Assembly (NCBI GenBank): GCA_963708295.1
Contig: CAVPSJ010000017.1
Span: 448,001-512,000, forward strand
From: an uncultured delta proteobacterium
Lineage (GTDB): Bacteria > Desulfobacterota > BSN033 > UBA1163
DNA: 64,000 nucleotides
Reading direction: 5' to 3'
The notes below the pieces were generated by a model. That model searched no databases, was not told the DNA's origin, and worked only from the letters and a program-made list of their open reading frames with translations. Below are positions 1-64,000 of this stretch, one piece after another. Made by a program: the position numbers and the translations under genes. How positions within the stretch are numbered: the first letter of the stretch is position 1; each line of letters opens with the position of its first letter.

Positions 1-74
1 AGGCGGGGTCAAGGGGCACAATAAGAATAAAACTTCCTTTCCGGGAAGCCCCGCCCCGTGGGCGGGAGCTTCAC
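1..74 (+). mobile_element. IS200/IS605-type right-end hairpin (non-autonomous or truncated by window edge)
   Basis: GAAGC-C-CCCGCCC-CGT-GGGCGGG-A-GCTTC hairpin (45-72) ending in TCAC (71-74); half-hairpin AGGCGGGG-TCAA at 1-12. A subterminal hairpin plus TCAC/TCAA end is typical of HUH IS200/IS605 ends. Confidence 0.55.
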
Positions 75-165
75 AAATGAATAGACAGACGGAAGACTTT
101 GGGGTAATATTTTTTTGAAGTTCGCAAAGGCCAATTCTTTTTTTCAGAAGGGTGGAGGAAAAAAC

Positions 166-1593
166 GTGGCTCAGGAAATAAGACGAAAGACGAAAATTGT
201 CTGTACCATCGGCCCGGCGAGCGATTCGCCCCAGCTCCTGGAAGCCCTGATCCAAGCCGGGATGAATGTGGCACGGCTCAATTTTTCCCATGGAACCCAT
301 GAAGAGCATCTCAGAAAGATCAAGACGATTCGTCAAATCGCTGACCGATTGAGACAGCCGGTGGCTATCCTTCAAGATCTGGGGGGTCCCAAAATTAGGG
401 TGGGCAAGGTAAGAGAGGGCGGGGTGGAATTGAGGCAGGGGGAAGATTTTTTTCTGACCAATCAGGAGAGGATGGGTGACGAGAAAGGGGCCTTTGTAAA
501 CTATGCTCCTCTCCCGGAGGAGGTAAGGCCCGGAGACGCGATTCTCCTTTCAGACGGGACCATCGAGCTTCAGGTGTTGAATAGCGACGGGCAAAAGATT
601 CGGTGTCGTGTCCTGGTCGGAGGTCTGCTTACCTCACACAAGGGAGTCAACTTCCCCACGCGGTCGATTCTTGCTTCGGCATTCACGGAAAAGGATCAAC
701 AAGACCTTCTCTTCGGTATTCAGCACGGCGTGGATTTAATCGGTCTTTCCTACGTGAAAGGGGCTGCCGACATCCGAGGGGTGAAGGGATTCTTGGAAAA
801 GGAGTCGGCCCATATTCCTGTCATTGCGAAGATCGAGCGGAAAGAAGCCCTGGAGCATATTGACGAGATCTTGCAGGCTTCAGACGGAGTGATGGTTGCA
901 CGAGGAGATTTGGGGGTAGAGACTCCTCTTGAAAAAATCCCCAATGTCCAGAAAATGTTGATTCGGAAAGCCAATGATTCAGCAAAACCGGTGATCACGG
1001 CCACGCAGATGCTTCGTTCGATGGTTGACCATACCCAACCTACCCGGGCGGAGGTCACGGATGTCGTCAATGCCATTTATGACGGGACGGATGCCGTGAT
1101 GCTCTCCGAAGAGACGGCCAGCGGCCAGTTTCCTGTCGAAGCTTTTCAAATGATGGCGAAGATCGCCCGGTCGGCAGAAGAGGAATTCCCTCATTCTCTT
1201 TTTTGGGGAAGAGAGACGGATGAAAGGATGAATGTCCAAAGGGCGATGACCTCTGCCGCTTCTTTGCTGGCTGAGCAAGTGGGCGCGAAGGTCATTGTCA
1301 CCCCAACGGAGTCTGGAAGCACCGCACGCTGGGTATCGAAGCCTCGACCTCGTCAACCCATTCTTGCATTGAGCCGGCACAGGTCGACTCTCAGGGAACT
1401 CAATCTCTGCTGGGGAGTCACCCCTGTTCTTGTTCCCGACTGGAAGGATACGGATGAGATGTTGGAGAGGTCGAAGAGGATTCCACAAGAATTGGGGATG
1501 GCGTCAAAAGGAGAGAGGATTGTCATCATCGCTGGAGTTCCCATCAGCCAGCCGGGAACCACGAATCTCATCAAAGTCGAGACTGTGGAGTAA
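166..1593 (+). CDS. pyk: pyruvate kinase
   Basis: RKTKIVCTIGPA, ARLNFSHG, IAKIE, MVARGDLGVE, TATQML, DAVMLSEETA motifs; GTG start at 166 after GGAGG. Confidence 0.97.
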   Translation: MAQEIRRKTKIVCTIGPASDSPQLLEALIQAGMNVARLNFSHGTHEEHLRKIKTIRQIADRLRQPVAILQDLGGPKIRVGKVREGGVELRQGEDFFLTNQERMGDEKGAFVNYAPLPEEVRPGDAILLSDGTIELQVLNSDGQKIRCRVLVGGLLTSHKGVNFPTRSILASAFTEKDQQDLLFGIQHGVDLIGLSYVKGAADIRGVKGFLEKESAHIPVIAKIERKEALEHIDEILQASDGVMVARGDLGVETPLEKIPNVQKMLIRKANDSAKPVITATQMLRSMVDHTQPTRAEVTDVVNAIYDGTDAVMLSEETASGQFPVEAFQMMAKIARSAEEEFPHSLFWGRETDERMNVQRAMTSAASLLAEQVGAKVIVTPTESGSTARWVSKPRPRQPILALSRHRSTLRELNLCWGVTPVLVPDWKDTDEMLERSKRIPQELGMASKGERIVIIAGVPISQPGTTNLIKVETVE

Positions 1594-1701
1594 GTGACCT
1601 GCCTCGAACCGGTCAATGATCCAAGCCTTCTCCTGCCCACCCCCGGTTCTTCCTTGCCCGCCATAGGGGTGGATCCCTGAAGAGGTTTTTTATTGATGTA
1701 G

Positions 1702-1730
1702 AAAAGCCCCGTCCAATGGACGAGGCTTTT
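1702..1730. terminator. bidirectional intrinsic terminator between pyk and tRNA-Asp
   Basis: AAAAGCC-C-CGTCCA-A-TGGACG-A-GGCTTTT stem with A/T tracts on both sides, between convergent genes. Confidence 0.7.
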
Positions 1731-1763
1731 AAAGTGACGGGACAATCTTCCCGAGTCTATTTC

Positions 1764-1840
1764 TGGCGGGAGCGACGGGGCTTGAACCCGCAACCTCCGA
1801 CGTGACAGGCCGGCGCTCTAACCAATTGAACTACGCCCCC
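1764..1840 (-). tRNA. tRNA-Asp(GTC)
   Basis: The reverse complement folds as a 77-nt cloverleaf: acceptor GGGGGCG/CGCTCCC, anticodon arm CCGGC-CT-GTC-AC-GTCGG, T-loop GGTTCAAG, discriminator G and encoded CCA. Confidence 0.97.
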
Positions 1841-2126
1841 AAAACTCAACACGATCACTTGCGTCGCCTTCGGCGACATGAATATAAGAATATCAGAAGA
1901 GAAGAGATAAATCAAGATTGAAGTTTTTCTTGCCGCCCCGGTTTTTCCTTGCCCGCCACGAAGTAAGTCCCCTCCGAGGCTTCATCAGGGGAACGTTGAG
2001 GTAAACGGGATCAAAGCCCTCAATGACATTCACCCCACTCTCCCTCCTTGAGGAGGGCTAATTCTCCCCTAATAACTTGGAGAGTCAGGGTTGATTTGAC
2101 TCCCAAAATCGGATAGATTAGCAGGA

Positions 2127-4274
2127 ATGAATAAAGTTGCTTGCCTTTTTTGTCTCCATAATCATCAGCCTGTGGGAAATTTCCTCCACGTCCTTGAGAA
2201 TGCGTATGAAAAAGCCTATCTTCCTTTCATCGAAGTCCTCAAGAAATATCCGTTCATGAAGATCTCCATTCACTATACCGGAGTCCTCTGGGATTTTTTT
2301 AAAGATCGTCACCCGGAATTCATAGAAACTCTAAAGGAGTTGGTCAGAAAAGGACAGTTAGAGATGATGACGGGGGGGTATTATGAGCCGATTCTCGCGG
2401 TCATCCCCGATGCGGATAAAGTTGGGCAGATCAAAAGGCTGACGCAAAAGATTCAGGAAGAAATAGGAGTCACTCCTCAAGGAATGTGGCTGGCAGAAAG
2501 AGTCTGGGAGCCCCAGCTTCCGAAGTATTTAGTAGAAGCGGGTGTGGAGTATATTAGCATCGATGACTATCACTTTAAGAAATCCGGACTGAGGGAAGAG
2601 GATTTACATGGCTATTATCTCACAGAGGAGGATGGAAAGTATCTAAAGGTTTTCCCGGGGAGCGAGACCCTGCGGTACATCATTCCTTTCCATCCACCGG
2701 AAGAAACTCTGGGATACCTCTCACCGCTTCGAGGGTCCTCTCGCGCAGCTATTTTTGCCGATGATGGCGAGAAATTCGGGATCTGGCCTTACACGTACCA
2801 TTCAGTCTATGAAGAGGGTTGGTTAGAGCGTTTCTTCAAATTGATCGGGGAAAATCTGGATTGGATTGAACCCATGTCCCTCGGAGCCTATGCCGATCGC
2901 GAGAAACCTCTCGGAATAATCTATCTCCCCTGTTCCTCTTATATGGAAATGGATGAGTGGAGTCTCCCCACAGAGGCTATGGTGGAATATGGAAAGGTTG
3001 TTGAGAGATTGAAGGGGGGAACCGAGGGGGAGAAGGTCAGGAGATTTATCAAAGGAGGATTCTGGAGAAACTTCTTCGCCAAATATCCTGAATCGAACGA
3101 TCTGCACAAAAGGGTCCTCCATCTTCGAGAAAAGATAGCAAATGCGAAAAAGAGGCCTGCTTCCAAAGACCAGGACCCCCTTCTTTATCTCCATCAAGCC
3201 CAGTGCAACGATGCCTATTGGCATGGGGTGTTCGGAGGCCTCTACCTTCCTCATCTTCGCCATGCCCTTTATGAAAACTTGATCAAGGGAGAAACTCTCC
3301 ATGATCAACAGATGCATCGGGAAAAAGATTGGATCGACCTGGAGAAGCTGGATTTCAACGGAGATGGGGATGAGGAAGTCATTCTAAAGAGTCCGGAGAT
3401 GGTTCTCCTTTTCAGTAGCCGTGGGGGAAGCCTTTTAGAAATGGATGACCGGTCAAAGGCCTTCAATATCCTTGGGACCCTTACTCGAAGGAAAGAGGGC
3501 TATCATCACAACTTATTGGAATCCCGGGAACAAGCGTCGAGGGATGAAGCACCCACAACCAAAACAAAAACCATCCATGAGATTTTTCATTCGAAGGAGG
3601 AGGGTTTAGATCAATATCTCCATTTCGATGGATATCGAAGGGTTTCCTTCTTGGATCATTTCATCGCGGAGCCGATGCATTTTGAATCCTTTCGAAGATG
3701 CCAATATCAAGAGGAAGGGGATTTTATTCAGGAGCCCTACGAGATCAATGTAGGGGAGAAGGGAAAATGGCAGGGAGTCCTTTTCTCTCGATCGGGGGGC
3801 CTTCGCAAGGATGGGGGAAAAGACCCGATGAGGATAGAAAAAAGCTTTTCCCTTTTGCCTGGTCAAAAAACAGTCCAGGCAGCTTACCGAATTACTTTTG
3901 GAGGGGAGAAGAGAAGAACGAACTTCGGCATCGAATTCAATATTAATCTCTTAGCGGGAGACGCACCGGATCGGTACTACAACATACCGGGACATCCGCT
4001 CGAAGATCGAAGACTGGCAAGCATCGGTGAATTGGGGAATGTTTCAGAGATTCAATTGGTTGACGAATGGGTAGGGATGAAGGCCGTCCTGAAGATGGAC
4101 AGAAACTGTAATCTCTGGCGTTTTCCCATAGAGACCGTTTCGCTCTCGGAGAGCGGATTCGAGAGGATTTTCCAGGGTTCATGCCTGCTCCTTTACTGGC
4201 CGTTGGATTTGGAGCCTGGAGGAGAATTTGGGGTCACTATCGAGTTAGGTACTAGGAATATATCATCCCCCTAA
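2127..4274 (+). CDS. glycoside hydrolase family 57 alpha-amylase/4-alpha-glucanotransferase (DUF1925/DUF1926 C-terminus)
   Basis: HNHQP, WLAERVW (nucleophile Glu), DDGEKFG (acid/base Asp), AQCNDAYWHG GH57 motifs. Confidence 0.92.
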   Translation: MNKVACLFCLHNHQPVGNFLHVLENAYEKAYLPFIEVLKKYPFMKISIHYTGVLWDFFKDRHPEFIETLKELVRKGQLEMMTGGYYEPILAVIPDADKVGQIKRLTQKIQEEIGVTPQGMWLAERVWEPQLPKYLVEAGVEYISIDDYHFKKSGLREEDLHGYYLTEEDGKYLKVFPGSETLRYIIPFHPPEETLGYLSPLRGSSRAAIFADDGEKFGIWPYTYHSVYEEGWLERFFKLIGENLDWIEPMSLGAYADREKPLGIIYLPCSSYMEMDEWSLPTEAMVEYGKVVERLKGGTEGEKVRRFIKGGFWRNFFAKYPESNDLHKRVLHLREKIANAKKRPASKDQDPLLYLHQAQCNDAYWHGVFGGLYLPHLRHALYENLIKGETLHDQQMHREKDWIDLEKLDFNGDGDEEVILKSPEMVLLFSSRGGSLLEMDDRSKAFNILGTLTRRKEGYHHNLLESREQASRDEAPTTKTKTIHEIFHSKEEGLDQYLHFDGYRRVSFLDHFIAEPMHFESFRRCQYQEEGDFIQEPYEINVGEKGKWQGVLFSRSGGLRKDGGKDPMRIEKSFSLLPGQKTVQAAYRITFGGEKRRTNFGIEFNINLLAGDAPDRYYNIPGHPLEDRRLASIGELGNVSEIQLVDEWVGMKAVLKMDRNCNLWRFPIETVSLSESGFERIFQGSCLLLYWPLDLEPGGEFGVTIELGTRNISSP

Positions 4275-4337
4275 ATCCCCCTTTAGAAAAAGGGGAAGAT
4301 ACCTCTTCCCTTTAGCAAAGGGGGGTTGGGAGGGATT
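4265..4337. repeat. pyrimidine/purine-arm hairpin element overlapping the GH57 stop codon
   Basis: ATCCCCCTAAATCCCCCTTT...AAAGGGGGGTTGGGAGGGATT inverted arms; contains TAA 4272-4274. Confidence 0.65.
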
Positions 4338-4355
4338 CTTAAAGGAGGAAATGAT

Positions 4356-4697
4356 ATGGAAAAAAAGGAGAAATCTTTAGAGAAGTTGACCGCTAAGGAG
4401 TTGAGGGAGATGGCTCTCGGATTATCCGGAATCGAGGGCGTCCACGCGATGAAGAAAGAGGAGTTGATTACAGCCATTCGCGCAGCCAAAGGCATCACGG
4501 AGCCGGAGCCGAAGAAAGAGAAAAAGGCATTTGTTAAGAAGGAGAAAGTGGTTCTGACCGTGGCCCAGTTGAAACAGAAGGTGAGGGAACTGAGAGCCAA
4601 GAGAGAGGAACTCACCCAGCAGAAAGATTCAAAGATGGCTGAGATTCTGAGAAGACGGATCAGCCGGCTGAAGAAGAGGACACGGCGAGCGGCCTAA
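4356..4697 (+). CDS. small basic protein with Rho termination factor N-terminal (HeH) domain and K/R-rich C-terminal helix
   Basis: LEKLTAKELREMA...HAMKKEELITAI resembles the Rho_N pattern; AGGAGG RBS; no Rho ATPase domain. Confidence 0.8.
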   Translation: MEKKEKSLEKLTAKELREMALGLSGIEGVHAMKKEELITAIRAAKGITEPEPKKEKKAFVKKEKVVLTVAQLKQKVRELRAKREELTQQKDSKMAEILRRRISRLKKRTRRAA

Positions 4698-4859
4698 CCG
4701 AAAAAATGGAGTGATGGAGTGTTGGAATAATGGAATATTGAGAAGAACCAGGAATAATCTCCGAAACTGCTCGAAATCTATTATTCGATTGTTCCAATAT
4801 CCATTATTGTTTGTTGTTGCCGTTCCATCACTCCAGTACTCCATTCTTCCATTATTCCA
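4698..4859. repeat. 8-nt-periodic (TGGAGTNN/NNACTCCA) fold-back element, copy 1
   Basis: CCGAAAAAA-TGGAGTGA-TGGAGTGT-TGGAATAA-TGGAATAT...CCATCACTCCAGTACTCCATTCTTCCATTATTCCA. Confidence 0.8.
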
Positions 4860-4871
4860 GGGTTGTTGGAT

Positions 4872-5705
4872 ATGCCCAAAGTCTCCGTTATTATCCCCAC
4901 CTACAATCGTCTCCCGATGCTGAAAGAGGCGGTGGATTCAGTCCTGGCTCAAGATTTTGAAGATGTCGAGCTGATCGTTGTCGATGACGGGTCCACCGAT
5001 GGGACGGCAGAGGAAATAAAGCGATACGGAGGAAGAGTCAAGCTGCTTCAACATTCCGTGAACAAAGGGGTGAGCGCTGCCAGAAACAAGGGGATCCTTC
5101 AGTCGAGAGGCAAGTATATCGCCTTTCTGGATTCGGATGATCTTTGGGTGAAGGGAAAACTGAAGATTCAGGTGACATTCCTGGATGACAACCCTCATTA
5201 TCCCCTGTGCTATACCGATGAGATCTGGATTCGAAAGGGGAAGAGAGTTAACCCGATGCTCAAGCATGCGAAATATTCGGGGTGGATCTTTGAAAAGTGC
5301 CTTCCTCTCTGTATCCTCAGCCCCTCTTCCGTCATGATAAAGAGAACACTATTTTCCAAGGTTGGTCTCTTCGATGAAGCCCTTCCGGTGTGCGAGGATT
5401 ATGATTTCTGGCTTAGGATCTCTGCCAGGTTTCCCATCTTCTTTATCAATCGCAAACTCATCATCAAGCGGGGAGGGCATCCTGACCAGCTCTCCCAGAG
5501 ATCGTGGGGAAATGACCGCTACCGGGTGATCGCTCTGGAAAAACTTTTGACGGAACCCTATATTGGATCGGAAGAAAGAGAGATGATTCTTAAGGAGATG
5601 AAGAAAAAATGCTCTGTTCTTTATAAAGGTTTTCTAAAAAGAGGGAACGAGATGGAGGCAAGACGGTATCAGGAAATCATGAACCGATATGGAATAGACA
5701 TATAA
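4872..5705 (+). CDS. glycosyltransferase family 2 (GT-A fold)
   Basis: VSVIIPTYNR, DDGSTD, FLDSDD (DxD), EDYDFWLR motifs. Confidence 0.92.
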   Translation: MPKVSVIIPTYNRLPMLKEAVDSVLAQDFEDVELIVVDDGSTDGTAEEIKRYGGRVKLLQHSVNKGVSAARNKGILQSRGKYIAFLDSDDLWVKGKLKIQVTFLDDNPHYPLCYTDEIWIRKGKRVNPMLKHAKYSGWIFEKCLPLCILSPSSVMIKRTLFSKVGLFDEALPVCEDYDFWLRISARFPIFFINRKLIIKRGGHPDQLSQRSWGNDRYRVIALEKLLTEPYIGSEEREMILKEMKKKCSVLYKGFLKRGNEMEARRYQEIMNRYGIDI

Positions 5706-5712
5706 TCCCTTC

Positions 5713-5857
5713 GAAATGTCAAATGTCAAAGTTCGCACGAAGTGATGAACCGAAGGTGAATCAATTTCAAATGAAGTCCAAAGCTCAAATCTCGAAATTG
5801 CTTCGGATTTGGGATTTGACATTCCTTTGGCATTTGTGTTTTGACAGTTGACATTTC
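5713..5857. repeat. 7-nt-periodic (AAATGTC) fold-back element
   Basis: Left arm GAAATGTCAAATGTCAAA matches the reverse complement of the right arm TTTGACAGTTGACATTTC at 17/18 positions. Confidence 0.8.
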
Positions 5858-5883
5858 TTTTTCGCCTAATGAGATGATTACTT

Positions 5884-6870
5884 ATGAAACCAATTCAAAA
5901 CATACCCCTTCAACAAATTGATTTATCGGATGATACCTTTTCGGTCAATTATTTGCCCGATGTCCAAAAACTTCGATCTTCGATAGAAGAAATGGGATTA
6001 ATCCAGCCTGTGCTTTTGAAGAAGAAGTTGGATGGATACCAGATCGTCTGCGGGTTCAGAAGAATTTCTGTGATGAAGGAACTGGGAAAGTCGGAGATTG
6101 AGTCGAAAGTGTTTGAGGAAGAAGAGAGGGATGAATTCCAGTTTTTTTCTCTCTCCTTGCATGAGAATCTGACGACCCGGGGATTCAATGCCATTGAAAA
6201 GGCCATCGCTCTGGACAAATGGGTTCATCGTTTTCAAATTGATCGCGCCGCGGTCATCAAGACCTTCCTGCCTCTCTTTTCTCTCGAGCCCAATGAAAAG
6301 ATTTTGAACACCTACCTCTCCCTCGCTCGGATGGAGGATGAAATCAAAACGTATGTATTAAAAGAGGAGGTTTCGCGTACCAACATACGAAGACTGTCCA
6401 CTCTGACTCCCGATGATCGAATGGCGGTCCTTTCCCTGATCTCTCCGCTCAAATTGGGTGAGAACCGCTTGAGAGAGGTCCTTACTCTTTTGGAAGAAAT
6501 CTCAAAAAGAAATCAATGTAAAGAAAAGGATATTGTTCAGCGGTCGGAAATACAGGCCGTCCTTTCTCAAAAAGAACTCACCCCCTCTCAGAAAACGGAG
6601 CGTATCAAAAAGGTTTTCACGGACCTCCGCTACCCAAAGTTGAATCAACTGGAGAAAGCGTTTGAGAAAAAAAGAAAAGACTTAAATTTACCTTCCAATA
6701 TCTCGCTTCACCATCCCCCCTTTTTCGAGGGGAAGAGATTGAAGGTCGAATTTCAATTCGAAACGATGGAAGAATACCGGTTCACCGTTTCTTCCCTGTC
6801 GCTCCTTGCTGATAAGAATGAGTTTGGGGAGATGCTTGAGGATAAACACCAAAACACAAGCACCCATTAG
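5884..6870 (+). CDS. ParB/Srx N-terminal domain protein (orphan, no adjacent parA)
   Basis: LRSSIEEMGLIQPV, YQIVCGFRR (GxxR box), HENL motifs of the ParB N-domain; helical C-terminus. Confidence 0.85.
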   Translation: MKPIQNIPLQQIDLSDDTFSVNYLPDVQKLRSSIEEMGLIQPVLLKKKLDGYQIVCGFRRISVMKELGKSEIESKVFEEEERDEFQFFSLSLHENLTTRGFNAIEKAIALDKWVHRFQIDRAAVIKTFLPLFSLEPNEKILNTYLSLARMEDEIKTYVLKEEVSRTNIRRLSTLTPDDRMAVLSLISPLKLGENRLREVLTLLEEISKRNQCKEKDIVQRSEIQAVLSQKELTPSQKTERIKKVFTDLRYPKLNQLEKAFEKKRKDLNLPSNISLHHPPFFEGKRLKVEFQFETMEEYRFTVSSLSLLADKNEFGEMLEDKHQNTSTH

Positions 6871-7018
6871 GATAGAGCATCGTGTCAAAAATAGGTCGAT
6901 AGGGTTGTTAGGCCGTTCCTATGATTAGGTGGGTAGCGCCCCCATTGGATGGAGGCGAATTATGAGAATTCATGAACTTCCGATTTCGATAAACAGCACA
7001 AAGTTTATGGGGGTGACC

Positions 7019-7492
7019 ATGATTGATCGTTTGGCTGTTTTTACCAAGAGCATTGAGGTAAAGAACCCAGGGCCAAAAATACCCACACCTGAGGAGCTGT
7101 CAGGAGAACTAGAATGGAGGTTAGACGGCAGCTTTTCGAGCAGCTTTACGGATCTAGAAGAAGGCACCTACGAAATAGCATTTCACGGGAAGGGATGGAT
7201 AGGGGAAATTCTTGTGCAGAATTTCATCATGTATGGAGTCCTGGAGTTCGACCGTTCTCTTAAGTTCGTCCGTATCAAAGGCTTCCTGTTCAGAAGACAG
7301 ATGGTATCCTTTCTCCTGATAATCTTGGCGTTGGTCGCCCTTCTTTTTGTTTCCGGATTTTCCAATGAGGCAATCGGAATCGTTTTGTTTGTTGCTTTGT
7401 ATTTTCTCGGTATTTATTGGGTTGAGTCTCGGCGTTATTCTAATATCGTAGGGATTGCAGCTCAGCGGTGGGAACAGCGAGGTTCGGCATAG
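7019..7492 (+). CDS. hypothetical membrane protein (2 C-terminal TM helices)
   Basis: ORF with hydrophobic segments FLLIILALVALLFV and IGIVLFVALYFLGIYW; start uncertain (6962/7007/7019). Confidence 0.6.
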   Translation: MIDRLAVFTKSIEVKNPGPKIPTPEELSGELEWRLDGSFSSSFTDLEEGTYEIAFHGKGWIGEILVQNFIMYGVLEFDRSLKFVRIKGFLFRRQMVSFLLIILALVALLFVSGFSNEAIGIVLFVALYFLGIYWVESRRYSNIVGIAAQRWEQRGSA

Positions 7493-7663
7493 AACGATGC
7501 TCTGTTGGGTGGAAACGGGAACGCCAGTTTGTAATGGATCTGGCGACTTACGGTCTCGATCCGAATGGCGACATCTCCGTGACGATCCCCCACTCATTGG
7601 AACCGGAACTTCCCGGCGGTTGAAGTGAAGCGTGGAAGATTTCCCGCAATTTTTCGGAAAGAG

Positions 7664-8773
7664 ATGCTCCTCAATCAGATTGAAAGAATTTATCTCGATG
7701 AAAAGGCTGAAAAAGATTCGGTCTCAGAAACCGTTCTTAAAGCCTTGCCGAATATTCCCGTAGAAACCGTTCAGGATAAGCGGTCTCTCATCAAACATTT
7801 TTCTTCTATGCCCGATTCGATCGGGGTCGGGAAAAAACATCTTCTCATCACTCATTTTTACGGAAGACGGTTGAAGCCCTGCCCAGGGACCTCCAACCAT
7901 ATCTGCTGCGGGTACTATGTCATCAACGCTGTTACCAATTGCCCGATGGACTGCTCTTACTGTGTCCTTCAAGGATATCTGAATAACCCGTTTCTCACCC
8001 TCTATACCAACTGGGATGACCTTCTTGAAGAAATAAATAGCTTCCTTTCGATCGACCGCCATTCCCTCATTCGGTTGGGAACGGGGGAACTCTCCGACAG
8101 CCTGGCCCTGGAATCCATTTTTCCATTCTCGCAGTTCCTCATTCCATTTTTTGCGGAGAGTCATAATGGCATTCTGGAGCTAAAGACGAAATCAGCGAAT
8201 GTCGATCCTGTTCTTAAGATGGACCATCGAGGGAAAACAGTCATCTCCTGGTCGCTCAATTCCCCTAAAACGGTCGAAAGGGAGGAGAGAGGGACTGCTT
8301 CATTGGATGAGAGGATCGCTGCAGCGAGAAAATGCCAGGAGAAGGGTTACCCATTGGGATTTCATTTTGACCCGCTTATCTACTATGAGGGCTGGGAGAA
8401 GGGATATGAGGAAACCATCCATCAACTTTTCAAACAGATCGATCCCAAAAGGGTCGTGTGGATCAGCCTGGGAGGGTTTCGTTACCCGCCTGACCTCAAA
8501 GCCATAGCACAGGAACGTTTTCCAAAAACTGAAGTCTTTCTGGGAGAGTTATTTCCGGGAAGAGATGCCAAGTTCCGATATCTGAGAGAGATTCGAATGG
8601 AGATGTATCAGAAGATGGTAGGATGGTTGAAGGAGGTGGATCCCAATCTTTTTGTTTACCTGTGCATGGAGAGTAAGGAGGTTTGGGACAAAGTTTTTGG
8701 ATGGGCCCCCGAGAACAGTGGTCATTTGAATCGGATGTTTGAAGAGAGGGTGAGGGAGTTTTTAGGAAGATGA
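7664..8773 (+). CDS. splB: spore photoproduct lyase-like radical SAM protein (non-canonical)
   Basis: CPMDCSYC radical SAM motif; SplB-like segments LELKTK, GTASLDERIAAA, GYPLGFHFDP, EGWEKGY. Confidence 0.85.
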   Translation: MLLNQIERIYLDEKAEKDSVSETVLKALPNIPVETVQDKRSLIKHFSSMPDSIGVGKKHLLITHFYGRRLKPCPGTSNHICCGYYVINAVTNCPMDCSYCVLQGYLNNPFLTLYTNWDDLLEEINSFLSIDRHSLIRLGTGELSDSLALESIFPFSQFLIPFFAESHNGILELKTKSANVDPVLKMDHRGKTVISWSLNSPKTVEREERGTASLDERIAAARKCQEKGYPLGFHFDPLIYYEGWEKGYEETIHQLFKQIDPKRVVWISLGGFRYPPDLKAIAQERFPKTEVFLGELFPGRDAKFRYLREIRMEMYQKMVGWLKEVDPNLFVYLCMESKEVWDKVFGWAPENSGHLNRMFEERVREFLGR

Positions 8774-9354
8774 AGGGAAGAAAACAGATTCGATTGAAGG
8801 ATTACGATTATTCAAAAAGCGGGTACTATTTTGTCACGATTTGCACCCGATATAGAGAGGAATGGTTTGGAAAGGTAAAGAGCGGAATAACGCATTTGAG
8901 TAAGTTTGGGGAATTTGCAAAAAATTTCTGGAGTGAGATTCCCGAACATTTTGAGGATGTTGAAATGGATGAGTTTTCGATAATGCCTAACCATGCCCAT
9001 GGTATCTTGATTATTGAAAGAAATATGGTAGGGGACGCATATATGCGTCCCCATCAGGGGAATGCATTTATGCATTCCCTACAAGATAAAACAAAAATGT
9101 TATTGTCCAAGGTAATCCAACAATATAAAGCATCCGTCACACACAAAATCAATAATTTGCAAAATGATTTTCATTTCCAATGGCAGAGATCATTTTATGA
9201 CCATGTCATACGAAATGAGAATGAATTATCCAGAATCAGGCAGTACATCCAAAACAATCCCTTGAAATGGGATTTAGATAGGGAAAACCCATTGTCCAAG
9301 AACTTTGATTTAGAGCATGGCCGTTATTGGAAAGAAATCTATGATTCAATGTAG
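8770..9354 (+). CDS. REP-associated tyrosine transposase (RAYT, IS200/IS605 Y1 HUH superfamily)
   Basis: RLKDYDYS, YFVTICT, MPNHAHGI (HUH), WQRSFYDHVIR, YIQNNP (catalytic Tyr). Confidence 0.92.
   Translation: MKGRKQIRLKDYDYSKSGYYFVTICTRYREEWFGKVKSGITHLSKFGEFAKNFWSEIPEHFEDVEMDEFSIMPNHAHGILIIERNMVGDAYMRPHQGNAFMHSLQDKTKMLLSKVIQQYKASVTHKINNLQNDFHFQWQRSFYDHVIRNENELSRIRQYIQNNPLKWDLDRENPLSKNFDLEHGRYWKEIYDSM
9028..9082. repeat. inverted GTAG-REP doublet inside the RAYT coding sequence
   Basis: GTA(G)+perfect palindrome GGGGACGCATATATGCGTCCCC (9031-9052), then GGGAATGCAT-TT-ATGCATTCCC+TAC (9058-9082). Confidence 0.8.
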
Positions 9355-9375
9355 GGGTGAATCCCAGATTGCCCC
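9351..9375 (+). repeat. degenerate GTAG-REP containing the RAYT stop codon
   Basis: GTAGGGGTGAATCCCAGATTGCCCC; its TAG (9352-9354) is the stop. Confidence 0.55.
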
Positions 9376-9395
9376 TGTAACAGGAGGATGAGACA

Positions 9396-10196
9396 ATGAA
9401 ACTGAAAGGTAAAGTTGCACTGGTCACAGGGTCTTCCCGCGGATTGGGGAAAGACATCGCCAAAGGGTTTGCGAAAGAAGGAGCGGACATCATCATCAAC
9501 GGCAGAAACCTGGAGAAAGCCAAACCCGTGGCAAAAGAAATTGAAGATTTGGGTGTGAGAACAATAGCTATGGGCGCCGACGTTTCTTCCTCTCAGGATG
9601 TCAACAGAATGGCGGATGAAGCCGTCAACGCGTTCGGGAGAATCGATATCCTTGTGAATAACGCCGGGGTCAATCCTTTCATTTTGGAGGCTGAGAAGAT
9701 TAAGGAGGAAGGCTGGGATCAGGTGCTGGACGTGAATTTAAAGGGCGTATTCCTCTGTTGTCAGGCCGTTGGGAAAAAAATGATCCAGCAAGGAGGTGGG
9801 AGGATCATCAATATTTCGTCAACGGCAGGAATTATTGGCGAACAGGGTTTCTTGCCCTATTGCGTCAGCAAGGCTGGCGTCATGACGCTCACCCGAATCC
9901 TTGCCTATGAATGGAGCCGGTACAACATCCTGGTGAACGCCATTGCTCCGGGATTGATTGCAGGAGGGATGAATACGCCAATCCTCAATAAAGAGATTTT
10001 GGTCTCTGGTTTAACACAGCAGGTTCCTTTAAAAAGATTTGGAAAACCGGAGGAGATCGTAAATACGGTTCTATTCTTAGCCTCTGAGGAGTCCGGTTAC
10101 ATTAATGGAACGACGATTGTCGCAGATGGGGGGGCGACGGGTTATCACCCCATGGGCTTTCTCGATCTGATTGCGGAGATGAAGAAGAAATCCTAA
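9396..10196 (+). CDS. short-chain dehydrogenase/reductase (FabG-like)
   Basis: TGSSRGLG, NNAG, YCVSK (YxxxK), VNAIAPG. Confidence 0.93.
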   Translation: MKLKGKVALVTGSSRGLGKDIAKGFAKEGADIIINGRNLEKAKPVAKEIEDLGVRTIAMGADVSSSQDVNRMADEAVNAFGRIDILVNNAGVNPFILEAEKIKEEGWDQVLDVNLKGVFLCCQAVGKKMIQQGGGRIINISSTAGIIGEQGFLPYCVSKAGVMTLTRILAYEWSRYNILVNAIAPGLIAGGMNTPILNKEILVSGLTQQVPLKRFGKPEEIVNTVLFLASEESGYINGTTIVADGGATGYHPMGFLDLIAEMKKKS

Positions 10197-10350
10197 CAGG
10201 TTGCTGAAAAATGGCCATCTGCTTCGTTTCCCTCATCCTTCGTCGTTGCAGCGTACAGCCAAGTACGCCTCACTCCTCAGGATTTCGGGAGCCTTGCATC
10301 TGGCCCTTTTTGAGCAACCTGGGAAACATGGCTTTTTGGGCAATCTCCTA
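10194..10350. mobile_element. MITE-like element family A, copy 1 (empty internal site)
   Basis: Starts TAACAGGTTGCTGAAAAA; nearly identical to 34278-34466; exactly spans the gap between two convergent stop codons. Confidence 0.8.
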
Positions 10351-11037
10351 AACCATCAGGTATTTCTTTTTTGTTTCTTCATCTGCCTCAAAATCGGCCA
10401 CCGTCCCGCCAAAGCGGATACGCCCATTATCGATCACGTAAACCCGATTGCTCAATTTCAGGGCTGACTTTACATTCTGTTCTGAGAGGAGAATGCTGAT
10501 TTCGGCCTGTTTGAGCTTCAGGATCTGTTGCTCAAGATCCCTTACGATCAGCGGGGCCAGACCTTCTGTCGGCTCATCCAGCAGGAGCAGTTCCGGGCTG
10601 TTCATCAATGCTCTCCCGATCGTCAGCATCTGCTGCTCACCGCCACTCAGATTTCCTGCCCGGCGCGACTTGATTTCAGCCAGTGCCGGGAAAAGGTCGT
10701 AGACGCGTTCTCGGGTCCACTCGTTGTTCCGGCTGAACGGGATTTCCAGGTTATCATCGACCGTGAGGTCGGCAAAGACACGCCTGTCGTCGGGTACGTA
10801 GGCGATCCCCTTGCGGACGAGCAGAAACGGCTTCGTTCCCGTAATCTCCTGTCCCTTGAAAATGACCGCTCCCTGTTTGGGAGGGGTGAGCCCCATGATG
10901 CTTCTCATGGTCGTGCTTTTCCCCGCCCCGTTTCTGCCGAGCAGGCCCACGACCTCGCCCTTTGCGACCGTGAGGGAGACATCAAAGAGGATGTGGCTGA
11001 GACCGTAATAGGTGTGGATCTTATCTACACTGAGCAT
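10348..11037 (-). CDS. livF: LIV-type ABC transporter ATP-binding protein
   Basis: GRNGAGKST, LSGGEQQM, LLLDEP, EQN. Confidence 0.92.
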   Translation of the reverse strand: MLSVDKIHTYYGLSHILFDVSLTVAKGEVVGLLGRNGAGKSTTMRSIMGLTPPKQGAVIFKGQEITGTKPFLLVRKGIAYVPDDRRVFADLTVDDNLEIPFSRNNEWTRERVYDLFPALAEIKSRRAGNLSGGEQQMLTIGRALMNSPELLLLDEPTEGLAPLIVRDLEQQILKLKQAEISILLSEQNVKSALKLSNRVYVIDNGRIRFGGTVADFEADEETKKKYLMV

Positions 11038-11040
11038 ACG

Positions 11041-11773
11041 TCACCCCCTCCCAGGTAAGCGTCCTGCACCTGCTGGTTGCACCGCACCTCGTCCGGCGGC
11101 CCCTGAAGGATCGTCGAACCCCGCACCATCACCATGATTCGTCGGGCGATGGCAAAGACCAGCTCCATGTCGTGCTCGCAGAAGAGGATGGTCAGTCCCA
11201 GGTTCTGTGATAGCCGTTTGATGAGGTCGATGCACCGGGCCGTCTCTTCAGGGGACATCCCTGCGGTCGGCTCGTCCAGGATGAGGAGCTCAGGCTTCCC
11301 GCCAAGGCGATGGCGATCTCGAGAACTTTCTGGTCTCCATGGGAGAGGGCACCGCAGACGTGATCTTTCTTCTTGATCAGGCCGACGCTTTCGAGGATCT
11401 CGCATGTTTCTTCGTCGACAAACTCTCGCGAAGGTGTAAACCAATGGTAGGTTTTCCCCTGTTGGGAAAGGACGGAAATCCGCACATTCTCGAAGACCGT
11501 CAGCCGGGAAAAGATGTTGACCACCTGGAAAGATCTTGTGATCCCTTTCTTGCAGGTCTTGTGAGCCGGAAGTCCGGTGATCTCTTCCCCCTTGAAAATG
11601 ACCTGGCCTTCATCCGGCTTCAGTATTCCGGTCATCAGATTGAAGAGGGTGGTCTTCCCGGCCCCGTTCGGACCGATGACAGCCACGATTTCACCCTTGG
11701 CCACGTCAAGGGTTGCCTTGTTTACCGCCATAAAACCGCCAAAGGATTTGCTGTAGCCCCTGACCTCTAGCAT
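11041..11773 (-). CDS. livG: LIV-type ABC transporter ATP-binding protein (frameshifted near 11298)
   Basis: GPNGAGKTT and LSHGDQK in one frame; PELLILDEP...EHDM...AYLG in the next frame. Confidence 0.85.
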
Positions 11774-12722
11774 AAGCCGCTAGCTCCTGTCTTCTGCCGA
11801 AGCACGCTCTTTTCCAGATTTCAAACACTTTGCCCAGGACCCCCTCTGGCAGGAAAAGAATGACAAACATGAGGACAATGCCGAGAACCAATGTCCAGTA
11901 ATCGGTATACCCACTGACAAAGGTGCGCAGCATGACGATGATGGCCGCCCCCAGCATGGGCCCGAGAAAGGTAAACCAGCCGCCCAGGAGGGCCATGATC
12001 GTGATCTCCAGCGAGAGGGTCCAGAACATCATATCGGGGAAGACCGAATTGTCGACCACGACAAAAAGAACGCCGGCAACGCCTGCAAAGAAACCGGCCA
12101 TCACGAGGGCAGTCAGTTGGTGGCGTCTGACGTTGACGCCGATCGCCTGACTTCGTACAGCGTTGTCCCGGATTCCCTGAAGCGTGCTCCCGAAGGGCGA
12201 ATGGAGTATCCGATACATGAAAAACATGGCGAGACCCGCCACGATCATCGTGAAGTAGTAAGCACCCTTGGAGGATTCGATGATCGCGGGAACGGAAATC
12301 CCATGGATACCGTCATCCCCGCCGGTAAAACTGTACCATCGGTAGACGATCGCCCAGACCAGCGACCCCAGAGAGATCTGAAGCATCCCGAAGTAGAGCT
12401 TCGACAGGCGAATGCAGATGATGCCCATGACCAGGCTGAGGGCAGCGGCCACCAGAGGCGCGACGATAAAGGCAAGCCATGGATTGTAACCGAGCTTTGT
12501 GATCATCACGGCAGCGGCGTACGCCCCGACCCCGTAGAAAACCGCATGGTGAAACTGATAGATACCCCCGAAACCCAGTGCAAAGTTGAGACTCGTCGCG
12601 AGCAATCCCATCGTCACGATCAGGGCGGTCAAATAGGTATAAAATCGCGGAAGGCCGAAGGGAAGGAAAGCCAGTATGGCTGCAAACAGAAGCAGGATGA
12701 TGATCGATTTCTTTCCGCCCAC
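11706..12722 (-). CDS. livM: LIV-type ABC permease (true 3' end probably near 11770)
   Basis: TGGDDGI, SPFG...IRDN, LGPMLGA, PEGVLG LivM motifs; multiple TM segments. Confidence 0.88.
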   Translation of the reverse strand: MGGKKSIIILLLFAAILAFLPFGLPRFYTYLTALIVTMGLLATSLNFALGFGGIYQFHHAVFYGVGAYAAAVMITKLGYNPWLAFIVAPLVAAALSLVMGIICIRLSKLYFGMLQISLGSLVWAIVYRWYSFTGGDDGIHGISVPAIIESSKGAYYFTMIVAGLAMFFMYRILHSPFGSTLQGIRDNAVRSQAIGVNVRRHQLTALVMAGFFAGVAGVLFVVVDNSVFPDMMFWTLSLEITIMALLGGWFTFLGPMLGAAIIVMLRTFVSGYTDYWTLVLGIVLMFVILFLPEGVLGKVFEIWKRACFGRRQELAAYARGQGLQQILWRFYGGKQGNP

Positions 12723-12738
12723 TATCCCATACTCCTTT

Positions 12739-13636
12739 TCACCAGGTAGACCTCAACAGCCCGGTGGGTCTGAAACTAAGAACCACGATCACGGCTGCGT
12801 ACGGAAAGACGATGCCAAACTGAGGCCAGATGAGAATCCCCAGGGACTGGGTCAGACCGAAAATAAGTGAACCGAGCAGAGCCCCCCAGATATTGCCCAG
12901 CCCGCCGATGATCACGATGAGGAAGGCTTCCATGATCAGGGTGTGGTCCATGCCCAAAACTACATTGACAATGGGGGCAACGAGTGCGCCGCCAAGGCCT
13001 GCGAGGAAACAGCCGATGACAAAGACGATACAGAAGACAAGACTCACATTGATTCCTACTGCCCCGACCATTTCTCTATCCACGGCTGCCGCTCTCGAAA
13101 TCTTACCCATTTTTGTTTTGTTGACGATGAGCCAGAGCACGATCGCGACAAGGGGGCCCATCAGCAGGAGAAAAAAGTTGTAGATGGGGAAGGGCAGGCC
13201 AAAGATGGGAATCGATCCCTGAAAAAAACTGGGCATGGAAACAGACCTGTATTCCGCGCCCCACACCATCTTGACCAGGTCCCCGAAGACCAGACTGAAG
13301 GAGAAGGTGAGCAGGAAGAGCATGATGTGTTCTCTTTCATACAGCCGGCTGAAGATGCCGCGCTCAATGATGAAACTGACGAGCGGCCACGCCAAGGGGC
13401 GCCAGAACAATGGCCATCCAGTAACCGGTGATACCCCCACCGAACACCCTGGAAACGGTGTAGGCCATGAAAGCCCCGATCATGTAAAGGGAACCGTGGG
13501 CAATGTTGGGAATTCTCAACACGCCAAGAATGAGGCTGAGACCGGAGGCGACGATAAAAAGGATGACGGTTCTGCTCAAGCCCAAGAGTATCTGGCAGAG
13601 CACCCCTGGTGAGCAAAAGGCCGAGATGAAATCCAA
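12739..13636 (-). CDS. livH: LIV-type ABC permease (frameshifted near 13390)
   Basis: GLSLILGVLRIPNIAHG in one frame; IIGGLG...RPTGL in the next frame; TTG start after AAGGAG. Confidence 0.85.
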
Positions 13637-13657
13637 AGTCAATCTCCTTATGAAGGT

Positions 13658-13699
13658 ATGCCCGGTAGGTCCCCGTCGAAGCGGGTGCCTGCCGGGCAT
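13658..13699. terminator. stem-loop downstream of the binding-protein gene (attenuator or mRNA stabiliser)
   Basis: ATGCCCGG-TAGGTCCCCG-TCGAAG-CGGGTGCCTG-CCGGGCAT. Confidence 0.5.
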
Positions 13700-13725
13700 G
13701 CAAGGTCATGTTTCTTAGGCAAACC

Positions 13726-14934
13726 TTATTTTCTGACCTTCATGATCTCATCACAGGTTGGTAAGTAATCCTTGCCAGCGATCGTCATAATGTTGTCTGC
13801 AATGAGGTAATCGTATTGAGGAGTGGCCTTGGTCACACCGAAGAACATCGGTAGCATGAGTTGGTGATCGCATTTCCGCATCTCCAGCTTGCCGACAGGG
13901 CTGTCCACGAAGAGGCCTTCCATGGCAGTGATGAACTTCTCTTTGTCAACCTTACCCGCCTTCTGATAGGCCTTGGCTATCAGCTGGGCCGCCGCATAAC
14001 CGTAAAGGGCTCCAACCTTGGGAGGCCTGTTATACATTTTTCTAAACTCCTCCACAAAGGCTTTGTTTTCTGGAGTCTCGGGATAGTAGTACAGGTAGTT
14101 CACAGTGCCCCATACGCCTTCCGGGGCGTCTTTCCCGAGGGCCTGCAAATTTGATAACTCAATGGAGGTATGCAGAACGATTGCGAGCTGTTTGGCAATG
14201 TCCATGGCCTTAGCGAGTTTTAAGAAGTTCGCGTTTCCTGACCCGCCTGTTCCCATAAGCAAACAATCAGGCTTTGCCTGAAGGATGGGTGCGACGTAGG
14301 GTGCAATATCGGCTTCACCAACTTTCCACCATGTCTGACCGAGGAGCTGAGCTGTGGGCTTCATCGCCTTGATGTATCTCCAGGCTGCATCGTTGACAGC
14401 GTGACCGTATTCGTAGTCCTCGCCTGCCATCCAGAACTTTGTATAAGGCTTCTTGGCAATCCCGAAAGCAGTGGCCTTACCGATCATTCTCGTATTTTCA
14501 GCGACGCCGAAAACGTAGCGGTGTCCCATTTCCCCTGTGATCTTTTCGCTCTTGGCGAATGTGCAGAAGAAAGGGATCTTCTCCTTCTTGGCGAAGTCGG
14601 ATACGGCGAGTGTTGTGGCGCTATTGATCGTCCCTGCGAGGATGTCGACCTCCTCCTTCATCACCAGTTCCTTGGCCATGGCCAGACCGGTGGCGGGATT
14701 AAACTTCTCGTCCCGGGTCGTATATTCGATCTTTTTCCCCAAGACGCCACCCTTCGCATTGATGGTTTCGATGGCCATTTTAAACGCATCGACCACGTCG
14801 AAGGTGTATATGGATGGCGGTCCGCTGTAGGTGTCTACAAACCCCACTTTGATTGTGTTCGCTCCATACGAGAAAGACACACCTAAGAACCCCAACAAAA
14901 CAACACCCAATCCTACGATCATTGCCCTTTTCAT
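13726..14934 (-). CDS. livK: LIV-family periplasmic binding protein
   Basis: Signal peptide, IKVG...INAKGGVLGK, DYEYG; AGGAGG RBS. Confidence 0.88.
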   Translation of the reverse strand: MKRAMIVGLGVVLLGFLGVSFSYGANTIKVGFVDTYSGPPSIYTFDVVDAFKMAIETINAKGGVLGKKIEYTTRDEKFNPATGLAMAKELVMKEEVDILAGTINSATTLAVSDFAKKEKIPFFCTFAKSEKITGEMGHRYVFGVAENTRMIGKATAFGIAKKPYTKFWMAGEDYEYGHAVNDAAWRYIKAMKPTAQLLGQTWWKVGEADIAPYVAPILQAKPDCLLMGTGGSGNANFLKLAKAMDIAKQLAIVLHTSIELSNLQALGKDAPEGVWGTVNYLYYYPETPENKAFVEEFRKMYNRPPKVGALYGYAAAQLIAKAYQKAGKVDKEKFITAMEGLFVDSPVGKLEMRKCDHQLMLPMFFGVTKATPQYDYLIADNIMTIAGKDYLPTCDEIMKVRK

Positions 14935-15354
14935 AACAGCCTCCTTTCCTGTGGCATCTTTTAGCAAGGTTTTGAAAAGCCTTTTTTGACCCGTCACTCA
15001 CAAGACTTCTATCACAACCATTTATTTTGTCAACAAAAAATCTTGGTGAGAATCCCGCTTACAGTGCAATCCTTTTTCACTCAATAATTCAGACTCATCT
15101 TAATGGTTGCAAAAGCGGATTGGCTCAGGTCCTCGGTTCTGGTGATCTTGCCGGATGCGGGTGGAGTAACCTTTCCAATCACCGTCAAAGACTCCCCTTA
15201 CCACCGTCTGTTTCTCTTCTCATACAAGGCTTCGAATCTCAACGCCTTTTCCAAACCGTGATTAGAAAGAATCAGATTGACAAATCGTTTGGTATGGTGC
15301 ATTCTGTCGGGATAACATCGGAACTTCCAAAATATCGAAAGGAGGGGGTTTTGT

Positions 15355-16607
15355 ATGAAGAAGATGAATCGTCGGACTTTTCTTAAGGTTTCTGCAGCAG
15401 CGGGGGCTGCCACCGCGGTCTCCGGGTTTCCAGCCATCTTACGCTCCCAGGCTCCAGAGATCAAGATCGGGTCGATCCAGCCGGTCACAGGAGTGATCTC
15501 CGATATCGGGATTTCGATGAGGAGGGGAAATCAGTTGGCGGTGGACGATATCAATGCCCAGGGCGGCATCAAATCGATGGGTGGGGCGAAACTGAAACTC
15601 TTGCTGGCGGATACCGAGGCAAAAGAAGAGGTGGCCCGCTCGGAGGCGGAACGGTTGATCAAAGAAGGCGCGGTCTGTCTGGTCGGCCCATTTCTCAGCG
15701 GGACTGCCATGACCATCGCCACGCTCTGCGAGCAAAGAGGGGTCCCCTTTGTGATGGATGTGGCGGCGGCCGACGATATTACCCAGAAGGGCTTTAAGTA
15801 TACCTTCAGGTGTTTCGCCACTTCCACCAACTTCGCCAACAATATGCTTTTCTACATGAGCCAGATCATGAAGGAGAAGAACATCAGCAGGATCAAAGGG
15901 GTTGTGACCAACACGGGAGATCTCTTCGGCCGCGTTCAGGGAGCAACCTTCCTCAAGTTCATCAAGGAGAAGAAATTCCCCATCGAGGTGCTTGGCCATA
16001 TCGAATATCCTCTCGGGATCCAGGATCTGTCGGCCGAGGTCTCAAAGATCAAGGCGCTGAAACCGGATGTCCTTTTCCCTGTCGCACGGCCTGGAGACGC
16101 CAAATTGATGGTCCGGGAGCTTTACAAGCAGAGGGTGGAGCTTCAGGGGATTATCGGTCCAGGAAGCCCGGGATGGTACGAACCCGAATTCATCCGGGAT
16201 ATGAAGGCCCTTTCCGACTACGTGATGGATAATGTGCCTTGGTACAACCCCGAGGGAAAGATGTACAAAGAGGTCAATGCGAAATTCTCGAAGCTGTATC
16301 CGGGGAAATATATCGATACCAATTCAGGATATGCCTATCTGGGCGTGATGGTCATTGCCGATGCCCTGGAGAGGGCCAAGTCGACAAAACCAGAGAGCAT
16401 TGGTTGCTGCCTTGAGAAAGACCTATTTGAAACAGGATTTGATGGTGGGAGGAGCCGTCACCTTCGATCAAAGGGGGACAATGTCAATGCCGACTCGGCC
16501 ATGATCCAGATCTTCGAGGGTTCCGTCAAAGTCGTGCTGCCCCAGAAGGCGGCCGAAGCCAAATACGTCTTCCCACGCCGAAACAGCTCTGGGAACGAGG
16601 GATGTAA
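15355..16607 (+). CDS. livK: Tat-exported LIV-family binding protein (frameshifts near the 3' end)
   Basis: NRRTFLK twin-arginine signal; IKIG...INAQGGI; corrected frame ends KQLWERGM-TAA at 16607. Confidence 0.82.
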
Positions 16608-16615
16608 AAAGAGGC

Positions 16616-17533
16616 ATGAACCTCAATCTTCTCCTTCAACTGGCCATCAGCGGCTTTCTTCTGGGAGGGGTCTACAGCCTGATCGCTTTAGGCCTCTCCC
16701 TCATTTTTGGCGTGATGAAGGTCATCAACTTCGCCCACGGCGAGATGATGGTCTGGGGGATGTACATCGCCTATACGATTCTCGCTCTGGACAGGAATCG
16801 ATCCCTTCTTCTCTTTCTCGTCAGCGCCGGTGGTCCTTTTTTTCCTCGGTTACCTCCTTCAGAGGACGGTCGTCAATCGGATCATTGACTTTCCCGAGGC
16901 CATGCAGGTCCTCCCCCTGGTCGGAATGGCCATGGTCTTCGAAAACGGCGCCAGACTCATCTGGGGGCCGGATTACATCAGCCCCCAGAGCCGATTTGCC
17001 CTCAGCTCTCTCTCTCTCGGGGAGTGTCATGATCGATGTCCCGAGGCTTCTTGCCTTTCTCTCTGGCCATCATCATTACGCTCGTCGTCCTTCTCTTCTT
17101 GAAAGAAGACGGATATCGGGAAAGCGATTCGTGCCGCAGCGGACAATCGAACTGGGCGCCCTGCTGGTCGGCACGGATGTGAACAGGGTCTATGCCATCT
17201 GCTTCGGAATCGGAGCGGCCTGTGTGGGAGCTGCAGGAGGCCTTCTCGTTCCCCTGATGCCCCTCTCACCCTCATATCGGGGCTCCCTTTACCCTGATCT
17301 CTTTCATCATCGTCATCCTGGGAGGAATGGGAAGCCTGACCGGCGCCATGGTGGGAGGACTCATCATCGGGGTGGCTGAATCGATCGGACCGGAGCTGAT
17401 CACCAACCTCTTTCATGGCATCGGTCTGGATCTTGAATTTCCCCACACGATGAAACAGGTCGTCAGTTTTTTTATCCTCATCGTCATCATGCTCTTGAGA
17501 CCCCAGGGGCTCTTTGGAGGGAAGAGGGGATGA
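16616..17533 (+). CDS. livH: LIV-type ABC permease (multiple frameshifts)
   Basis: GLSLIFGVMKVINFAHGE ... GGMGSL ... RPQGLFG spread across several frames. Confidence 0.8.
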
Positions 17534-18498
17534 AAAAACTCTATCTTGTCCTCCTGATCGGATTCCTCATTCTTCTCGTGCTTCCGCAATTCCTGAGCTC
17601 CTATGTCCTGGGTGTCTTTATCCTGATCTTTTATTATGCTTACCTCGGGCAGTCCTGGAACATCCTGACGGGATATACCGGAGTGATCTCCCTCGGCCAT
17701 TCCCTCTACGTGGGGATCGGAGCCTACACGACGTTTCTACCTTGCTCATCACCCTGGGTCTAAGCCCCTGGATCGGAATGTGGATCGGAGGCATGGCAGC
17801 CGGCTTGATCGGTTTGGTCATCGGGTTTCTCGGCTTTCGTTTCGGACTGAAAGGGGTCTACTTTGTCCTTCTCACCATCGCCTTTGCCGAGATCGGAAGA
17901 TTGATCATCCTCCATCTGAAGGTCTTCGGTTCATTCCAGGGCCTCTTCATCACCCCGGAGTTTTCCTTCGCCAATTTCCAATTCAAAGAGAACATTCCTT
18001 ACTACTATATCGGTCTCGGATATGTGATCTTCTCTCTGATCGTGGTTCGACTGATTGAGAGATCAAAAATGGGCCGATACATGGTGGCCTTGCGGGAGGA
18101 TGAAGATGCCGCCGAAAGCCTGGGAGTCAATGTATTCAAATATAAGATGATCGCCATCTTCATCAGCGCCTTTATGACCTCTCTGGCCGGAGTCTTCTAT
18201 GCCAATTATCTTTACTATCTTCATCCCGGGACGATGATGTCCATGGCCTTCTCCATTGAGATCATCCTCAGGCCCATCATCGGCGGCATGGGAACGGTGC
18301 TCGGCCCGGTGATCGGTTCATTCCTGATCACCCCTCTGGCGAGAAATTTCACGGTCGTACTTTGCCAAGGCAGGATATGAGGGGCTGCATCTGGTGATCT
18401 ATGGATTTTTACTGGTCGCAGTCGTTCTCTTCTTCCCAAGAGGAGTGATTTCATATATCAAAAAGGCACTGGCACCCATGCTGGGTAGTTTGAAGTAA
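17530..18498 (+). CDS. livM: LIV-type ABC permease (frameshifted)
   Basis: WNILTGYTG, ALREDEDAAESLG, IIGGMGT...GP motifs. Confidence 0.8.
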
Positions 18499-18520
18499 AG
18501 ATGAGATATAGGGGCATTTT

Positions 18521-18680
18521 AAATTCGAAGCACGAAATCCGAAGCACGAAACAAATTCGAATGACCGAAATACAAAATTCAAAACGATTTTAATTTTTAG
18601 AAATTTGGTCATTTGGATTTTGGAATTGTTTCGAATTGGTCCGAGACGGACGCTTCGCCCGATATTCGAATTTCGGATTT
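18521..18680. repeat. 7-nt-periodic (CGAAATC/TTCGAAT) fold-back element with internal GTCCG-AGA-CGGAC mini-hairpin
   Basis: AAATTCGAAGCACGAAATCCGAAGCACGAAAC...GTTTCGAATT...ATATTCGAATTTCGGATTT. Confidence 0.75.
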
Positions 18681-18702
18681 ATGGGGTAATCGGAGGTTTT
18701 CA

Positions 18703-19428
18703 TTGTCTCTTTTGGAGTTAAAGGGAGTCAGTAAAAACTTTGGCGGTCTGAAAGCCGTCTCCCAGGTCTCCTTGAATTTAGAAGAAGGGGAGATCTTGGG
18801 AATCATCGGCCCCAATGGGGCCGGGAAGACGACGCTTTTCAACACGATTACCGGCTTTTACAAACCGGATGAAGGAGAGATTCGGTTCGAAGGGGAGATT
18901 CTCTCCAATCTCAAACCCCATCAGATCTGTCAGAAGGGAATGGTGAGGACATTTCAAATCGTCAAACCCTTTCTTCAACTCACGGTTTTGGAGAATGTGC
19001 TGGTCGCCGCCCTGAATCGAACGAAAAATGTTCAAGAGGCAACCGCAAGAGCATTAAAAACGATCGAATTTGTCAGGCTTGAAGGATCGGACGGATACCT
19101 AGCCACCGGTCTGACGCTTCCCCATCGGAAGCGGCTGGAGTTGGCAAGGGCCTTGGCGACCGAGCCGAAACTTCTTCTATTGGATGAAGTGATGGCCGGA
19201 CTCACTCCGACCGAGGTGGATGAGCTGATTCGACTTCTCAAGGAGGTCAACAAACAGGGGATCACCCTTCTCTTGATCGAGCACGTGATGAGAGGGGTGA
19301 TGGCCCTGTCCAAGCGAGTGGTCGCTCTCAATTACGGAGAGAAGATCGCCGAGGGGACCCCTGAAGAGGTTGTGAAGAACCCTCAGGTGATCGAGGCCTA
19401 CCTGGGGGAGGAATTTGGGAATGCTTAA
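18703..19428 (+). CDS. livG: LIV-type ABC ATP-binding protein
   Basis: GPNGAGKTT, LLLDE, EH, AYLG; TTG start after GGAGG. Confidence 0.92.
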   Translation: MSLLELKGVSKNFGGLKAVSQVSLNLEEGEILGIIGPNGAGKTTLFNTITGFYKPDEGEIRFEGEILSNLKPHQICQKGMVRTFQIVKPFLQLTVLENVLVAALNRTKNVQEATARALKTIEFVRLEGSDGYLATGLTLPHRKRLELARALATEPKLLLLDEVMAGLTPTEVDELIRLLKEVNKQGITLLLIEHVMRGVMALSKRVVALNYGEKIAEGTPEEVVKNPQVIEAYLGEEFGNA

Positions 19429-20125
19429 GGTGAAAGGGATCGAGGTCTTCTACGGCGATCTCCAGGCATTGAGAGGCGTCTCTCTTGAAGTGAATCAGGG
19501 AGAAATTGTTTCCATCATTGGCTCGAATGGAGCCGGAAAATCCACCACCCTGATGACCATTTCGGGGATCCTAAAACCGAAGCAGGGGGCTATTCAGCTT
19601 GACCAGGATTTGATCCATCGATACTCGTCCTCAAGAATTGTTGCCCTCGGAATTGTCCAGATCCCGGAGGGCCGTCAGCTCTTCCCCACCCTCACCGTTG
19701 TTGAAAATCTGGAGATGGGGGCCCAATTTCCAAAGGCCAAGAAGTTGAGGAAAGAGACGATGGAGTGGGTCTTCAAACTTTTCCCAAGGCTGGAGGAGAG
19801 AAGGAACCAATTGGCCGGGACGCTCAGCGGCGGGGAACAGCAGATGCTCGCCATCGGAAGGGGATTGATGTCCAGGCCCACCCTCCTGATGCTCGATGAA
19901 CCCTCTTTAGGCCTTTCCCCTATTTTGGTCAAAGCCATCTTCGATATCATCAAAGAGATCAATCAGCAAGGGACGACCATCCTTCTGGTGGAGCAGAATG
20001 TTTTCCATTCCCTCAACCTCTCTCATCGTGGGTATGTCCTGGAAAATGGTTCGATTGTTCTAAGCGGAACCGGCCAGGACCTGCTTAAAAATCAGCATAT
20101 TCGCCAAAGCTACCTCGGACTATGA
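19421..20125 (+). CDS. livF: LIV-type ABC ATP-binding protein
   Basis: GSNGAGKST, LSGGEQQM, DEPSLGL, EQN. Confidence 0.93.
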   Translation: MLKVKGIEVFYGDLQALRGVSLEVNQGEIVSIIGSNGAGKSTTLMTISGILKPKQGAIQLDQDLIHRYSSSRIVALGIVQIPEGRQLFPTLTVVENLEMGAQFPKAKKLRKETMEWVFKLFPRLEERRNQLAGTLSGGEQQMLAIGRGLMSRPTLLMLDEPSLGLSPILVKAIFDIIKEINQQGTTILLVEQNVFHSLNLSHRGYVLENGSIVLSGTGQDLLKNQHIRQSYLGL

Positions 20126-20233
20126 GACGTAAAGTTCTGAGTTGGGAGTTCAGAGTTCGGAGTTTAGTAAATAAATTCTCCGAGCTGCAAACTCATTACT
20201 CTAAGCCGTACACGTATGGCTAGGAGAGAAGCA

Positions 20234-21465
20234 ATGAAAATCAAGGTTCCACAGCTTCTCTGGTATGACAATTCTGAGATGGAACTTGACTTTCCTCCGT
20301 CTTGGTCTATCTTCTTCCGCCCGATGAAAGGAGGGGGAAGGAGGAAACTGACCCATCAGGAGATAGAAAAACCCTTCCAAAAGCCCATTGGCTCAAAACC
20401 CATTCGTGAGTTGGCTCAAGGGAAGAGGGAAGTGGTTATTCTCTTTGATGATTTGGCCAGGCCGACCCCTGTGTTTGAAGTCCTCCCTCGGGTGCTCCAG
20501 GAACTGGAGGAAGCTGGAATTTCCGATCAACAAATTCGATTGATAGCCGCCCTCGGAGCCCATGGTGCGCTCACCGCAAATGATTTTCGGAAGAAATTAG
20601 GGGAGGAAGTGCTCGATCGATTTCCGGTATATAATCATCATCCGTTCAATTACTGCAACGATCTGGGCAAAACGAGCCGAGGCACTCCTATTTCCATCAA
20701 CCGGGAAGTAATGGCCTGCGATCTCAAGATTGGAATCGGGTGTATTGTCCCCCACTCTTTTTCCGGGTTTGGGGGAGGGGGAAAATCATTCTTCCCGGAG
20801 TCGCTCACATGGACTCCATCGTGTATAACCATGGGACGCTTGTGAAAGAGCATCCAGACTGTGTCGGCGTTGGAAAAATCGACGGGAATATTCCTCGCCT
20901 CGATATCGAAGAGGCGACGCGAATGGCTGGACTCGACGTGAAGATCGACGCGATTGTCAACCTCCGAGGAGAGATCACCAGTCTCTTTGTAGGAGATCCC
21001 ATTCTGGAACACCGGGAAGGAATGAAATTGGCAAAAGAAGTCTATTCGACCCCTCCCGCCGAAAATATGGATATTGTCGTGGTCAACGCTTATTCAAAGC
21101 CCAGTGAATGTGCGATTGCTCCTTTTATTGGTATTCCATCCTTAAAGGAGGATGGGGGGGATCTGGTGATCATTGCCAATGAGCCTGCGGGGCAGGTTGT
21201 CCATTACCTTTTCGGAGAATTCGGAAAGTGCGGAGAGGGAGGACTTCAGCTTCCCCAACCCTTACCCACGAAGGTAAAACGATTCATCATCCTTTCGCCG
21301 TTCAAAGATCATGTGGGGGCTTGTTTTTTTGGTAAGATTCCTTCGATCCATTGGGCAAAGACATGGGAGGAGGTTTTAGATCTTTTGAGGGCAGAGTGGG
21401 GAGAGAAAGCGAACGTGGCGGTCTATCCGGACGGAACGATACAGTATCTCAAGAAAGAAGGATAG
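20234..21465 (+). CDS. larA: nickel-pincer lactate racemase (LarA/DUF2088) family protein (frameshift near 20780)
   Basis: DDLARPT, ALGAH, PHSFSGFGGGGK|IILPG, YNH motifs of the LarA N-domain; split in a G/A run. Confidence 0.78.
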
Positions 21466-21567
21466 CGAGATGGGGGGATGAGGAGATAGGGAGATAGGGA
21501 AAAGGTGAATTAAAGATAAACAATAACCAATGACCCATAACGAATGACTGAAATAAAGGGGCGAAGG

Positions 21568-22800
21568 ATGGAAGAGAAGAATGTCGTGATCGTCAGCGCT
21601 GTTCGAACACCCTTTGGGAAATTCGGAGGGACTCTCAAAGATATTCCTTCCATCGAGCTGGGGGCCATGGTGATCCGGGAGGTTTTAAAAAGAGCGAAGG
21701 TGAAGGGCGAGGAGGTTGAGGAGACTTATTACGGGTCGGCGGTCCCTGGAGAGGTAGGTCTGGAAACGGATGTCCCTGCGAGACAGGCCACGCTCAAGGC
21801 AGGGATGCCGGCAGAGGCTGTTTCAATCACGGTTGACCGCGCCTGTTGTTCCTCGCTGGCCGCCGTGAGGCTGGGGTTCAGGGCGATCCGGGCCGGAGAC
21901 ATTGAAGTGGCTTTGGGAGTGGGTGCAGAGAATATGAGCCGCACCCCGCTGGTTGTTCCTCCTTATGTGCGCTGGGGAAGTCGATTGGGTTCTATCGAAT
22001 TATGGGATGGCCTCTTCGGACTGGGCTATAAAGGGTTCAATCCTGTATCGGTCGATGCCGGAGAAGTGGCCCTCGAGTACGGGATCACACGGAAAGATCA
22101 AGACCGATGGGCTTATCAAAGCCAGATGAAGTATGTCAAGGCTTTCTCAGAAGATAAATTTAAGATAGGAGAGGAATTGATGAGGGTGGAAATCCCCCAG
22201 AAGAAAGGTCCTCCCCTCTTGTTTGAGAAGGATGAATTTCCAAAACCCGATACCACCCTTGAGAAGCTCTCAAAGTTGCCTCTTGTCTATGGCAGCCCGA
22301 CTGTCACCGCAGGAAATGCCCCGGGCCTCGACACGGGTGCTTCAGCCATCCTGATCATGAGTGAAGGAAAAGCAAGGGAGAAGGGACTGAAACCTTTAGC
22401 CAAAATCCTCTCGATGGTTGCCACAGCCACAACTCCCCGTCTCATCGCTGCCATCCCGGGCCTCACCATCCAAAAGGCCCTGGAAAAGGCCCAAAGGACT
22501 CTCGATCAAGTGGACCTCATCGAGATCAATGAAGCATTTGCCGCGATGCCTCTGGTAAGCGCAAAAAATTTGGCGGATGGAAATCCCGAGAGGATGAAAG
22601 CCCTCCTGGAGAAGACGAATGTCAACGGGGGCGCCATTGCCATCGGTCATCCCGTGGGGGCCAGCGGAGCCAGGATTCTGATGACCCTGATCTACGAATT
22701 GAGAAGAAGGGGGGGAGGCATTGGGGTGGCCTCCATCTGTGGAGGATTAGCTCAAGGAGATGGAGCGGTTGTACAGGTCGGGGGCGACTCAGCGGAGTAA
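21568..22800 (+). CDS. thiolase (acetyl-CoA C-acyltransferase)
   Basis: RACCSS, NEAF, GHPVGASG, ICGG motifs. Confidence 0.92.
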   Translation: MEEKNVVIVSAVRTPFGKFGGTLKDIPSIELGAMVIREVLKRAKVKGEEVEETYYGSAVPGEVGLETDVPARQATLKAGMPAEAVSITVDRACCSSLAAVRLGFRAIRAGDIEVALGVGAENMSRTPLVVPPYVRWGSRLGSIELWDGLFGLGYKGFNPVSVDAGEVALEYGITRKDQDRWAYQSQMKYVKAFSEDKFKIGEELMRVEIPQKKGPPLLFEKDEFPKPDTTLEKLSKLPLVYGSPTVTAGNAPGLDTGASAILIMSEGKAREKGLKPLAKILSMVATATTPRLIAAIPGLTIQKALEKAQRTLDQVDLIEINEAFAAMPLVSAKNLADGNPERMKALLEKTNVNGGAIAIGHPVGASGARILMTLIYELRRRGGGIGVASICGGLAQGDGAVVQVGGDSAE

Positions 22801-23069
22801 ATTGCGCCGATCTCCCTGAGGACAAAGGGGGACATCTCCCAGGGGGTATACTGACAAACCATTTTAGTTTTAGAGTATTTGTCAGAGCGGATTCTTTCCC
22901 ACCCCGATCAACCCTCACATTCATTGGGTTACCCCAAGAGCCTGAGAGAGAGTATCGCGGACTTCATCCTTGGAAATGGTCTGTTATCTAATGGATATTT
23001 TGGAATAAATCGCTCTCATGAGACCCAGGTAGATTCTCTCTTTTCTTCCCCATCATTCGCACAATTTTC

Positions 23070-23121
23070 TTGACACCCTTGTGGGTTTGTGGTAGAAAAC
23101 AGAAAACTAAATTAGTTTTCT
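23070..23121 (+). promoter_or_regulatory. sigma70 promoter with palindromic operator for the TetR gene
   Basis: TTGACA (23070-75), 17 bp, TG-extended TAGAAA (23093-98); perfect inverted repeat AGAAAACTAA-A-TTAGTTTTCT (23101-23121). Confidence 0.7.
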
Positions 23122-23125
23122 AGTT

Positions 23126-23710
23126 ATGGAAACCGAAAAGAGAAACCAAGCCCTTACGCTCGCCAAGAAAAGATTCGAAAGGTTTGGTTTCAACAAAACC
23201 ACGGTCGATGAAATTGCTCGAGACGCCGGTATTTCGAAGCGAACCCTGTATCAGGAGTTTCAGAGCAAAGAGAAGATTCTCGAAGAACTGTTTATGTATG
23301 AGGCCTTATCGGTTCGAAAGGCCATTCTGAACCAGATCAACAAGATCAGCGACCCGGCGGAAAAACTTCAAACGTACATCCGGCTGGCCATCAAGTACCT
23401 CAATCACAACCCGTTTATCGTAAGCGTCCTGCATGATGAATCAGGGTTCTTTGCGCCTTTCCTCAAAGACAAACCCTGCATCATTGAAGAGGGGATTCAG
23501 GAAATCATCTTCAATATTCTCAAAGAGGGTGTCAAAACGGGCGTCTTTCGCAAAATCGACGGAAAGCTCGTCGCTCGTTGTATTTTCTTGCTATTTAAAG
23601 GTCTGACGTACGGAAGAAGGAGCCCTGACCGGCCCCTCGGATCAAACCAGACGAATGAGTTTATCCATTTCGTCATGCATGGAGTTGTCTTCAAGTCGAG
23701 TAAAGCATGA
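23126..23710 (+). CDS. TetR/AcrR family transcriptional regulator
   Basis: FERFGFNKTTVDEIARDAGISKRTLYQEFQSKE HTH. Confidence 0.93.
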   Translation: METEKRNQALTLAKKRFERFGFNKTTVDEIARDAGISKRTLYQEFQSKEKILEELFMYEALSVRKAILNQINKISDPAEKLQTYIRLAIKYLNHNPFIVSVLHDESGFFAPFLKDKPCIIEEGIQEIIFNILKEGVKTGVFRKIDGKLVARCIFLLFKGLTYGRRSPDRPLGSNQTNEFIHFVMHGVVFKSSKA

Positions 23711-24600
23711 ATCGGGTTTCGATGCATTTTATGCCGGATGGTCCCGTGAATTCGATTCGAATGGTCAGCCTGTTTGCGGGCTTCCCTCTTTTTAAAGTTT
23801 ATGCCTTTTTTATAGACGGGTTGCTGATCGATACGGGATTCACTCACGGTCGAGATAGATTTCTCGAACTCCTGGATACACTCCACCCCGCGATCATTGT
23901 CAATACCCACCACCACGAAGATCACACCGGGAACAATTTCTGGGTGACGAAAAAGTATGGCCTTCTTCCACTCGCCCACCCCAAGGCTTCGTCTTATTTG
24001 CAAGCTCCGTCTCGGTGGGTACCTTTTTATCGACGGGTCGTCTGGGGATGTCCTCAGCCTTCAAAGACCGGCGACGTGGATTCAGAAATTCGAAGTTCTA
24101 AGTTCCGTTTTCTCGTGATCCCGACGCCCGGGCATACCGATGACCATATCTGTCTTTACGAACCGAATGAAGGATGGCTCTTCTCCGGTGACCTCTTTAT
24201 CGGCGAGCATTTGAGATACCTGAGAGACGATGAGGATATCCATTCTGTCCTCGACTCTCTGAAGAGAATTGCCACGCTCCGGCTCAAAACGATGTTCTGT
24301 TCGTTCAGCGGGGTCGTCGATCGGCCAAAGGAGGCCATTGATCAAAAGGTGGACTATTTGGAATATCTCAAGACGAGTGTCGAAAAAGAGCTCCAACACG
24401 GCTTGGCCCCTCATGAAATTCGGCAGAAATTTTTAGGCAGGGGAGACCGATTTCGCTTTGTGACCGGCGGACAAATTTCCAAACAGAATCTAATCAATGC
24501 TTTTCTTAAGAATCCATCTTCATCCCAGATCCTGCCCGTGCCGCCCCCTGCCTACCGGCAGGCAGGCTTGGTCGGGACACAGGGGAAAGGGATGGGGTGA
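23707..24600 (+). CDS. MBL-fold metallo-hydrolase
   Basis: LIDTG, THHHEDH, TPGHT, FSGD motifs; the C-terminal tail is encoded by a repeat element. Confidence 0.88.
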   Translation: MNRVSMHFMPDGPVNSIRMVSLFAGFPLFKVYAFFIDGLLIDTGFTHGRDRFLELLDTLHPAIIVNTHHHEDHTGNNFWVTKKYGLLPLAHPKASSYLQAPSRWVPFYRRVVWGCPQPSKTGDVDSEIRSSKFRFLVIPTPGHTDDHICLYEPNEGWLFSGDLFIGEHLRYLRDDEDIHSVLDSLKRIATLRLKTMFCSFSGVVDRPKEAIDQKVDYLEYLKTSVEKELQHGLAPHEIRQKFLGRGDRFRFVTGGQISKQNLINAFLKNPSSSQILPVPPPAYRQAGLVGTQGKGMG

Positions 24601-24619
24601 GGGGGAAAGGGGTTGAACG

Positions 24620-27031
24620 ATGAAACAGAAGATCAAAAAAGCAGCGGTTTTGGGGGCAGGCATGATGGGAAGTACGATTGCTGCCCACCTGGCAAACGTG
24701 GGCATTCCTTCTTTTCTTCTTGATATTATACCGCCGGAGATGACAGAAGCGGAAAAGAAGAAGGGGCTGACTCTGGAAAGCCCGGAGGTGAGAAATCGGT
24801 TCGCTGTTTTGGGGAAGAAGAGGATCCAGGAAACAAAGCCCGCCTCCCTCTATCTGAAGGAGGATGCGGAGCTCATCTCCGTGGGGAACTTTGAAGATCA
24901 TCTCTCGTGGGTGGCCCAGGCGGATTGGATCGTCGAAGTCGTGATAGAGGATCTGAATACGAAGAGAGCGCTCTTCAAGAAATTGCTTCCCTTCTTGAAA
25001 GAAGGGACCGTGATCAGCTCCAATACCTCCGGCATCTCCATTCAGAAGATGTGCGAGGGGTTCTCCGGGGATTTCCAGGAGAGGTTCTTGGGAACCCATT
25101 TCTTTAATCCGCCGAGATATATGAAACTTCTTGAGATCATCCCGATCCCGGCAACGTCCAAGACCATCGTGGAAAGAATGGCTGACGTGGGAGAGAGGAT
25201 TGTCGGGAAAGGAGTGGTCTATGCCAAAGATACACCCAATTTCATCGGCAATCGGATTGGAGCTTTTTCTGGCGCTATCACGATGAGAACGATGGTCGAG
25301 GACGGCTATCGGATCGAAGAGGTCGATCAGATCACAGGGCCTGCGATCGGGAGACCCAAAATGGGGACCTTCAAGCTCGGTGATCTCGTCGGACTGGATG
25401 TGATGGCCCATGTTTCCAAGAATCTCTATGAGAGCCTCCCGGCGGGAAAGGAGAGAGATATTTTCGCACCCTCTCCCTTTATCCAACAGATGATCAAGAA
25501 CCAGTGGCTGGGTTTGAAGACAAAACAGGGCTTTTATAAAAAGGTGAAGGGCGAAGGAAAAGAAGAGACGCTGGTCCTCGATTATGAAAAGCTTGAATAC
25601 CGACCCCAGCAGAAAGCGAATCTTCCCTCTCTCGAAATGGCAAAGAATATCGAGGACTTGAGGGAACGGGTCAAGAGTTTCGTGACGAGTCCTGACCGGG
25701 GAGGACAATTCGCCTGGAAGATCTTGAAAAAGACCCTGCTCTACTCTGCGGAAAAAATTCCCGAGATCTCCGATGACATCGTCAATATCGACCGGGCCAT
25801 GAAGTGGGGATATAACTGGGAGCTCGGGCCCTTTGAACTGTGGGATGCTATGGGTCTGAAACCCTCTGTGAAGCGAATGGAGAAGGAGGGAGAAACGATT
25901 CCTCCGCTGGTGGAACGGGTCCTCAGCAAAGGATATTCTTCTTTTTATGAGAAAAAGGACGGACATGTCTCCTACTTTGACCTGGGAGCAGGTCAATACC
26001 AGGCCCTCGAAGAAAAACCGGAGATCATCCTTTTACCGAGTTTGAAAGATCGAAATAAAACCATCCTTTCAAATCCCGGGGCAAGCCTGATCGACCTCGG
26101 GGATGGAGTGGCCTGCCTCGAGTTTCATTCCAAGATGAATACCATTGGAGCGGATACCGTCCAGATGATAAGAGATTCGTTGAAGGAGGTTGAAGGGAAA
26201 TTCGATGGTTTGGTCATAGGAAATCAGAGTGATAACTTCTCCGTAGGGGCTAACCTGATGCTCATGCTTTTTGAAATTCAGGATGAGAATTGGGAGGATA
26301 TTGAAGCAATCGTAAAGGCTTTTCAAGATGCCTTGATGGCGATCAAATACTTTGGGAAGCCGGTCGTCGCTGCGCCGTTTGGTATGACCTTAGCAGGGGG
26401 ATGCGAGATCTGTCTCGCATCCGCGAAGATGCAGGCCGCGGCCGAGACTTACATGGGCCTTGTGGAAATAGGGGTTGGGTTGATCCCTGCAGGGGGTGGA
26501 ACGAAAGAGATGTTGCTTCGATGTACTGAAGGTATTCCGCCGAGCGTGGTGGATGCGGACCTGCTTCCCTTTGTCCGGCAAGCCTTCGAGACGGTGGCCA
26601 TGGCCAAGGTGGCGACCAGTGCCAAAGAAGCGCAAAAATTGGGCTATATGAGGGCCACCGACAAGATCACGATCAATCGGGACTACCTCATCCACAGCGC
26701 CAAGAAAACAGTCCTCGACCTTGTGGCGGAAGGCTATCGTTCCCCCCGGCCGAAGAGAAATATCAAGGTCATGGGTGAAAAGGGATATGCTCTTCTTCAG
26801 ATGGGGCTTTTCTACATGAGAGAGGGAGGATACATCAGCCAACACGATGAGCATGTGGCAAAGAAAGTAGCCTATGTGATGACCGGAGGGAACTTACCGG
26901 ACGGGACCGAGGTGACGGAGCAATACATTTTAGATCTGGAAAGAGAGGCTTTTATGAGCCTCTGTGGTGAGGCGAAGACCCAGGAGAGGATGCAGTACAC
27001 GTTGAAGACGGGAAAACCGCTCAGAAACTGA
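24620..27031 (+). CDS. fadN: 3-hydroxyacyl-CoA dehydrogenase/enoyl-CoA hydratase (FadN type)
   Basis: GAGMMG, SNTSG, HFFNPPRYMKLLE, C-terminal crotonase domain (GGGTKE), ending GKPLRN. Confidence 0.9.
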   Translation: MKQKIKKAAVLGAGMMGSTIAAHLANVGIPSFLLDIIPPEMTEAEKKKGLTLESPEVRNRFAVLGKKRIQETKPASLYLKEDAELISVGNFEDHLSWVAQADWIVEVVIEDLNTKRALFKKLLPFLKEGTVISSNTSGISIQKMCEGFSGDFQERFLGTHFFNPPRYMKLLEIIPIPATSKTIVERMADVGERIVGKGVVYAKDTPNFIGNRIGAFSGAITMRTMVEDGYRIEEVDQITGPAIGRPKMGTFKLGDLVGLDVMAHVSKNLYESLPAGKERDIFAPSPFIQQMIKNQWLGLKTKQGFYKKVKGEGKEETLVLDYEKLEYRPQQKANLPSLEMAKNIEDLRERVKSFVTSPDRGGQFAWKILKKTLLYSAEKIPEISDDIVNIDRAMKWGYNWELGPFELWDAMGLKPSVKRMEKEGETIPPLVERVLSKGYSSFYEKKDGHVSYFDLGAGQYQALEEKPEIILLPSLKDRNKTILSNPGASLIDLGDGVACLEFHSKMNTIGADTVQMIRDSLKEVEGKFDGLVIGNQSDNFSVGANLMLMLFEIQDENWEDIEAIVKAFQDALMAIKYFGKPVVAAPFGMTLAGGCEICLASAKMQAAAETYMGLVEIGVGLIPAGGGTKEMLLRCTEGIPPSVVDADLLPFVRQAFETVAMAKVATSAKEAQKLGYMRATDKITINRDYLIHSAKKTVLDLVAEGYRSPRPKRNIKVMGEKGYALLQMGLFYMREGGYISQHDEHVAKKVAYVMTGGNLPDGTEVTEQYILDLEREAFMSLCGEAKTQERMQYTLKTGKPLRN

Positions 27032-27195
27032 TCAGTGCAAAATATAGAATGAGCAATTCAAAATTAACAATGAAAGAGAGTAAAGAAAAAGGTACTGCTT
27101 CGGATTTTGGGGAAACTGATCAATGCAAAATTAACACTGGTCGAGAGAATCCGTAACTGGTAATTTTTCACTGCTAATTTTGAAATTTGCAATGA
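27032..27195. repeat. 7-nt-periodic (TGCAAAA/AATT) fold-back element, related to 49898-50005
   Basis: TCAGTGCAAAAT...AATTTGCAATGA arms immediately after the fadN stop. Confidence 0.6.
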
Positions 27196-27216
27196 CGCTT
27201 TACCATGGGAGGTCTT

Positions 27217-28398
27217 ATGAAAGAAGCAGTGGTAGTTTCAGCAGTAAGGACGGCTGTGGGGAAGGCCCCGCGAGGGATTCTGAAGGATACACGTCCCGAT
27301 GACATTGCAGCAATGGTCATCAAAGAGGCTTTTGCTCGGGCACCCGGTCTGAAAATGGAAGACGTGGACGATATCGTCTTGGGGTGTGCCTTTCCCGAAT
27401 CGGATCAAGGACTGAATCTCGGAAGAGTCGTGGCGATGCGAGCTGGGTTTCCCCATACGGTCCCGGGACAGACCGTGAATCGGTTTTGCTCCTCAGGGCT
27501 GCAGGCCATTGCAACGGCTGCTTATGAGATCATGGTGGGAGGCACAGAGGTGATGATTGCCGGGGGCGTGGAGTTTATGAGCCAGGTTCCCATCATGGGT
27601 TTGACGCCTTCGCCCAATCCTTATTTGGTGGAGCATAATCCCCAGGCCTATACCTCCATGGGGCTCACCGCAGAAAATGTGGCTGAGAAATTCAAGATTT
27701 CGAGAGAAGACCAGGATCGTTTTGCCCTCTCCAGCCACCAGAAGGCAGCCAAAGCCATCAAGGAAGGGAAGTTTAAGGAAGAGGTCCTTCCTATTCCTGC
27801 AAAAGTGAGAGAGACGAAGGAAGATGGGACGGTCGTTGTGAAAGAGGTCATGTTTGACACGGATGAGGGAGTGCGGTACGACGCGTCTCTGGAAGGGTTG
27901 GCGACGCTAAAGCCGGTCTTCAAAGCCAAGGGCACCGTGACAGCGGGGAATTCATCTCAGACGAGTGATGGAGCAGCGGCCGTCGTATTAATGTCAAAAG
28001 AAAAAGCTGCAGCCTTGAAGTTGAAGCCGATGGCCGTCTTCCGGTCTTTTGCGGTGGCCGGAGTTCCGCCCGAAATCATGGGGGTTGGCCCTGCTTATGC
28101 TGTTCCCAAGGCTCTCAAAAAAGCAAGCCTGACGACTAAGGATATAGGGCTGGTTGAGCTGAACGAAGCCTTTGCTTCGCAATCCCTCTATGTGATCCGG
28201 GAATTGGGGTTGAACCCGGAGATCGTGAATGTCAACGGTGGGGCGATCGCTGTCGGCCATCCGCTCGGGTGTACGGGGGCGAAGTTGACCACCTGCCTGC
28301 TTCATGAGATGAAACGGAGAAATATTCGCTACGGTCTCGTCACGATGTGTATTGGAGGTGGGATGGGAGCCGCGGGGGTATTTGAAAGCATGGAGTAA
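27217..28398 (+). CDS. fadA: thiolase (acetyl-CoA C-acyltransferase)
   Basis: NRFCSSG, NEAF, GHPLG, CIGGG; position between fadN and fadE. Confidence 0.9.
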
Positions 28399-28400
28399 TT

Positions 28401-28494
28401 CCGAAAAAATGGAGTGCTGGAGTACCGGAGTGTTGGGTTTACCTCCAAACACGATTCTTAACATCACTCCATTACTCCAACATTCCAATATTCC
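28401..28494. repeat. 8-nt-periodic TGGAGTNN fold-back element, copy 2
   Basis: Same left end CCGAAAAAATGGAGTG as the 4698 copy; right arm CATCACTCCATTACTCCAACATTCCAATATTCC. Confidence 0.8.
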
Positions 28495-28512
28495 TTTTTT
28501 GAGGAGGTTATC

Positions 28513-30291
28513 ATGGAAGAGCTAGTGAGGGGGGGAGCATTTCTGATCGAATCGATTTCTCCTCAGGGGATTTTCACCCCGGAGGAGTTTTCTGAGGAGC
28601 AGCGGCTGATTGCCAAAGCGGCTACCGAATTCGTCGTGGGGGAGGTTCAACCCCAGGTAGATGATATTGAAACACAGAAGGAAGGCCTCCTGCCGAGTCT
28701 GGTGAAGAAGGCAGGAGAATTGGGTCTCCTCTCCGGAGACATCACGGAGGAGTACGGAGGGCAGGATTTGGATAAGGTCAGTGTCATCCTGCTCATGGAG
28801 AAACTGTCTCAGGGAGGAGGCTCCTTCATGGTGGCCTACGCCGTCCATACCGGCATTGGCTCTCTTCCCATCATCTTCTTCGGCAGCAAAGACCAAAAGA
28901 AACGATATCTTCCAAAAATTGCTACCGGGGAAATGATCACGGCCTATGCCCTGACAGAGCCGGGGGCAGGCTCGGATGCCCTCAGTGCGAAGACGACGGC
29001 AACTCTCAGCCCCGACGGAAAATATTATGTTCTAAACGGCCAGAAACAGTTCATCTCGAATGCCGGCTTTGCGGACGTCTTCGTCACCTATGCCAAAGTG
29101 GATGGGGAGAAATTCACCTCCTTTATTGTCGAAAGGAAATTCGAGGGGGTTTCAGCGGATGAGGAAGAAAACAAGATGGGAATGAAGGGGTCCTCGACAC
29201 GAAGCGTCATCTTCACGGACGCCAAAGTGCCGGTGGGGAACGTCCTCGGGGAGGTCGGAAAGGGCCATATCGTGGCTTTCAACACGCTGAACATCGGCCG
29301 CTTTAAGCTGGGCGGGGGGTGTGTGGGATCGGCAAAGAGTGCACTGCAGGATGCGGTGACTTATGCGAAGCAGAGGGTTCAGTTCGGAAAGCCGATCGCT
29401 GAATACGGCTTGATCAAACATAAGATTGCGGAAATGGCGATTCGGACCTTTACCATGGAGAGTATGGTTTACCGGACAGCCGCCTTGATCGATCGAGCCC
29501 TTCAGAAAATCGATCACCAAGCCGATGACGTCGGAATTCAGATGGCAAAAGGAATAGAGGAATATGCCATTGAGGATTCGATCAACAAGATCTATTCGTC
29601 AGAGGTATTAGATTATGTCGTAGACGAAGCCCTTCAGATCCACGGAGGGTACGGGTATATCCACGATTATGCGATCGAGCGGGGATATCGAGATTCCAGG
29701 ATTAACCGAATCTGGGAAGGGACGAATGAGATCAATCGTCTCCTTATCATGGGCATGTTGACGAAACGAGCCATGAAAAACCGTCTCCCTATTCTCGGCG
29801 CCGCTCAGAAGGTGGCCAGCGAGCTTCTCACCCTTCGGCCCAAAGTAGAGATGGATGACGGGAAACTCACCCTGCAGGCGGAGATGGTGGAGATGTCAAA
29901 GAAGATCGGCCTTTTGGTCGCTGGGGCTGCCGTTCAGAAATTCATGCTGAAGCTGGAGGAGGAACAGGAGATCCTGGCTTCGATCAGTGATATTGTGATT
30001 GAGGTCTTTGCTATGGAGAGCGCTCTTCTCAGAGCGATGAAGACTGCCGAGAAGTTTGGCGATGAAAAGTCTCAGATTCAGAAGGCCATGGTAAAAGTTT
30101 ATGTGAATGACGCCTTCGGTCGGGTAGAAAGTTTCGCGAAACAGGCTTTTGCCGCCATTGCCGAAGGCGATACCCTCAGGACCCAGTTATCCGCTCTCAA
30201 GAAACTGTCACGTTTTTCAACCGTCAATACGATCGGGTTGAGACGGGAGATCGCAGATTCTGTGATAAAAATGGGGAAATATCCATTTTAG
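28513..30291 (+). CDS. fadE: acyl-CoA dehydrogenase (Bacillus FadE/YusJ type)
   Basis: YALTEPGAGSDA, QIHGGYGY, RINRIWEGTNEI. Confidence 0.92.
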   Translation: MEELVRGGAFLIESISPQGIFTPEEFSEEQRLIAKAATEFVVGEVQPQVDDIETQKEGLLPSLVKKAGELGLLSGDITEEYGGQDLDKVSVILLMEKLSQGGGSFMVAYAVHTGIGSLPIIFFGSKDQKKRYLPKIATGEMITAYALTEPGAGSDALSAKTTATLSPDGKYYVLNGQKQFISNAGFADVFVTYAKVDGEKFTSFIVERKFEGVSADEEENKMGMKGSSTRSVIFTDAKVPVGNVLGEVGKGHIVAFNTLNIGRFKLGGGCVGSAKSALQDAVTYAKQRVQFGKPIAEYGLIKHKIAEMAIRTFTMESMVYRTAALIDRALQKIDHQADDVGIQMAKGIEEYAIEDSINKIYSSEVLDYVVDEALQIHGGYGYIHDYAIERGYRDSRINRIWEGTNEINRLLIMGMLTKRAMKNRLPILGAAQKVASELLTLRPKVEMDDGKLTLQAEMVEMSKKIGLLVAGAAVQKFMLKLEEEQEILASISDIVIEVFAMESALLRAMKTAEKFGDEKSQIQKAMVKVYVNDAFGRVESFAKQAFAAIAEGDTLRTQLSALKKLSRFSTVNTIGLRREIADSVIKMGKYPF

Positions 30292-30356
30292 CAAGACCCG
30301 GACGTAACAAGGCCTGAACCTTATATAGTACAGGGGCAGACGATTTTTACTATTAG

Positions 30357-30394
30357 AAAGAGCGCCCTGTTGCGTAGCAACGGGGCACTCTTTT
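30357..30394 (+). terminator. intrinsic terminator after the fadNAE operon
   Basis: AAAGAG-C-GCCCTGTTGC-GTA-GCAACGGGGC-A-CTCTTTT. Confidence 0.7.
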
Positions 30395-30509
30395 ACATAT
30401 TTCCAACAGGGTTTCATGCCCCGCTCGGTTTCGAGCCCCAGTATAGCGGGACTGGAATTTCTAATGGGGTTTTGCCCGGGTTGAGGTAACCGCAGCTTCT
30501 TCAAGCACC

Positions 30510-32444
30510 ATGAATCTCTTGTCATCCCTTTTTTCTCCTGTCAAGATAAAATCGTTGGATCTGGCCAACCGGGCGGTCGTGCCTCCCATGGGGACCAACC
30601 TCGGGAATCCGGACGGCACGGTGAGCGAAGCTAATCTTGCTTATATAACACGCAGGGCGATGGGAGGGGCTGGCCTGATCATCACCGAAATCACATCCGT
30701 CCATCCCAGCGGTTCGGTGATGGCCAGTCAACTGGGAGTTTATGATGACCGGTTTATCCCTGGCCTGAAAAAGATGGTTGATGCGGTGCATGCTGCCGGT
30801 AGCAAGGTGGCCTTGCAGCTCCATCATGCGGGGCGGGAAAGTCTTTATCTTCTGCAGGAGAAAAAAGCCATCGCTCCTTCGGCGATCCGGTCTTTGGTTT
30901 TCGGCCTTACCCCGCGGGAGATCACCCGCGAGGAGATTCGTGAACTCATCGCCGCTTTTGGCGCTGCCTCGGCTCGGGCTCTGGAGGCGGGGTTTGACGC
31001 CGTGGAAGTGCATGGTGCCCATGGATACTTGTTAACCCAATTTCTATCGGCTCTTTCCAACAAACGTGACGATGAATACGGAGGCAGTCTCAACAACCGA
31101 AGTCGCTTCATGATTGAAGTATTGCAGGAGGTTCGCAGAAAGGTGGGTGAAAATTTCCCCATCTCCCTTCGTCTGTCTGTGGAAGAGTGCATTAAAGAGG
31201 GTTATACCTTCGAGGATATTCAGCCTATCCTTCCCCATCTGGTTGAAGCCGGAGCCGACATTCTACATGCTTCTCTTGGAACGCACGGAAGTCCGAGCGG
31301 CATTACCAGCGCCCCCTTTGAGTATCAACCCGGTTTCAATGTCTGGCGGGCCAAAAAGTTGAAAGAGGCAGTTGGCGTTCCGGTCATCGCCGTCGGGCGA
31401 TTCACAGACCCTTCACTGGCGAACGAAGTGATCGCCCGTGGGGACGCAGACCTGGTGGCTTTTGGCCGCCAGTATTTAGCTGATCCGGATTTTCTAATCA
31501 AAGCGCGGGAAGGCCGTCCTGAAGATATTCGCAAATGTATTGCCTGTAATCAGGGATGCATCGAGCGCTTGATGCTGGGGGAAGGAAAAATCCGTTGTGC
31601 CCTCAACCCCGAGACCGGGCAGGAAATCATTTACCCAAAGGGGCCAACCGGAGTCCGTCGTAATGTATGGGTTGTGGGGTCTGGCCCGGGGGGTCTGACC
31701 GCAGCGTATGAGGCCGCCCGTCTCGGCCATCAGGTGACCCTCTACGAAAAAGAGGAGGAAACGGGCGGACAGTTGCGCTTTGCTCGTGAGGCTCCCCATA
31801 AAGACCAGTATGGAATGTGGACCACCTGGCTTACCTCCCAGGCTAAAAAGATGGGCGTCATCGTGCGGACAGGGATTGAGATGACTGAACGTATGATTTC
31901 CGAAGGGAATCCAGAGGTGGTGATTTTGGCGACAGGAGGAGAACCGATCAAGCCTGACATTCACGGGATTGATCTTTCGCTTGTCTGTCATGCCTGGCAG
32001 GTTTTGGAGGGAGCGGTTCCGCCCGGGAGACATGCAGTCGTGATCGGTGGTGGGTTGATCGGCATGGAAACAGCGGATTATTTGTCTCAAAAAGGAACGC
32101 AGGTCACCCTGGTTGAAGTCCTTAAACGTTCGCCGGTTCCCAAAATCACCTCCCACGGCTATATGCTGCACACCCGGCTCAAAGAAGCCGGGTGCCGGCT
32201 CCTTTTCAACACAGTTGTAAAGGAAATCGAAGAATCTTCTGTAAGAGTTCTTATTGAGGGTACAGAAGAAAACCTCTCCCCGGTCGACCAGGTCATCATC
32301 GCCGTTGGACTTAAACCCCACGATAAACTCAAGGAGATCTTACAGGCCAAAAAGATTCGTCATTTTATCATCGGGGATGCCCTCCAGCCTCGCCGAATCA
32401 TCGAGGCCACAGAAGAAGGGGCTCGTGCCGCCTGGAATCTCTAA
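30510..32444 (+). CDS. NADH:flavin oxidoreductase, OYE family with [4Fe-4S] (FadH/BaiH-like enoyl/dienoyl-CoA reductase)
   Basis: HGAHGYL, RDDEYGG, CIACNQGC...C, GSGPGG and GGGLIG dinucleotide-binding folds. Confidence 0.9.
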   Translation: MNLLSSLFSPVKIKSLDLANRAVVPPMGTNLGNPDGTVSEANLAYITRRAMGGAGLIITEITSVHPSGSVMASQLGVYDDRFIPGLKKMVDAVHAAGSKVALQLHHAGRESLYLLQEKKAIAPSAIRSLVFGLTPREITREEIRELIAAFGAASARALEAGFDAVEVHGAHGYLLTQFLSALSNKRDDEYGGSLNNRSRFMIEVLQEVRRKVGENFPISLRLSVEECIKEGYTFEDIQPILPHLVEAGADILHASLGTHGSPSGITSAPFEYQPGFNVWRAKKLKEAVGVPVIAVGRFTDPSLANEVIARGDADLVAFGRQYLADPDFLIKAREGRPEDIRKCIACNQGCIERLMLGEGKIRCALNPETGQEIIYPKGPTGVRRNVWVVGSGPGGLTAAYEAARLGHQVTLYEKEEETGGQLRFAREAPHKDQYGMWTTWLTSQAKKMGVIVRTGIEMTERMISEGNPEVVILATGGEPIKPDIHGIDLSLVCHAWQVLEGAVPPGRHAVVIGGGLIGMETADYLSQKGTQVTLVEVLKRSPVPKITSHGYMLHTRLKEAGCRLLFNTVVKEIEESSVRVLIEGTEENLSPVDQVIIAVGLKPHDKLKEILQAKKIRHFIIGDALQPRRIIEATEEGARAAWNL

Positions 32445-32668
32445 AAATATAGGGAATCGACGACTCGCTTCCTCGCCCAGCTTAATCCCGACCGGGCCAA
32501 AAAATAATCTGATCCCCAAGCGCTACTTTTCAGCCAGGCACTCTTTCTTCCTTGCAGGATTTCATTCGTCATTTCATTCGTCGGGCCAGGATCTCTGCTT
32601 AGGAGAGTTGCCACGACAATGAATGGGAGTCTGACATAGAAAAAGGGACAGGTCGTAGCCGTCTCTTT

Positions 32669-34267
32669 TTAACGATTTTCTATTGCAAACGAGCAATCTC
32701 CCATGGCGAGGCTCTCTGCGTAAGTTTTCCGGGGGGCAGCTTGGGCGGTTGGAGCTTTCTTCATCACTTCTTCCCTAAGGATTTTCTTGAGGACCTTGCC
32801 CGTCTGGCTCTTGGGTAGCTCCTTCACGAGCCGGATTCTTCTTGGATACTTATAGGGTGCAACTCGTTCTTTGACGAACTGACGTAATTCTTCGGTTGTC
32901 GTTCGGGTCCCTTGGCGAAGCACAACCACTGCGGCAACTTCTTCTCCCAAATCGGGATGTGGAACACCCACCACTGCCGCTTCGACCACGTCGGGATGAG
33001 TGTAAAGGATTTCCTCAACCTCTCTGGGGTACACATTATACCCTCCCCGAATGATCACATCCTTCTTGCGATCCACAATGTAGATATATCCCTCCTCATC
33101 CATGCGGGCTAAGTCGCCCGTATGTAACCATCCTCCCCGGAGAGTTTCAGCAGTGGCTCCGGGTTGGTTAAAATATCCTTTCATGACACCAGGTCCACGG
33201 ATAATAAGCTCTCCCACTTCTCCGACTGGGACATCTTCATCCTGATCATTCACAATGCGTGCCTCAAACCCAGGGATGGGAAGGCCAATGGACCCAGGTC
33301 GGGTTTTGCGACCGAAAGGGTTTTCCACACACACAGGCGAGCACTCGGTAAGCCCGTATCCTTCGTAGATGGTGGTATGGAAACGGTCCTCGAATCGACG
33401 AAGCACTTCCACCGGAAGAGAGGCGCCCCCCGAGATACAGAACCGAAGCCCGGATCGCCTCGGCGGATGAAGATCGGCTAACTCCACCAGGCGGCTCAAA
33501 ATGGTGGGTACCGCGATCAAGATGGAGCTCTCCTCCTCTTCAATAGCAGGAAACAACTCCCCGGGATCGAAGTGGGACCACAGCCGGATGGTCAAACCTA
33601 GATAGATAGAAGAGTTGAATACACTCGTTTGCCCGAAGATGTGGAAAAGAGGTAGGACGCCGAAGACGACATCCTTTGGGTCGGTTGAACGCATATTCGC
33701 CACGGTCATGGCATTGTTTGCAAGATTGTAGTGAGTGAGCATGGCTCCTTTGGGATGGCCGGTGGTGCCGCTGGTGTAAACGATGGCCCAGAGGTCGTCA
33801 TCTCGAGTCTGAAAAGGAGGAAAATTCTTGTTCTCCGCGAAGAGTTCCTCCAGGGGAATGAATCCCTGGTTAGGCGATACGCCTTGGGCGATTCGCAGAT
33901 CCATCTTGGGTAGGTGCGCCATGACTTGGCGAGGGTGTTCCAAGTAGTCTTTGTGGCCGATGAAGGCCCGTGCGCCGGAGTCTTTGAAAATGTGCTCGAG
34001 CTCGCCCACTCTATAAAGGAAGTTCACCGGGAGGACCACAGCCCCAACTTTTGCCAATGCGTAGTAAACGATGACCCAGTCTATAGAGTTGGGCATCATC
34101 AACACACAAATATCTCGGGGGTGGAGTCCAGCACGAACGAGTCCGTAGGACAAACGATCCACCTCCCTGTTTAATTCTTCATAGGTGATTGTTCGTTCAA
34201 GGAAACGAACGGCGGGATGCTTAGGCCTACGCGCAGTGCTCTCAATGAGGAGGCTGGAAATGTTCAC
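32669..34267 (-). CDS. long-chain acyl-CoA ligase (AMP-binding)
   Basis: YTSGTTGHPKG, YGLTE, TGD, PKSQTGK. Confidence 0.92.
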   Translation of the reverse strand: MNISSLLIESTARRPKHPAVRFLERTITYEELNREVDRLSYGLVRAGLHPRDICVLMMPNSIDWVIVYYALAKVGAVVLPVNFLYRVGELEHIFKDSGARAFIGHKDYLEHPRQVMAHLPKMDLRIAQGVSPNQGFIPLEELFAENKNFPPFQTRDDDLWAIVYTSGTTGHPKGAMLTHYNLANNAMTVANMRSTDPKDVVFGVLPLFHIFGQTSVFNSSIYLGLTIRLWSHFDPGELFPAIEEEESSILIAVPTILSRLVELADLHPPRRSGLRFCISGGASLPVEVLRRFEDRFHTTIYEGYGLTECSPVCVENPFGRKTRPGSIGLPIPGFEARIVNDQDEDVPVGEVGELIIRGPGVMKGYFNQPGATAETLRGGWLHTGDLARMDEEGYIYIVDRKKDVIIRGGYNVYPREVEEILYTHPDVVEAAVVGVPHPDLGEEVAAVVVLRQGTRTTTEELRQFVKERVAPYKYPRRIRLVKELPKSQTGKVLKKILREEVMKKAPTAQAAPRKTYAESLAMGDCSFAIENR

Positions 34268-34277
34268 GATCTTACCT

Positions 34278-34466
34278 TAGGTTGCCGAAAAATGGCCATT
34301 TGCTGCGTTTCACTCATCCTTCGTCGTTGCGGCGTACAGCCAAGTACGCCTCACTCCTCAAGATTTCGTGGGCCTTGCATCTGCCTGCCTGCGCGCAGCC
34401 GCTTCGGCGAAGGCAGGGCCCTTTTTGAGCAACCTGGGGAAAACGACTTTTTCAGCAGCCTGTTAG
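34278..34466. mobile_element. MITE-like element family A, copy 2 (34-bp CCTG...CAGG insert at 34384-34417)
   Basis: Colinear with 10194-10350; right end TTTTTCAGCAGCCTGTTAG is the near-perfect inverse of the copy-1 left end. Confidence 0.82.
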
Positions 34467-34509
34467 TGTTTCAAACCTCGCGTTGAAGTGCCAAAAATTG
34501 AGGCCTTTC

Positions 34510-35346
34510 TCACTCAACCCTGGCATAGGCGTGGCTGAGGACGATTCCACGGTCAGTGCGGGATTGGATCAGGTAACGGCCCTCTTGGCTTCTCCATCCC
34601 TCTGTCACGAGGGAGTCGCCGGGATAGACCACTCCGGACAATCGGGTTTTGAACTCCTTAAAGCGTCTCACATCTCCGTCACAGGTCTTGTATAAGATCG
34701 CTCTCACGGCGTGCCCATAAGTACAAAGGCCGTGGAGGATGGGACGGGGAAAACCACCCCTCTTGGCAAAATCAGGGTCGATGTGAAGCGGGTTGAAGTC
34801 ACCGTTGAGGCGATAGAGGGCTGCTTGGTTTTCGGGGATAAGATACGAGACTGTGAAATCCGGCCGGGTCCCTTTGGGAGGCTCAAGTATTTCTGCTTTC
34901 GGCCCGGGGTCGCCACCAAACCCTCCTTCGCCCACATAGAAAATGGTGCTGTCGGTTTCGGCCAGAGGATGACCTCCCTCTGTCATCACCTTCTTCCGCC
35001 AGACGATGAGCGCCCCTTTGACCTTGTCATAGATATTGGCAATCTGTCCTTCGACAAAGGTCTTCCCTTCGGGTGGAATCGGGCGATAGAGCTTGATGGC
35101 CTGTTCCCCGTGAATGAACCTGGATAGGTCCACCTTCAAATCTTTAAAGAGGTCAATCAGTAAATCCATGCCCATCACGACGCTAAAGCTGGGAAATACC
35201 CTTAGTCCGCCCTTGAAGTTCTCGTAGACAAATGGGAGTTCCTCTTCCTGCGCGCCGATACTCAAGGCATACAGGACCACATCCTTCCATGTGTACTCAA
35301 AAGAGATCGGACCGTACTTTTTACCCACCAGGCGCAAATCAATCAT
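34510..35346 (-). CDS. MaoC-family (hydratase-2, double hot-dog) (R)-specific enoyl-CoA hydratase
   Basis: YALSIG, IHGEQ, YRLNGDFNPLHID, ILHGLCTYG. Confidence 0.9.
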   Translation of the reverse strand: MIDLRLVGKKYGPISFEYTWKDVVLYALSIGAQEEELPFVYENFKGGLRVFPSFSVVMGMDLLIDLFKDLKVDLSRFIHGEQAIKLYRPIPPEGKTFVEGQIANIYDKVKGALIVWRKKVMTEGGHPLAETDSTIFYVGEGGFGGDPGPKAEILEPPKGTRPDFTVSYLIPENQAALYRLNGDFNPLHIDPDFAKRGGFPRPILHGLCTYGHAVRAILYKTCDGDVRRFKEFKTRLSGVVYPGDSLVTEGWRSQEGRYLIQSRTDRGIVLSHAYARVE

Positions 35347-35413
35347 GTATGCTTTCTTTCTTTTACTAATGAGGCCATAATTGAGAAGACATGACTATAC
35401 TGCTTCCGCAAAT

Positions 35414-35553
35414 CCCATCCCCTTCCTGACCTCCCCCTTGAAGGGGGAGGAATACAAGGATTTCCCTCCCTTTCAGGGGGAGGGGAAGCCCTGCACCACG
35501 TAGGGTGCAGGACAATGCCCTGAACCTCACATGGTTCAGGGGGTGGGGGCGGG
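35414..35553. repeat. pyrimidine/purine hairpin element with two nested ACC...GGT mini-hairpins
   Basis: CCTCCCCCTTGAAGGGGGAGG arms; nested CCTGCACC..GGTGCAGG (35490-35511) and CCCTGAACC..GGTTCAGGG (35518-35541). Confidence 0.7.
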
Positions 35554-35725
35554 TCAATCAGATGTCTATTCAATGATGGGCCGATTAATAATTCGTTTTG
35601 CTCCTTCCAAATCTTCGTCTAAAGGAATAAGCGATCTCATCTCTCAAGGATTATACCGAGGATGTGCAAATGGCAGGAGTCATGTCAAAGGCTTTGCAAA
35701 GCCATGACGCTCCGGAGGCTAGCCA

Positions 35726-36475
35726 CTAAAGTCCCAGATATGTCTTACGTAGAACCTCGTCTTGAAGCAGTTGCTCGCCGGTTCCTTCGGCGATAATTTT
35801 TCCAGAGGAGAGGACATAGTTCCGGGAGGTCATCTTAAAGACCGTGCTCACCTCCTGCTCAACGAGCAAGACGGTGATCCCTAACTTGTTAATCGCTCCG
35901 ATCTTCTGAAATACCTCTGCTCGTAAAAGGGGGGCAAGGCCGGTCGAGGGCTCATCAATGCACAACAGTTTGGGCTTAGACATCAATGCCCTGCCAATGG
36001 CGAGCATCTGTTGCTCTCCACCGGAGAGCGTCCCGGAGATCTGGTTTGATCGATCCTTGAGCACGGGAAACAGTTGATATGCCGTACTCAAATGATCCCG
36101 AATTTCGTCCTTGTCCTTTAGCAGGTAAGACCCGGCCATGAGATTATCGAAGACCGTCATCTCCCGGAATGGCCTTCGCCGCTCCGGACAAAGAATCAGA
36201 CCTCGCTTAACGATTTCATGGGCAGGTATCTGATCGATTCGCTCTCCATCAAAGGTGACCACGCCCTCAAGGATGATATCACCATGGGTTGACCTCCGCG
36301 TAATCTCCCTCTCCCAGGCGACCAATCCGGTGATGGCTCTGAGCAGGGTGGATTTGCCAGCGCCATTGGGGCCCACGAGGCTGACCAGCTCTCCTGCCTC
36401 GATGCCCATGCTCAAATTGTTAATGAGCATGGCCTTGTCATACCATACCGATAAATTGGCAACTTCAAGCAGCAC
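35726..36475 (-). CDS. livF: LIV-type ABC ATP-binding protein (insertion after Walker A)
   Basis: GPNGAGKST, LSGGEQQM, DEPS. Confidence 0.9.
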   Translation of the reverse strand: MLLEVANLSVWYDKAMLINNLSMGIEAGELVSLVGPNGAGKSTLLRAITGLVAWEREITRRSTHGDIILEGVVTFDGERIDQIPAHEIVKRGLILCPERRRPFREMTVFDNLMAGSYLLKDKDEIRDHLSTAYQLFPVLKDRSNQISGTLSGGEQQMLAIGRALMSKPKLLCIDEPSTGLAPLLRAEVFQKIGAINKLGITVLLVEQEVSTVFKMTSRNYVLSSGKIIAEGTGEQLLQDEVLRKTYLGL

Positions 36476-36478
36476 GCG

Positions 36479-37246
36479 CTAGATCCCTCCTTGGCCGAGG
36501 TAGGCCTCGATGACGTGAGGGTTTTTGACGATTTCGTCGGGCGTTCCATCGGCAATGATGGTCCCGAAATTCAGGGCGATAATACGATCCACGATCTTCA
36601 TCAACCATTGAAGCTTATGCTCGACGATGATCATCGCCGGTCCTTCGCTATGCAATCGACCGAAACGGCCACCCTTGTGCAGGCGCTTGATCGACTTGGC
36701 CATGAGATCCGTTTCAGCAGGACTCAACCCTCCGAAAGGCTCATCCAGGAGGAGCAATTCCGGCTCCGTGGCCACGGCCCGAGCCACTTCGAGCCTCTTA
36801 AGGTCACCCTGTGAAAGCGTGGAAGCTTTCTCCAAGGCCATGTCTGAAATGCCTGCAAACTCCAGGGCGTCCATGGCTTTTGCCTCTAACCGCTTGACCC
36901 ATTCCCCTCTCTTCATGGCACGCGGGGAAAGGCAGGAAACCATGACATTGGCAATAATCGGGAGGCGCCGGAACGGTCTCATGTTCTGAAAAGTGCAGGC
37001 GATGCCCATATTGACGATATCCCAGGTCTTGCGGCCAACGATTTCTTTTCCCATGAAACGGACGTTTCCCGCATCCGGCTTCAGAATGCCGGTGATCAGC
37101 CGCAGCAGAGTGGTCTTGCCAGCACCGTTCGGGCCGATCAGGCCCAGGATCTGGTCCCTTTCCATGGAAAAACCGACGTCGTTGACGGCCCGAAGACCGC
37201 CGAAGTTCTTGGTGAGTCCTTTGATTTCGAGGAAGGATTGGGTCAT
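36479..37246 (-). CDS. livG: LIV-type ABC ATP-binding protein
   Basis: GPNGAGKTT, LLLDEP, EH, AYLG. Confidence 0.9.
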   Translation of the reverse strand: MTQSFLEIKGLTKNFGGLRAVNDVGFSMERDQILGLIGPNGAGKTTLLRLITGILKPDAGNVRFMGKEIVGRKTWDIVNMGIACTFQNMRPFRRLPIIANVMVSCLSPRAMKRGEWVKRLEAKAMDALEFAGISDMALEKASTLSQGDLKRLEVARAVATEPELLLLDEPFGGLSPAETDLMAKSIKRLHKGGRFGRLHSEGPAMIIVEHKLQWLMKIVDRIIALNFGTIIADGTPDEIVKNPHVIEAYLGQGGI

Positions 37247-37247
37247 A

Positions 37248-38958
37248 TCACCTCTCTTCGCTCTCCTCTCTCAGCTCCCGGCGGGAAACCTTTCCCACGT
37301 CCGTCTTCGGGAGCTCGCCCCTGAATTCGATAATCTTCGGAACTTTGTAGTAGGCCAGATTCTCTTTACAGAAGTTAATAATCTCCTCTTCGGAAATTTT
37401 ACCCCTGGCTTCGCTTTCCAGGACCACATAGGCCTTGATGAGATTACCCGCTTTCGGGTCGGGCACTCCCACGACGCCGGCCGCTTTGATTTTGGGATGC
37501 TTGAAAAGGACCTCTTCGACATGTCTGGCGAAGACCGAATATCCCTTGACTTTAATGAGATCCCGTTTGCGGTCAAAGAAGTGGAAATAACCTTCCTCAT
37601 CCATGCTGACCAGGTCTCCGGTTCTAAGCCACTTCTCTCCGTCGATGTCGATCAAGGTCTCCCGGGTTCCGTCCTCTCTTTTCCAATATCCTTGCATGAT
37701 GTTCGGTCCGTTCAGAATCAATTCCCCGACCTCACCGGGCGGCAAGAAATGCGTGCCTTCGTGTTCGATAATGGCGGCCTTCATGCCGGGGAGGGGAACT
37801 CCGAAAGAACCCTTTTTGGGCCGATGCGTAGGGCTGGCGTGGCTCACGGCAGTGGTCTCGGTCATCCCATACCCCTCGAAGATCTTTGCTCCGGTTCTTC
37901 TCTCCCATGCTTCAATGGTCGATTCATGAAGGGTATCCGCGCCACAGGCGATCAGTTTGAGCCGCTTCCAATTGACCCTGTCTGTTTTTTCATATTCCTT
38001 GAGGTATTCGAACATGGTGGGCACGCCATAGAATGCGGATGCCTGGTATCTTTCCATGGCGGAGAGGATGTCGTCTATATCCGGCGTGGTGAATAGAACC
38101 ATGGTGAACCCCTGGGCAAGACTTGCAAGCATGACGACGACCTGACCATAGATATGGAAAAAGGGCAAGAAGGCCATGACCAATTCGTTGCCTTCTTCGA
38201 AGAAAGGCCAGAACGTTCTTACTTGCGCCTGTAGGGCCGCAATATTGCCGTGTGTGAGGATGGCTGCCTTGGGAAGCCCTGTGGTGCCCCCCGTGTAAGG
38301 AAGGACTGCGATATCCGTCGCCGGGTTGATCGTTACTTTGGGAGGCTGAGGCGGGTACTTCTTGATGAGGTCCTGAAATTGAAGGAGGCCAGCTTCCTTC
38401 ATAAACTTAGGCGTTGGCACGTGCATTTCACTGTAGACTTTTCCCAGGGCTCCCTTTCCCAAAAGCTTTTTAAGCGTGGGCAAGTAATCAGCAATACTGG
38501 TGAGAATCACATTCTTCATGGACGATGCCGGTCTTCTCCACATTATCATAAAGGATATCCTGACAGACCACGGTCGCCGCATCGCTGTCTTGAATCTGAT
38601 GCTTTATTTCGTGGCTGGTGTAAACGGGGCTGACAGGGGTGACTTTCGCGCCGATTTTCAAAGCCGCAAAATAGGCGATCACGTACTGCGGGCAATTCAG
38701 GAGATAGAGCGCGACGGTATCACCTTTCTTTACCCCTAAATCGGCCAGAGCTGCGGCGAAACGGTCAATCAGCTCTTTCAGCTTTGCATAGCTGATCTTA
38801 TTCCCGTAAAAGATCAGAGCAGTCTTATTGCCGTATTTCTTCACAACCTGGTCAAAAAGATCGGGGACGGATACGGAGGGTATGTCCACGGTGTCCGTGA
38901 TCCCCTCGGGATAGTGCTTCAACCAGGGTTTCGAAGCGTAGGCTTCCTTTGCGTTCAT
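37248..38958 (-). CDS. long-chain acyl-CoA ligase embedded in the ABC operon (frameshift near 38515)
   Basis: KPWLKHYP N-terminus in one frame; YTGGTTGLPK, YGMTE, TGD, PKTDVGK in the next. Confidence 0.88.
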
Positions 38959-38997
38959 TTTTTCTCCTCACATGAGATGCTCGTTATCGGTAACCGT

Positions 38998-39086
38998 GTC
39001 ATTGCGAGCGATCCCGCCTCGGCGGGAGAGCGCGGCAATCTCATTCAGGAAATACCGGATGGCTTCGTTGCGCACCTCGCAATGAC
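38998..39086. repeat. GTCATTGCGAG...CTCGCAATGAC palindromic element with nested CCCGCC-TC-GGCGGG hairpin
   Basis: 11-bp perfect terminal inverted repeat; internal GCAATC..GATGGC. Confidence 0.8.
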
Positions 39087-39107
39087 GAGTTACTCAATGC
39101 GTTTGTA

Positions 39108-40148
39108 TTAGTCCAGCGGTGCCGTGCACACGCGGCACGTATGGCGCGTGGCGATATTTCTGATTTTGCACCGCGGACACTCCTTTTCTATCTTGTCCCG
39201 CAGCCAGGGAAAGAGGCCATCGGGCATATACAAAAGAATCAACAATACCACACACGCGAACATTAGCGTTCGATACTCTTGCCAGAAGCGAAGAAGCTCC
39301 AACAAGGGGAAGAGGATGAATACCGCCCCAACCGGGCCATAGATGGTCACGATTCCGCCGAAGATAGCCCAGATGACCACCTGGAAGGACATGGAGACTT
39401 CGAGCGTTGAAGGGCCTGCGATCCTCATGAAGTGCGCATAAAGCCCTCCGGATACGCCAGCAAAGAAGCCACTGAGACAAAAAGCAAGAAGTTTGTAACG
39501 CGTCGTGTTGATGCCTGCGGCCCGAACGGCCAGTTCATCCTCCCGGATGGCATGGAAAATAATGCCGGTATTGGAGTCGGTGACCTTCCACATGATAGTG
39601 CACAGGCCGAGCATCGTCACGACGGCGATATAGTAGTTGGCGACGCGGGATCCAGCCAGCCGAGCGATCCCTGAAATCCCCAGCTCTCCACCCGTAAGGT
39701 TAGGAAGAGCGAAAACGATGCCCATCAGGATGATGGGGAAGGCAAGGGTGGTCAGGGCCAGATACGTCCCTCTGAGCCTGAGGCAGGGTATCCCTATGAT
39801 CAATCCTGCCAGAACTGCACCTAGGGCACCTAGGGGGATGGTGCCCCATGGAGGAATATGCGCGTGCTGATTGAGCAAAGCTGCACCGTAGGCGCCCACT
39901 CCAAAGAAGAGGGCATGTCCGAAATTCAGCTGGCCAGTAAAGCCGGAAAGCAAATCCCAGCTCGCGGCCAATATGGCAAAGATGCTGGTCAGAGTGAAAA
40001 TGCGCAGAAGGTAGGGATCTTCGGTAAATATGGGGAAGAGAAGCAGAAAGAGAAAAAAAAGCACGACAGCGATACGGGACGGGAGAACAAGCACTTCCTT
40101 CTTAAGTACGGTGAAGAGTTTTCTCAGGTAAAAGAAAATGAGGTTCAT
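39108..40148 (-). CDS. livM: LIV-type ABC permease with C-terminal zinc-ribbon-like CxxC-x10-CxxC
   Basis: WDLLSGFTGQ, TGGELGI, AIREDE; tail CPRCKIRNIATRHTCRVC. Confidence 0.9.
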   Translation of the reverse strand: MNLIFFYLRKLFTVLKKEVLVLPSRIAVVLFFLFLLLFPIFTEDPYLLRIFTLTSIFAILAASWDLLSGFTGQLNFGHALFFGVGAYGAALLNQHAHIPPWGTIPLGALGAVLAGLIIGIPCLRLRGTYLALTTLAFPIILMGIVFALPNLTGGELGISGIARLAGSRVANYYIAVVTMLGLCTIMWKVTDSNTGIIFHAIREDELAVRAAGINTTRYKLLAFCLSGFFAGVSGGLYAHFMRIAGPSTLEVSMSFQVVIWAIFGGIVTIYGPVGAVFILFPLLELLRFWQEYRTLMFACVVLLILLYMPDGLFPWLRDKIEKECPRCKIRNIATRHTCRVCTAPLD

Positions 40149-40152
40149 GTTT

Positions 40153-40213
40153 ACCCCGTTAGAAACCCCGCGCGAACTCTCCCGTTAAAAGACCGAAAGC
40201 CTTCTAACGGGGT
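40153..40213. mobile_element. 61-bp mini-element with 12-bp terminal inverted repeats
   Basis: ACCCCGTTAGAA...TTCTAACGGGGT, filling the livH-livM gap. Confidence 0.72.
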
Positions 40214-41089
40214 CTATCTTTCTTCTTCGAAGGAAACGCCAAAGAGGCCCTCCGGCCTGATGAGCAACACGAGGATCATGATGGAGAGCGCCACGGAACC
40301 CTTCAGAAAGGCGCCCATGGGAGCAAGAAAGACCACGAGTGCCTCGGCAAAGCCCAGGATGTACGCCCCCATGAAGCTGCCCTTTAGGCTGCCGAGTCCG
40401 CCGAGTACGACGACTGCCATCATCATGATCAGAGGGTGCAGCCACATATGCGGTTCGAGTATGGTAAGAGGTACGACGACGGCGCCTGCTAAAGCGGCTA
40501 ACCCAACGGAGATGCCCATGGTGATCATCGCGATTCGAGCCTCGTTGATCCCCATGAGATTGGCCACTTCCTTGTCTTGAGCAGTGGATCGGATGGCCAA
40601 GCCCAATTTGGTCCTCATCAGCAGGATCCAAAGCCCCCCCATGATCAACAAGGCCACACAAAAGGTCAGGAGCTGTTGATAAAAGACCTTTACACCCAAG
40701 ATCAAAAGATACCCCTTGATGAGTGAAGGCACACTCAAATAGGTGCCCGTAAATTTAAGAAGCATCATCTCTTGGAGGGCCATCGCCAGGGCGATGGTTG
40801 CGATCAACACGGCCCCTTCATGCTCCCGAATAGGGTTGATGAAGATCTTGTAGGAGATCATGCCCAGCAAGGTGACCAGAACGATGGCCGCAACCACGCC
40901 CCACATGGGATCGAACCCCATCTTTTGGCTGACGAAATAGATGCAGTAGGCAGCCACCATATAGAAGGCAGTGTGGGCAATGTTTACGATGCGGGCTACG
41001 CCAAAGACCAGGGAAAACCCAATCGCAAGAAGGGCGTATACACTCCCACTGATGAGACCACTGATGATGATGTTCAGAACAAGACCCAT
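40214..41089 (-). CDS. livH: LIV-type ABC permease
   Basis: GFSLVFGVARIVNIAH, LGGLGS, RPEGLFG. Confidence 0.92.
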   Translation of the reverse strand: MGLVLNIIISGLISGSVYALLAIGFSLVFGVARIVNIAHTAFYMVAAYCIYFVSQKMGFDPMWGVVAAIVLVTLLGMISYKIFINPIREHEGAVLIATIALAMALQEMMLLKFTGTYLSVPSLIKGYLLILGVKVFYQQLLTFCVALLIMGGLWILLMRTKLGLAIRSTAQDKEVANLMGINEARIAMITMGISVGLAALAGAVVVPLTILEPHMWLHPLIMMMAVVVLGGLGSLKGSFMGAYILGFAEALVVFLAPMGAFLKGSVALSIMILVLLIRPEGLFGVSFEEER

Positions 41090-41276
41090 ATGACCTCAAA
41101 TTCCAATCACGAAAATTCCAAGTTCAAAACAGTATCCCTCGCCTCCCGCCCTCGGTATGGACCGGGGCAGGCAGGATTACCCGTTTCGTCATCCGGTGTT
41201 GTGCGTCTCAACCACTTCACTTAACCGTCTTAAGATGCGCCCTGTCTGACGATGGCCGTAATCTTTTCTGCGGCCA

Positions 41277-42593
41277 TTATTTCTTATACTTCTCGATGAC
41301 CCAAGGCGGTATTTTGTAGGAACCAATCCCTTTATACGTGATCTCGGGCGCCTCCGGGGTTGCCTTCCACTTGTTGGGCCAGACGCCCTTTAGCTCACCA
41401 TCCTGCCATTGGACACCCAAGCTGGTCAGATACCCCGGGCCCCATCTGAGTTCATGAAGGGGTCGTCCTTCGGCATCCTTCAAGTATGCCACGACGCCGG
41501 AAGGGGCCTGATGCACATCATTTTCCATAACGGCCACCAGTTTGTCAGGATCAAGGGTCCCAATTTTCTCGATCATCGGCGTCAGCGTGTACTTAATCGC
41601 CGCATAAGTATCCGCAGTGTAGGCCGGTGTCTCGCCAAATCTTTTGACATAGCCGTCCACAAATGGCTTTGTGAGTTCATTATACTCAACGCCACGAGCA
41701 TAGGTATTCGTCGTGAAAGCATAATTGCCCATCTTCTGAGTAGCCTGCCAGAAGCCATCCTTCTGGGCCTCCACATTGATGCCCACCAGGACAGCCGGGA
41801 TCTTGAGTTCCCCTGCCTGTCTGGCAAAGGGAATGCCCACCGAAGAAGAGAAGATCGTGAAAATGATATGGGCCCCTGTACGTTGGATAGCGGAAAGTTC
41901 GGCGGTGACATCCGTAGCCACCGGAGAGGGTCTCCAAACGCCAACCACCTCCATACCCAGCTTAGGGATGGTAGCCTCGGAAGCTGGAACCATCGCATCG
42001 GCCCATTGGGCCTTTTCCATGACGACGGCGACTTTTATTTTGGGGATGTCTAAGGATTGTTTCAACATGGCTCCAACTGTGGCCAAATGGATGAAGCTCG
42101 TTCGGACAAGAAATGTGGAATTGAAGGGGGAGCCCCGGAACCAATACTTGTAAGTGTTGTAGTTCTTGGCCACCCTGTTACAGAGCTCATCCGTGGCAGC
42201 CCCAACGCCGATAAAGATTTTCTTGTTCTCCATGGCAATGTCCTGCATCGGCAGGACCGCTTCGGTCCGGAAACCGCCAACAATGAAGTCTATTTTGTCC
42301 TTCGTGATGAGCCGCTCCATGGCATTCGTGGCATCCGTGACGTTGAGGAATTCGTTGGAATCCGTTTTAACGAGCTGGATTTTCATCTTTTTATTGCCAA
42401 CCTGGACGCCCCCTTTGGCATTCAGCTCCTCGGCAGCCATGGTTGCCCCATTCCAATGGCCTATCCCCTGCACAAATTGCATGGGTCCGATCACCCCGAT
42501 CTTAATGTCCTGGCCAAAGGATGCTGTGAAAGAAGCTACGCCGAAGAAGAAAGCCATTGCCAATATGAATATTCTTTTCTCCCACCTTTCCAT
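41277..42593 (-). CDS. livK: LIV-family periplasmic binding protein
   Basis: Signal peptide, IKIGVIGP, LNAKGG; AGGAGG RBS. Confidence 0.87.
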   Translation of the reverse strand: MERWEKRIFILAMAFFFGVASFTASFGQDIKIGVIGPMQFVQGIGHWNGATMAAEELNAKGGVQVGNKKMKIQLVKTDSNEFLNVTDATNAMERLITKDKIDFIVGGFRTEAVLPMQDIAMENKKIFIGVGAATDELCNRVAKNYNTYKYWFRGSPFNSTFLVRTSFIHLATVGAMLKQSLDIPKIKVAVVMEKAQWADAMVPASEATIPKLGMEVVGVWRPSPVATDVTAELSAIQRTGAHIIFTIFSSSVGIPFARQAGELKIPAVLVGINVEAQKDGFWQATQKMGNYAFTTNTYARGVEYNELTKPFVDGYVKRFGETPAYTADTYAAIKYTLTPMIEKIGTLDPDKLVAVMENDVHQAPSGVVAYLKDAEGRPLHELRWGPGYLTSLGVQWQDGELKGVWPNKWKATPEAPEITYKGIGSYKIPPWVIEKYKK

Positions 42594-42626
42594 TTGGAAC
42601 CCCTCCTTTTTTGAGATTTTCTAAAA

Positions 42627-42728
42627 TCTCTGATTACAAACGATTAAAAGCCGATTACACAGATTCGAAATTCATGGAGAATTCAGGAAAATCTGTGTCA
42701 TCCTCTTTTGAAATCTGTGGAATCGAGA
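42627..42728. repeat. GATTAC/ACAGATT-periodic fold-back element
   Basis: TCTCTGATTACAAACGATT..CCGATTACACAGATT...AATCTGTGTCATC..AATCTGTGGAATCGAGA. Confidence 0.7.
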
Positions 42729-42734
42729 AAGCTT

Positions 42735-44869
42735 TCAAGCTTTCCCGTAAAACGTCCGCCCGGAATCAACCATCTCCTTGATCAGTGGAGCGGGTTTAAA
42801 TCGGACTCCGTGCTCCTGTTCCATTTTCAAGAGATGAACATAGACATTGTGTATTCCCCAGGCATCGGCGTAGCGAAGAATGCCTCCCCGGTAGGGAGGA
42901 AACCCGGTTCCATAAATCATCGCCAAGTCCATGTCTTGTGGCCGATCGCAAATTCCCTCCTGGATCATATAAGCAGCTTCGTTGATGGCCCGGGCAAGCA
43001 TTCGATCCACGATCTCTTTGTAAGAGGACTTTTTGGGCTGGATCTTTTTCTCCTTCAAATATTTCTTGATCGCTTCATGGACTTTGGGATTGGGGACGGG
43101 TTTCTCTCCACTGTAATCGTACCAACCTGCTCCCGTCTTACGACCATAACATCCGGTCTGGTAAACGAGTTCGTAAATCGGCGAGGTCTTCCAGCGTTCC
43201 CCAAGAGATCTTTCAAAGTTTCTTATCACATGGTAGTTGATATCGATACCCGTCAGGTCGCCCAGAGTGGCCGGTCCCATGGGCAATCCAAAATCGACGA
43301 TCGCTTCTTCAATCAAAGCCACCCCCACTCCTTCGCCTATCAAGAAAGTGGACTCGCCCAAAAGACCCCCGAGTTGTCTCGACACGTAGAAACCAGGACC
43401 ATCGTTCACCACAATAGGCACCTTCCGTATCGCTCTCGCGAAGGCGACACTGGTGGCCAATGAACCATCGGACGTCTTCTTTCCGCAGATGATCTCCAGT
43501 AGTTGCATCCGCTCCGCAGGGTTGAAGAAGTGGAGTCCAATCATCCTGCCGGGATCTTTCAGGACAGAGGCCATTTCTGTAATGGGAAGGGCTGATGTAT
43601 TCGAGGCGAAGATAACCTCGGGCCGACAGATCTCCTCAAGATTCTTCCAAATCCCCTGCTTGATCTTCATATCCTCCAGGACCGCTTCGATGATGAGGTC
43701 AGCGCGCTTCAGGTCCTCAAGGGCGGTTGTGGTGGTGAGGTGATCACGGATCTTGCGGTCAAGGTCTTCCTGGGTCATCTTTCCTATTTTTATAGGATAG
43801 GCAAATGTCTTTCGGATGGCTGAGAGACCCTTCTGGATGGCTTCGTCATTAATATCCCAGAGAAGGGTCTCGAATCCATTGCTGAGCAGGAGGTTTGTGA
43901 TGCCGGAACCCATGGCTCCTCCCCCGAGCATGGCCACGGTCTTGATCTTTTGTGGATCCACTCCTTTGATCCTGGGGAGCTTGCCCGCAGCCCTGGTGTT
44001 GAGAAAAATTCCGATGAGGTTCTTGGCCACATCCGATACGGCACAATCACTGAAGAGCTCAGCCTCAATCTTTAGGTCGGCTTCGAAATTGTCAGACAAC
44101 CCACGCTCCATGGCCTCAATGGCTTTGAAAGGTGCAATATAGCCTTTGCCTTTTTTCTCTGCCTCTCCCCTGGCGTACGAGATAATCATTTTTTTCGTGA
44201 GGAAGTTTGGAAGAGCGATCCTTGCGCAGGTGAGTCATTCGATCCTCGGTGATTCAATTCTCCGGACATGAAGCGTTGTGCGACTTTCAAGGCCTTCTCT
44301 AACAAGACCTCTCGTGGCGCCACCTCATCGATGCATCCCTTCTTCATTCCTTCATCCGAAGAGATGGACTGGCCTGTTCCAATCATCTGGAGAGCATCCG
44401 GGAGCCCGACCAGCCGGGGAAGCCTCTGGGTTCCACCTGCCCCCGGAATTAAACCGATCTGAACCTCCGGTTGTCCCACCTGTATGCCCTGTGCTGCAAT
44501 TCGGTAGTGGCAAGCCATGGCGATTTCCATTCCCCCTCCAAGGCAGTTCCCATTCAGGGCAGCAATCACAGGCTTGGGGCCTTGCTCTATGGAATTGAGG
44601 AAGCGGTTGTTCTCCATGACCAGCGGGAGAAGAGAATCTCTGTCTGTCACCTTCTGAATCTCGGTGATGTCCGCACCTGCGATGAAGTTCTTCTCAGTCC
44701 CGGTGAGAATCACAGCCTTCACTTCATTGTCTCTGAAGGCGGCGGACAGGGCGTCTTTCATTTCCTCCTCAAATGGCTTAGAAAGTTGGTTGACGGGAGG
44801 ATTGTTTAAGGTCAGGATCGCTGCTCCTTGACTCAGCTCAACTTTAATCGTTTTGTAGTTGGATCTCAT
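42735..44869 (-). CDS. fadB: fatty acid oxidation complex alpha subunit (enoyl-CoA hydratase/3-hydroxyacyl-CoA dehydrogenase), frameshifted near 44190-44250
   Basis: N-terminal crotonase (FIAGADI, GGGMEIA, PGAGGTQRLPR) then GGGAMG, SNTS, HFFNP. Confidence 0.85.
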
Positions 44870-44894
44870 ATGTTCCCCCGTTCTGAGGTTCTTG

Positions 44895-44944
44895 TCCCCT
44901 CACCCCTCCCTCTCCCCGCTGGGGAGAGGGAGGGGGTGAGGGGA
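44895..44944. repeat. near-perfect CCCCTCACCC...GGGTGAGGGG hairpin
   Basis: TCCCCTCACCCCTCCCTCTCCCC-GCT-GGGGAGAGGGAGGGGGTGAGGGGA. Confidence 0.8.
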
Positions 44945-44976
44945 AAGTTCAAATATCTTGGTTAGAGCTTAGAGTT

Positions 44977-46188
44977 CTATGTTTCTCTTTCAATGAGGGT
45001 GGCCACCCCCTGTCCACCGCCGACGCAAGCGTTGGCAAGACCGTAGCGTCCACCCTTGACTTTCAAGATCCGGGCCAGGGTTCCTACGAGACGGACTCCC
45101 GTGGCTCCCAAGGCATGGCCGATGGCCGTACCTCCTCCCATCACATTCACTCGATCCGGATCGATACCCAACTCCTTGATGCAGTTCAAAGCTACGATGG
45201 CGAAGGCCTCGTTGATCTCCCAGTAATCGATGTCTTTCACCTGCAAACCCGCCTTCTCTAAGGCCATACGGCTTGCGGGGACAGGACCCACGCCCATGAG
45301 GGTGGGGTCCACTCCTGCGAATCCCATGGACCGGAGGGTCGCCATGGGGCGGATTCCCTTTTTCTTGGCGGTTTCCTTGGACATCAGGATCAACGAGGCT
45401 GCCGCGGCATTGAGCGGGGAAGAGTTCCCCGCCGTGATCACCCCATCCGGTTTGAAGGCTGGCTTAAGATCCTTCATCCCTTCCAGTGTTGCGTCATCCC
45501 GAACGGCTTGGTCTCGATCCACGACCAAACCCTTCCCATCGGCTTGCTCGGCTTCGATAGGGAAGATTTCTTCTTTGAAAAACCCTTCTTTGTAAGCTTT
45601 GGAGGCCAGTTGGTGGGAGTGAGTTCCCCAGCGATCCATATCTTCCTTGGAAAATCCCCGCAGCGTAAAAAGCTTTTCCGCAGTGAGCCCCATATTTGTA
45701 CTCGTCATCATGTCCCAGTGCTTGTAAATCGGTTCTGTAAAAAAACGCTTGTTCAATGAGATATGTCCCTTTTCGGCCATTGCGCCCATGGGGACTCGGG
45801 TCATATGCTCCATCCCCCCGACCATCACGATGTCTGCAAAACCGGACGCAATCTCCAGAAAGCCGAAGTGGATACAGGCCATCCCGGACCCACACTGTTG
45901 ATCAACAAATTTTGCCGGGATCTTTACTGGCAGGTTAGCCAGGAAGATCGGGAATCGACCTCCATAACTCCATTGCTCGGTGACGCCATAAGCAGACCCC
46001 ACAATAAAATCATCGATCTCCTCCGCCCGAATCCCGGTCCGTTTGATCACCTCCGGAAGGAGCTTGGCCAGAAGTTCATCCGCCCTGAGCTTGTGGAACC
46101 AGTCTCGAGCCGGGTCATTGGGCCTGGACCTGGATTGGGCAGTTCTCAAATATCCGGCAATGACTACTTCCCTCATTGTTTTTTCCAT
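44977..46188 (-). CDS. thiolase (acetyl-CoA C-acyltransferase)
   Basis: QQCGSG, NEAF, GHALGA, CVGGG. Confidence 0.92.
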   Translation of the reverse strand: MEKTMREVVIAGYLRTAQSRSRPNDPARDWFHKLRADELLAKLLPEVIKRTGIRAEEIDDFIVGSAYGVTEQWSYGGRFPIFLANLPVKIPAKFVDQQCGSGMACIHFGFLEIASGFADIVMVGGMEHMTRVPMGAMAEKGHISLNKRFFTEPIYKHWDMMTSTNMGLTAEKLFTLRGFSKEDMDRWGTHSHQLASKAYKEGFFKEEIFPIEAEQADGKGLVVDRDQAVRDDATLEGMKDLKPAFKPDGVITAGNSSPLNAAAASLILMSKETAKKKGIRPMATLRSMGFAGVDPTLMGVGPVPASRMALEKAGLQVKDIDYWEINEAFAIVALNCIKELGIDPDRVNVMGGGTAIGHALGATGVRLVGTLARILKVKGGRYGLANACVGGGQGVATLIERET

Positions 46189-46273
46189 CCTTCTCTTTCT
46201 CCTGTTCTTTGTTTTTTTTTCAAAGAGGGCGACAAGCGATCAGCCGTAACCCATGAGGCCCGAGCTCATTTTT

Positions 46274-47728
46274 CTAAGAGTTGATATCCAGAAGCCCCTT
46301 CACCCGGCTGATTTTGCTTTCAATCTCTCCTTGACGTCCAATCATGATACGCTGGGCCATCGGCGAACCGGCTCCATGAACAGACTCAATCAGATAAGCA
46401 ACGGCACCTGCACCCGCAACGATGTTTTCAATCAAACGTAAAACCTTCATCCGATCCACCACATCCACGCCTTTGGCTGCCGCTAAGTATTTTTTGATAT
46501 AGGGCCCTGCGACCGGGTCGTCCAGGTCTTTGGCTGAAGGCATGGTTCCAATCAACCCGCCGGCAATATCCGTGGCCAAACGAGCCATCTCAAAAGGAAA
46601 ACGGGTCACATTCAGCTTGCAGACATTGGCCAAGAGCATATCCACTTCATAATTTCCAGCTTTCGTCGGGTGTCCCAAGGCCGAGCAAGCAATGCCGCAA
46701 GCGAACATTGTTTCGTTGAGGTGAATCATCTCGACGATTTTGTCCCGGATGTGGGAAGCACCTTCCACTCCGTTCATCCGGGCGATCAGGGCCGTGGCCC
46801 CGATGAGAACGTCGCCGACTCCAACCTTGCATCCCCCATAACTCTGGCGGTGGTAGGCTGCAAAGCGTTCGACCAGTCGACCCGACAGGTCGACTTCTCC
46901 ATTGAGAAAGATGCGTTCCTCCGGGATAAACACATCTTCAAAAACGGTCATCACCTCCTGGCCGCCAAAAGCAGGATTGCCGATATCCAGCCGGCTGGGT
47001 TCCTCCAGCTTTCGCGTGTCACTCGCTTGTCGTCCGTAGATATGCTTAATGCCCCTTGTATTGGTTGGAACGGCAAAACAGATAGCCCAATCCTCCTCCT
47101 TCGGAATCAAGTTTGTCGTGGGCATGACGATGATTTCATGGGAGTTGATCATTCCCGTTTGATGTAGTTTGGCACCACGGACCACCACGCCACTGCGTTT
47201 CCTTTCCACAACTCGCAGGAAAAGATCCGGGTCTGACTGGTCCTTGGGTCGCTTCCCCCGGTCACCCTTTGGATCGGTCATGGCTCCATCGACCACTAAA
47301 TCATCGAGCTGGATCCGCGTCCAATATTCTCGAAAACGTTTATGGTAATTCGTGCCATGTTCCTGATCGCATTCGTAGGTAACACTGAAGACCGCATTGG
47401 CTGCATCCAAACCCACACATCGTTGGAAACAACATGCCGTGATGTTTCCACAGGTCCTCTGCATCATCACTTTTTTTACCAGGTCTTGGGGGCTCTGGTG
47501 CAAATGGGTAAAACGATTGATCTCTTCGCCAGATAACGAAGACCTCACCCGGAAGAGGTCTCGAGTCTCTTTGCTATAGGCACAGTCGAACGTCGACGCC
47601 ACAGCACGAACCGAGGGTGTCACCAATGGGTGATCGGGCAAGTCTCGCGTTTTCTCACCCATGATATTCGCCTCCAGCCCAAGAGACTTGAGGGAAGCGA
47701 TGTATTCGTCTCCTTTTTTGAGTGCCAT
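46274..47728 (-). CDS. abfD: 4-hydroxybutyryl-CoA dehydratase/vinylacetyl-CoA isomerase
   Basis: CFQRC, MTDPKGDR, GGQE, HRQSYGGCK, ESVHGAGSP; all cluster ligands and catalytic Glu present. Confidence 0.9.
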   Translation of the reverse strand: MALKKGDEYIASLKSLGLEANIMGEKTRDLPDHPLVTPSVRAVASTFDCAYSKETRDLFRVRSSLSGEEINRFTHLHQSPQDLVKKVMMQRTCGNITACCFQRCVGLDAANAVFSVTYECDQEHGTNYHKRFREYWTRIQLDDLVVDGAMTDPKGDRGKRPKDQSDPDLFLRVVERKRSGVVVRGAKLHQTGMINSHEIIVMPTTNLIPKEEDWAICFAVPTNTRGIKHIYGRQASDTRKLEEPSRLDIGNPAFGGQEVMTVFEDVFIPEERIFLNGEVDLSGRLVERFAAYHRQSYGGCKVGVGDVLIGATALIARMNGVEGASHIRDKIVEMIHLNETMFACGIACSALGHPTKAGNYEVDMLLANVCKLNVTRFPFEMARLATDIAGGLIGTMPSAKDLDDPVAGPYIKKYLAAAKGVDVVDRMKVLRLIENIVAGAGAVAYLIESVHGAGSPMAQRIMIGRQGEIESKISRVKGLLDINS

Positions 47729-47919
47729 TTCTGATTCCTCTCCGTTTTCTATCTTATCGCTACGACCGAACAAATGCCCGGCGCGACGTATAATCACTTA
47801 AGGAGCTGCGGCAGCAGACAAACAGTTTCAAAATTCAAATACCCGGGTGTCTACCCCAGTCGTTTTGGTCTGTTTCAAATTTAGAATTTTGGTCCTTCGG
47901 ATTACCTGAAAAATACCTT

Positions 47920-48010
47920 CCTCTCCCCCGGTGGGAGAGGATTGAGGTGAGGGGGGAATAGTTCCAGCGACTCACCCTCACCCTCCCCCTCTCCCATCAA
48001 GGGAGAGGGG
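47920..48010. repeat. paired CCTCTCCC...GGGAGAGG hairpin element
   Basis: CCTCTCCCCCGGTGGGAGAGG..GGTGAGGGGG ... CCCTCACCCTCCCCCTCTCCCATCAAGGGAGAGGGG. Confidence 0.75.
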
Positions 48011-48092
48011 AGTGAAATCAAATTTAATGATTCTTAGCTGACGAACCCGTCATGTAATATTTATTTCGAACTTGGGATGTCCAAATTATTCT

Positions 48093-49877
48093 TCAAAATG
48101 GATATCTCCCTATTTTAATCACAGAGTCTGCGATCTCCCGTCTCAAGGCGATTGTGTTCACAGGTTCAAAACGGGTCAGTTTCTTGAGCGCAGAGAATTG
48201 TGTCCTGAGGGTGTCACCCTCGGCAATGGCAGCGAAGGCCTGTTTCGCAAGATCTTGCACACGCCCAAAGCCATCATTGACGTGAACCTTGACCATGGCT
48301 TTCTGAATCCCAGACTTTTCGTCGCCAGACTTCTCGAGGGTCTTCATCGCTCTAAGGAGGCCGCTTTCCATGGCGAAGACCTCAATGACAATATTACTGA
48401 TCAACGCCACGATGTCCTCTTGCTCTGGGTCTCCCAACTTCATCATATACTTCTGAACGGCAGCCCCAGCGACCAAAAGGCCGATCTTCTTTGACATCTC
48501 CACCATCTCCGCCTGCAGGGTGAGTTTCCCGTCATCCATCTCTACTTTGGGCCGAAGGGTGAGAAGCTCGCTGGCCACTTTCTGGGCTGCCGCGAGCACA
48601 GGGAGACGATTCTTCATTGCCCTTCTCGTCAACATGTCCACGATCAGCAGACGATTGATCTCGTTCGTCCCTTCCCAGATCCGGTTAATCCGCTCGTCCC
48701 TGTAACCCCGCTCAACCGGATAGTCATGAATGTACCCGTAGCCTCCGTGGATCTGAACGGCTTCATCGACCACATAGCCCGCCATCTCCGAGCAGTAGAC
48801 CTTGTTGATCGAGTCTTCTATATTGTACTCCTCAATTCCCCTTGCCATCTGGATCCCAACATCTTCAGCGTGGCGGTCGATGCGTCGGAGGATCCGGTCC
48901 GTCAGACCGCCTGTTCGGTAAACCATGCTCTCCGAAATGAACGTCCGGATCGCCATCTCCGCAATCTTGTATTTGATCAGGCCGAACTCGGCAATGGGCC
49001 TTCCGAACTGGACCCTCTTCTTGGCATAAGTGACTGCCTCTTGCAGGGCACTCTTTGCCCCTCCCAGACAGCCCGCGCCCAAGCTGAAACGGGCAATATT
49101 CAGGACATTCAACGCGACGATGTGGCCCCTTCCAACCTCTCCAAGAACATTCTCCACAGGCACCTTGACATCGGAGTAGATCACGCCTCGAGTGGAGGAG
49201 CCCTTCACCCCCATCTTATTCTCTTCCTCATCCAGAGACACGCCTTCGAAATTTCGCTCGACGATGAAAGAGGTGAATTTGTCCCCATCCACTTTGGCAT
49301 AGGTGACGAAGGTACCTGCAAACCCGGCATTGGTGATGAATTGTTTCTGACCGTTTAAAATATAGTATTTTCTGTCCGGACTGAGGATGGCCGTGGTCTT
49401 TGAGTTCAGGGCATCCGAGCCAGCTTCGGGTTCTGTCAGGGCGTAGGCCCCGAGGATCTCTCCTGTGGCCATCTTGGGCAGATAACGTTTCTTCTGGTCT
49501 TGGGTGCCAAAGAAGACAATGGGAAGCGAACCAATCCCGGTATGAGCCCCGAAGGAGGACATGAAGGAACCTCCTCCCTGGGCCATCTTCTCCCAGACAA
49601 GGAGGGAACTCACCTTATCCAAATCCTGTCCCCCATACTCTTCTGGAATGTCCGCGGAAAGGAACCCGAGCTCCCCGGCTTTCCTGAGAAGGCTTGGCAG
49701 GAGCCCTTCCTTCTTCTCTTCAATATCGTCGGCCACGGGCTGAATTTCACCCACCACAAATTCGGTCACGGCCTTCGCGACCAACCGCTGTTCTTCGTTA
49801 AAGTCCTCGGGCGTAAAAATTGCCTGAGGGGAAATCGATTCAACCAGAAACGCTCCGCCCTTGACAAACTCCTCCAT
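48093..49877 (-). CDS. fadE: acyl-CoA dehydrogenase, close paralog of 28513-30291
   Basis: YALTEPEAGSDA, QIHGGYGY, RIWEGTNEI; colinear with the paralog. Confidence 0.92.
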   Translation of the reverse strand: MEEFVKGGAFLVESISPQAIFTPEDFNEEQRLVAKAVTEFVVGEIQPVADDIEEKKEGLLPSLLRKAGELGFLSADIPEEYGGQDLDKVSSLLVWEKMAQGGGSFMSSFGAHTGIGSLPIVFFGTQDQKKRYLPKMATGEILGAYALTEPEAGSDALNSKTTAILSPDRKYYILNGQKQFITNAGFAGTFVTYAKVDGDKFTSFIVERNFEGVSLDEEENKMGVKGSSTRGVIYSDVKVPVENVLGEVGRGHIVALNVLNIARFSLGAGCLGGAKSALQEAVTYAKKRVQFGRPIAEFGLIKYKIAEMAIRTFISESMVYRTGGLTDRILRRIDRHAEDVGIQMARGIEEYNIEDSINKVYCSEMAGYVVDEAVQIHGGYGYIHDYPVERGYRDERINRIWEGTNEINRLLIVDMLTRRAMKNRLPVLAAAQKVASELLTLRPKVEMDDGKLTLQAEMVEMSKKIGLLVAGAAVQKYMMKLGDPEQEDIVALISNIVIEVFAMESGLLRAMKTLEKSGDEKSGIQKAMVKVHVNDGFGRVQDLAKQAFAAIAEGDTLRTQFSALKKLTRFEPVNTIALRREIADSVIKIGRYPF

Positions 49878-49897
49878 AGCGATCTCCTTTCAAAAGG

Positions 49898-50005
49898 ATC
49901 ATTGAAAATTGAAAAATTAGCATTGCAAAATTAGCATTTAAAATCTCTCTGTTGTTTAATCTCCAATGCTAATTGCTAAATTTGCAATTTTCATTTCGCA
50001 ATGAT
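49898..50005. repeat. 7-nt-periodic (TGAAAAT/TTAGCA) fold-back element
   Basis: ATCATTGAAAATTGAAAAATTAGCATTGCAAAATTAGCATT...AATGCTAATTGCTAAATTTGCAATTTTCATTTCGCAATGAT. Confidence 0.75.
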
Positions 50006-50046
50006 GTTTTTCAAGATACCTTACCGAGAACATCAGAGCGGTGCGC

Positions 50047-50655
50047 TTAATTTCTCATCCCCTCGCCCCGAAGGCCATTGAAGGCAAATTGAAATATGAA
50101 ATCTGCCAGGTCACTGACCGACCTCTCTTTTTTTGGGTGGAACCAGATTCTGGTTCGGGTGATCATGGAGGCAATCATAAAGCCGGCTAACTTCACATCC
50201 ACTTCAGGTAAATAACCGGCATCAATGCCTCTCCGAATGACTTTTCGAATAATCCGGTCATAGGTGTCCCGAAGATCTATGATTTTTTTTCTTTTCTCGG
50301 GTGAGAGACTATCGAGGGCAACGTCAAAAAGCAGCTTAGCAGATCTCCTGTAACTCAGCGTCACTTCTAAATGACTTTCAATAATGAACCTCAACTGCTC
50401 AATGGGACTGGTATCCACTTCCTCTTCCATATGCTTAATAGGAGCAATGATCTGTTCCATTTCTTCCCGAAGCACTTCGAAAAGGATTTCTTCTTTGTCG
50501 GCGAAGAAATTATAGATATTGGCTGGCCTACAGCCATAGGAAATGCCTATGTCGCGCATACTTGCGGCTTGATAGCCTTTTTCCCAGAAAAGCTTTCGCG
50601 CTGTTTCCAGCATCTTCGCTTTTTGAAGACCGGGTTTAACTTTCCCTCTTATCAT
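50047..50655 (-). CDS. TetR/AcrR family regulator (KstR2-like C-terminus)
   Basis: LFWEKGYQAASMRDIG...IYNFFADKE HTH; WFHP near the C-terminus. Confidence 0.9.
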   Translation of the reverse strand: MIRGKVKPGLQKAKMLETARKLFWEKGYQAASMRDIGISYGCRPANIYNFFADKEEILFEVLREEMEQIIAPIKHMEEEVDTSPIEQLRFIIESHLEVTLSYRRSAKLLFDVALDSLSPEKRKKIIDLRDTYDRIIRKVIRRGIDAGYLPEVDVKLAGFMIASMITRTRIWFHPKKERSVSDLADFIFQFAFNGLRGEGMRN

Positions 50656-50732
50656 CCAGACCGAACCTTTTCTGAGAAATAAGATCCTGCGAAACTGGGG
50701 GACTCTGTCGATAGAGTATCCTGATCCTTTAT

Positions 50733-50779
50733 ATTAATGAACGGCCATTAATCTACTACACCAAATTCAAAGTTGTCAA
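50733..50779 (-). promoter_or_regulatory. promoter with palindromic operator upstream of the TetR gene
   Basis: Minus-strand TTGACA (50779-74), TAGATT (50755-50); inverted repeat ATTAATG-AACGGC-CATTAAT (50733-50752). Confidence 0.6.
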
Positions 50780-50868
50780 GCAGAAAATTCTAATCCCAAT
50801 TTGCTTCAGAAGGAATATGATTTTGGAATACGATACTTCGCCCTGAACGGGCGCAGCATGTCGAGCAC

Positions 50869-51756
50869 CTACCGATTGTCCTTATTTTCCCAGGGCAGGC
50901 GTTTCCCTTCGGGGGAGTATCTGTAAAATCCCTTTCCGGCTTTCCTGCCCAGCCGACCTTGGCTCACCATGCGTTCCATCAGGTTTGAGTTCGGGGCAAG
51001 GTGGACCGCCCCCAGGGCTTTCATGGTTTGTCCAACCCGGGCACAGGTATCCAAACCGGCGTTATCAGCGATTTCGAAGGGACCGGCATTCCAGCCATAG
51101 CCGAGCCGCATGCCCACATCCACATCTTCCGGCGTGGCGATTCCCTCGTCAACCAAGTCTACGGCTTCACGCAAGGCAGCGGAGAAAATCCGATTCATCA
51201 CAAAGCCAGGGAGATCTCGCTGCACTCGAACCGGGGTTTTCCCCAGGGATTGAACAAAGGCCACGCCCCGCTCGAAGATCTCCGGGGAAGTCTTTTCTCC
51301 TTTGACCACTTCCACCAATCCCATTAGTGGCACAGGCCCAAAGAAATGTAACCCAAGCACCCTCTCCGGTCGACTCGTATTTTCAGCGAGGCGGGTGACG
51401 GGGATGGAAGAGGTATTCGTGGCCAGAGGGGTCTCTGGTCTGGAAATCCTGTCCAGCTCCTGAAAAATTCCACGTTTCAGCTCCTCTGCCTCCAGGGCCG
51501 CTTCGATGACCCAGTCCACCTCGGATGCACTGGATAGATCTTTTTCAAGTGAAATCCGTGCAAGGACGTTCTGGGAGGGTTCCTTGAGAACACCCTTGGC
51601 GGCCAATTTTTCTACGGACCAGCGAATATCTTTGAGCGCCCTGTCCGTGATTGTGCTCTGGATATCCATCAGATGAACCCGGTATCCGGCTTGGGCCGAT
51701 ACCTGTGCAATTCCCGAGCCCATAAATCCTGCGCCCACAATCAAGACCTTCTCCAT
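50869..51756 (-). CDS. hbd: 3-hydroxybutyryl-CoA (3-hydroxyacyl-CoA) dehydrogenase
   Basis: GAGFMGSGIA, TNTSS, HFFGP, PGFVMNR, LGRKAGKGFY. Confidence 0.9.
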   Translation of the reverse strand: MEKVLIVGAGFMGSGIAQVSAQAGYRVHLMDIQSTITDRALKDIRWSVEKLAAKGVLKEPSQNVLARISLEKDLSSASEVDWVIEAALEAEELKRGIFQELDRISRPETPLATNTSSIPVTRLAENTSRPERVLGLHFFGPVPLMGLVEVVKGEKTSPEIFERGVAFVQSLGKTPVRVQRDLPGFVMNRIFSAALREAVDLVDEGIATPEDVDVGMRLGYGWNAGPFEIADNAGLDTCARVGQTMKALGAVHLAPNSNLMERMVSQGRLGRKAGKGFYRYSPEGKRLPWENKDNR

Positions 51757-51818
51757 AAAGTTTATTCCCTCAATCGAGTGAAGTGTCCCCAACATCTCTA
51801 AAAAGTGATCTGAGAATC

Positions 51819-51906
51819 GTCGTTCCCGTGAAAACAGGAATCCAGGTTGAGGATATTGGATTCCCCCGTATCAAGTACGGGGCAGGCTTATCAAGTCCGG
51901 AATGAC
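51819..51906. repeat. GTCRTTCC...GGAATGAC palindromic element with nested 23-bp CAGG-ended hairpin
   Basis: GTCGTTCCCGTGAAAACAGGAATCCAG...TGGATTC[CCCCGTATCAAGTACGGGGCAGG]CTTATCAAGTCCGGAATGAC. Confidence 0.75.
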
Positions 51907-51998
51907 ACAATTGTGAAGGCATTTTTAAGATACGTTACTGGATTCAAGAATTCTCCGAATGGAGAGATCTTCTATATTTGTTTCTCTCCCACAATGGG

Positions 51999-53478
51999 TC
52001 AAGGTTTCTTTTGTCGTTCCGGAATGCCCGCGAGTTTTTTAACCATCTTCTTGCGTGATTCGATATCGTACTGGGTCGTGATGGCGATGGCCTCCATGAT
52101 GGGCGAGCCACCCCCGTGATAGGATCCAACCATATGAATTCCCCCGCTTGCAGAGCACAGGATGTCGCCAATGTAGCGCCAGAGCTGGGCCGCGTCTTCC
52201 GGGTGGATATCCGGGTTGCGGGTGATGTACTTGTAGAGAAGATCCTTAATTTCAGGGTTCATAAAATCTCCCTCATAGGGGAAGGTGGCCGGAATCCCGC
52301 CGGCGATGTCGCACAGAATCTCGGCCTCCCGGAAGACCGCCTCGCCGGTAAGGTTGCGGCCCACATTGGCGTAGATGGAATGGGGAATGTAACTCCCAGG
52401 GCCATAAGGCATCGGCCCCACCCCGGGGACGTACAACTCGGGTTTCCCCAGTTCGGAAGCCGTGAATCCGGCCGCATAACCGAGCTCCGATACCCGTATG
52501 ATCTCCGCCAATTTATCACGGACGTGCGGGGCCTTCGCAATACCGTTAAATTCTGCCGCCAATGCCACCGCCCCGAGCATTAAATCGCCCAACGCTGGTT
52601 TGCAACCGGAGTAGCTGTGGCGATGGAAGAGGGCGAAGAGCAGGGCACATGCTCCCCCTTGAGTCGCTTCTCCACAAAGGAAGACCCGCTCCCATGGGAT
52701 GAAACAATTGTCGAAGATCGTATAAGAGTCGGTATAGCCGGGAGCAAATCCCCTCTTGAAGTATTGGCGGTCGCGCAGGTTATGGATGGACACCACCTGT
52801 TTTACTCCTTCCCAATCCGCAGGAACGGCAAAGGCCACGGCCCAGTCTTTTTCCTCTCGCAGAAGAGCGCGGGTGGGAACGACCAGGATTTCGTCCGCCA
52901 CAGAAGCTTCGGAGATGTGCACCTTCGACCCCCGCACCACGATCCCGTCACTCTTCCTCTCCACCACATGGACATACAGGTCCGGGTCTTTCTGCTCGCT
53001 GGGCCGCTTCATCCGGTCACCCTTCACGTCCGTCTGCGCACAACAACCGACCAGATCCTCTCTTTGAAATCTCTCCAGCCACTTCACGAAGTTCTTATGG
53101 TATTGAGTGGCCCCGTTGTTTTGCTTGTCGGCCTCGTAAGACACATTATAGATCGCGTTGGTCGCATCGATTCCCATGCACCGCTGGATACATCCACCGG
53201 CCACCTGGCAAAGAGCTCGGGTCATATCCTGCTTCTTGTGTAAGTCCTCCTTACTCTGATGGACGTGACAGAACCGATTGATCTTCTCCCCGGTCAGATG
53301 AGATTTGGCCGTGTAAAGGTCTTCGTTTTTCGGGTCTGCGGCGTAATCGAAAGTCAACCCCATGGTATGAATGGTGGGCATTTGGATCTCATCATCCCGA
53401 GCGATCTTTTCACCGTTCACATAAATGTTGCGGCGCATCTTTACGTAACCCTTCGATGTACTGCTGTTTTGTTCTCAT
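51999..53478 (-). CDS. divergent 4-hydroxybutyryl-CoA dehydratase-like protein (HpaB/AbfD family); frameshift near 53440
   Basis: CIQRC, QTDVKGDR, HRHSYSGCK, HGGGSP; upstream MRTKQQYIEGLRK is in a shifted frame after GGAGG. Confidence 0.85.
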
Positions 53479-53527
53479 CTTTGTTTCCTCCTCTTCTTCT
53501 GGAACTGCTCCAGACCTCCCTCGGCGA

Positions 53528-54285
53528 TTATCCGAGACCGAAATCTCCTCTTGAATCAAGATCTTGTTCCACGGATGCCTCAGCTCCCGATTCGAGCAGC
53601 GCCAGGATGCTCCTGTATCTCTCCCGGGAGAGTTTGCGGTAAAGATGGTAGAAGAACAGGCTCATGATCTCTCTTCCCTGAGCAATCCTTTTCGAAAACT
53701 CCTCTGGGGAAAGTTTCCCAGGGCAGTCTCGATGTAATATTTCTGGGACATGATAGCGATCTCCCGGAACTTATCCAGGTAATGTTTGAGGGCTTCCGGA
53801 TCGAACCCGTCTTTGGGCCCTAAGCCGATGTTATCCATCTTCACGATTAATTTCCCGAGGGTAATATCATCCTGGGAATAGACCTTCGACCCATCACGGA
53901 CGCCGGGGTTGATAATCTTCCATTCTTCCATCTTGGCCAGCCATTTTTTTCCCAAACCCGTTTCGTTCCGGAAAAGGTCTTCACCTGCAATCTCGGTGGG
54001 CAGGAACTGATCTACGGGGCTGAAATACTCTCTTCGGAGATTGAGGAAAGATTGCCACTCGGCTGATTTTCGCTGCTTCCCAAAAATATTCTTGATCACC
54101 GCGAGTGGGAAAAAATACCGATCCTGGAGTTCTTTAATGAAGCGGATGCGCTCCACGAAGTGGTCATCATATTCCGCGACATTCTTTCCCTGTTTGCGGG
54201 GCTTGGGAAGGAGTCCTTCGCGGACGTAATAATGAATGGTCTCTTTTGAAACCCCGGAATGCTTGACCAGTTCCCGAATTTTCAA
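53528..54285 (-). CDS. MerR-family HTH regulator (frameshift near 53715)
   Basis: MKIRELVKHSGVSKETIHYYVREGLLPKP; second HTH-like repeat; shifted frame continues to TAA at 53528. Confidence 0.82.
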
Positions 54286-54532
54286 GAATTCTCCGATCAG
54301 ATTTTTTATTGAGTATTACTACATGCTATATATAAAAGTCAAGAGAAATCTGATAGCTAAGTAAATACATATTGACAAATATCTACTTATCATTATAAAG
54401 TGGCAACGGTGGAGGGTGGGAAAAATGAATTTTGCAGTTTCCATCGAATTCCAGGGATGAAGTCAGCACTAGGAATCAACCATCGGCTGGCAGATTTCAC
54501 ATCAAAAACCTAAAATTTGGAGGAGAAATTCT

Positions 54533-55688
54533 ATGGCCAAACGAATTCTCCGTACAGAACTTTGCCACATACTCGGAATTGAGTACCCTGTCATAGCGGC
54601 CGGCATGGGGCCGACACTGATCGGTGAGAATACGGGGGCTCCGGTCGAGTTGGTGGTGGCTGTCTCAGAGGCTGGCGGACTCGGAGTTCTGGGCGGGAGT
54701 GGCTTTACCATAGAGAAGTTGCGTGAGGCAATTCGGGAGATTAAATCAAAAACAAAGAAGCCTTACGGAGTGGATCTCCTCTTACCTCAAAAGCTGGACT
54801 TCGGTGGAGGGTTAGGCCAGAAAGGACCCAAGGAGTTGCCCCTGAGCGCGTTGTTGAAATCGCTGCCTAAACCTCATCAGGAGTGGGTCAAGAAAGTGAG
54901 AGAGGAACTTCAACTTCCGGATGTGGAAATCACGGTTAGGATGAATACAACGACCATGCGCCCTCAGGAAGCAATTCAAGTGTGCATCGACGAAAAAGTT
55001 CCGCTCTTCTGTGCCGGCCTGGGAAACCCAGGATTCATGGTGGAGCAGGCTCACGCCGCGGGCATGAAAGTTCTTGGAATCACCGGAAATGCAAAGAACG
55101 CACGCAGGATGGCCGAATCCGGAATCGACCTTCTGGTAGCCCAGGGATATGAAGGGGGAGGGCACACAGGCCGGATCGGGACGATGGCCCTTTTGCCCCA
55201 GGCCATCGATGCTGCCTACCCGGTTCCCGTCCTGGCTGCGGGGGGAATTGGCGACGGCCGGGGATTGGCGGCGGCCTTAGCCATGGGATGCGCAGGGGTC
55301 TGGGTCGGGACCCGCTTCTTAGCGACAGACGAAGGAGGAGCCCTCCCGGTGAATAAGAAACGGATCCTCGATTCCACGGATGAAGACACACGGGTGAGCA
55401 AATCGTATACCGGTAAAACGCTGCGGGCGAGCTATAATAGGTTCCACGATCTCTGGGAGGGTTCGGGATTGGAGCCTCTTCCCTTTCCCACTCAAGTGTT
55501 AATCTCTTCAGCCCTCCTGGGGAGTTTCATCGAGGGCCAAGAAGGACGATTACGTCGGCGGTCTCGCAGGCCAGATCTCCGGCCTCATCAAAGAGATCAA
55601 ACCCGCCCGGCAGGTGCTCGATGAGATGGTGGAGGAGGCCGTGGATATTCTCACCAGACGCCTTCCGGAAAACGTGGAGGCGAAATAG
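54533..55688 (+). CDS. nitronate monooxygenase/FabK-like FMN oxidoreductase (frameshift near 55535)
   Basis: AGGLGVLG, QGYEGGGHTG, AAGGIGDGRG, GTRF; shifted frame AGQISGLI...TAG at 55688. Confidence 0.87.
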
Positions 55689-55749
55689 AGACCTTCACCA
55701 GAGCTCCAGGATTCGGCATCGCCTCTAATAATAGAAAGGCTGTCTCATC

Positions 55750-56538
55750 ATGCCAGAGAATTTCATTCGAACGAGAATGAACTCCACCCCCACTGAGCCC
55801 CCGCTGCTTGAAGTGAAGGACCTCTCCCGGGACTTCGGGGGGTTGCGAGCGCTTGCTACGGTATCCTTTGGTATCACGCCGGGAGAGATCGTCGGTGTGA
55901 TCGGACCCAACGGCGCCGGGAAGACAACCCTCTTTGCTCTCCTCAGCGGTTTCCTCGCCCCTTCTGAAGGAGAAATAAGATTCAGGGAAACCCCGATTGC
56001 TGGAATGCGGCCGGACAAACTGTGTCATCTCGGGATAGCCCGGACGTTCCAGGTGGTCCGTCCGTTCCTGGAAATGACGGTCTTTGAAAATGTCAAGGCC
56101 GCTGCCGTTTTCGGAAAGCCGGGTCGCCGTACTGCCTCAGAGATCAATCGGGAGGTAGATGAGATCCTTGAAATCACCGGACTCTCCCCTCTCGCTCATC
56201 ACATTTCCCATTCGCTGAGCCTGCCGGAGCGCAAGCGGCTGGAAGTGGCCCGAACCCTGGCTACCCATCCCGAACTCCTTCTTCTGGACGAAGTTCTTGC
56301 AGGGCTGAATCCTCGGGAAGTTGAAGAAGCCATTCCCTTCATTCGCTCTCTCAATATGGAAAGAAAGATCAGCATTCTCATGGTGGAGCACAATCTTCGA
56401 GCCATTATGGGAATTTGCCGTCGAATCTTGGTCCTCAATTTCGGGCAACTCATCTTTGATGGCGCTCCGGAAGCTGCGGTGGAGAACCCGGAGGTCATCC
56501 GCGCCTACTTAGGAGAGAGAGAAGATGCTCAGGGTTGA
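55750..56538 (+). CDS. livG: LIV-type ABC ATP-binding protein
   Basis: GPNGAGKTT, LLLDE, EH, AYLG; start may be downstream (55777). Confidence 0.9.
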   Translation: MPENFIRTRMNSTPTEPPLLEVKDLSRDFGGLRALATVSFGITPGEIVGVIGPNGAGKTTLFALLSGFLAPSEGEIRFRETPIAGMRPDKLCHLGIARTFQVVRPFLEMTVFENVKAAAVFGKPGRRTASEINREVDEILEITGLSPLAHHISHSLSLPERKRLEVARTLATHPELLLLDEVLAGLNPREVEEAIPFIRSLNMERKISILMVEHNLRAIMGICRRILVLNFGQLIFDGAPEAAVENPEVIRAYLGEREDAQG

Positions 56539-57229
56539 GGGTCTCTCAGTTGGATACGGAGATGCGTATGTCCTTGGAAATATCTCCTTTCAAGTCCGTC
56601 AAGGGGAGATGACCTGCATTCTGGGTCCGAATGGCGCGGGAAAAACAACCCTCCTCCGTTCGATCACCGGGCTGACTCCTCCTGCCTCCGGCAAAATATG
56701 GTTCATGGGCGAGGAAATCCAAGGCAAGAAAACTCATCAGATCGTGGGCTTGGGAATGACAATGATTCCGGAAGGCCGGCGCCTGTGGCCGCCCCTTTCT
56801 GTTCGAGAGAACTTGGAGATGGGGGCCTACAGGGTTTCCGAGAAGTCAACCGTCCAAGAAAGGTTGGATTGGGTATTTTCATTATTTCCCCACCTGACCA
56901 GTCGCAAGGATCAGCTCTGCGGAACTCTTTCAGGAGGTGAACAGCAGATGGTCTCAATCGGCCGTGGGTTGATGGCGTTGCCAAAATTGTTGTTGATGGA
57001 CGAGCCTTCCTTAGGTCTCGCTCCGCTCGTCGTCCGCGAAATGTTCGGGGCGATTAAGAAAATTGTTCATTCCGGAACCACCATCCTGCTGGTGGAACAG
57101 AACACTCAAGTCGCACTTTCAGCCGCCCATTACGGATATGTACTGGAAAGGGGTATGATCGTATTGGAAGGGGAAGCGGATTTCCTGCGAGAGACTCCCC
57201 ACATCAAATATGCTTATCTGGGTCTTTAG
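56525..57229 (+). CDS. livF: LIV-type ABC ATP-binding protein
   Basis: GPNGAGKTT, LSGGEQQM, DEPSLGL, EQN. Confidence 0.92.
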   Translation: MLRVEGLSVGYGDAYVLGNISFQVRQGEMTCILGPNGAGKTTLLRSITGLTPPASGKIWFMGEEIQGKKTHQIVGLGMTMIPEGRRLWPPLSVRENLEMGAYRVSEKSTVQERLDWVFSLFPHLTSRKDQLCGTLSGGEQQMVSIGRGLMALPKLLLMDEPSLGLAPLVVREMFGAIKKIVHSGTTILLVEQNTQVALSAAHYGYVLERGMIVLEGEADFLRETPHIKYAYLGL

Positions 57230-57320
57230 GCACTTAGGAGTCGAAGCACCAAAAATGTAGTTATTGGGTCATTACGGCCAATGTTTGTAATACAAATCCA
57301 TTTAATTTTTTGACGAGAGG

Positions 57321-57368
57321 CCCCCTCGCCTCCCCTCTCCCCGATGGGGAGAGGGATAGGGTGAGGGG
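57321..57368. repeat. CCCCTC...GAGGGG hairpin element
   Basis: CCCCCTCGCCTCCCCTCTCCCC-GAT-GGGGAGAGGGATAGGGTGAGGGG. Confidence 0.72.
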
Positions 57369-57399
57369 TGACTCATGACGAACAAGGAAGGAGAAAAAA

Positions 57400-58592
57400 A
57401 TGAAACGGCGGATGATGAGCAAGCTCTGGAGTGTAGGTTTGGTCGTGGGTTTGTGTTTCGGAACGGCCTGGGCCGCGCCGGTCATCAAATTGGGCGCCCA
57501 TGCTCCACAGACGGGAAGCTTGGCCAAACATGGGATGGAGCAGATCAAAGGGATCCGGGTAGGAGCGGAAGAGTTTGAAAAGAAGCATAACATCAAGGTC
57601 GACTTGCGTGTCTATGATGACGAAAGCGATCCTCAGAAGGCAGTCGCGGCAGTGGAAAAGCTGGCGGGCGTCGACAAAGCCAACGCCATTGTCGGCGGAT
57701 ATGGATCCAACCTGGTGGGACCGGCATCGGAGGCAGCCGAGCGATATGACACGCCCTACCTGACAACCGGGGCGGTCGATAGCAAGCTTTCTGCAAAAAA
57801 ATTCAAGAACTTCTTTCGGCTGAATAATATGCCAGGCTATGCTGCGGCCCAGTCAGGGGCGATCAAGGAACTCTTCGGTGCCAAGAAGGTGGGGGTTCTT
57901 TACAACAGCCTGTCCGCTACGACTGAGATCGCCGAAGTGGTAAGGGATAAGCTGGCGAAAGCAGGTATTGAGGTTCCGGTCTTCGAAAAGTTCGAAAAGG
58001 GAACGACCAATTACAAGCCGGTTTTGCTCAAAGTCAGAGATGCCGGATGTGAGGTCCTTCTGGTGGAAGGATATTTCCCTGATTACGTAGGCACAATCAA
58101 GGACGCAAAGATCCTGAATCTGCCGGTAAAGGCGTACATGGGCGCATGGGGCATCGGCACGCCGGAATTTGTCAGGGAGTTAGGGCCCATGAGTGAGTAT
58201 ATCTATGGCACATCGATCTGGGAAATGGGAACAGCCCCAAAGGAGGCGAAGGCGGAGGAGGCAGAGTTTGTCGCCACCTATAAGACCAAATATAAAGAAG
58301 AGCCTTCCTATATCGCCATGCTCGGCTACCTCTCGGCGAAATACATGCTCCAGGCGATTGCTCAGGGCGGAGGAAAATCGGGAAATTATAGTCCGGAAAA
58401 GACCAGGACCGTGCTTCGGGCGATGGATACGGTGGGTCCTTGGGACGGGTTGCTTTTGACGACAAGGGTGAACCGAAATATTTTACAGCCATATTGTTCC
58501 AGACACAGAAAGGAAATCAGGTTGTTGTCTATCCCAAGGATCGGGCCATGGGAACCATTCAGTATCCTGCGGTTCCGTGGGGTGGAAAATAG
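57400..58592 (+). CDS. livK: LIV-family periplasmic binding protein (frameshift near 58440)
   Basis: Signal peptide, DDESDP, GGYGS; shifted frame ends VVVYP...YPAVPWGGK-TAG at 58592. Confidence 0.83.
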
Positions 58593-58838
58593 GCTGTTGC
58601 AGGTTGCTGGAGCAGCTACCCGCCGGGAACGTCTTCCGCACGCCTTCCCCGTGTCAAGCACGGGGCAGGCTTGTTGCAGCGTAGGTCGTAGGGAACGGTT
58701 TGAAACCGTACCCTACAGAGGGAGTCTGCAAAGGCATCAACTTGCATCTGCCTGCCTGCGCGAAGTCCCGACTTGCGGGACGAAGGCAGGGTCCTTGTCG
58801 AGCAACCTGGAGAAGATTATTTCTTCAGTAGGCTGTAG
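58590..58838. mobile_element. MITE-like family A, copy 3 (degenerate) carrying three nested inserts
   Basis: CAGGTTGCT...GTTGCAGCGTA...CTTGCATCTG...GAGCAACCTGG backbone; inserts at 58647-58669, 58688-58716, 58751-58790. Confidence 0.75.
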
Positions 58839-58868
58839 ATAAGAAAAGATGGTCCATAGGAAAAAGAA

Positions 58869-59742
58869 TTGATCACCACGACCAGTATCATCCAATCCAT
58901 CCTTTCTGGAATGTTGGAGGGGGTCAACTATTCCCTTTACTGCTTGGGACTGGCCTTTGTATTCGGCATCATGCGGATTATCAATATGGCTCACGGAGAG
59001 TTCCTGGTACTGGGTGGCTATATTGCTTATTGGCTGTTAGTAAAGTGGGGGCTTAACCCCCTTCTCGCCCTTCCCGTTAGCAGCGGCGATTGCCGCTGGG
59101 GCATCCTTCCTGAGTTACCGTGTTTTCTTACAGAGGATCCGTACCACTGCAGAACTGAATACCCTCATCCTGACCTTTGGGATCGGGATCTTTCTCTCCA
59201 ACCTCTATCTCCAGCTCTGGTCAGCGGACATCCGCAACATCGGCGTGGACTGGATGGAGAAACCCTTGAAGCTCGCCGGGATCTACATCAGCTTGGGAGA
59301 GATCATCACCTTCGCAATCTCTTTTGCCGGAGTTCTGGCGCTCCACTCCTTCCTCCGCCATACCAAGACGGGGAAAGCCATCCGGATCACGGCGATCGAT
59401 CGCGATGCGGCGACGCTCGCTGGAATTAACGTCGAAAGGGTTGACCTTCTCGCCTTCAGCATCGGCGGGTTGCTTGCCGGTCTCGGAGGACCCCTGCTCG
59501 GAATGCTGTCATTTGTCAGCCCGGGAACAGGCATCCACATTACGGTCAAGGCCTTTATCCTTACGGTTCTGGCAGGGGTGGGTTCCATCCGAGGATTGAT
59601 TGCAGCCGGAATGATCCTCGGCATAGGAGAGGCCATGACCGTGACGTTCGTCAGCTCCTCCTACCGGGAGTTGTTCGGGTTCGTGCTCTTTCTCGTTATT
59701 CTACTGGTTCGGCCTTCAGGGCTATTTGGAAAGAGGATATAA
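58869..59742 (+). CDS. livH: LIV-type ABC permease (frameshifted)
   Basis: GLAFVFGIMRIINMAHGE ... RPSGLFG across two or three frames. Confidence 0.85.
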
Positions 59743-60715
59743 GTGAAATCCTTTCTTCCATTCGAATTGTCAGAGAAAAGGGTTGCCCTTCTAACCATGG
59801 TTGTGGTTCTGGCCCTCCCGTTCGTCCTTTCCTTCAACCCCTACTACTTGAGCATCTTTATTTCGGCCCTCATCCTCGGGTCTGTTTCTTTGGCCTGGAA
59901 CTTGCTCGCAGGAGTATGCGGACAGGTCTCCTTCGGGCATGCGGCCTTTTTCGGAATTGGCGCCTATGCCTCTGCCCTCCTCGTGGTGAAAGCAGGGTGG
60001 AACCCCTTCCTGGCCATGGCAGGGGCTGCAATGCTCGGGGTCCTCGGAGCGCTGATCATCGGGATTCCTGCCTTTCGATTGCGTGGGCCCTACTTCGCCC
60101 TTTCCATCCTCGGCTTCGCAGAGGTGATGAAGCTCCTTACGTTGAACCTCACTCACTTGACAGAAGGTTCCAAAGGAATCTTTAACATTCCCTCGCTGCC
60201 ATCGATCACATTGGGAAAGATGACCTTTGATTTCTATGTTTCCAGGACGACCAATTATTATATGGCTGCTGTCCTGATGTTTGCCATCTATACTGTCGAT
60301 CTATTTGATTCGACATTCGAACATGGGACTGGCCATGTCAGCGGTTCACGGCGATGAGGAGACGGCTTCCGGGATCGGCGTCCCGGTTTTTAAGACCAAG
60401 ATCACCGCCCTCACGGCATCCGCCTTCTGCACCGCTCTGATGGGCGCCTTTTATGCCCACTACGTCCATTTCCTCAGTCCTGATTCCGCATTCGATGGGT
60501 TCTGGTCGGTCATGCCCATTGTGGGATCGCTTTTTGGAGGAATGGGCACGCTGATCGGGCCGAGCATCGGAGCACTCGTGATCACTGGATTGGATGAGTT
60601 CGTCTTTAAAAGATTCTTCGAGACCGGCCATAAACTTTTTTTCGGGCTTCTTTTGGCCATTGTCATCGTGTGGGCCCCGGTGGGTTTACTAGGCAAGTGG
60701 GTCAAGAAAAGATGA
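59743..60715 (+). CDS. livM: LIV-type ABC permease (frameshift near 60295)
   Basis: WNLLAGVCGQVSFGH, LRGPYF; GGMGTLIGP...PVGLLG in the next frame. Confidence 0.85.
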
Positions 60716-60729
60716 AGAGGTGGAGAGAA

Positions 60730-62325
60730 ATGGATTTGATCCGTCCTTCTATGACGATACCCTTGGAGCCTTTGACTTTCCCGCTTCGCAGGGCGGCGCA
60801 AAAATACCCGGGAAAAGTGGCGGTGATCGAACCTGAGAAAGGTGGAAAGGATTATTCTTATCAGTGGCTGGAGGAAAATTCGTCAGCCCTTGCCGCTTCC
60901 CTGGCAGACATGGGAGTAGAACCGCGGGACCGTATCGCCCTCTGGATGAAGAACAGTCTGGAATACATCCTCTCTTTCTACGGGATTCTGAAGGCAGGAG
61001 GCGTCGTTGTCCCCATAAGCACCCATTACGGAGAGAGAGAGGTTCTTCACCAATTGAAAGAGACAGAAGTCAAGGGCATGATCGCCTCGGACAACCTGTA
61101 TGCCCAAGCAGAAAGCCCCATTTCAGAGGTCCAGGGGTTGCGATTCGTCGTGCTTGAAGGGCCTGCCCTGAACCATGCCGGTACTGGGCAGGGGGAACGG
61201 CCTTTGGCCGCCATCCCCTTTTCGACGCTCCTTGCGAGATCGGATCGACTGGATCGTTCCATCGGAATTGATCCCAAAGAAGAGATTGCCGTTCTCCCGT
61301 TCTCGAGCGGCACAACCGGCCTTCCCAAAGGAGTCATGCTTACCCACTTCAATCTCCTCAGTTGTCTTTACCAGGTTGTTCAGGTCCATGAGATTTCGGA
61401 AACGGATGTCATGATTAACCAGCTTCCCTTTTTTCATATTTACGGGATGACGGTTCTGATGGGAACATCCGTCATGGCCGGGGCCACCCAGGTTCTGGCG
61501 AGTCGTTTCCGCCCCGTGGACGAATTTCTCTCCCTGTTTGAAACCTATCGACCAACGCTTTTTTTTACCGTTCCGTTGATCATCCAGGAATTCTGCCACC
61601 ATCCAAAGGTTTTGACCATGGACTGGAGCCGTCTCCGGTACGTCAATGCAGGGGGAGCGATCCTCTCCCCCGACGTGCAGGAGAGGTTTACACAGATCAC
61701 AGGGGTCCCTGTCATGCAGGGATACGGTCTTACCGAATCTTCACCGACCACCCACGTGACCCCCATCGGGAAGATCAAGATGGGATCCATCGGGCTTCCG
61801 TTGTTTGCGACAGAAGATAAAATCGTCGACCCGGAAACAGGGGCCGAATTGGGGCCGTGGGAGACTGGAGAACTCTGGGTTCGGGGACCGCAGGTGATGA
61901 AGGGATACTACAATAATCCGCAAGCAACCGCGCAGGCCTTGGTCGATGGATGGCTTCGGACAGGGGACTTGGCGCGGAAAGATGAGGAAGGATATGTTTA
62001 CGTTGTCGACCGCCTAAAAGAAGTAATTAAATGCAGGGGATTCCAGGTGCCTCCTGCTGAGATTGAGAACATCCTGCTCAGCCACCCGGATATCAAAGAT
62101 GCGGCAGTCATTGGGGAGTCCCATCCGGAGTACGGCGAGGTTCCCATAGCCTATGTGGTGCTCCGGGACAAGGCCAGCCTTGTCCCGGAGGCCATCATCC
62201 AATACGCGGCACAGGGATTGGCCAAGTACAAACGGCTGGCCAAAGTGGTGTTTACGGAGACGATTCCGCGCAGTGCTTCGGGTAAAGTATTACGCCGGCT
62301 TCTGAAGAACTCGCCATCGGGATGA
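60730..62325 (+). CDS. acyl-CoA ligase (4-coumarate-CoA ligase-like AMP-binding)
   Basis: FSSGTTGLPKG, QGYGLTE, TGD, VDRLKE, PRSASGK. Confidence 0.92.
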   Translation: MDLIRPSMTIPLEPLTFPLRRAAQKYPGKVAVIEPEKGGKDYSYQWLEENSSALAASLADMGVEPRDRIALWMKNSLEYILSFYGILKAGGVVVPISTHYGEREVLHQLKETEVKGMIASDNLYAQAESPISEVQGLRFVVLEGPALNHAGTGQGERPLAAIPFSTLLARSDRLDRSIGIDPKEEIAVLPFSSGTTGLPKGVMLTHFNLLSCLYQVVQVHEISETDVMINQLPFFHIYGMTVLMGTSVMAGATQVLASRFRPVDEFLSLFETYRPTLFFTVPLIIQEFCHHPKVLTMDWSRLRYVNAGGAILSPDVQERFTQITGVPVMQGYGLTESSPTTHVTPIGKIKMGSIGLPLFATEDKIVDPETGAELGPWETGELWVRGPQVMKGYYNNPQATAQALVDGWLRTGDLARKDEEGYVYVVDRLKEVIKCRGFQVPPAEIENILLSHPDIKDAAVIGESHPEYGEVPIAYVVLRDKASLVPEAIIQYAAQGLAKYKRLAKVVFTETIPRSASGKVLRRLLKNSPSG

Positions 62326-62380
62326 CTGAAAAGGGATCAGAGACGCAATCAAAAAATTGTCGAAGAAAAGGAGACATAAA

Positions 62381-63556
62381 TTGAACGATGCAGTGATCGT
62401 AAGCGCAGCAAGACTTCCCATCGGAAAGTTTGGCGGGACGTTGAAAGACGTGAGCGATTGGGATCTGGGAACGATCGTCATCGCAGAGGCCATAAAAAGA
62501 GCGGGTGTTAATGGGGATGACATCGATGAGGTCGTCATGGCGCATGGCTTCAGAACCGGCGATCTCCCTGCGAACTCTTCCAGAGCGGTTGCGCTTCGAG
62601 CCGGAGTCCCCATCCAGGTTCCGCAATTTACAATCAATAAAGCATGTGGGGGGAGCCTGAGGGCGGTTGCCTTAGCCGCACAATTGATCAAAGCCGGGGA
62701 AAATGAGGCCATTGTTGCCGGAGGGATGGAAAGCATGAGTCGGGCCGCTTTCATCATCACCAAGGCCCGATGGGGCTATCGTCTCGGCCACGGTCAGCTC
62801 ATTGACCCATTGGTGCTCTTCGATCCGATTTCGGGTTCTTCACTCGGACAGACCGGGGAGAACGTGGCCGACCTTTATAGGATCTTCCGTGAGGACCAGG
62901 ATCGCTTCGCTCTCTTAAGCCAGCAGAGAGCTGAAAACGCCATTAAGGGCAATAGATTTAAGGAAGAGATCGTGGGTGTCCAGGTTCCCGGTAAGCCTCC
63001 CGTGATGTTCGATACCGATGAACATCCGCGGTTCGGCACCACATTGGAGGCGCTTTCCAAACTGAAGCCTGCCTTCAGGGAAGACGGCACGATCACGGCT
63101 GGAAATGCAAGCGGCCTGAACGATGGAGCCTCTGCCGTCGTGGTGATGTCTCGGAAGAAGGCGAAGGAAATGGACATCCGTCCCCTCGTATCGATACGCT
63201 CTCATGCGTCGGTCGGGGTGAAGCCTGAAATCATGGGAATCGGTCCCGTCCCTGCAACCCAACAGGCGCTGCAAAAGGCCGGTTTGGAACTCAAAGACGT
63301 CGATTTGATCGAGTTGAACGAAGCCTTCGCGGCCCAGTCGTTGGCGGTGGTCAGAGAACTCCATTTCGACATGGAGAAAGTCAACGTCAATGGCGGCGCG
63401 ATCGCCTTGGGCCATCCGATCTCTGCGACAGGCTCCATTCTTTTGACGAAGCTCATCTACGAGATGAAGAGACGGAATGCTCAATTCGGATTGGTGACGA
63501 TGTGCATTGCAGGAGGCCAAGGGATTGCGATGATCGTTGAAAATGAGCGGACTTAG
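62381..63556 (+). CDS. thiolase (acetyl-CoA C-acetyltransferase)
   Basis: NKACGG, NEAF, GHPISATG, CIAGG; TTG start after AGGAG. Confidence 0.92.
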   Translation: MNDAVIVSAARLPIGKFGGTLKDVSDWDLGTIVIAEAIKRAGVNGDDIDEVVMAHGFRTGDLPANSSRAVALRAGVPIQVPQFTINKACGGSLRAVALAAQLIKAGENEAIVAGGMESMSRAAFIITKARWGYRLGHGQLIDPLVLFDPISGSSLGQTGENVADLYRIFREDQDRFALLSQQRAENAIKGNRFKEEIVGVQVPGKPPVMFDTDEHPRFGTTLEALSKLKPAFREDGTITAGNASGLNDGASAVVVMSRKKAKEMDIRPLVSIRSHASVGVKPEIMGIGPVPATQQALQKAGLELKDVDLIELNEAFAAQSLAVVRELHFDMEKVNVNGGAIALGHPISATGSILLTKLIYEMKRRNAQFGLVTMCIAGGQGIAMIVENERT

Positions 63557-63592
63557 AGATGGATCGGCATCAGTGGTTGGAAGGAGAAGTCA

Positions 63593-64000
63593 ATGGAACG
63601 AAAACTTGCCTATTATGAGATGAAGGGCCAGACGGCCATCGTCACCATCGATCATCCCCCCATGAATGCTCTGGATGTGGCGACCAAGGAGGCCGTTGGC
63701 GAAGTCTTCAGGGAGTTGGATGAGCGGAGACAGGAGATCCGGGCAGTCGTACTGCACGGGGCGGGCGAGAAAGCCTTCGCCGCAGGAGCCGATATCAAAA
63801 CGTTCTTAGAATTGAATCCGGATACGGCAAAGAGACGCCTCTCGCGGAGTCACCAAATTTACGCCGTGGTTGAAGACTTTAAGTGGCCGGTCATTGCTGC
63901 GATCCATGGTTTTTGCCTGGGTGCGGGGTTGGAGCTGGCGCTCTGCTGCGATATCCGTTGTGCGGAAGAAACGGCCAAATTAGGCTTCCCCGAGGTGAAC
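63593..64000 (+). CDS. enoyl-CoA hydratase/crotonase family protein (partial, runs off the window)
   Basis: Manual translation: PPMNAL, AFAAGADI, GAGLELALCCDIR, LGFPEV; AAGGAG RBS. Confidence 0.9.
   Translation, partial: MERKLAYYEMKGQTAIVTIDHPPMNALDVATKEAVGEVFRELDERRQEIRAVVLHGAGEKAFAAGADIKTFLELNPDTAKRRLSRSHQIYAVVEDFKWPVIAAIHGFCLGAGLELALCCDIRCAEETAKLGFPEVN

Follow-up and report, generated by a model that had tools for sequence, protein, structure and literature searches.

A glycosyltransferase, a ParB-derived protein and a non-canonical spore photoproduct lyase-like radical SAM enzyme form a three-gene unit in little-studied bacteria

Results

Organization of the locus

Within the window, the whole stretch of 64,000 nucleotides that was analysed, four co-oriented open reading frames (ORFs) were confirmed, encoding a small basic Rho_N protein, a GT2 glycosyltransferase, a ParB-like protein and a spore photoproduct lyase (SPL)-like radical SAM enzyme (Table 1). 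The SPL-like gene most likely starts at the ATG at 7664, because its homologs begin there. The ORFs, their Pfam matches and the genome-wide repeat families confirmed the layout described in an earlier note on this DNA, namely four co-oriented genes with repeat spacers and one membrane ORF. The spacers 5' of the Rho_N, GT2 and ParB-like genes are members of repeat families spread across the genome, and a REP-associated tyrosine transposase gene lies 3' of the SPL-like gene. The membrane ORF was found in 1 of 60 loci, a partly redundant set, and in none of the 22 class-level loci with enough flank, and is a recent insertion. As the note had stated, the ParB-like gene is an orphan: it has no adjoining parA, and a canonical parA-parB pair lies ~25 kb away, outside the window. 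Promoter and terminator scans returned results at about chance level. A palindrome 5' of one lexA had no match at ≤2 mismatches near the three core genes; it may not be a LexA box, because its sole genome match at <2 mismatches was the source itself.

Table 1. Features of the locus (positions are those of the window).
Feature	Position	Strand	Match or remark
Palindromic REP-like repeat	4265..4337	.	Genome-wide; other contigs have many copies
Small basic Rho_N/HeH protein, 113 aa	4356..4697	+	PF07498, E 1.2e-5
Inverted repeat element, Rho_N/GT2 spacer	4701..4859	.	Genome-wide family
GT2 (GT-A fold), 277 aa, core member	4872..5705	+	PF00535, E 2.5e-37
Inverted repeat element, GT2/ParB-like spacer	5710..5857	.	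Genome-wide family
ParB-derived partner, 328 aa, core member	5884..6870	+	PF02195, E 1e-6
Helical adaptor segment, ~residues 172-256	6397..6651	+	Kept in N-terminally truncated forms and in SPL-like or GT2 fusions
Membrane-tailed ORF between ParB-like and SPL-like genes	6929..7492	+	Not conserved
SPL-like radical SAM enzyme, 369 aa, core member	7664..8773	+	PF20903, E 3.6e-37, 128 bits

The conserved unit comprises three genes

Among 251 genomes of the phylum, GT2 orthologs were present in 140 (E ≤ 1e-65) and the ParB-like gene, after filtering, in 136. The SPL-like gene and the GT2 subfamily occurred together in 137 genomes and were both lacking in 99, with 15 discordant; for the SPL-like and ParB-like genes, the corresponding numbers were 134, 100 and 17. 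The resulting phi values were 0.88 (SPL-GT2), 0.87 (SPL-ParB) and 0.76 (GT2-ParB), with E-value cut-offs that were set after the lists had been viewed, and they overstate independence because kin have genes in common. The complete trio was found in 122 of the 251 genomes and no member in 98. The SPL-like gene lay within 3.5 kb of the ParB-like gene in 96 of 134 genomes, and in one family (f29) all eight genomes carried the trio although its genes were dispersed. Nine of the 31 genomes of a second phylum had a GT2 match better than 1e-80, in each case no more than ~2 kb from the SPL-like gene.

Gene fusions join the same members. Among 120 hits, all six proteins longer than 400 aa were fusions of the adaptor segment with the SPL-like enzyme, and none of the 114 shorter ones was; among 150 hits, P0340 and P0330 were GT2-adaptor fusions and P0344 a triple fusion of GT2, adaptor and SPL. 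Apparent SPL fusions of 455-805 aa in GC-rich genomes were mostly spurious upstream frame extensions, and a 636-aa ParB-SPL ORF (L226) was left out of the count because it lacks SPL residues 1-90 and may reflect an assembly deletion. The three genes are mostly single-copy and housekeeping-like, and no full-length orthologs were found in the viral contigs, phage or plasmid records searched. Because gene order is kept, the genes co-occur even when unlinked, and fusions exist, the GT2, ParB-like and SPL-like genes behave as a unit. The unit consists of these three genes, not four, and their linkage is not due to chance; the trio occurs together, at times fused, in many little-studied bacteria. 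Deferrisoma palaeochoriense is one of the cultured carriers.

The Rho_N gene did not track the trio members (phi 0.25-0.32 over the 251 genomes). It was found in families without the trio and was missing from families with it, adjoined the trio in this class and in a single further family, and is likely a bystander outside the unit. The single pathway of four genes proposed in the earlier note is therefore retained for GT2, ParB-like and SPL-like and dropped for Rho_N. Likewise, the neighbourhood survey of SPL-like homologs suggested there recovered linkage to GT2 and ParB-like genes and not to Rho_N, which was within 3.5 kb of GT2 in 15 of the 89 genomes having both.

The SPL-like enzyme differs from canonical SplB

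The best sequence and fold matches of the SPL-like enzyme were all SPL, with Foldseek TM scores of 0.76-0.79 at ~25% identity. In common with SplB of Geobacillus thermodenitrificans (4FHC-4FHG, 4K9R and 4RH0; TIGR04070; PF20903), it has the whole fold, including the alpha/beta domain at its N terminus, the radical SAM motif CxxxCxxC (Cys 93/97/100) and the SAM-binding residues Y96, D143, K174, S195 and R273. The equivalents of the SPL lesion-phosphate binders R273 and K309 are kept (R273 in 95/95 aligned rows, K303 in 94/95), as is that of the base contact Y339 (Y332, 91/95). This whole architecture and these retained contacts argue for a nucleic-acid-like substrate.

Unlike SplB, the protein, which contains a GELSDS motif, has Glu at the C140 position (E142, 95/95), three further conserved cysteines, a C-terminal extension, and a dedicated partner and GT2. 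Its extra cysteines are Cys 73/81/82/334. C73 coincides, by sequence alignment, with the alternative hydrogen-donor or clostridial position of SPL (S76C of 4RH0) in 91/95 rows, so that both proteins can have Cys there. C73, C82 and C334 plus either C81 or C75 occur in 91/95 rows, which points to a second metal site; C75 is found in 6 of the 10 rows without C81 and in 1 of the 85 with it. The four rows without the extra cysteines come from genomes without a GT2 match. Of the SPL contacts to dihydrothymine, only the Y339 equivalent is kept: R193 is replaced by S/A in 95/95 rows, E268 by S in 91/95, and Y98, kept in 6/95, is mostly I/V/F; the R-to-S and E-to-S changes would enlarge the pocket, whose conserved polar residues are E142, E172, K174, H234, D236, E295, D301, R305, R311 and E336. 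Because these three residues are replaced and a six-residue deletion removes the tip (R304/Y305) of the base-flipping beta-hairpin, binding of double-stranded DNA in the manner of SPL is doubtful.

The TIGR04070 score of 135.6 bits is below the equivalog cut-off of 400. In a quick tree, with long branches for P0344 and a Fusobacterium protein, the alphaproteobacterial and acidobacterial plasmid homologs that were included grouped with SplB, outside the separate clade of the SPL-like enzymes (SH-aLRT 100 and 98). Judged by its sequence, the enzyme is not a canonical SplB, and the earlier description of it as non-canonical holds, with TIGR04070 under cut-off and lesion-reading features lost.

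The partner is a ParB-derived protein with a putative helical adaptor segment

The partner consists of a ParB/Srx nucleotide-binding domain and an HTH region, followed by a helical and beta/alpha C-terminal half. Like ParB/Spo0J, Noc and PadC, it has Box I (GLIQP), GxxR, the E/D-N box and the HTH region; unlike them, it lacks the ParA-binding motif LGKGL, which is present in the separate canonical pair, and an adjoining parA, and its helical C-terminal half is longer, without a clear structural match. G57 and R60 of the phosphate-binding GxxR motif are found in all 55 rows having the domain, and GFRR stands where ParB has GERR. The position equivalent to Q52 is T in the window protein and variable in other rows, and at that equivalent to E93, 51/55 domain-bearing rows have F, Y, W, R or S (4 rows were not displayed); both are reported to be replaced in PadC as well (10.1101/2021.05.05.442810). 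Sequence cannot predict the nucleotide preference of the ParB-CTPase fold (PMC12704722).

Several lineages, and fusions too, are without the entire N-terminal half, and truncated and fused partners have no HTH. Since the nucleotide-binding half is devoid of the catalytic residues and several lineages have lost it, the core of the protein lies in its C-terminal helical part and is not a CTPase clamp; clamp-guided action, which the earlier note had envisaged, is weakly supported at best, given the replaced Q52 and E93 equivalents, the missing N-terminal halves and the fusions. A structural search with the adaptor half, mainly up to residue 252, yielded no match better than generic helical bundles, whose Z values reached 7.7. 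A profile match of the adaptor to the tail of a nucleosidase-like family fell on the expected helix but was weak (E 0.088, probability 0.65%); of 123 sequences, 52 in forward and 9 in reversed orientation scored above zero, and only P0344 exceeded 5 bits.

The GT2 enzyme and recurrent neighbours

The motifs DSDD, CEDYD and GGHxDQLS and the basic residues R121, K134, K199, R218, K246, K256 and R257 of GT2 are kept in 86 aligned rows. GT2 fell short of the threshold of each NCBIfam GT2 family listed, reaching at best 110.6 bits against a cut-off of 400 for envelope polysaccharide families (TuaG, EpsE and WcaA types), and its closest solved relatives are polysaccharide enzymes. Net charge did not discriminate in favour of a nucleic acid as acceptor, the pI of 9.26 falling inside the range of the 11 GT2 domains of the genome (5.6-10.2). 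P0321 joins a GT2 of the same subfamily to a nucleosidase-like domain, and a more distant SPL-family domain is fused to the same nucleosidase family in Fusobacterium.

Neighbourhood maps of 80 loci revealed no recurring methylase, nuclease or defence genes near the trio, no recurring sugar-nucleotide, transport or envelope genes beside it and no recurring polysaccharide neighbours. Repair genes did not recur in the neighbourhood maps, nor did a dioxygenase among the annotated neighbour clusters. SDR, GH57 and transposase genes were considered as partners and rejected, being confined to this class and not kept across the phylum.

Discussion

Radical SAM enzymes act together with GT2 enzymes, some with a nucleosidase, in the hopanoid (HpnH/HpnG/HpnI) and arsenosugar (ArsL/ArsK) pathways. 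The trio resembles these in combining radical SAM and GT2, sometimes with a nucleosidase-like domain (P0321, Fusobacterium), but its radical SAM enzyme is SPL-like and its GT2 scores below threshold for both TIGR04283 (62 bits, cut-off 182) and HpnB (33 bits, cut-off 379). The phage thymine dioxygenase (5mYOX) loci offer a different parallel. These dioxygenases are reported to depend on a ParB partner that can do without its CTP residues (PMC13229309), so that there, too, a ParB-like protein is paired with a base-acting enzyme, and hypermodification genes are associated with the loci. That partner needs its nucleotide-binding domain and is without an HTH (PMC13229309), whereas the trio partner has often lost the N-terminal domain and has an HTH region in its full-length form. 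The trio is further distinguished by a radical SAM enzyme in place of an Fe/2-oxoglutarate dioxygenase and by its chromosomal location; in contrast to known hypermodification loci, it had no full-length orthologs in the viral contigs, phage or plasmid records searched.

By analogy with these loci, we tentatively propose that the trio carries out radical activation and glycosylation of a nucleic-acid base without oxygen, as an anaerobic counterpart of the ParB-activated phage loci. This chromosomal three-gene set would constitute a single pathway independent of oxygen. Its radical enzyme, which is predicted to require the helical C-terminal half of its partner as an adaptor, would activate a base, most likely of the thymine or uracil type, in DNA or RNA. 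The 5'-deoxyadenosyl radical would abstract a hydrogen from the base or a base substituent, the four extra cysteines would hold a second metal centre serving as electron acceptor, and E142, at the position of the SPL hydrogen donor Cys140, may help water to trap the product, leaving a hydroxyl handle. GT2 would then place a sugar on this handle, as pathways of the base J type do. The enlarged pocket would suit the opposite order equally well, with the radical enzyme tailoring a base that already carries its sugar. Counting against a nucleic-acid base are the lack of a recurring methylase, nuclease or defence gene and of full-length orthologs in phage, plasmid or viral records, the polysaccharide-type solved relatives and unremarkable charge of GT2, the loss of the HTH from truncated and fused partners, and the deleted hairpin tip.

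The deleted tip and the pocket rebuilt with conserved polar residues would also fit a pathway for the synthesis or tailoring of some small phosphorylated compound, be it a nucleotide, a nucleotide-sugar, a cofactor or a unit of an envelope glycan. The radical enzyme would then epimerise or oxidise this compound, GT2 would transfer the sugar and the ParB remnant would serve as a structural subunit. C73 at the alternative hydrogen-donor position, the mostly single-copy, housekeeping-like genes, the two nucleosidase-like fusions and the hopanoid and arsenosugar precedent favour this possibility, which we nevertheless consider somewhat unlikely: sugar-nucleotide, transport and envelope genes do not recur beside the trio, and the DNA-binding ancestry of the partner and the whole SPL architecture are left unexplained.

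We know of no role for a glycosyltransferase in direct reversal repair, and we consider it unlikely that the enzyme repairs some lesion distinct from the spore photoproduct, such as a bulky or cross-linked base arising where conditions are anoxic and sulfidic, while the ParB-like protein serves as its loader and GT2 marks or caps the damaged site. The SPL fold, the retained phosphate-binding residues and clostridial-type Cys, and the enlarged pocket would suit such a function, and other splB homologs of alpha- and betaproteobacteria are predicted SOS genes (PMC3323433); however, the alphaproteobacterial and acidobacterial plasmid homologs in the tree fall with SplB and not with the trio clade, and repair genes do not recur nearby. 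That the enzyme is a plain clostridial-type spore photoproduct lyase, with GT2, ParB-like and Rho_N as neighbours by shared descent, is very improbable: its best matches are all SPL and C73 occupies the clostridial donor position, but the score far under the cut-off, the loss of R193, E268, Y98 and the hairpin, the separate clade, the co-occurrence of unlinked genes and the three kinds of fusion all speak against it.

A search of titles and the starts of abstracts, with subscription journals mostly outside its scope, returned no literature on this gene set, although supplements may differ; within that scope, the earlier statement that no characterization of the combination was known is borne out, and the trio pathway is likely undescribed. 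In ~60% of the genomes sampled from the phylum, the gene carries the label 'spore photoproduct lyase' or 'DNA photolyase'; this annotation is probably wrong, and the two partners of the gene have been overlooked. If the proposed base glycosylation is correct, radical SAM chemistry would take the place of oxygen-dependent TET/JBP oxidation, and the glycosylated base would be cellular rather than phage-borne. It is a more doubtful extension that anaerobic bacteria of several phyla might have, on their chromosomes, a route independent of oxygen by which a pyrimidine of their own DNA or RNA becomes glycosylated, a bacterial counterpart of base J. This route would use a two-cluster, SPL-derived radical SAM hydroxylase dependent on a ParB-derived adaptor. 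Should the substrate instead be a small molecule, the trio would still represent a radical SAM pathway that is widespread and unassigned, and it would put the ParB scaffold to a new use.

Linkage and co-occurrence of the trio

Sequence and domain searches confirmed the positions and domains that the earlier note had assigned to four ORFs, and the spacers between these genes are repeat elements, as it had claimed, with matches genome-wide; a REP-associated tyrosine transposase gene fits these repeats. The membrane ORF was present in only 1 of 60 partly redundant loci, indicating a recent insertion.

Coordinates of features in the window, elsewhere in its genome (G000) and at other loci (L)
Feature	Location	Remarks
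23-nt direct repeat (96%) flanking a putative tRNA gene	window 1641-1958	between pyruvate kinase and GH57 genes
Rho_N gene	window 4356-4697	
GT2 glycosyltransferase gene	window 4872-5705	
ParB-like partner gene	window 5884-6870	
Membrane ORF	window 6929-7492	between ParB-like and SPL-like genes
SPL-like radical SAM gene	window 7664-8773	probable ATG at 7664, start shared with homologs
REP-associated tyrosine transposase gene	window 8770-9354	overlaps SPL-like stop codon; same spot in some relatives, 45-88% identity
Canonical parB	G000:C17:427284-427890	follows parA and an rsmG-like gene; coding sequence falls in two frames in this assembly
Perfect 16-bp palindrome	G000:C18:23790-23805	precedes one of the two lexA genes; no other near-identical copy in this genome
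Fusobacterium vincentii 623-aa nucleosidase-like and SPL-family radical SAM fusion	L287:2113-3981	SDR gene next; 2.1-Mb record filed as plasmid
Different SPL-family clade fused behind ~400-aa N-terminal domain	L063:935-3043; L280:5691-7748	N-terminal domain without Pfam match; methyltransferase-like DAFAGPG motif

Among 30 class-level loci, GT2 and ParB-like genes accompanied the SPL-like gene in all 22 with at least 2.6 kb of upstream sequence, and Rho_N was present in 21 of these. Profiles for SPL, GT2, ParB-like and Rho_N were searched across 251 genomes of the phylum, with cut-offs of our own choice; counting followed the removal of 5 of 154 SPL genomes, whose best E-value was no better than 1e-33 to 1e-45, and of 3 of 139 ParB genomes in which the match covered just the N-terminal part. 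SPL and GT2 occurred together in 137 genomes and were both absent from 99 (12 SPL only, 3 GT2 only), and SPL and ParB-like coincided in 134 and were both absent from 100 (15 SPL only, 2 ParB-like only). A lower threshold revealed an adjacent partner in six or more of those 15 SPL-only genomes. The whole trio was found in 122 genomes and none of it in 98, figures that overstate significance because related genomes are not independent. The SPL-like gene lay within 3.5 kb of the ParB-like gene in 96 of 134 genomes and within 3.5 kb of GT2 in only 45 of 137, indicating that GT2 tracks the SPL/ParB-like pair even when unlinked; one family (f29) has the complete trio in 8/8 genomes, though the genes are dispersed. 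At seven loci from two families (L171-L176, L235), the SPL-like gene sits apart from its partners in a separate recurring context of an unannotated 341-aa gene, a nitroreductase, an NTPase and a ThiI-like/NFACT-R protein.

The phylum to which a Ca. Auribacterota genome belongs was represented by 31 genomes, of which 19 had an SPL-like match; all nine whose GT2 match was better than 1e-80 carried GT2 beside the SPL-like gene. Homologs were also found under Omnitrophota, Aminicenantes and Chloroflexota names.

As a linked set, the proposed four-gene module held for GT2, ParB-like and SPL-like but not for Rho_N, which is likely a bystander. Rho_N was found in 131 of the 251 genomes; its phi to the trio was 0.25-0.32, and it was close to GT2 in only 15 of 89, every case in families f1 or f14. 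It was found in two families without any trio gene (f16, 7/8; f18, 7/7) and was missing from one with all trio genes (f4, 0/6). Outside the f1/f14 context, it adjoins NfeD/SPFH or SAICAR synthetase genes. Among 12 fetched loci, four (L291, L296, L297, L299) have an adjoining SPFH/Band 7 gene, and others SAICAR synthetase.

The earlier note had set the module against an envelope role for GT2; in neighbourhood maps of trio loci, no polysaccharide genes recurred beside it. GT2 conservation exceeds that of its partners (~90% within genus, 62% across class), and GT2 has conserved basic residues outside the donor-binding core, with ordinary net charge.

The ParB-like partner and gene fusions

In the partner's structure model (pLDDT 90), the N-terminal half matches ParB, Noc and PadC. 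The partner keeps GxxR but, unlike ParB CTPases, not the catalytic Q52 and E93 positions; non-hydrolysing PadC is likewise reported without the catalytic residues (10.1101/2021.05.05.442810). In family f38, two further genomes (G138, G227) and four metagenome loci, the partner is reduced to profile positions ~150-320. These losses argue that the CTP-driven clamp envisaged earlier is not the conserved function, and we infer that the partner is a candidate adaptor. A canonical parA-parB pair lies ~25 kb from the ParB-like gene, outside the window.

Among 120 SPL-like matches, the partner's helical segment, the putative adaptor, was at the N-terminus of all six proteins longer than 400 aa and matched none of the 114 shorter ones; the arrangement recurred at three Auribacterota-phylum loci. 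Among 150 GT2 matches, P0340 and P0330 are GT2-adaptor fusions, and P0344 is a single chain of GT2, adaptor and SPL-like enzyme. Each of these is a protein prediction lacking flanking DNA, so any single fusion could be an artefact. P0321 joins GT2 to a nucleosidase-like domain. E11, E134 and K155 are invariant among 52 aligned members of the nucleosidase-like family. A Fusobacterium protein combines this family with an SPL-family domain that is more distantly related, and no GT2 lies within the 6.8 kb of that locus. Because 5'-deoxyadenosine is described in PMC8102628 as an inhibitor of radical SAM enzymes, the fused nucleosidase-like domain may serve to remove this by-product where the radical SAM reaction is stoichiometric.

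A non-canonical SPL-like enzyme

The only close structural match of the enzyme model (pLDDT 87) was SPL (TM 0.76-0.79), and the enzyme is non-canonical, as previously suggested. With residue roles as given in PMC3467042, it keeps the SAM contacts, phosphate binders R273 and K309, and Y339. R193 and E268 are replaced by Ser/Ala, C140 by an invariant Glu, Y98 is retained in only 6 of 95 rows, and the hairpin tip is deleted. Four extra cysteines are present in 91 of 95 rows, and C75 can stand in for C81, which suggests a metal site; the four exceptions form a lineage without GT2, branching outside the main clade. In a lineage represented by loci L222-L225 (genomes G234, G175, G114, G078), SPL-like and ParB-like genes occur without a GT2 match, and the enzyme has lost its N-terminal cysteines. 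In a quick tree, the enzyme clade was distinct from SplB and from Aureimonas and Granulicella homologs.

Possible functions of the trio

Loss of C140 would by itself still be compatible with SPL chemistry, since C73 aligns with the clostridial donor position; given the R193, E268 and Y98 changes, the deleted hairpin tip and a clade apart from SplB, a plain SPL is nevertheless highly improbable. Repair of a different lesion by the trio is unlikely, and tailoring of a small phosphorylated molecule is conceivable but doubtful. We tentatively propose that the trio would activate a nucleic-acid base by radical chemistry and glycosylate it. Base J serves as a comparison system for this reading, and the hopanoid and arsenosugar pathways for small-molecule tailoring. 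Counting against base modification are the lost flipping hairpin, the frequent loss of the HTH, a search for phage or plasmid copies that found no full-length ortholog, and recurring trio neighbours that include no defence or methylase genes; its main precedent is PMC13229309.

The literature searched, with limited coverage, yielded no paper describing the GT2/ParB-like/SPL-like set, and the trio falls outside each of the SplB, ParABS and 5mYOX families. By analogy, its mode of action would resemble that of ParB-activated loci for base oxidation and glycosylation.
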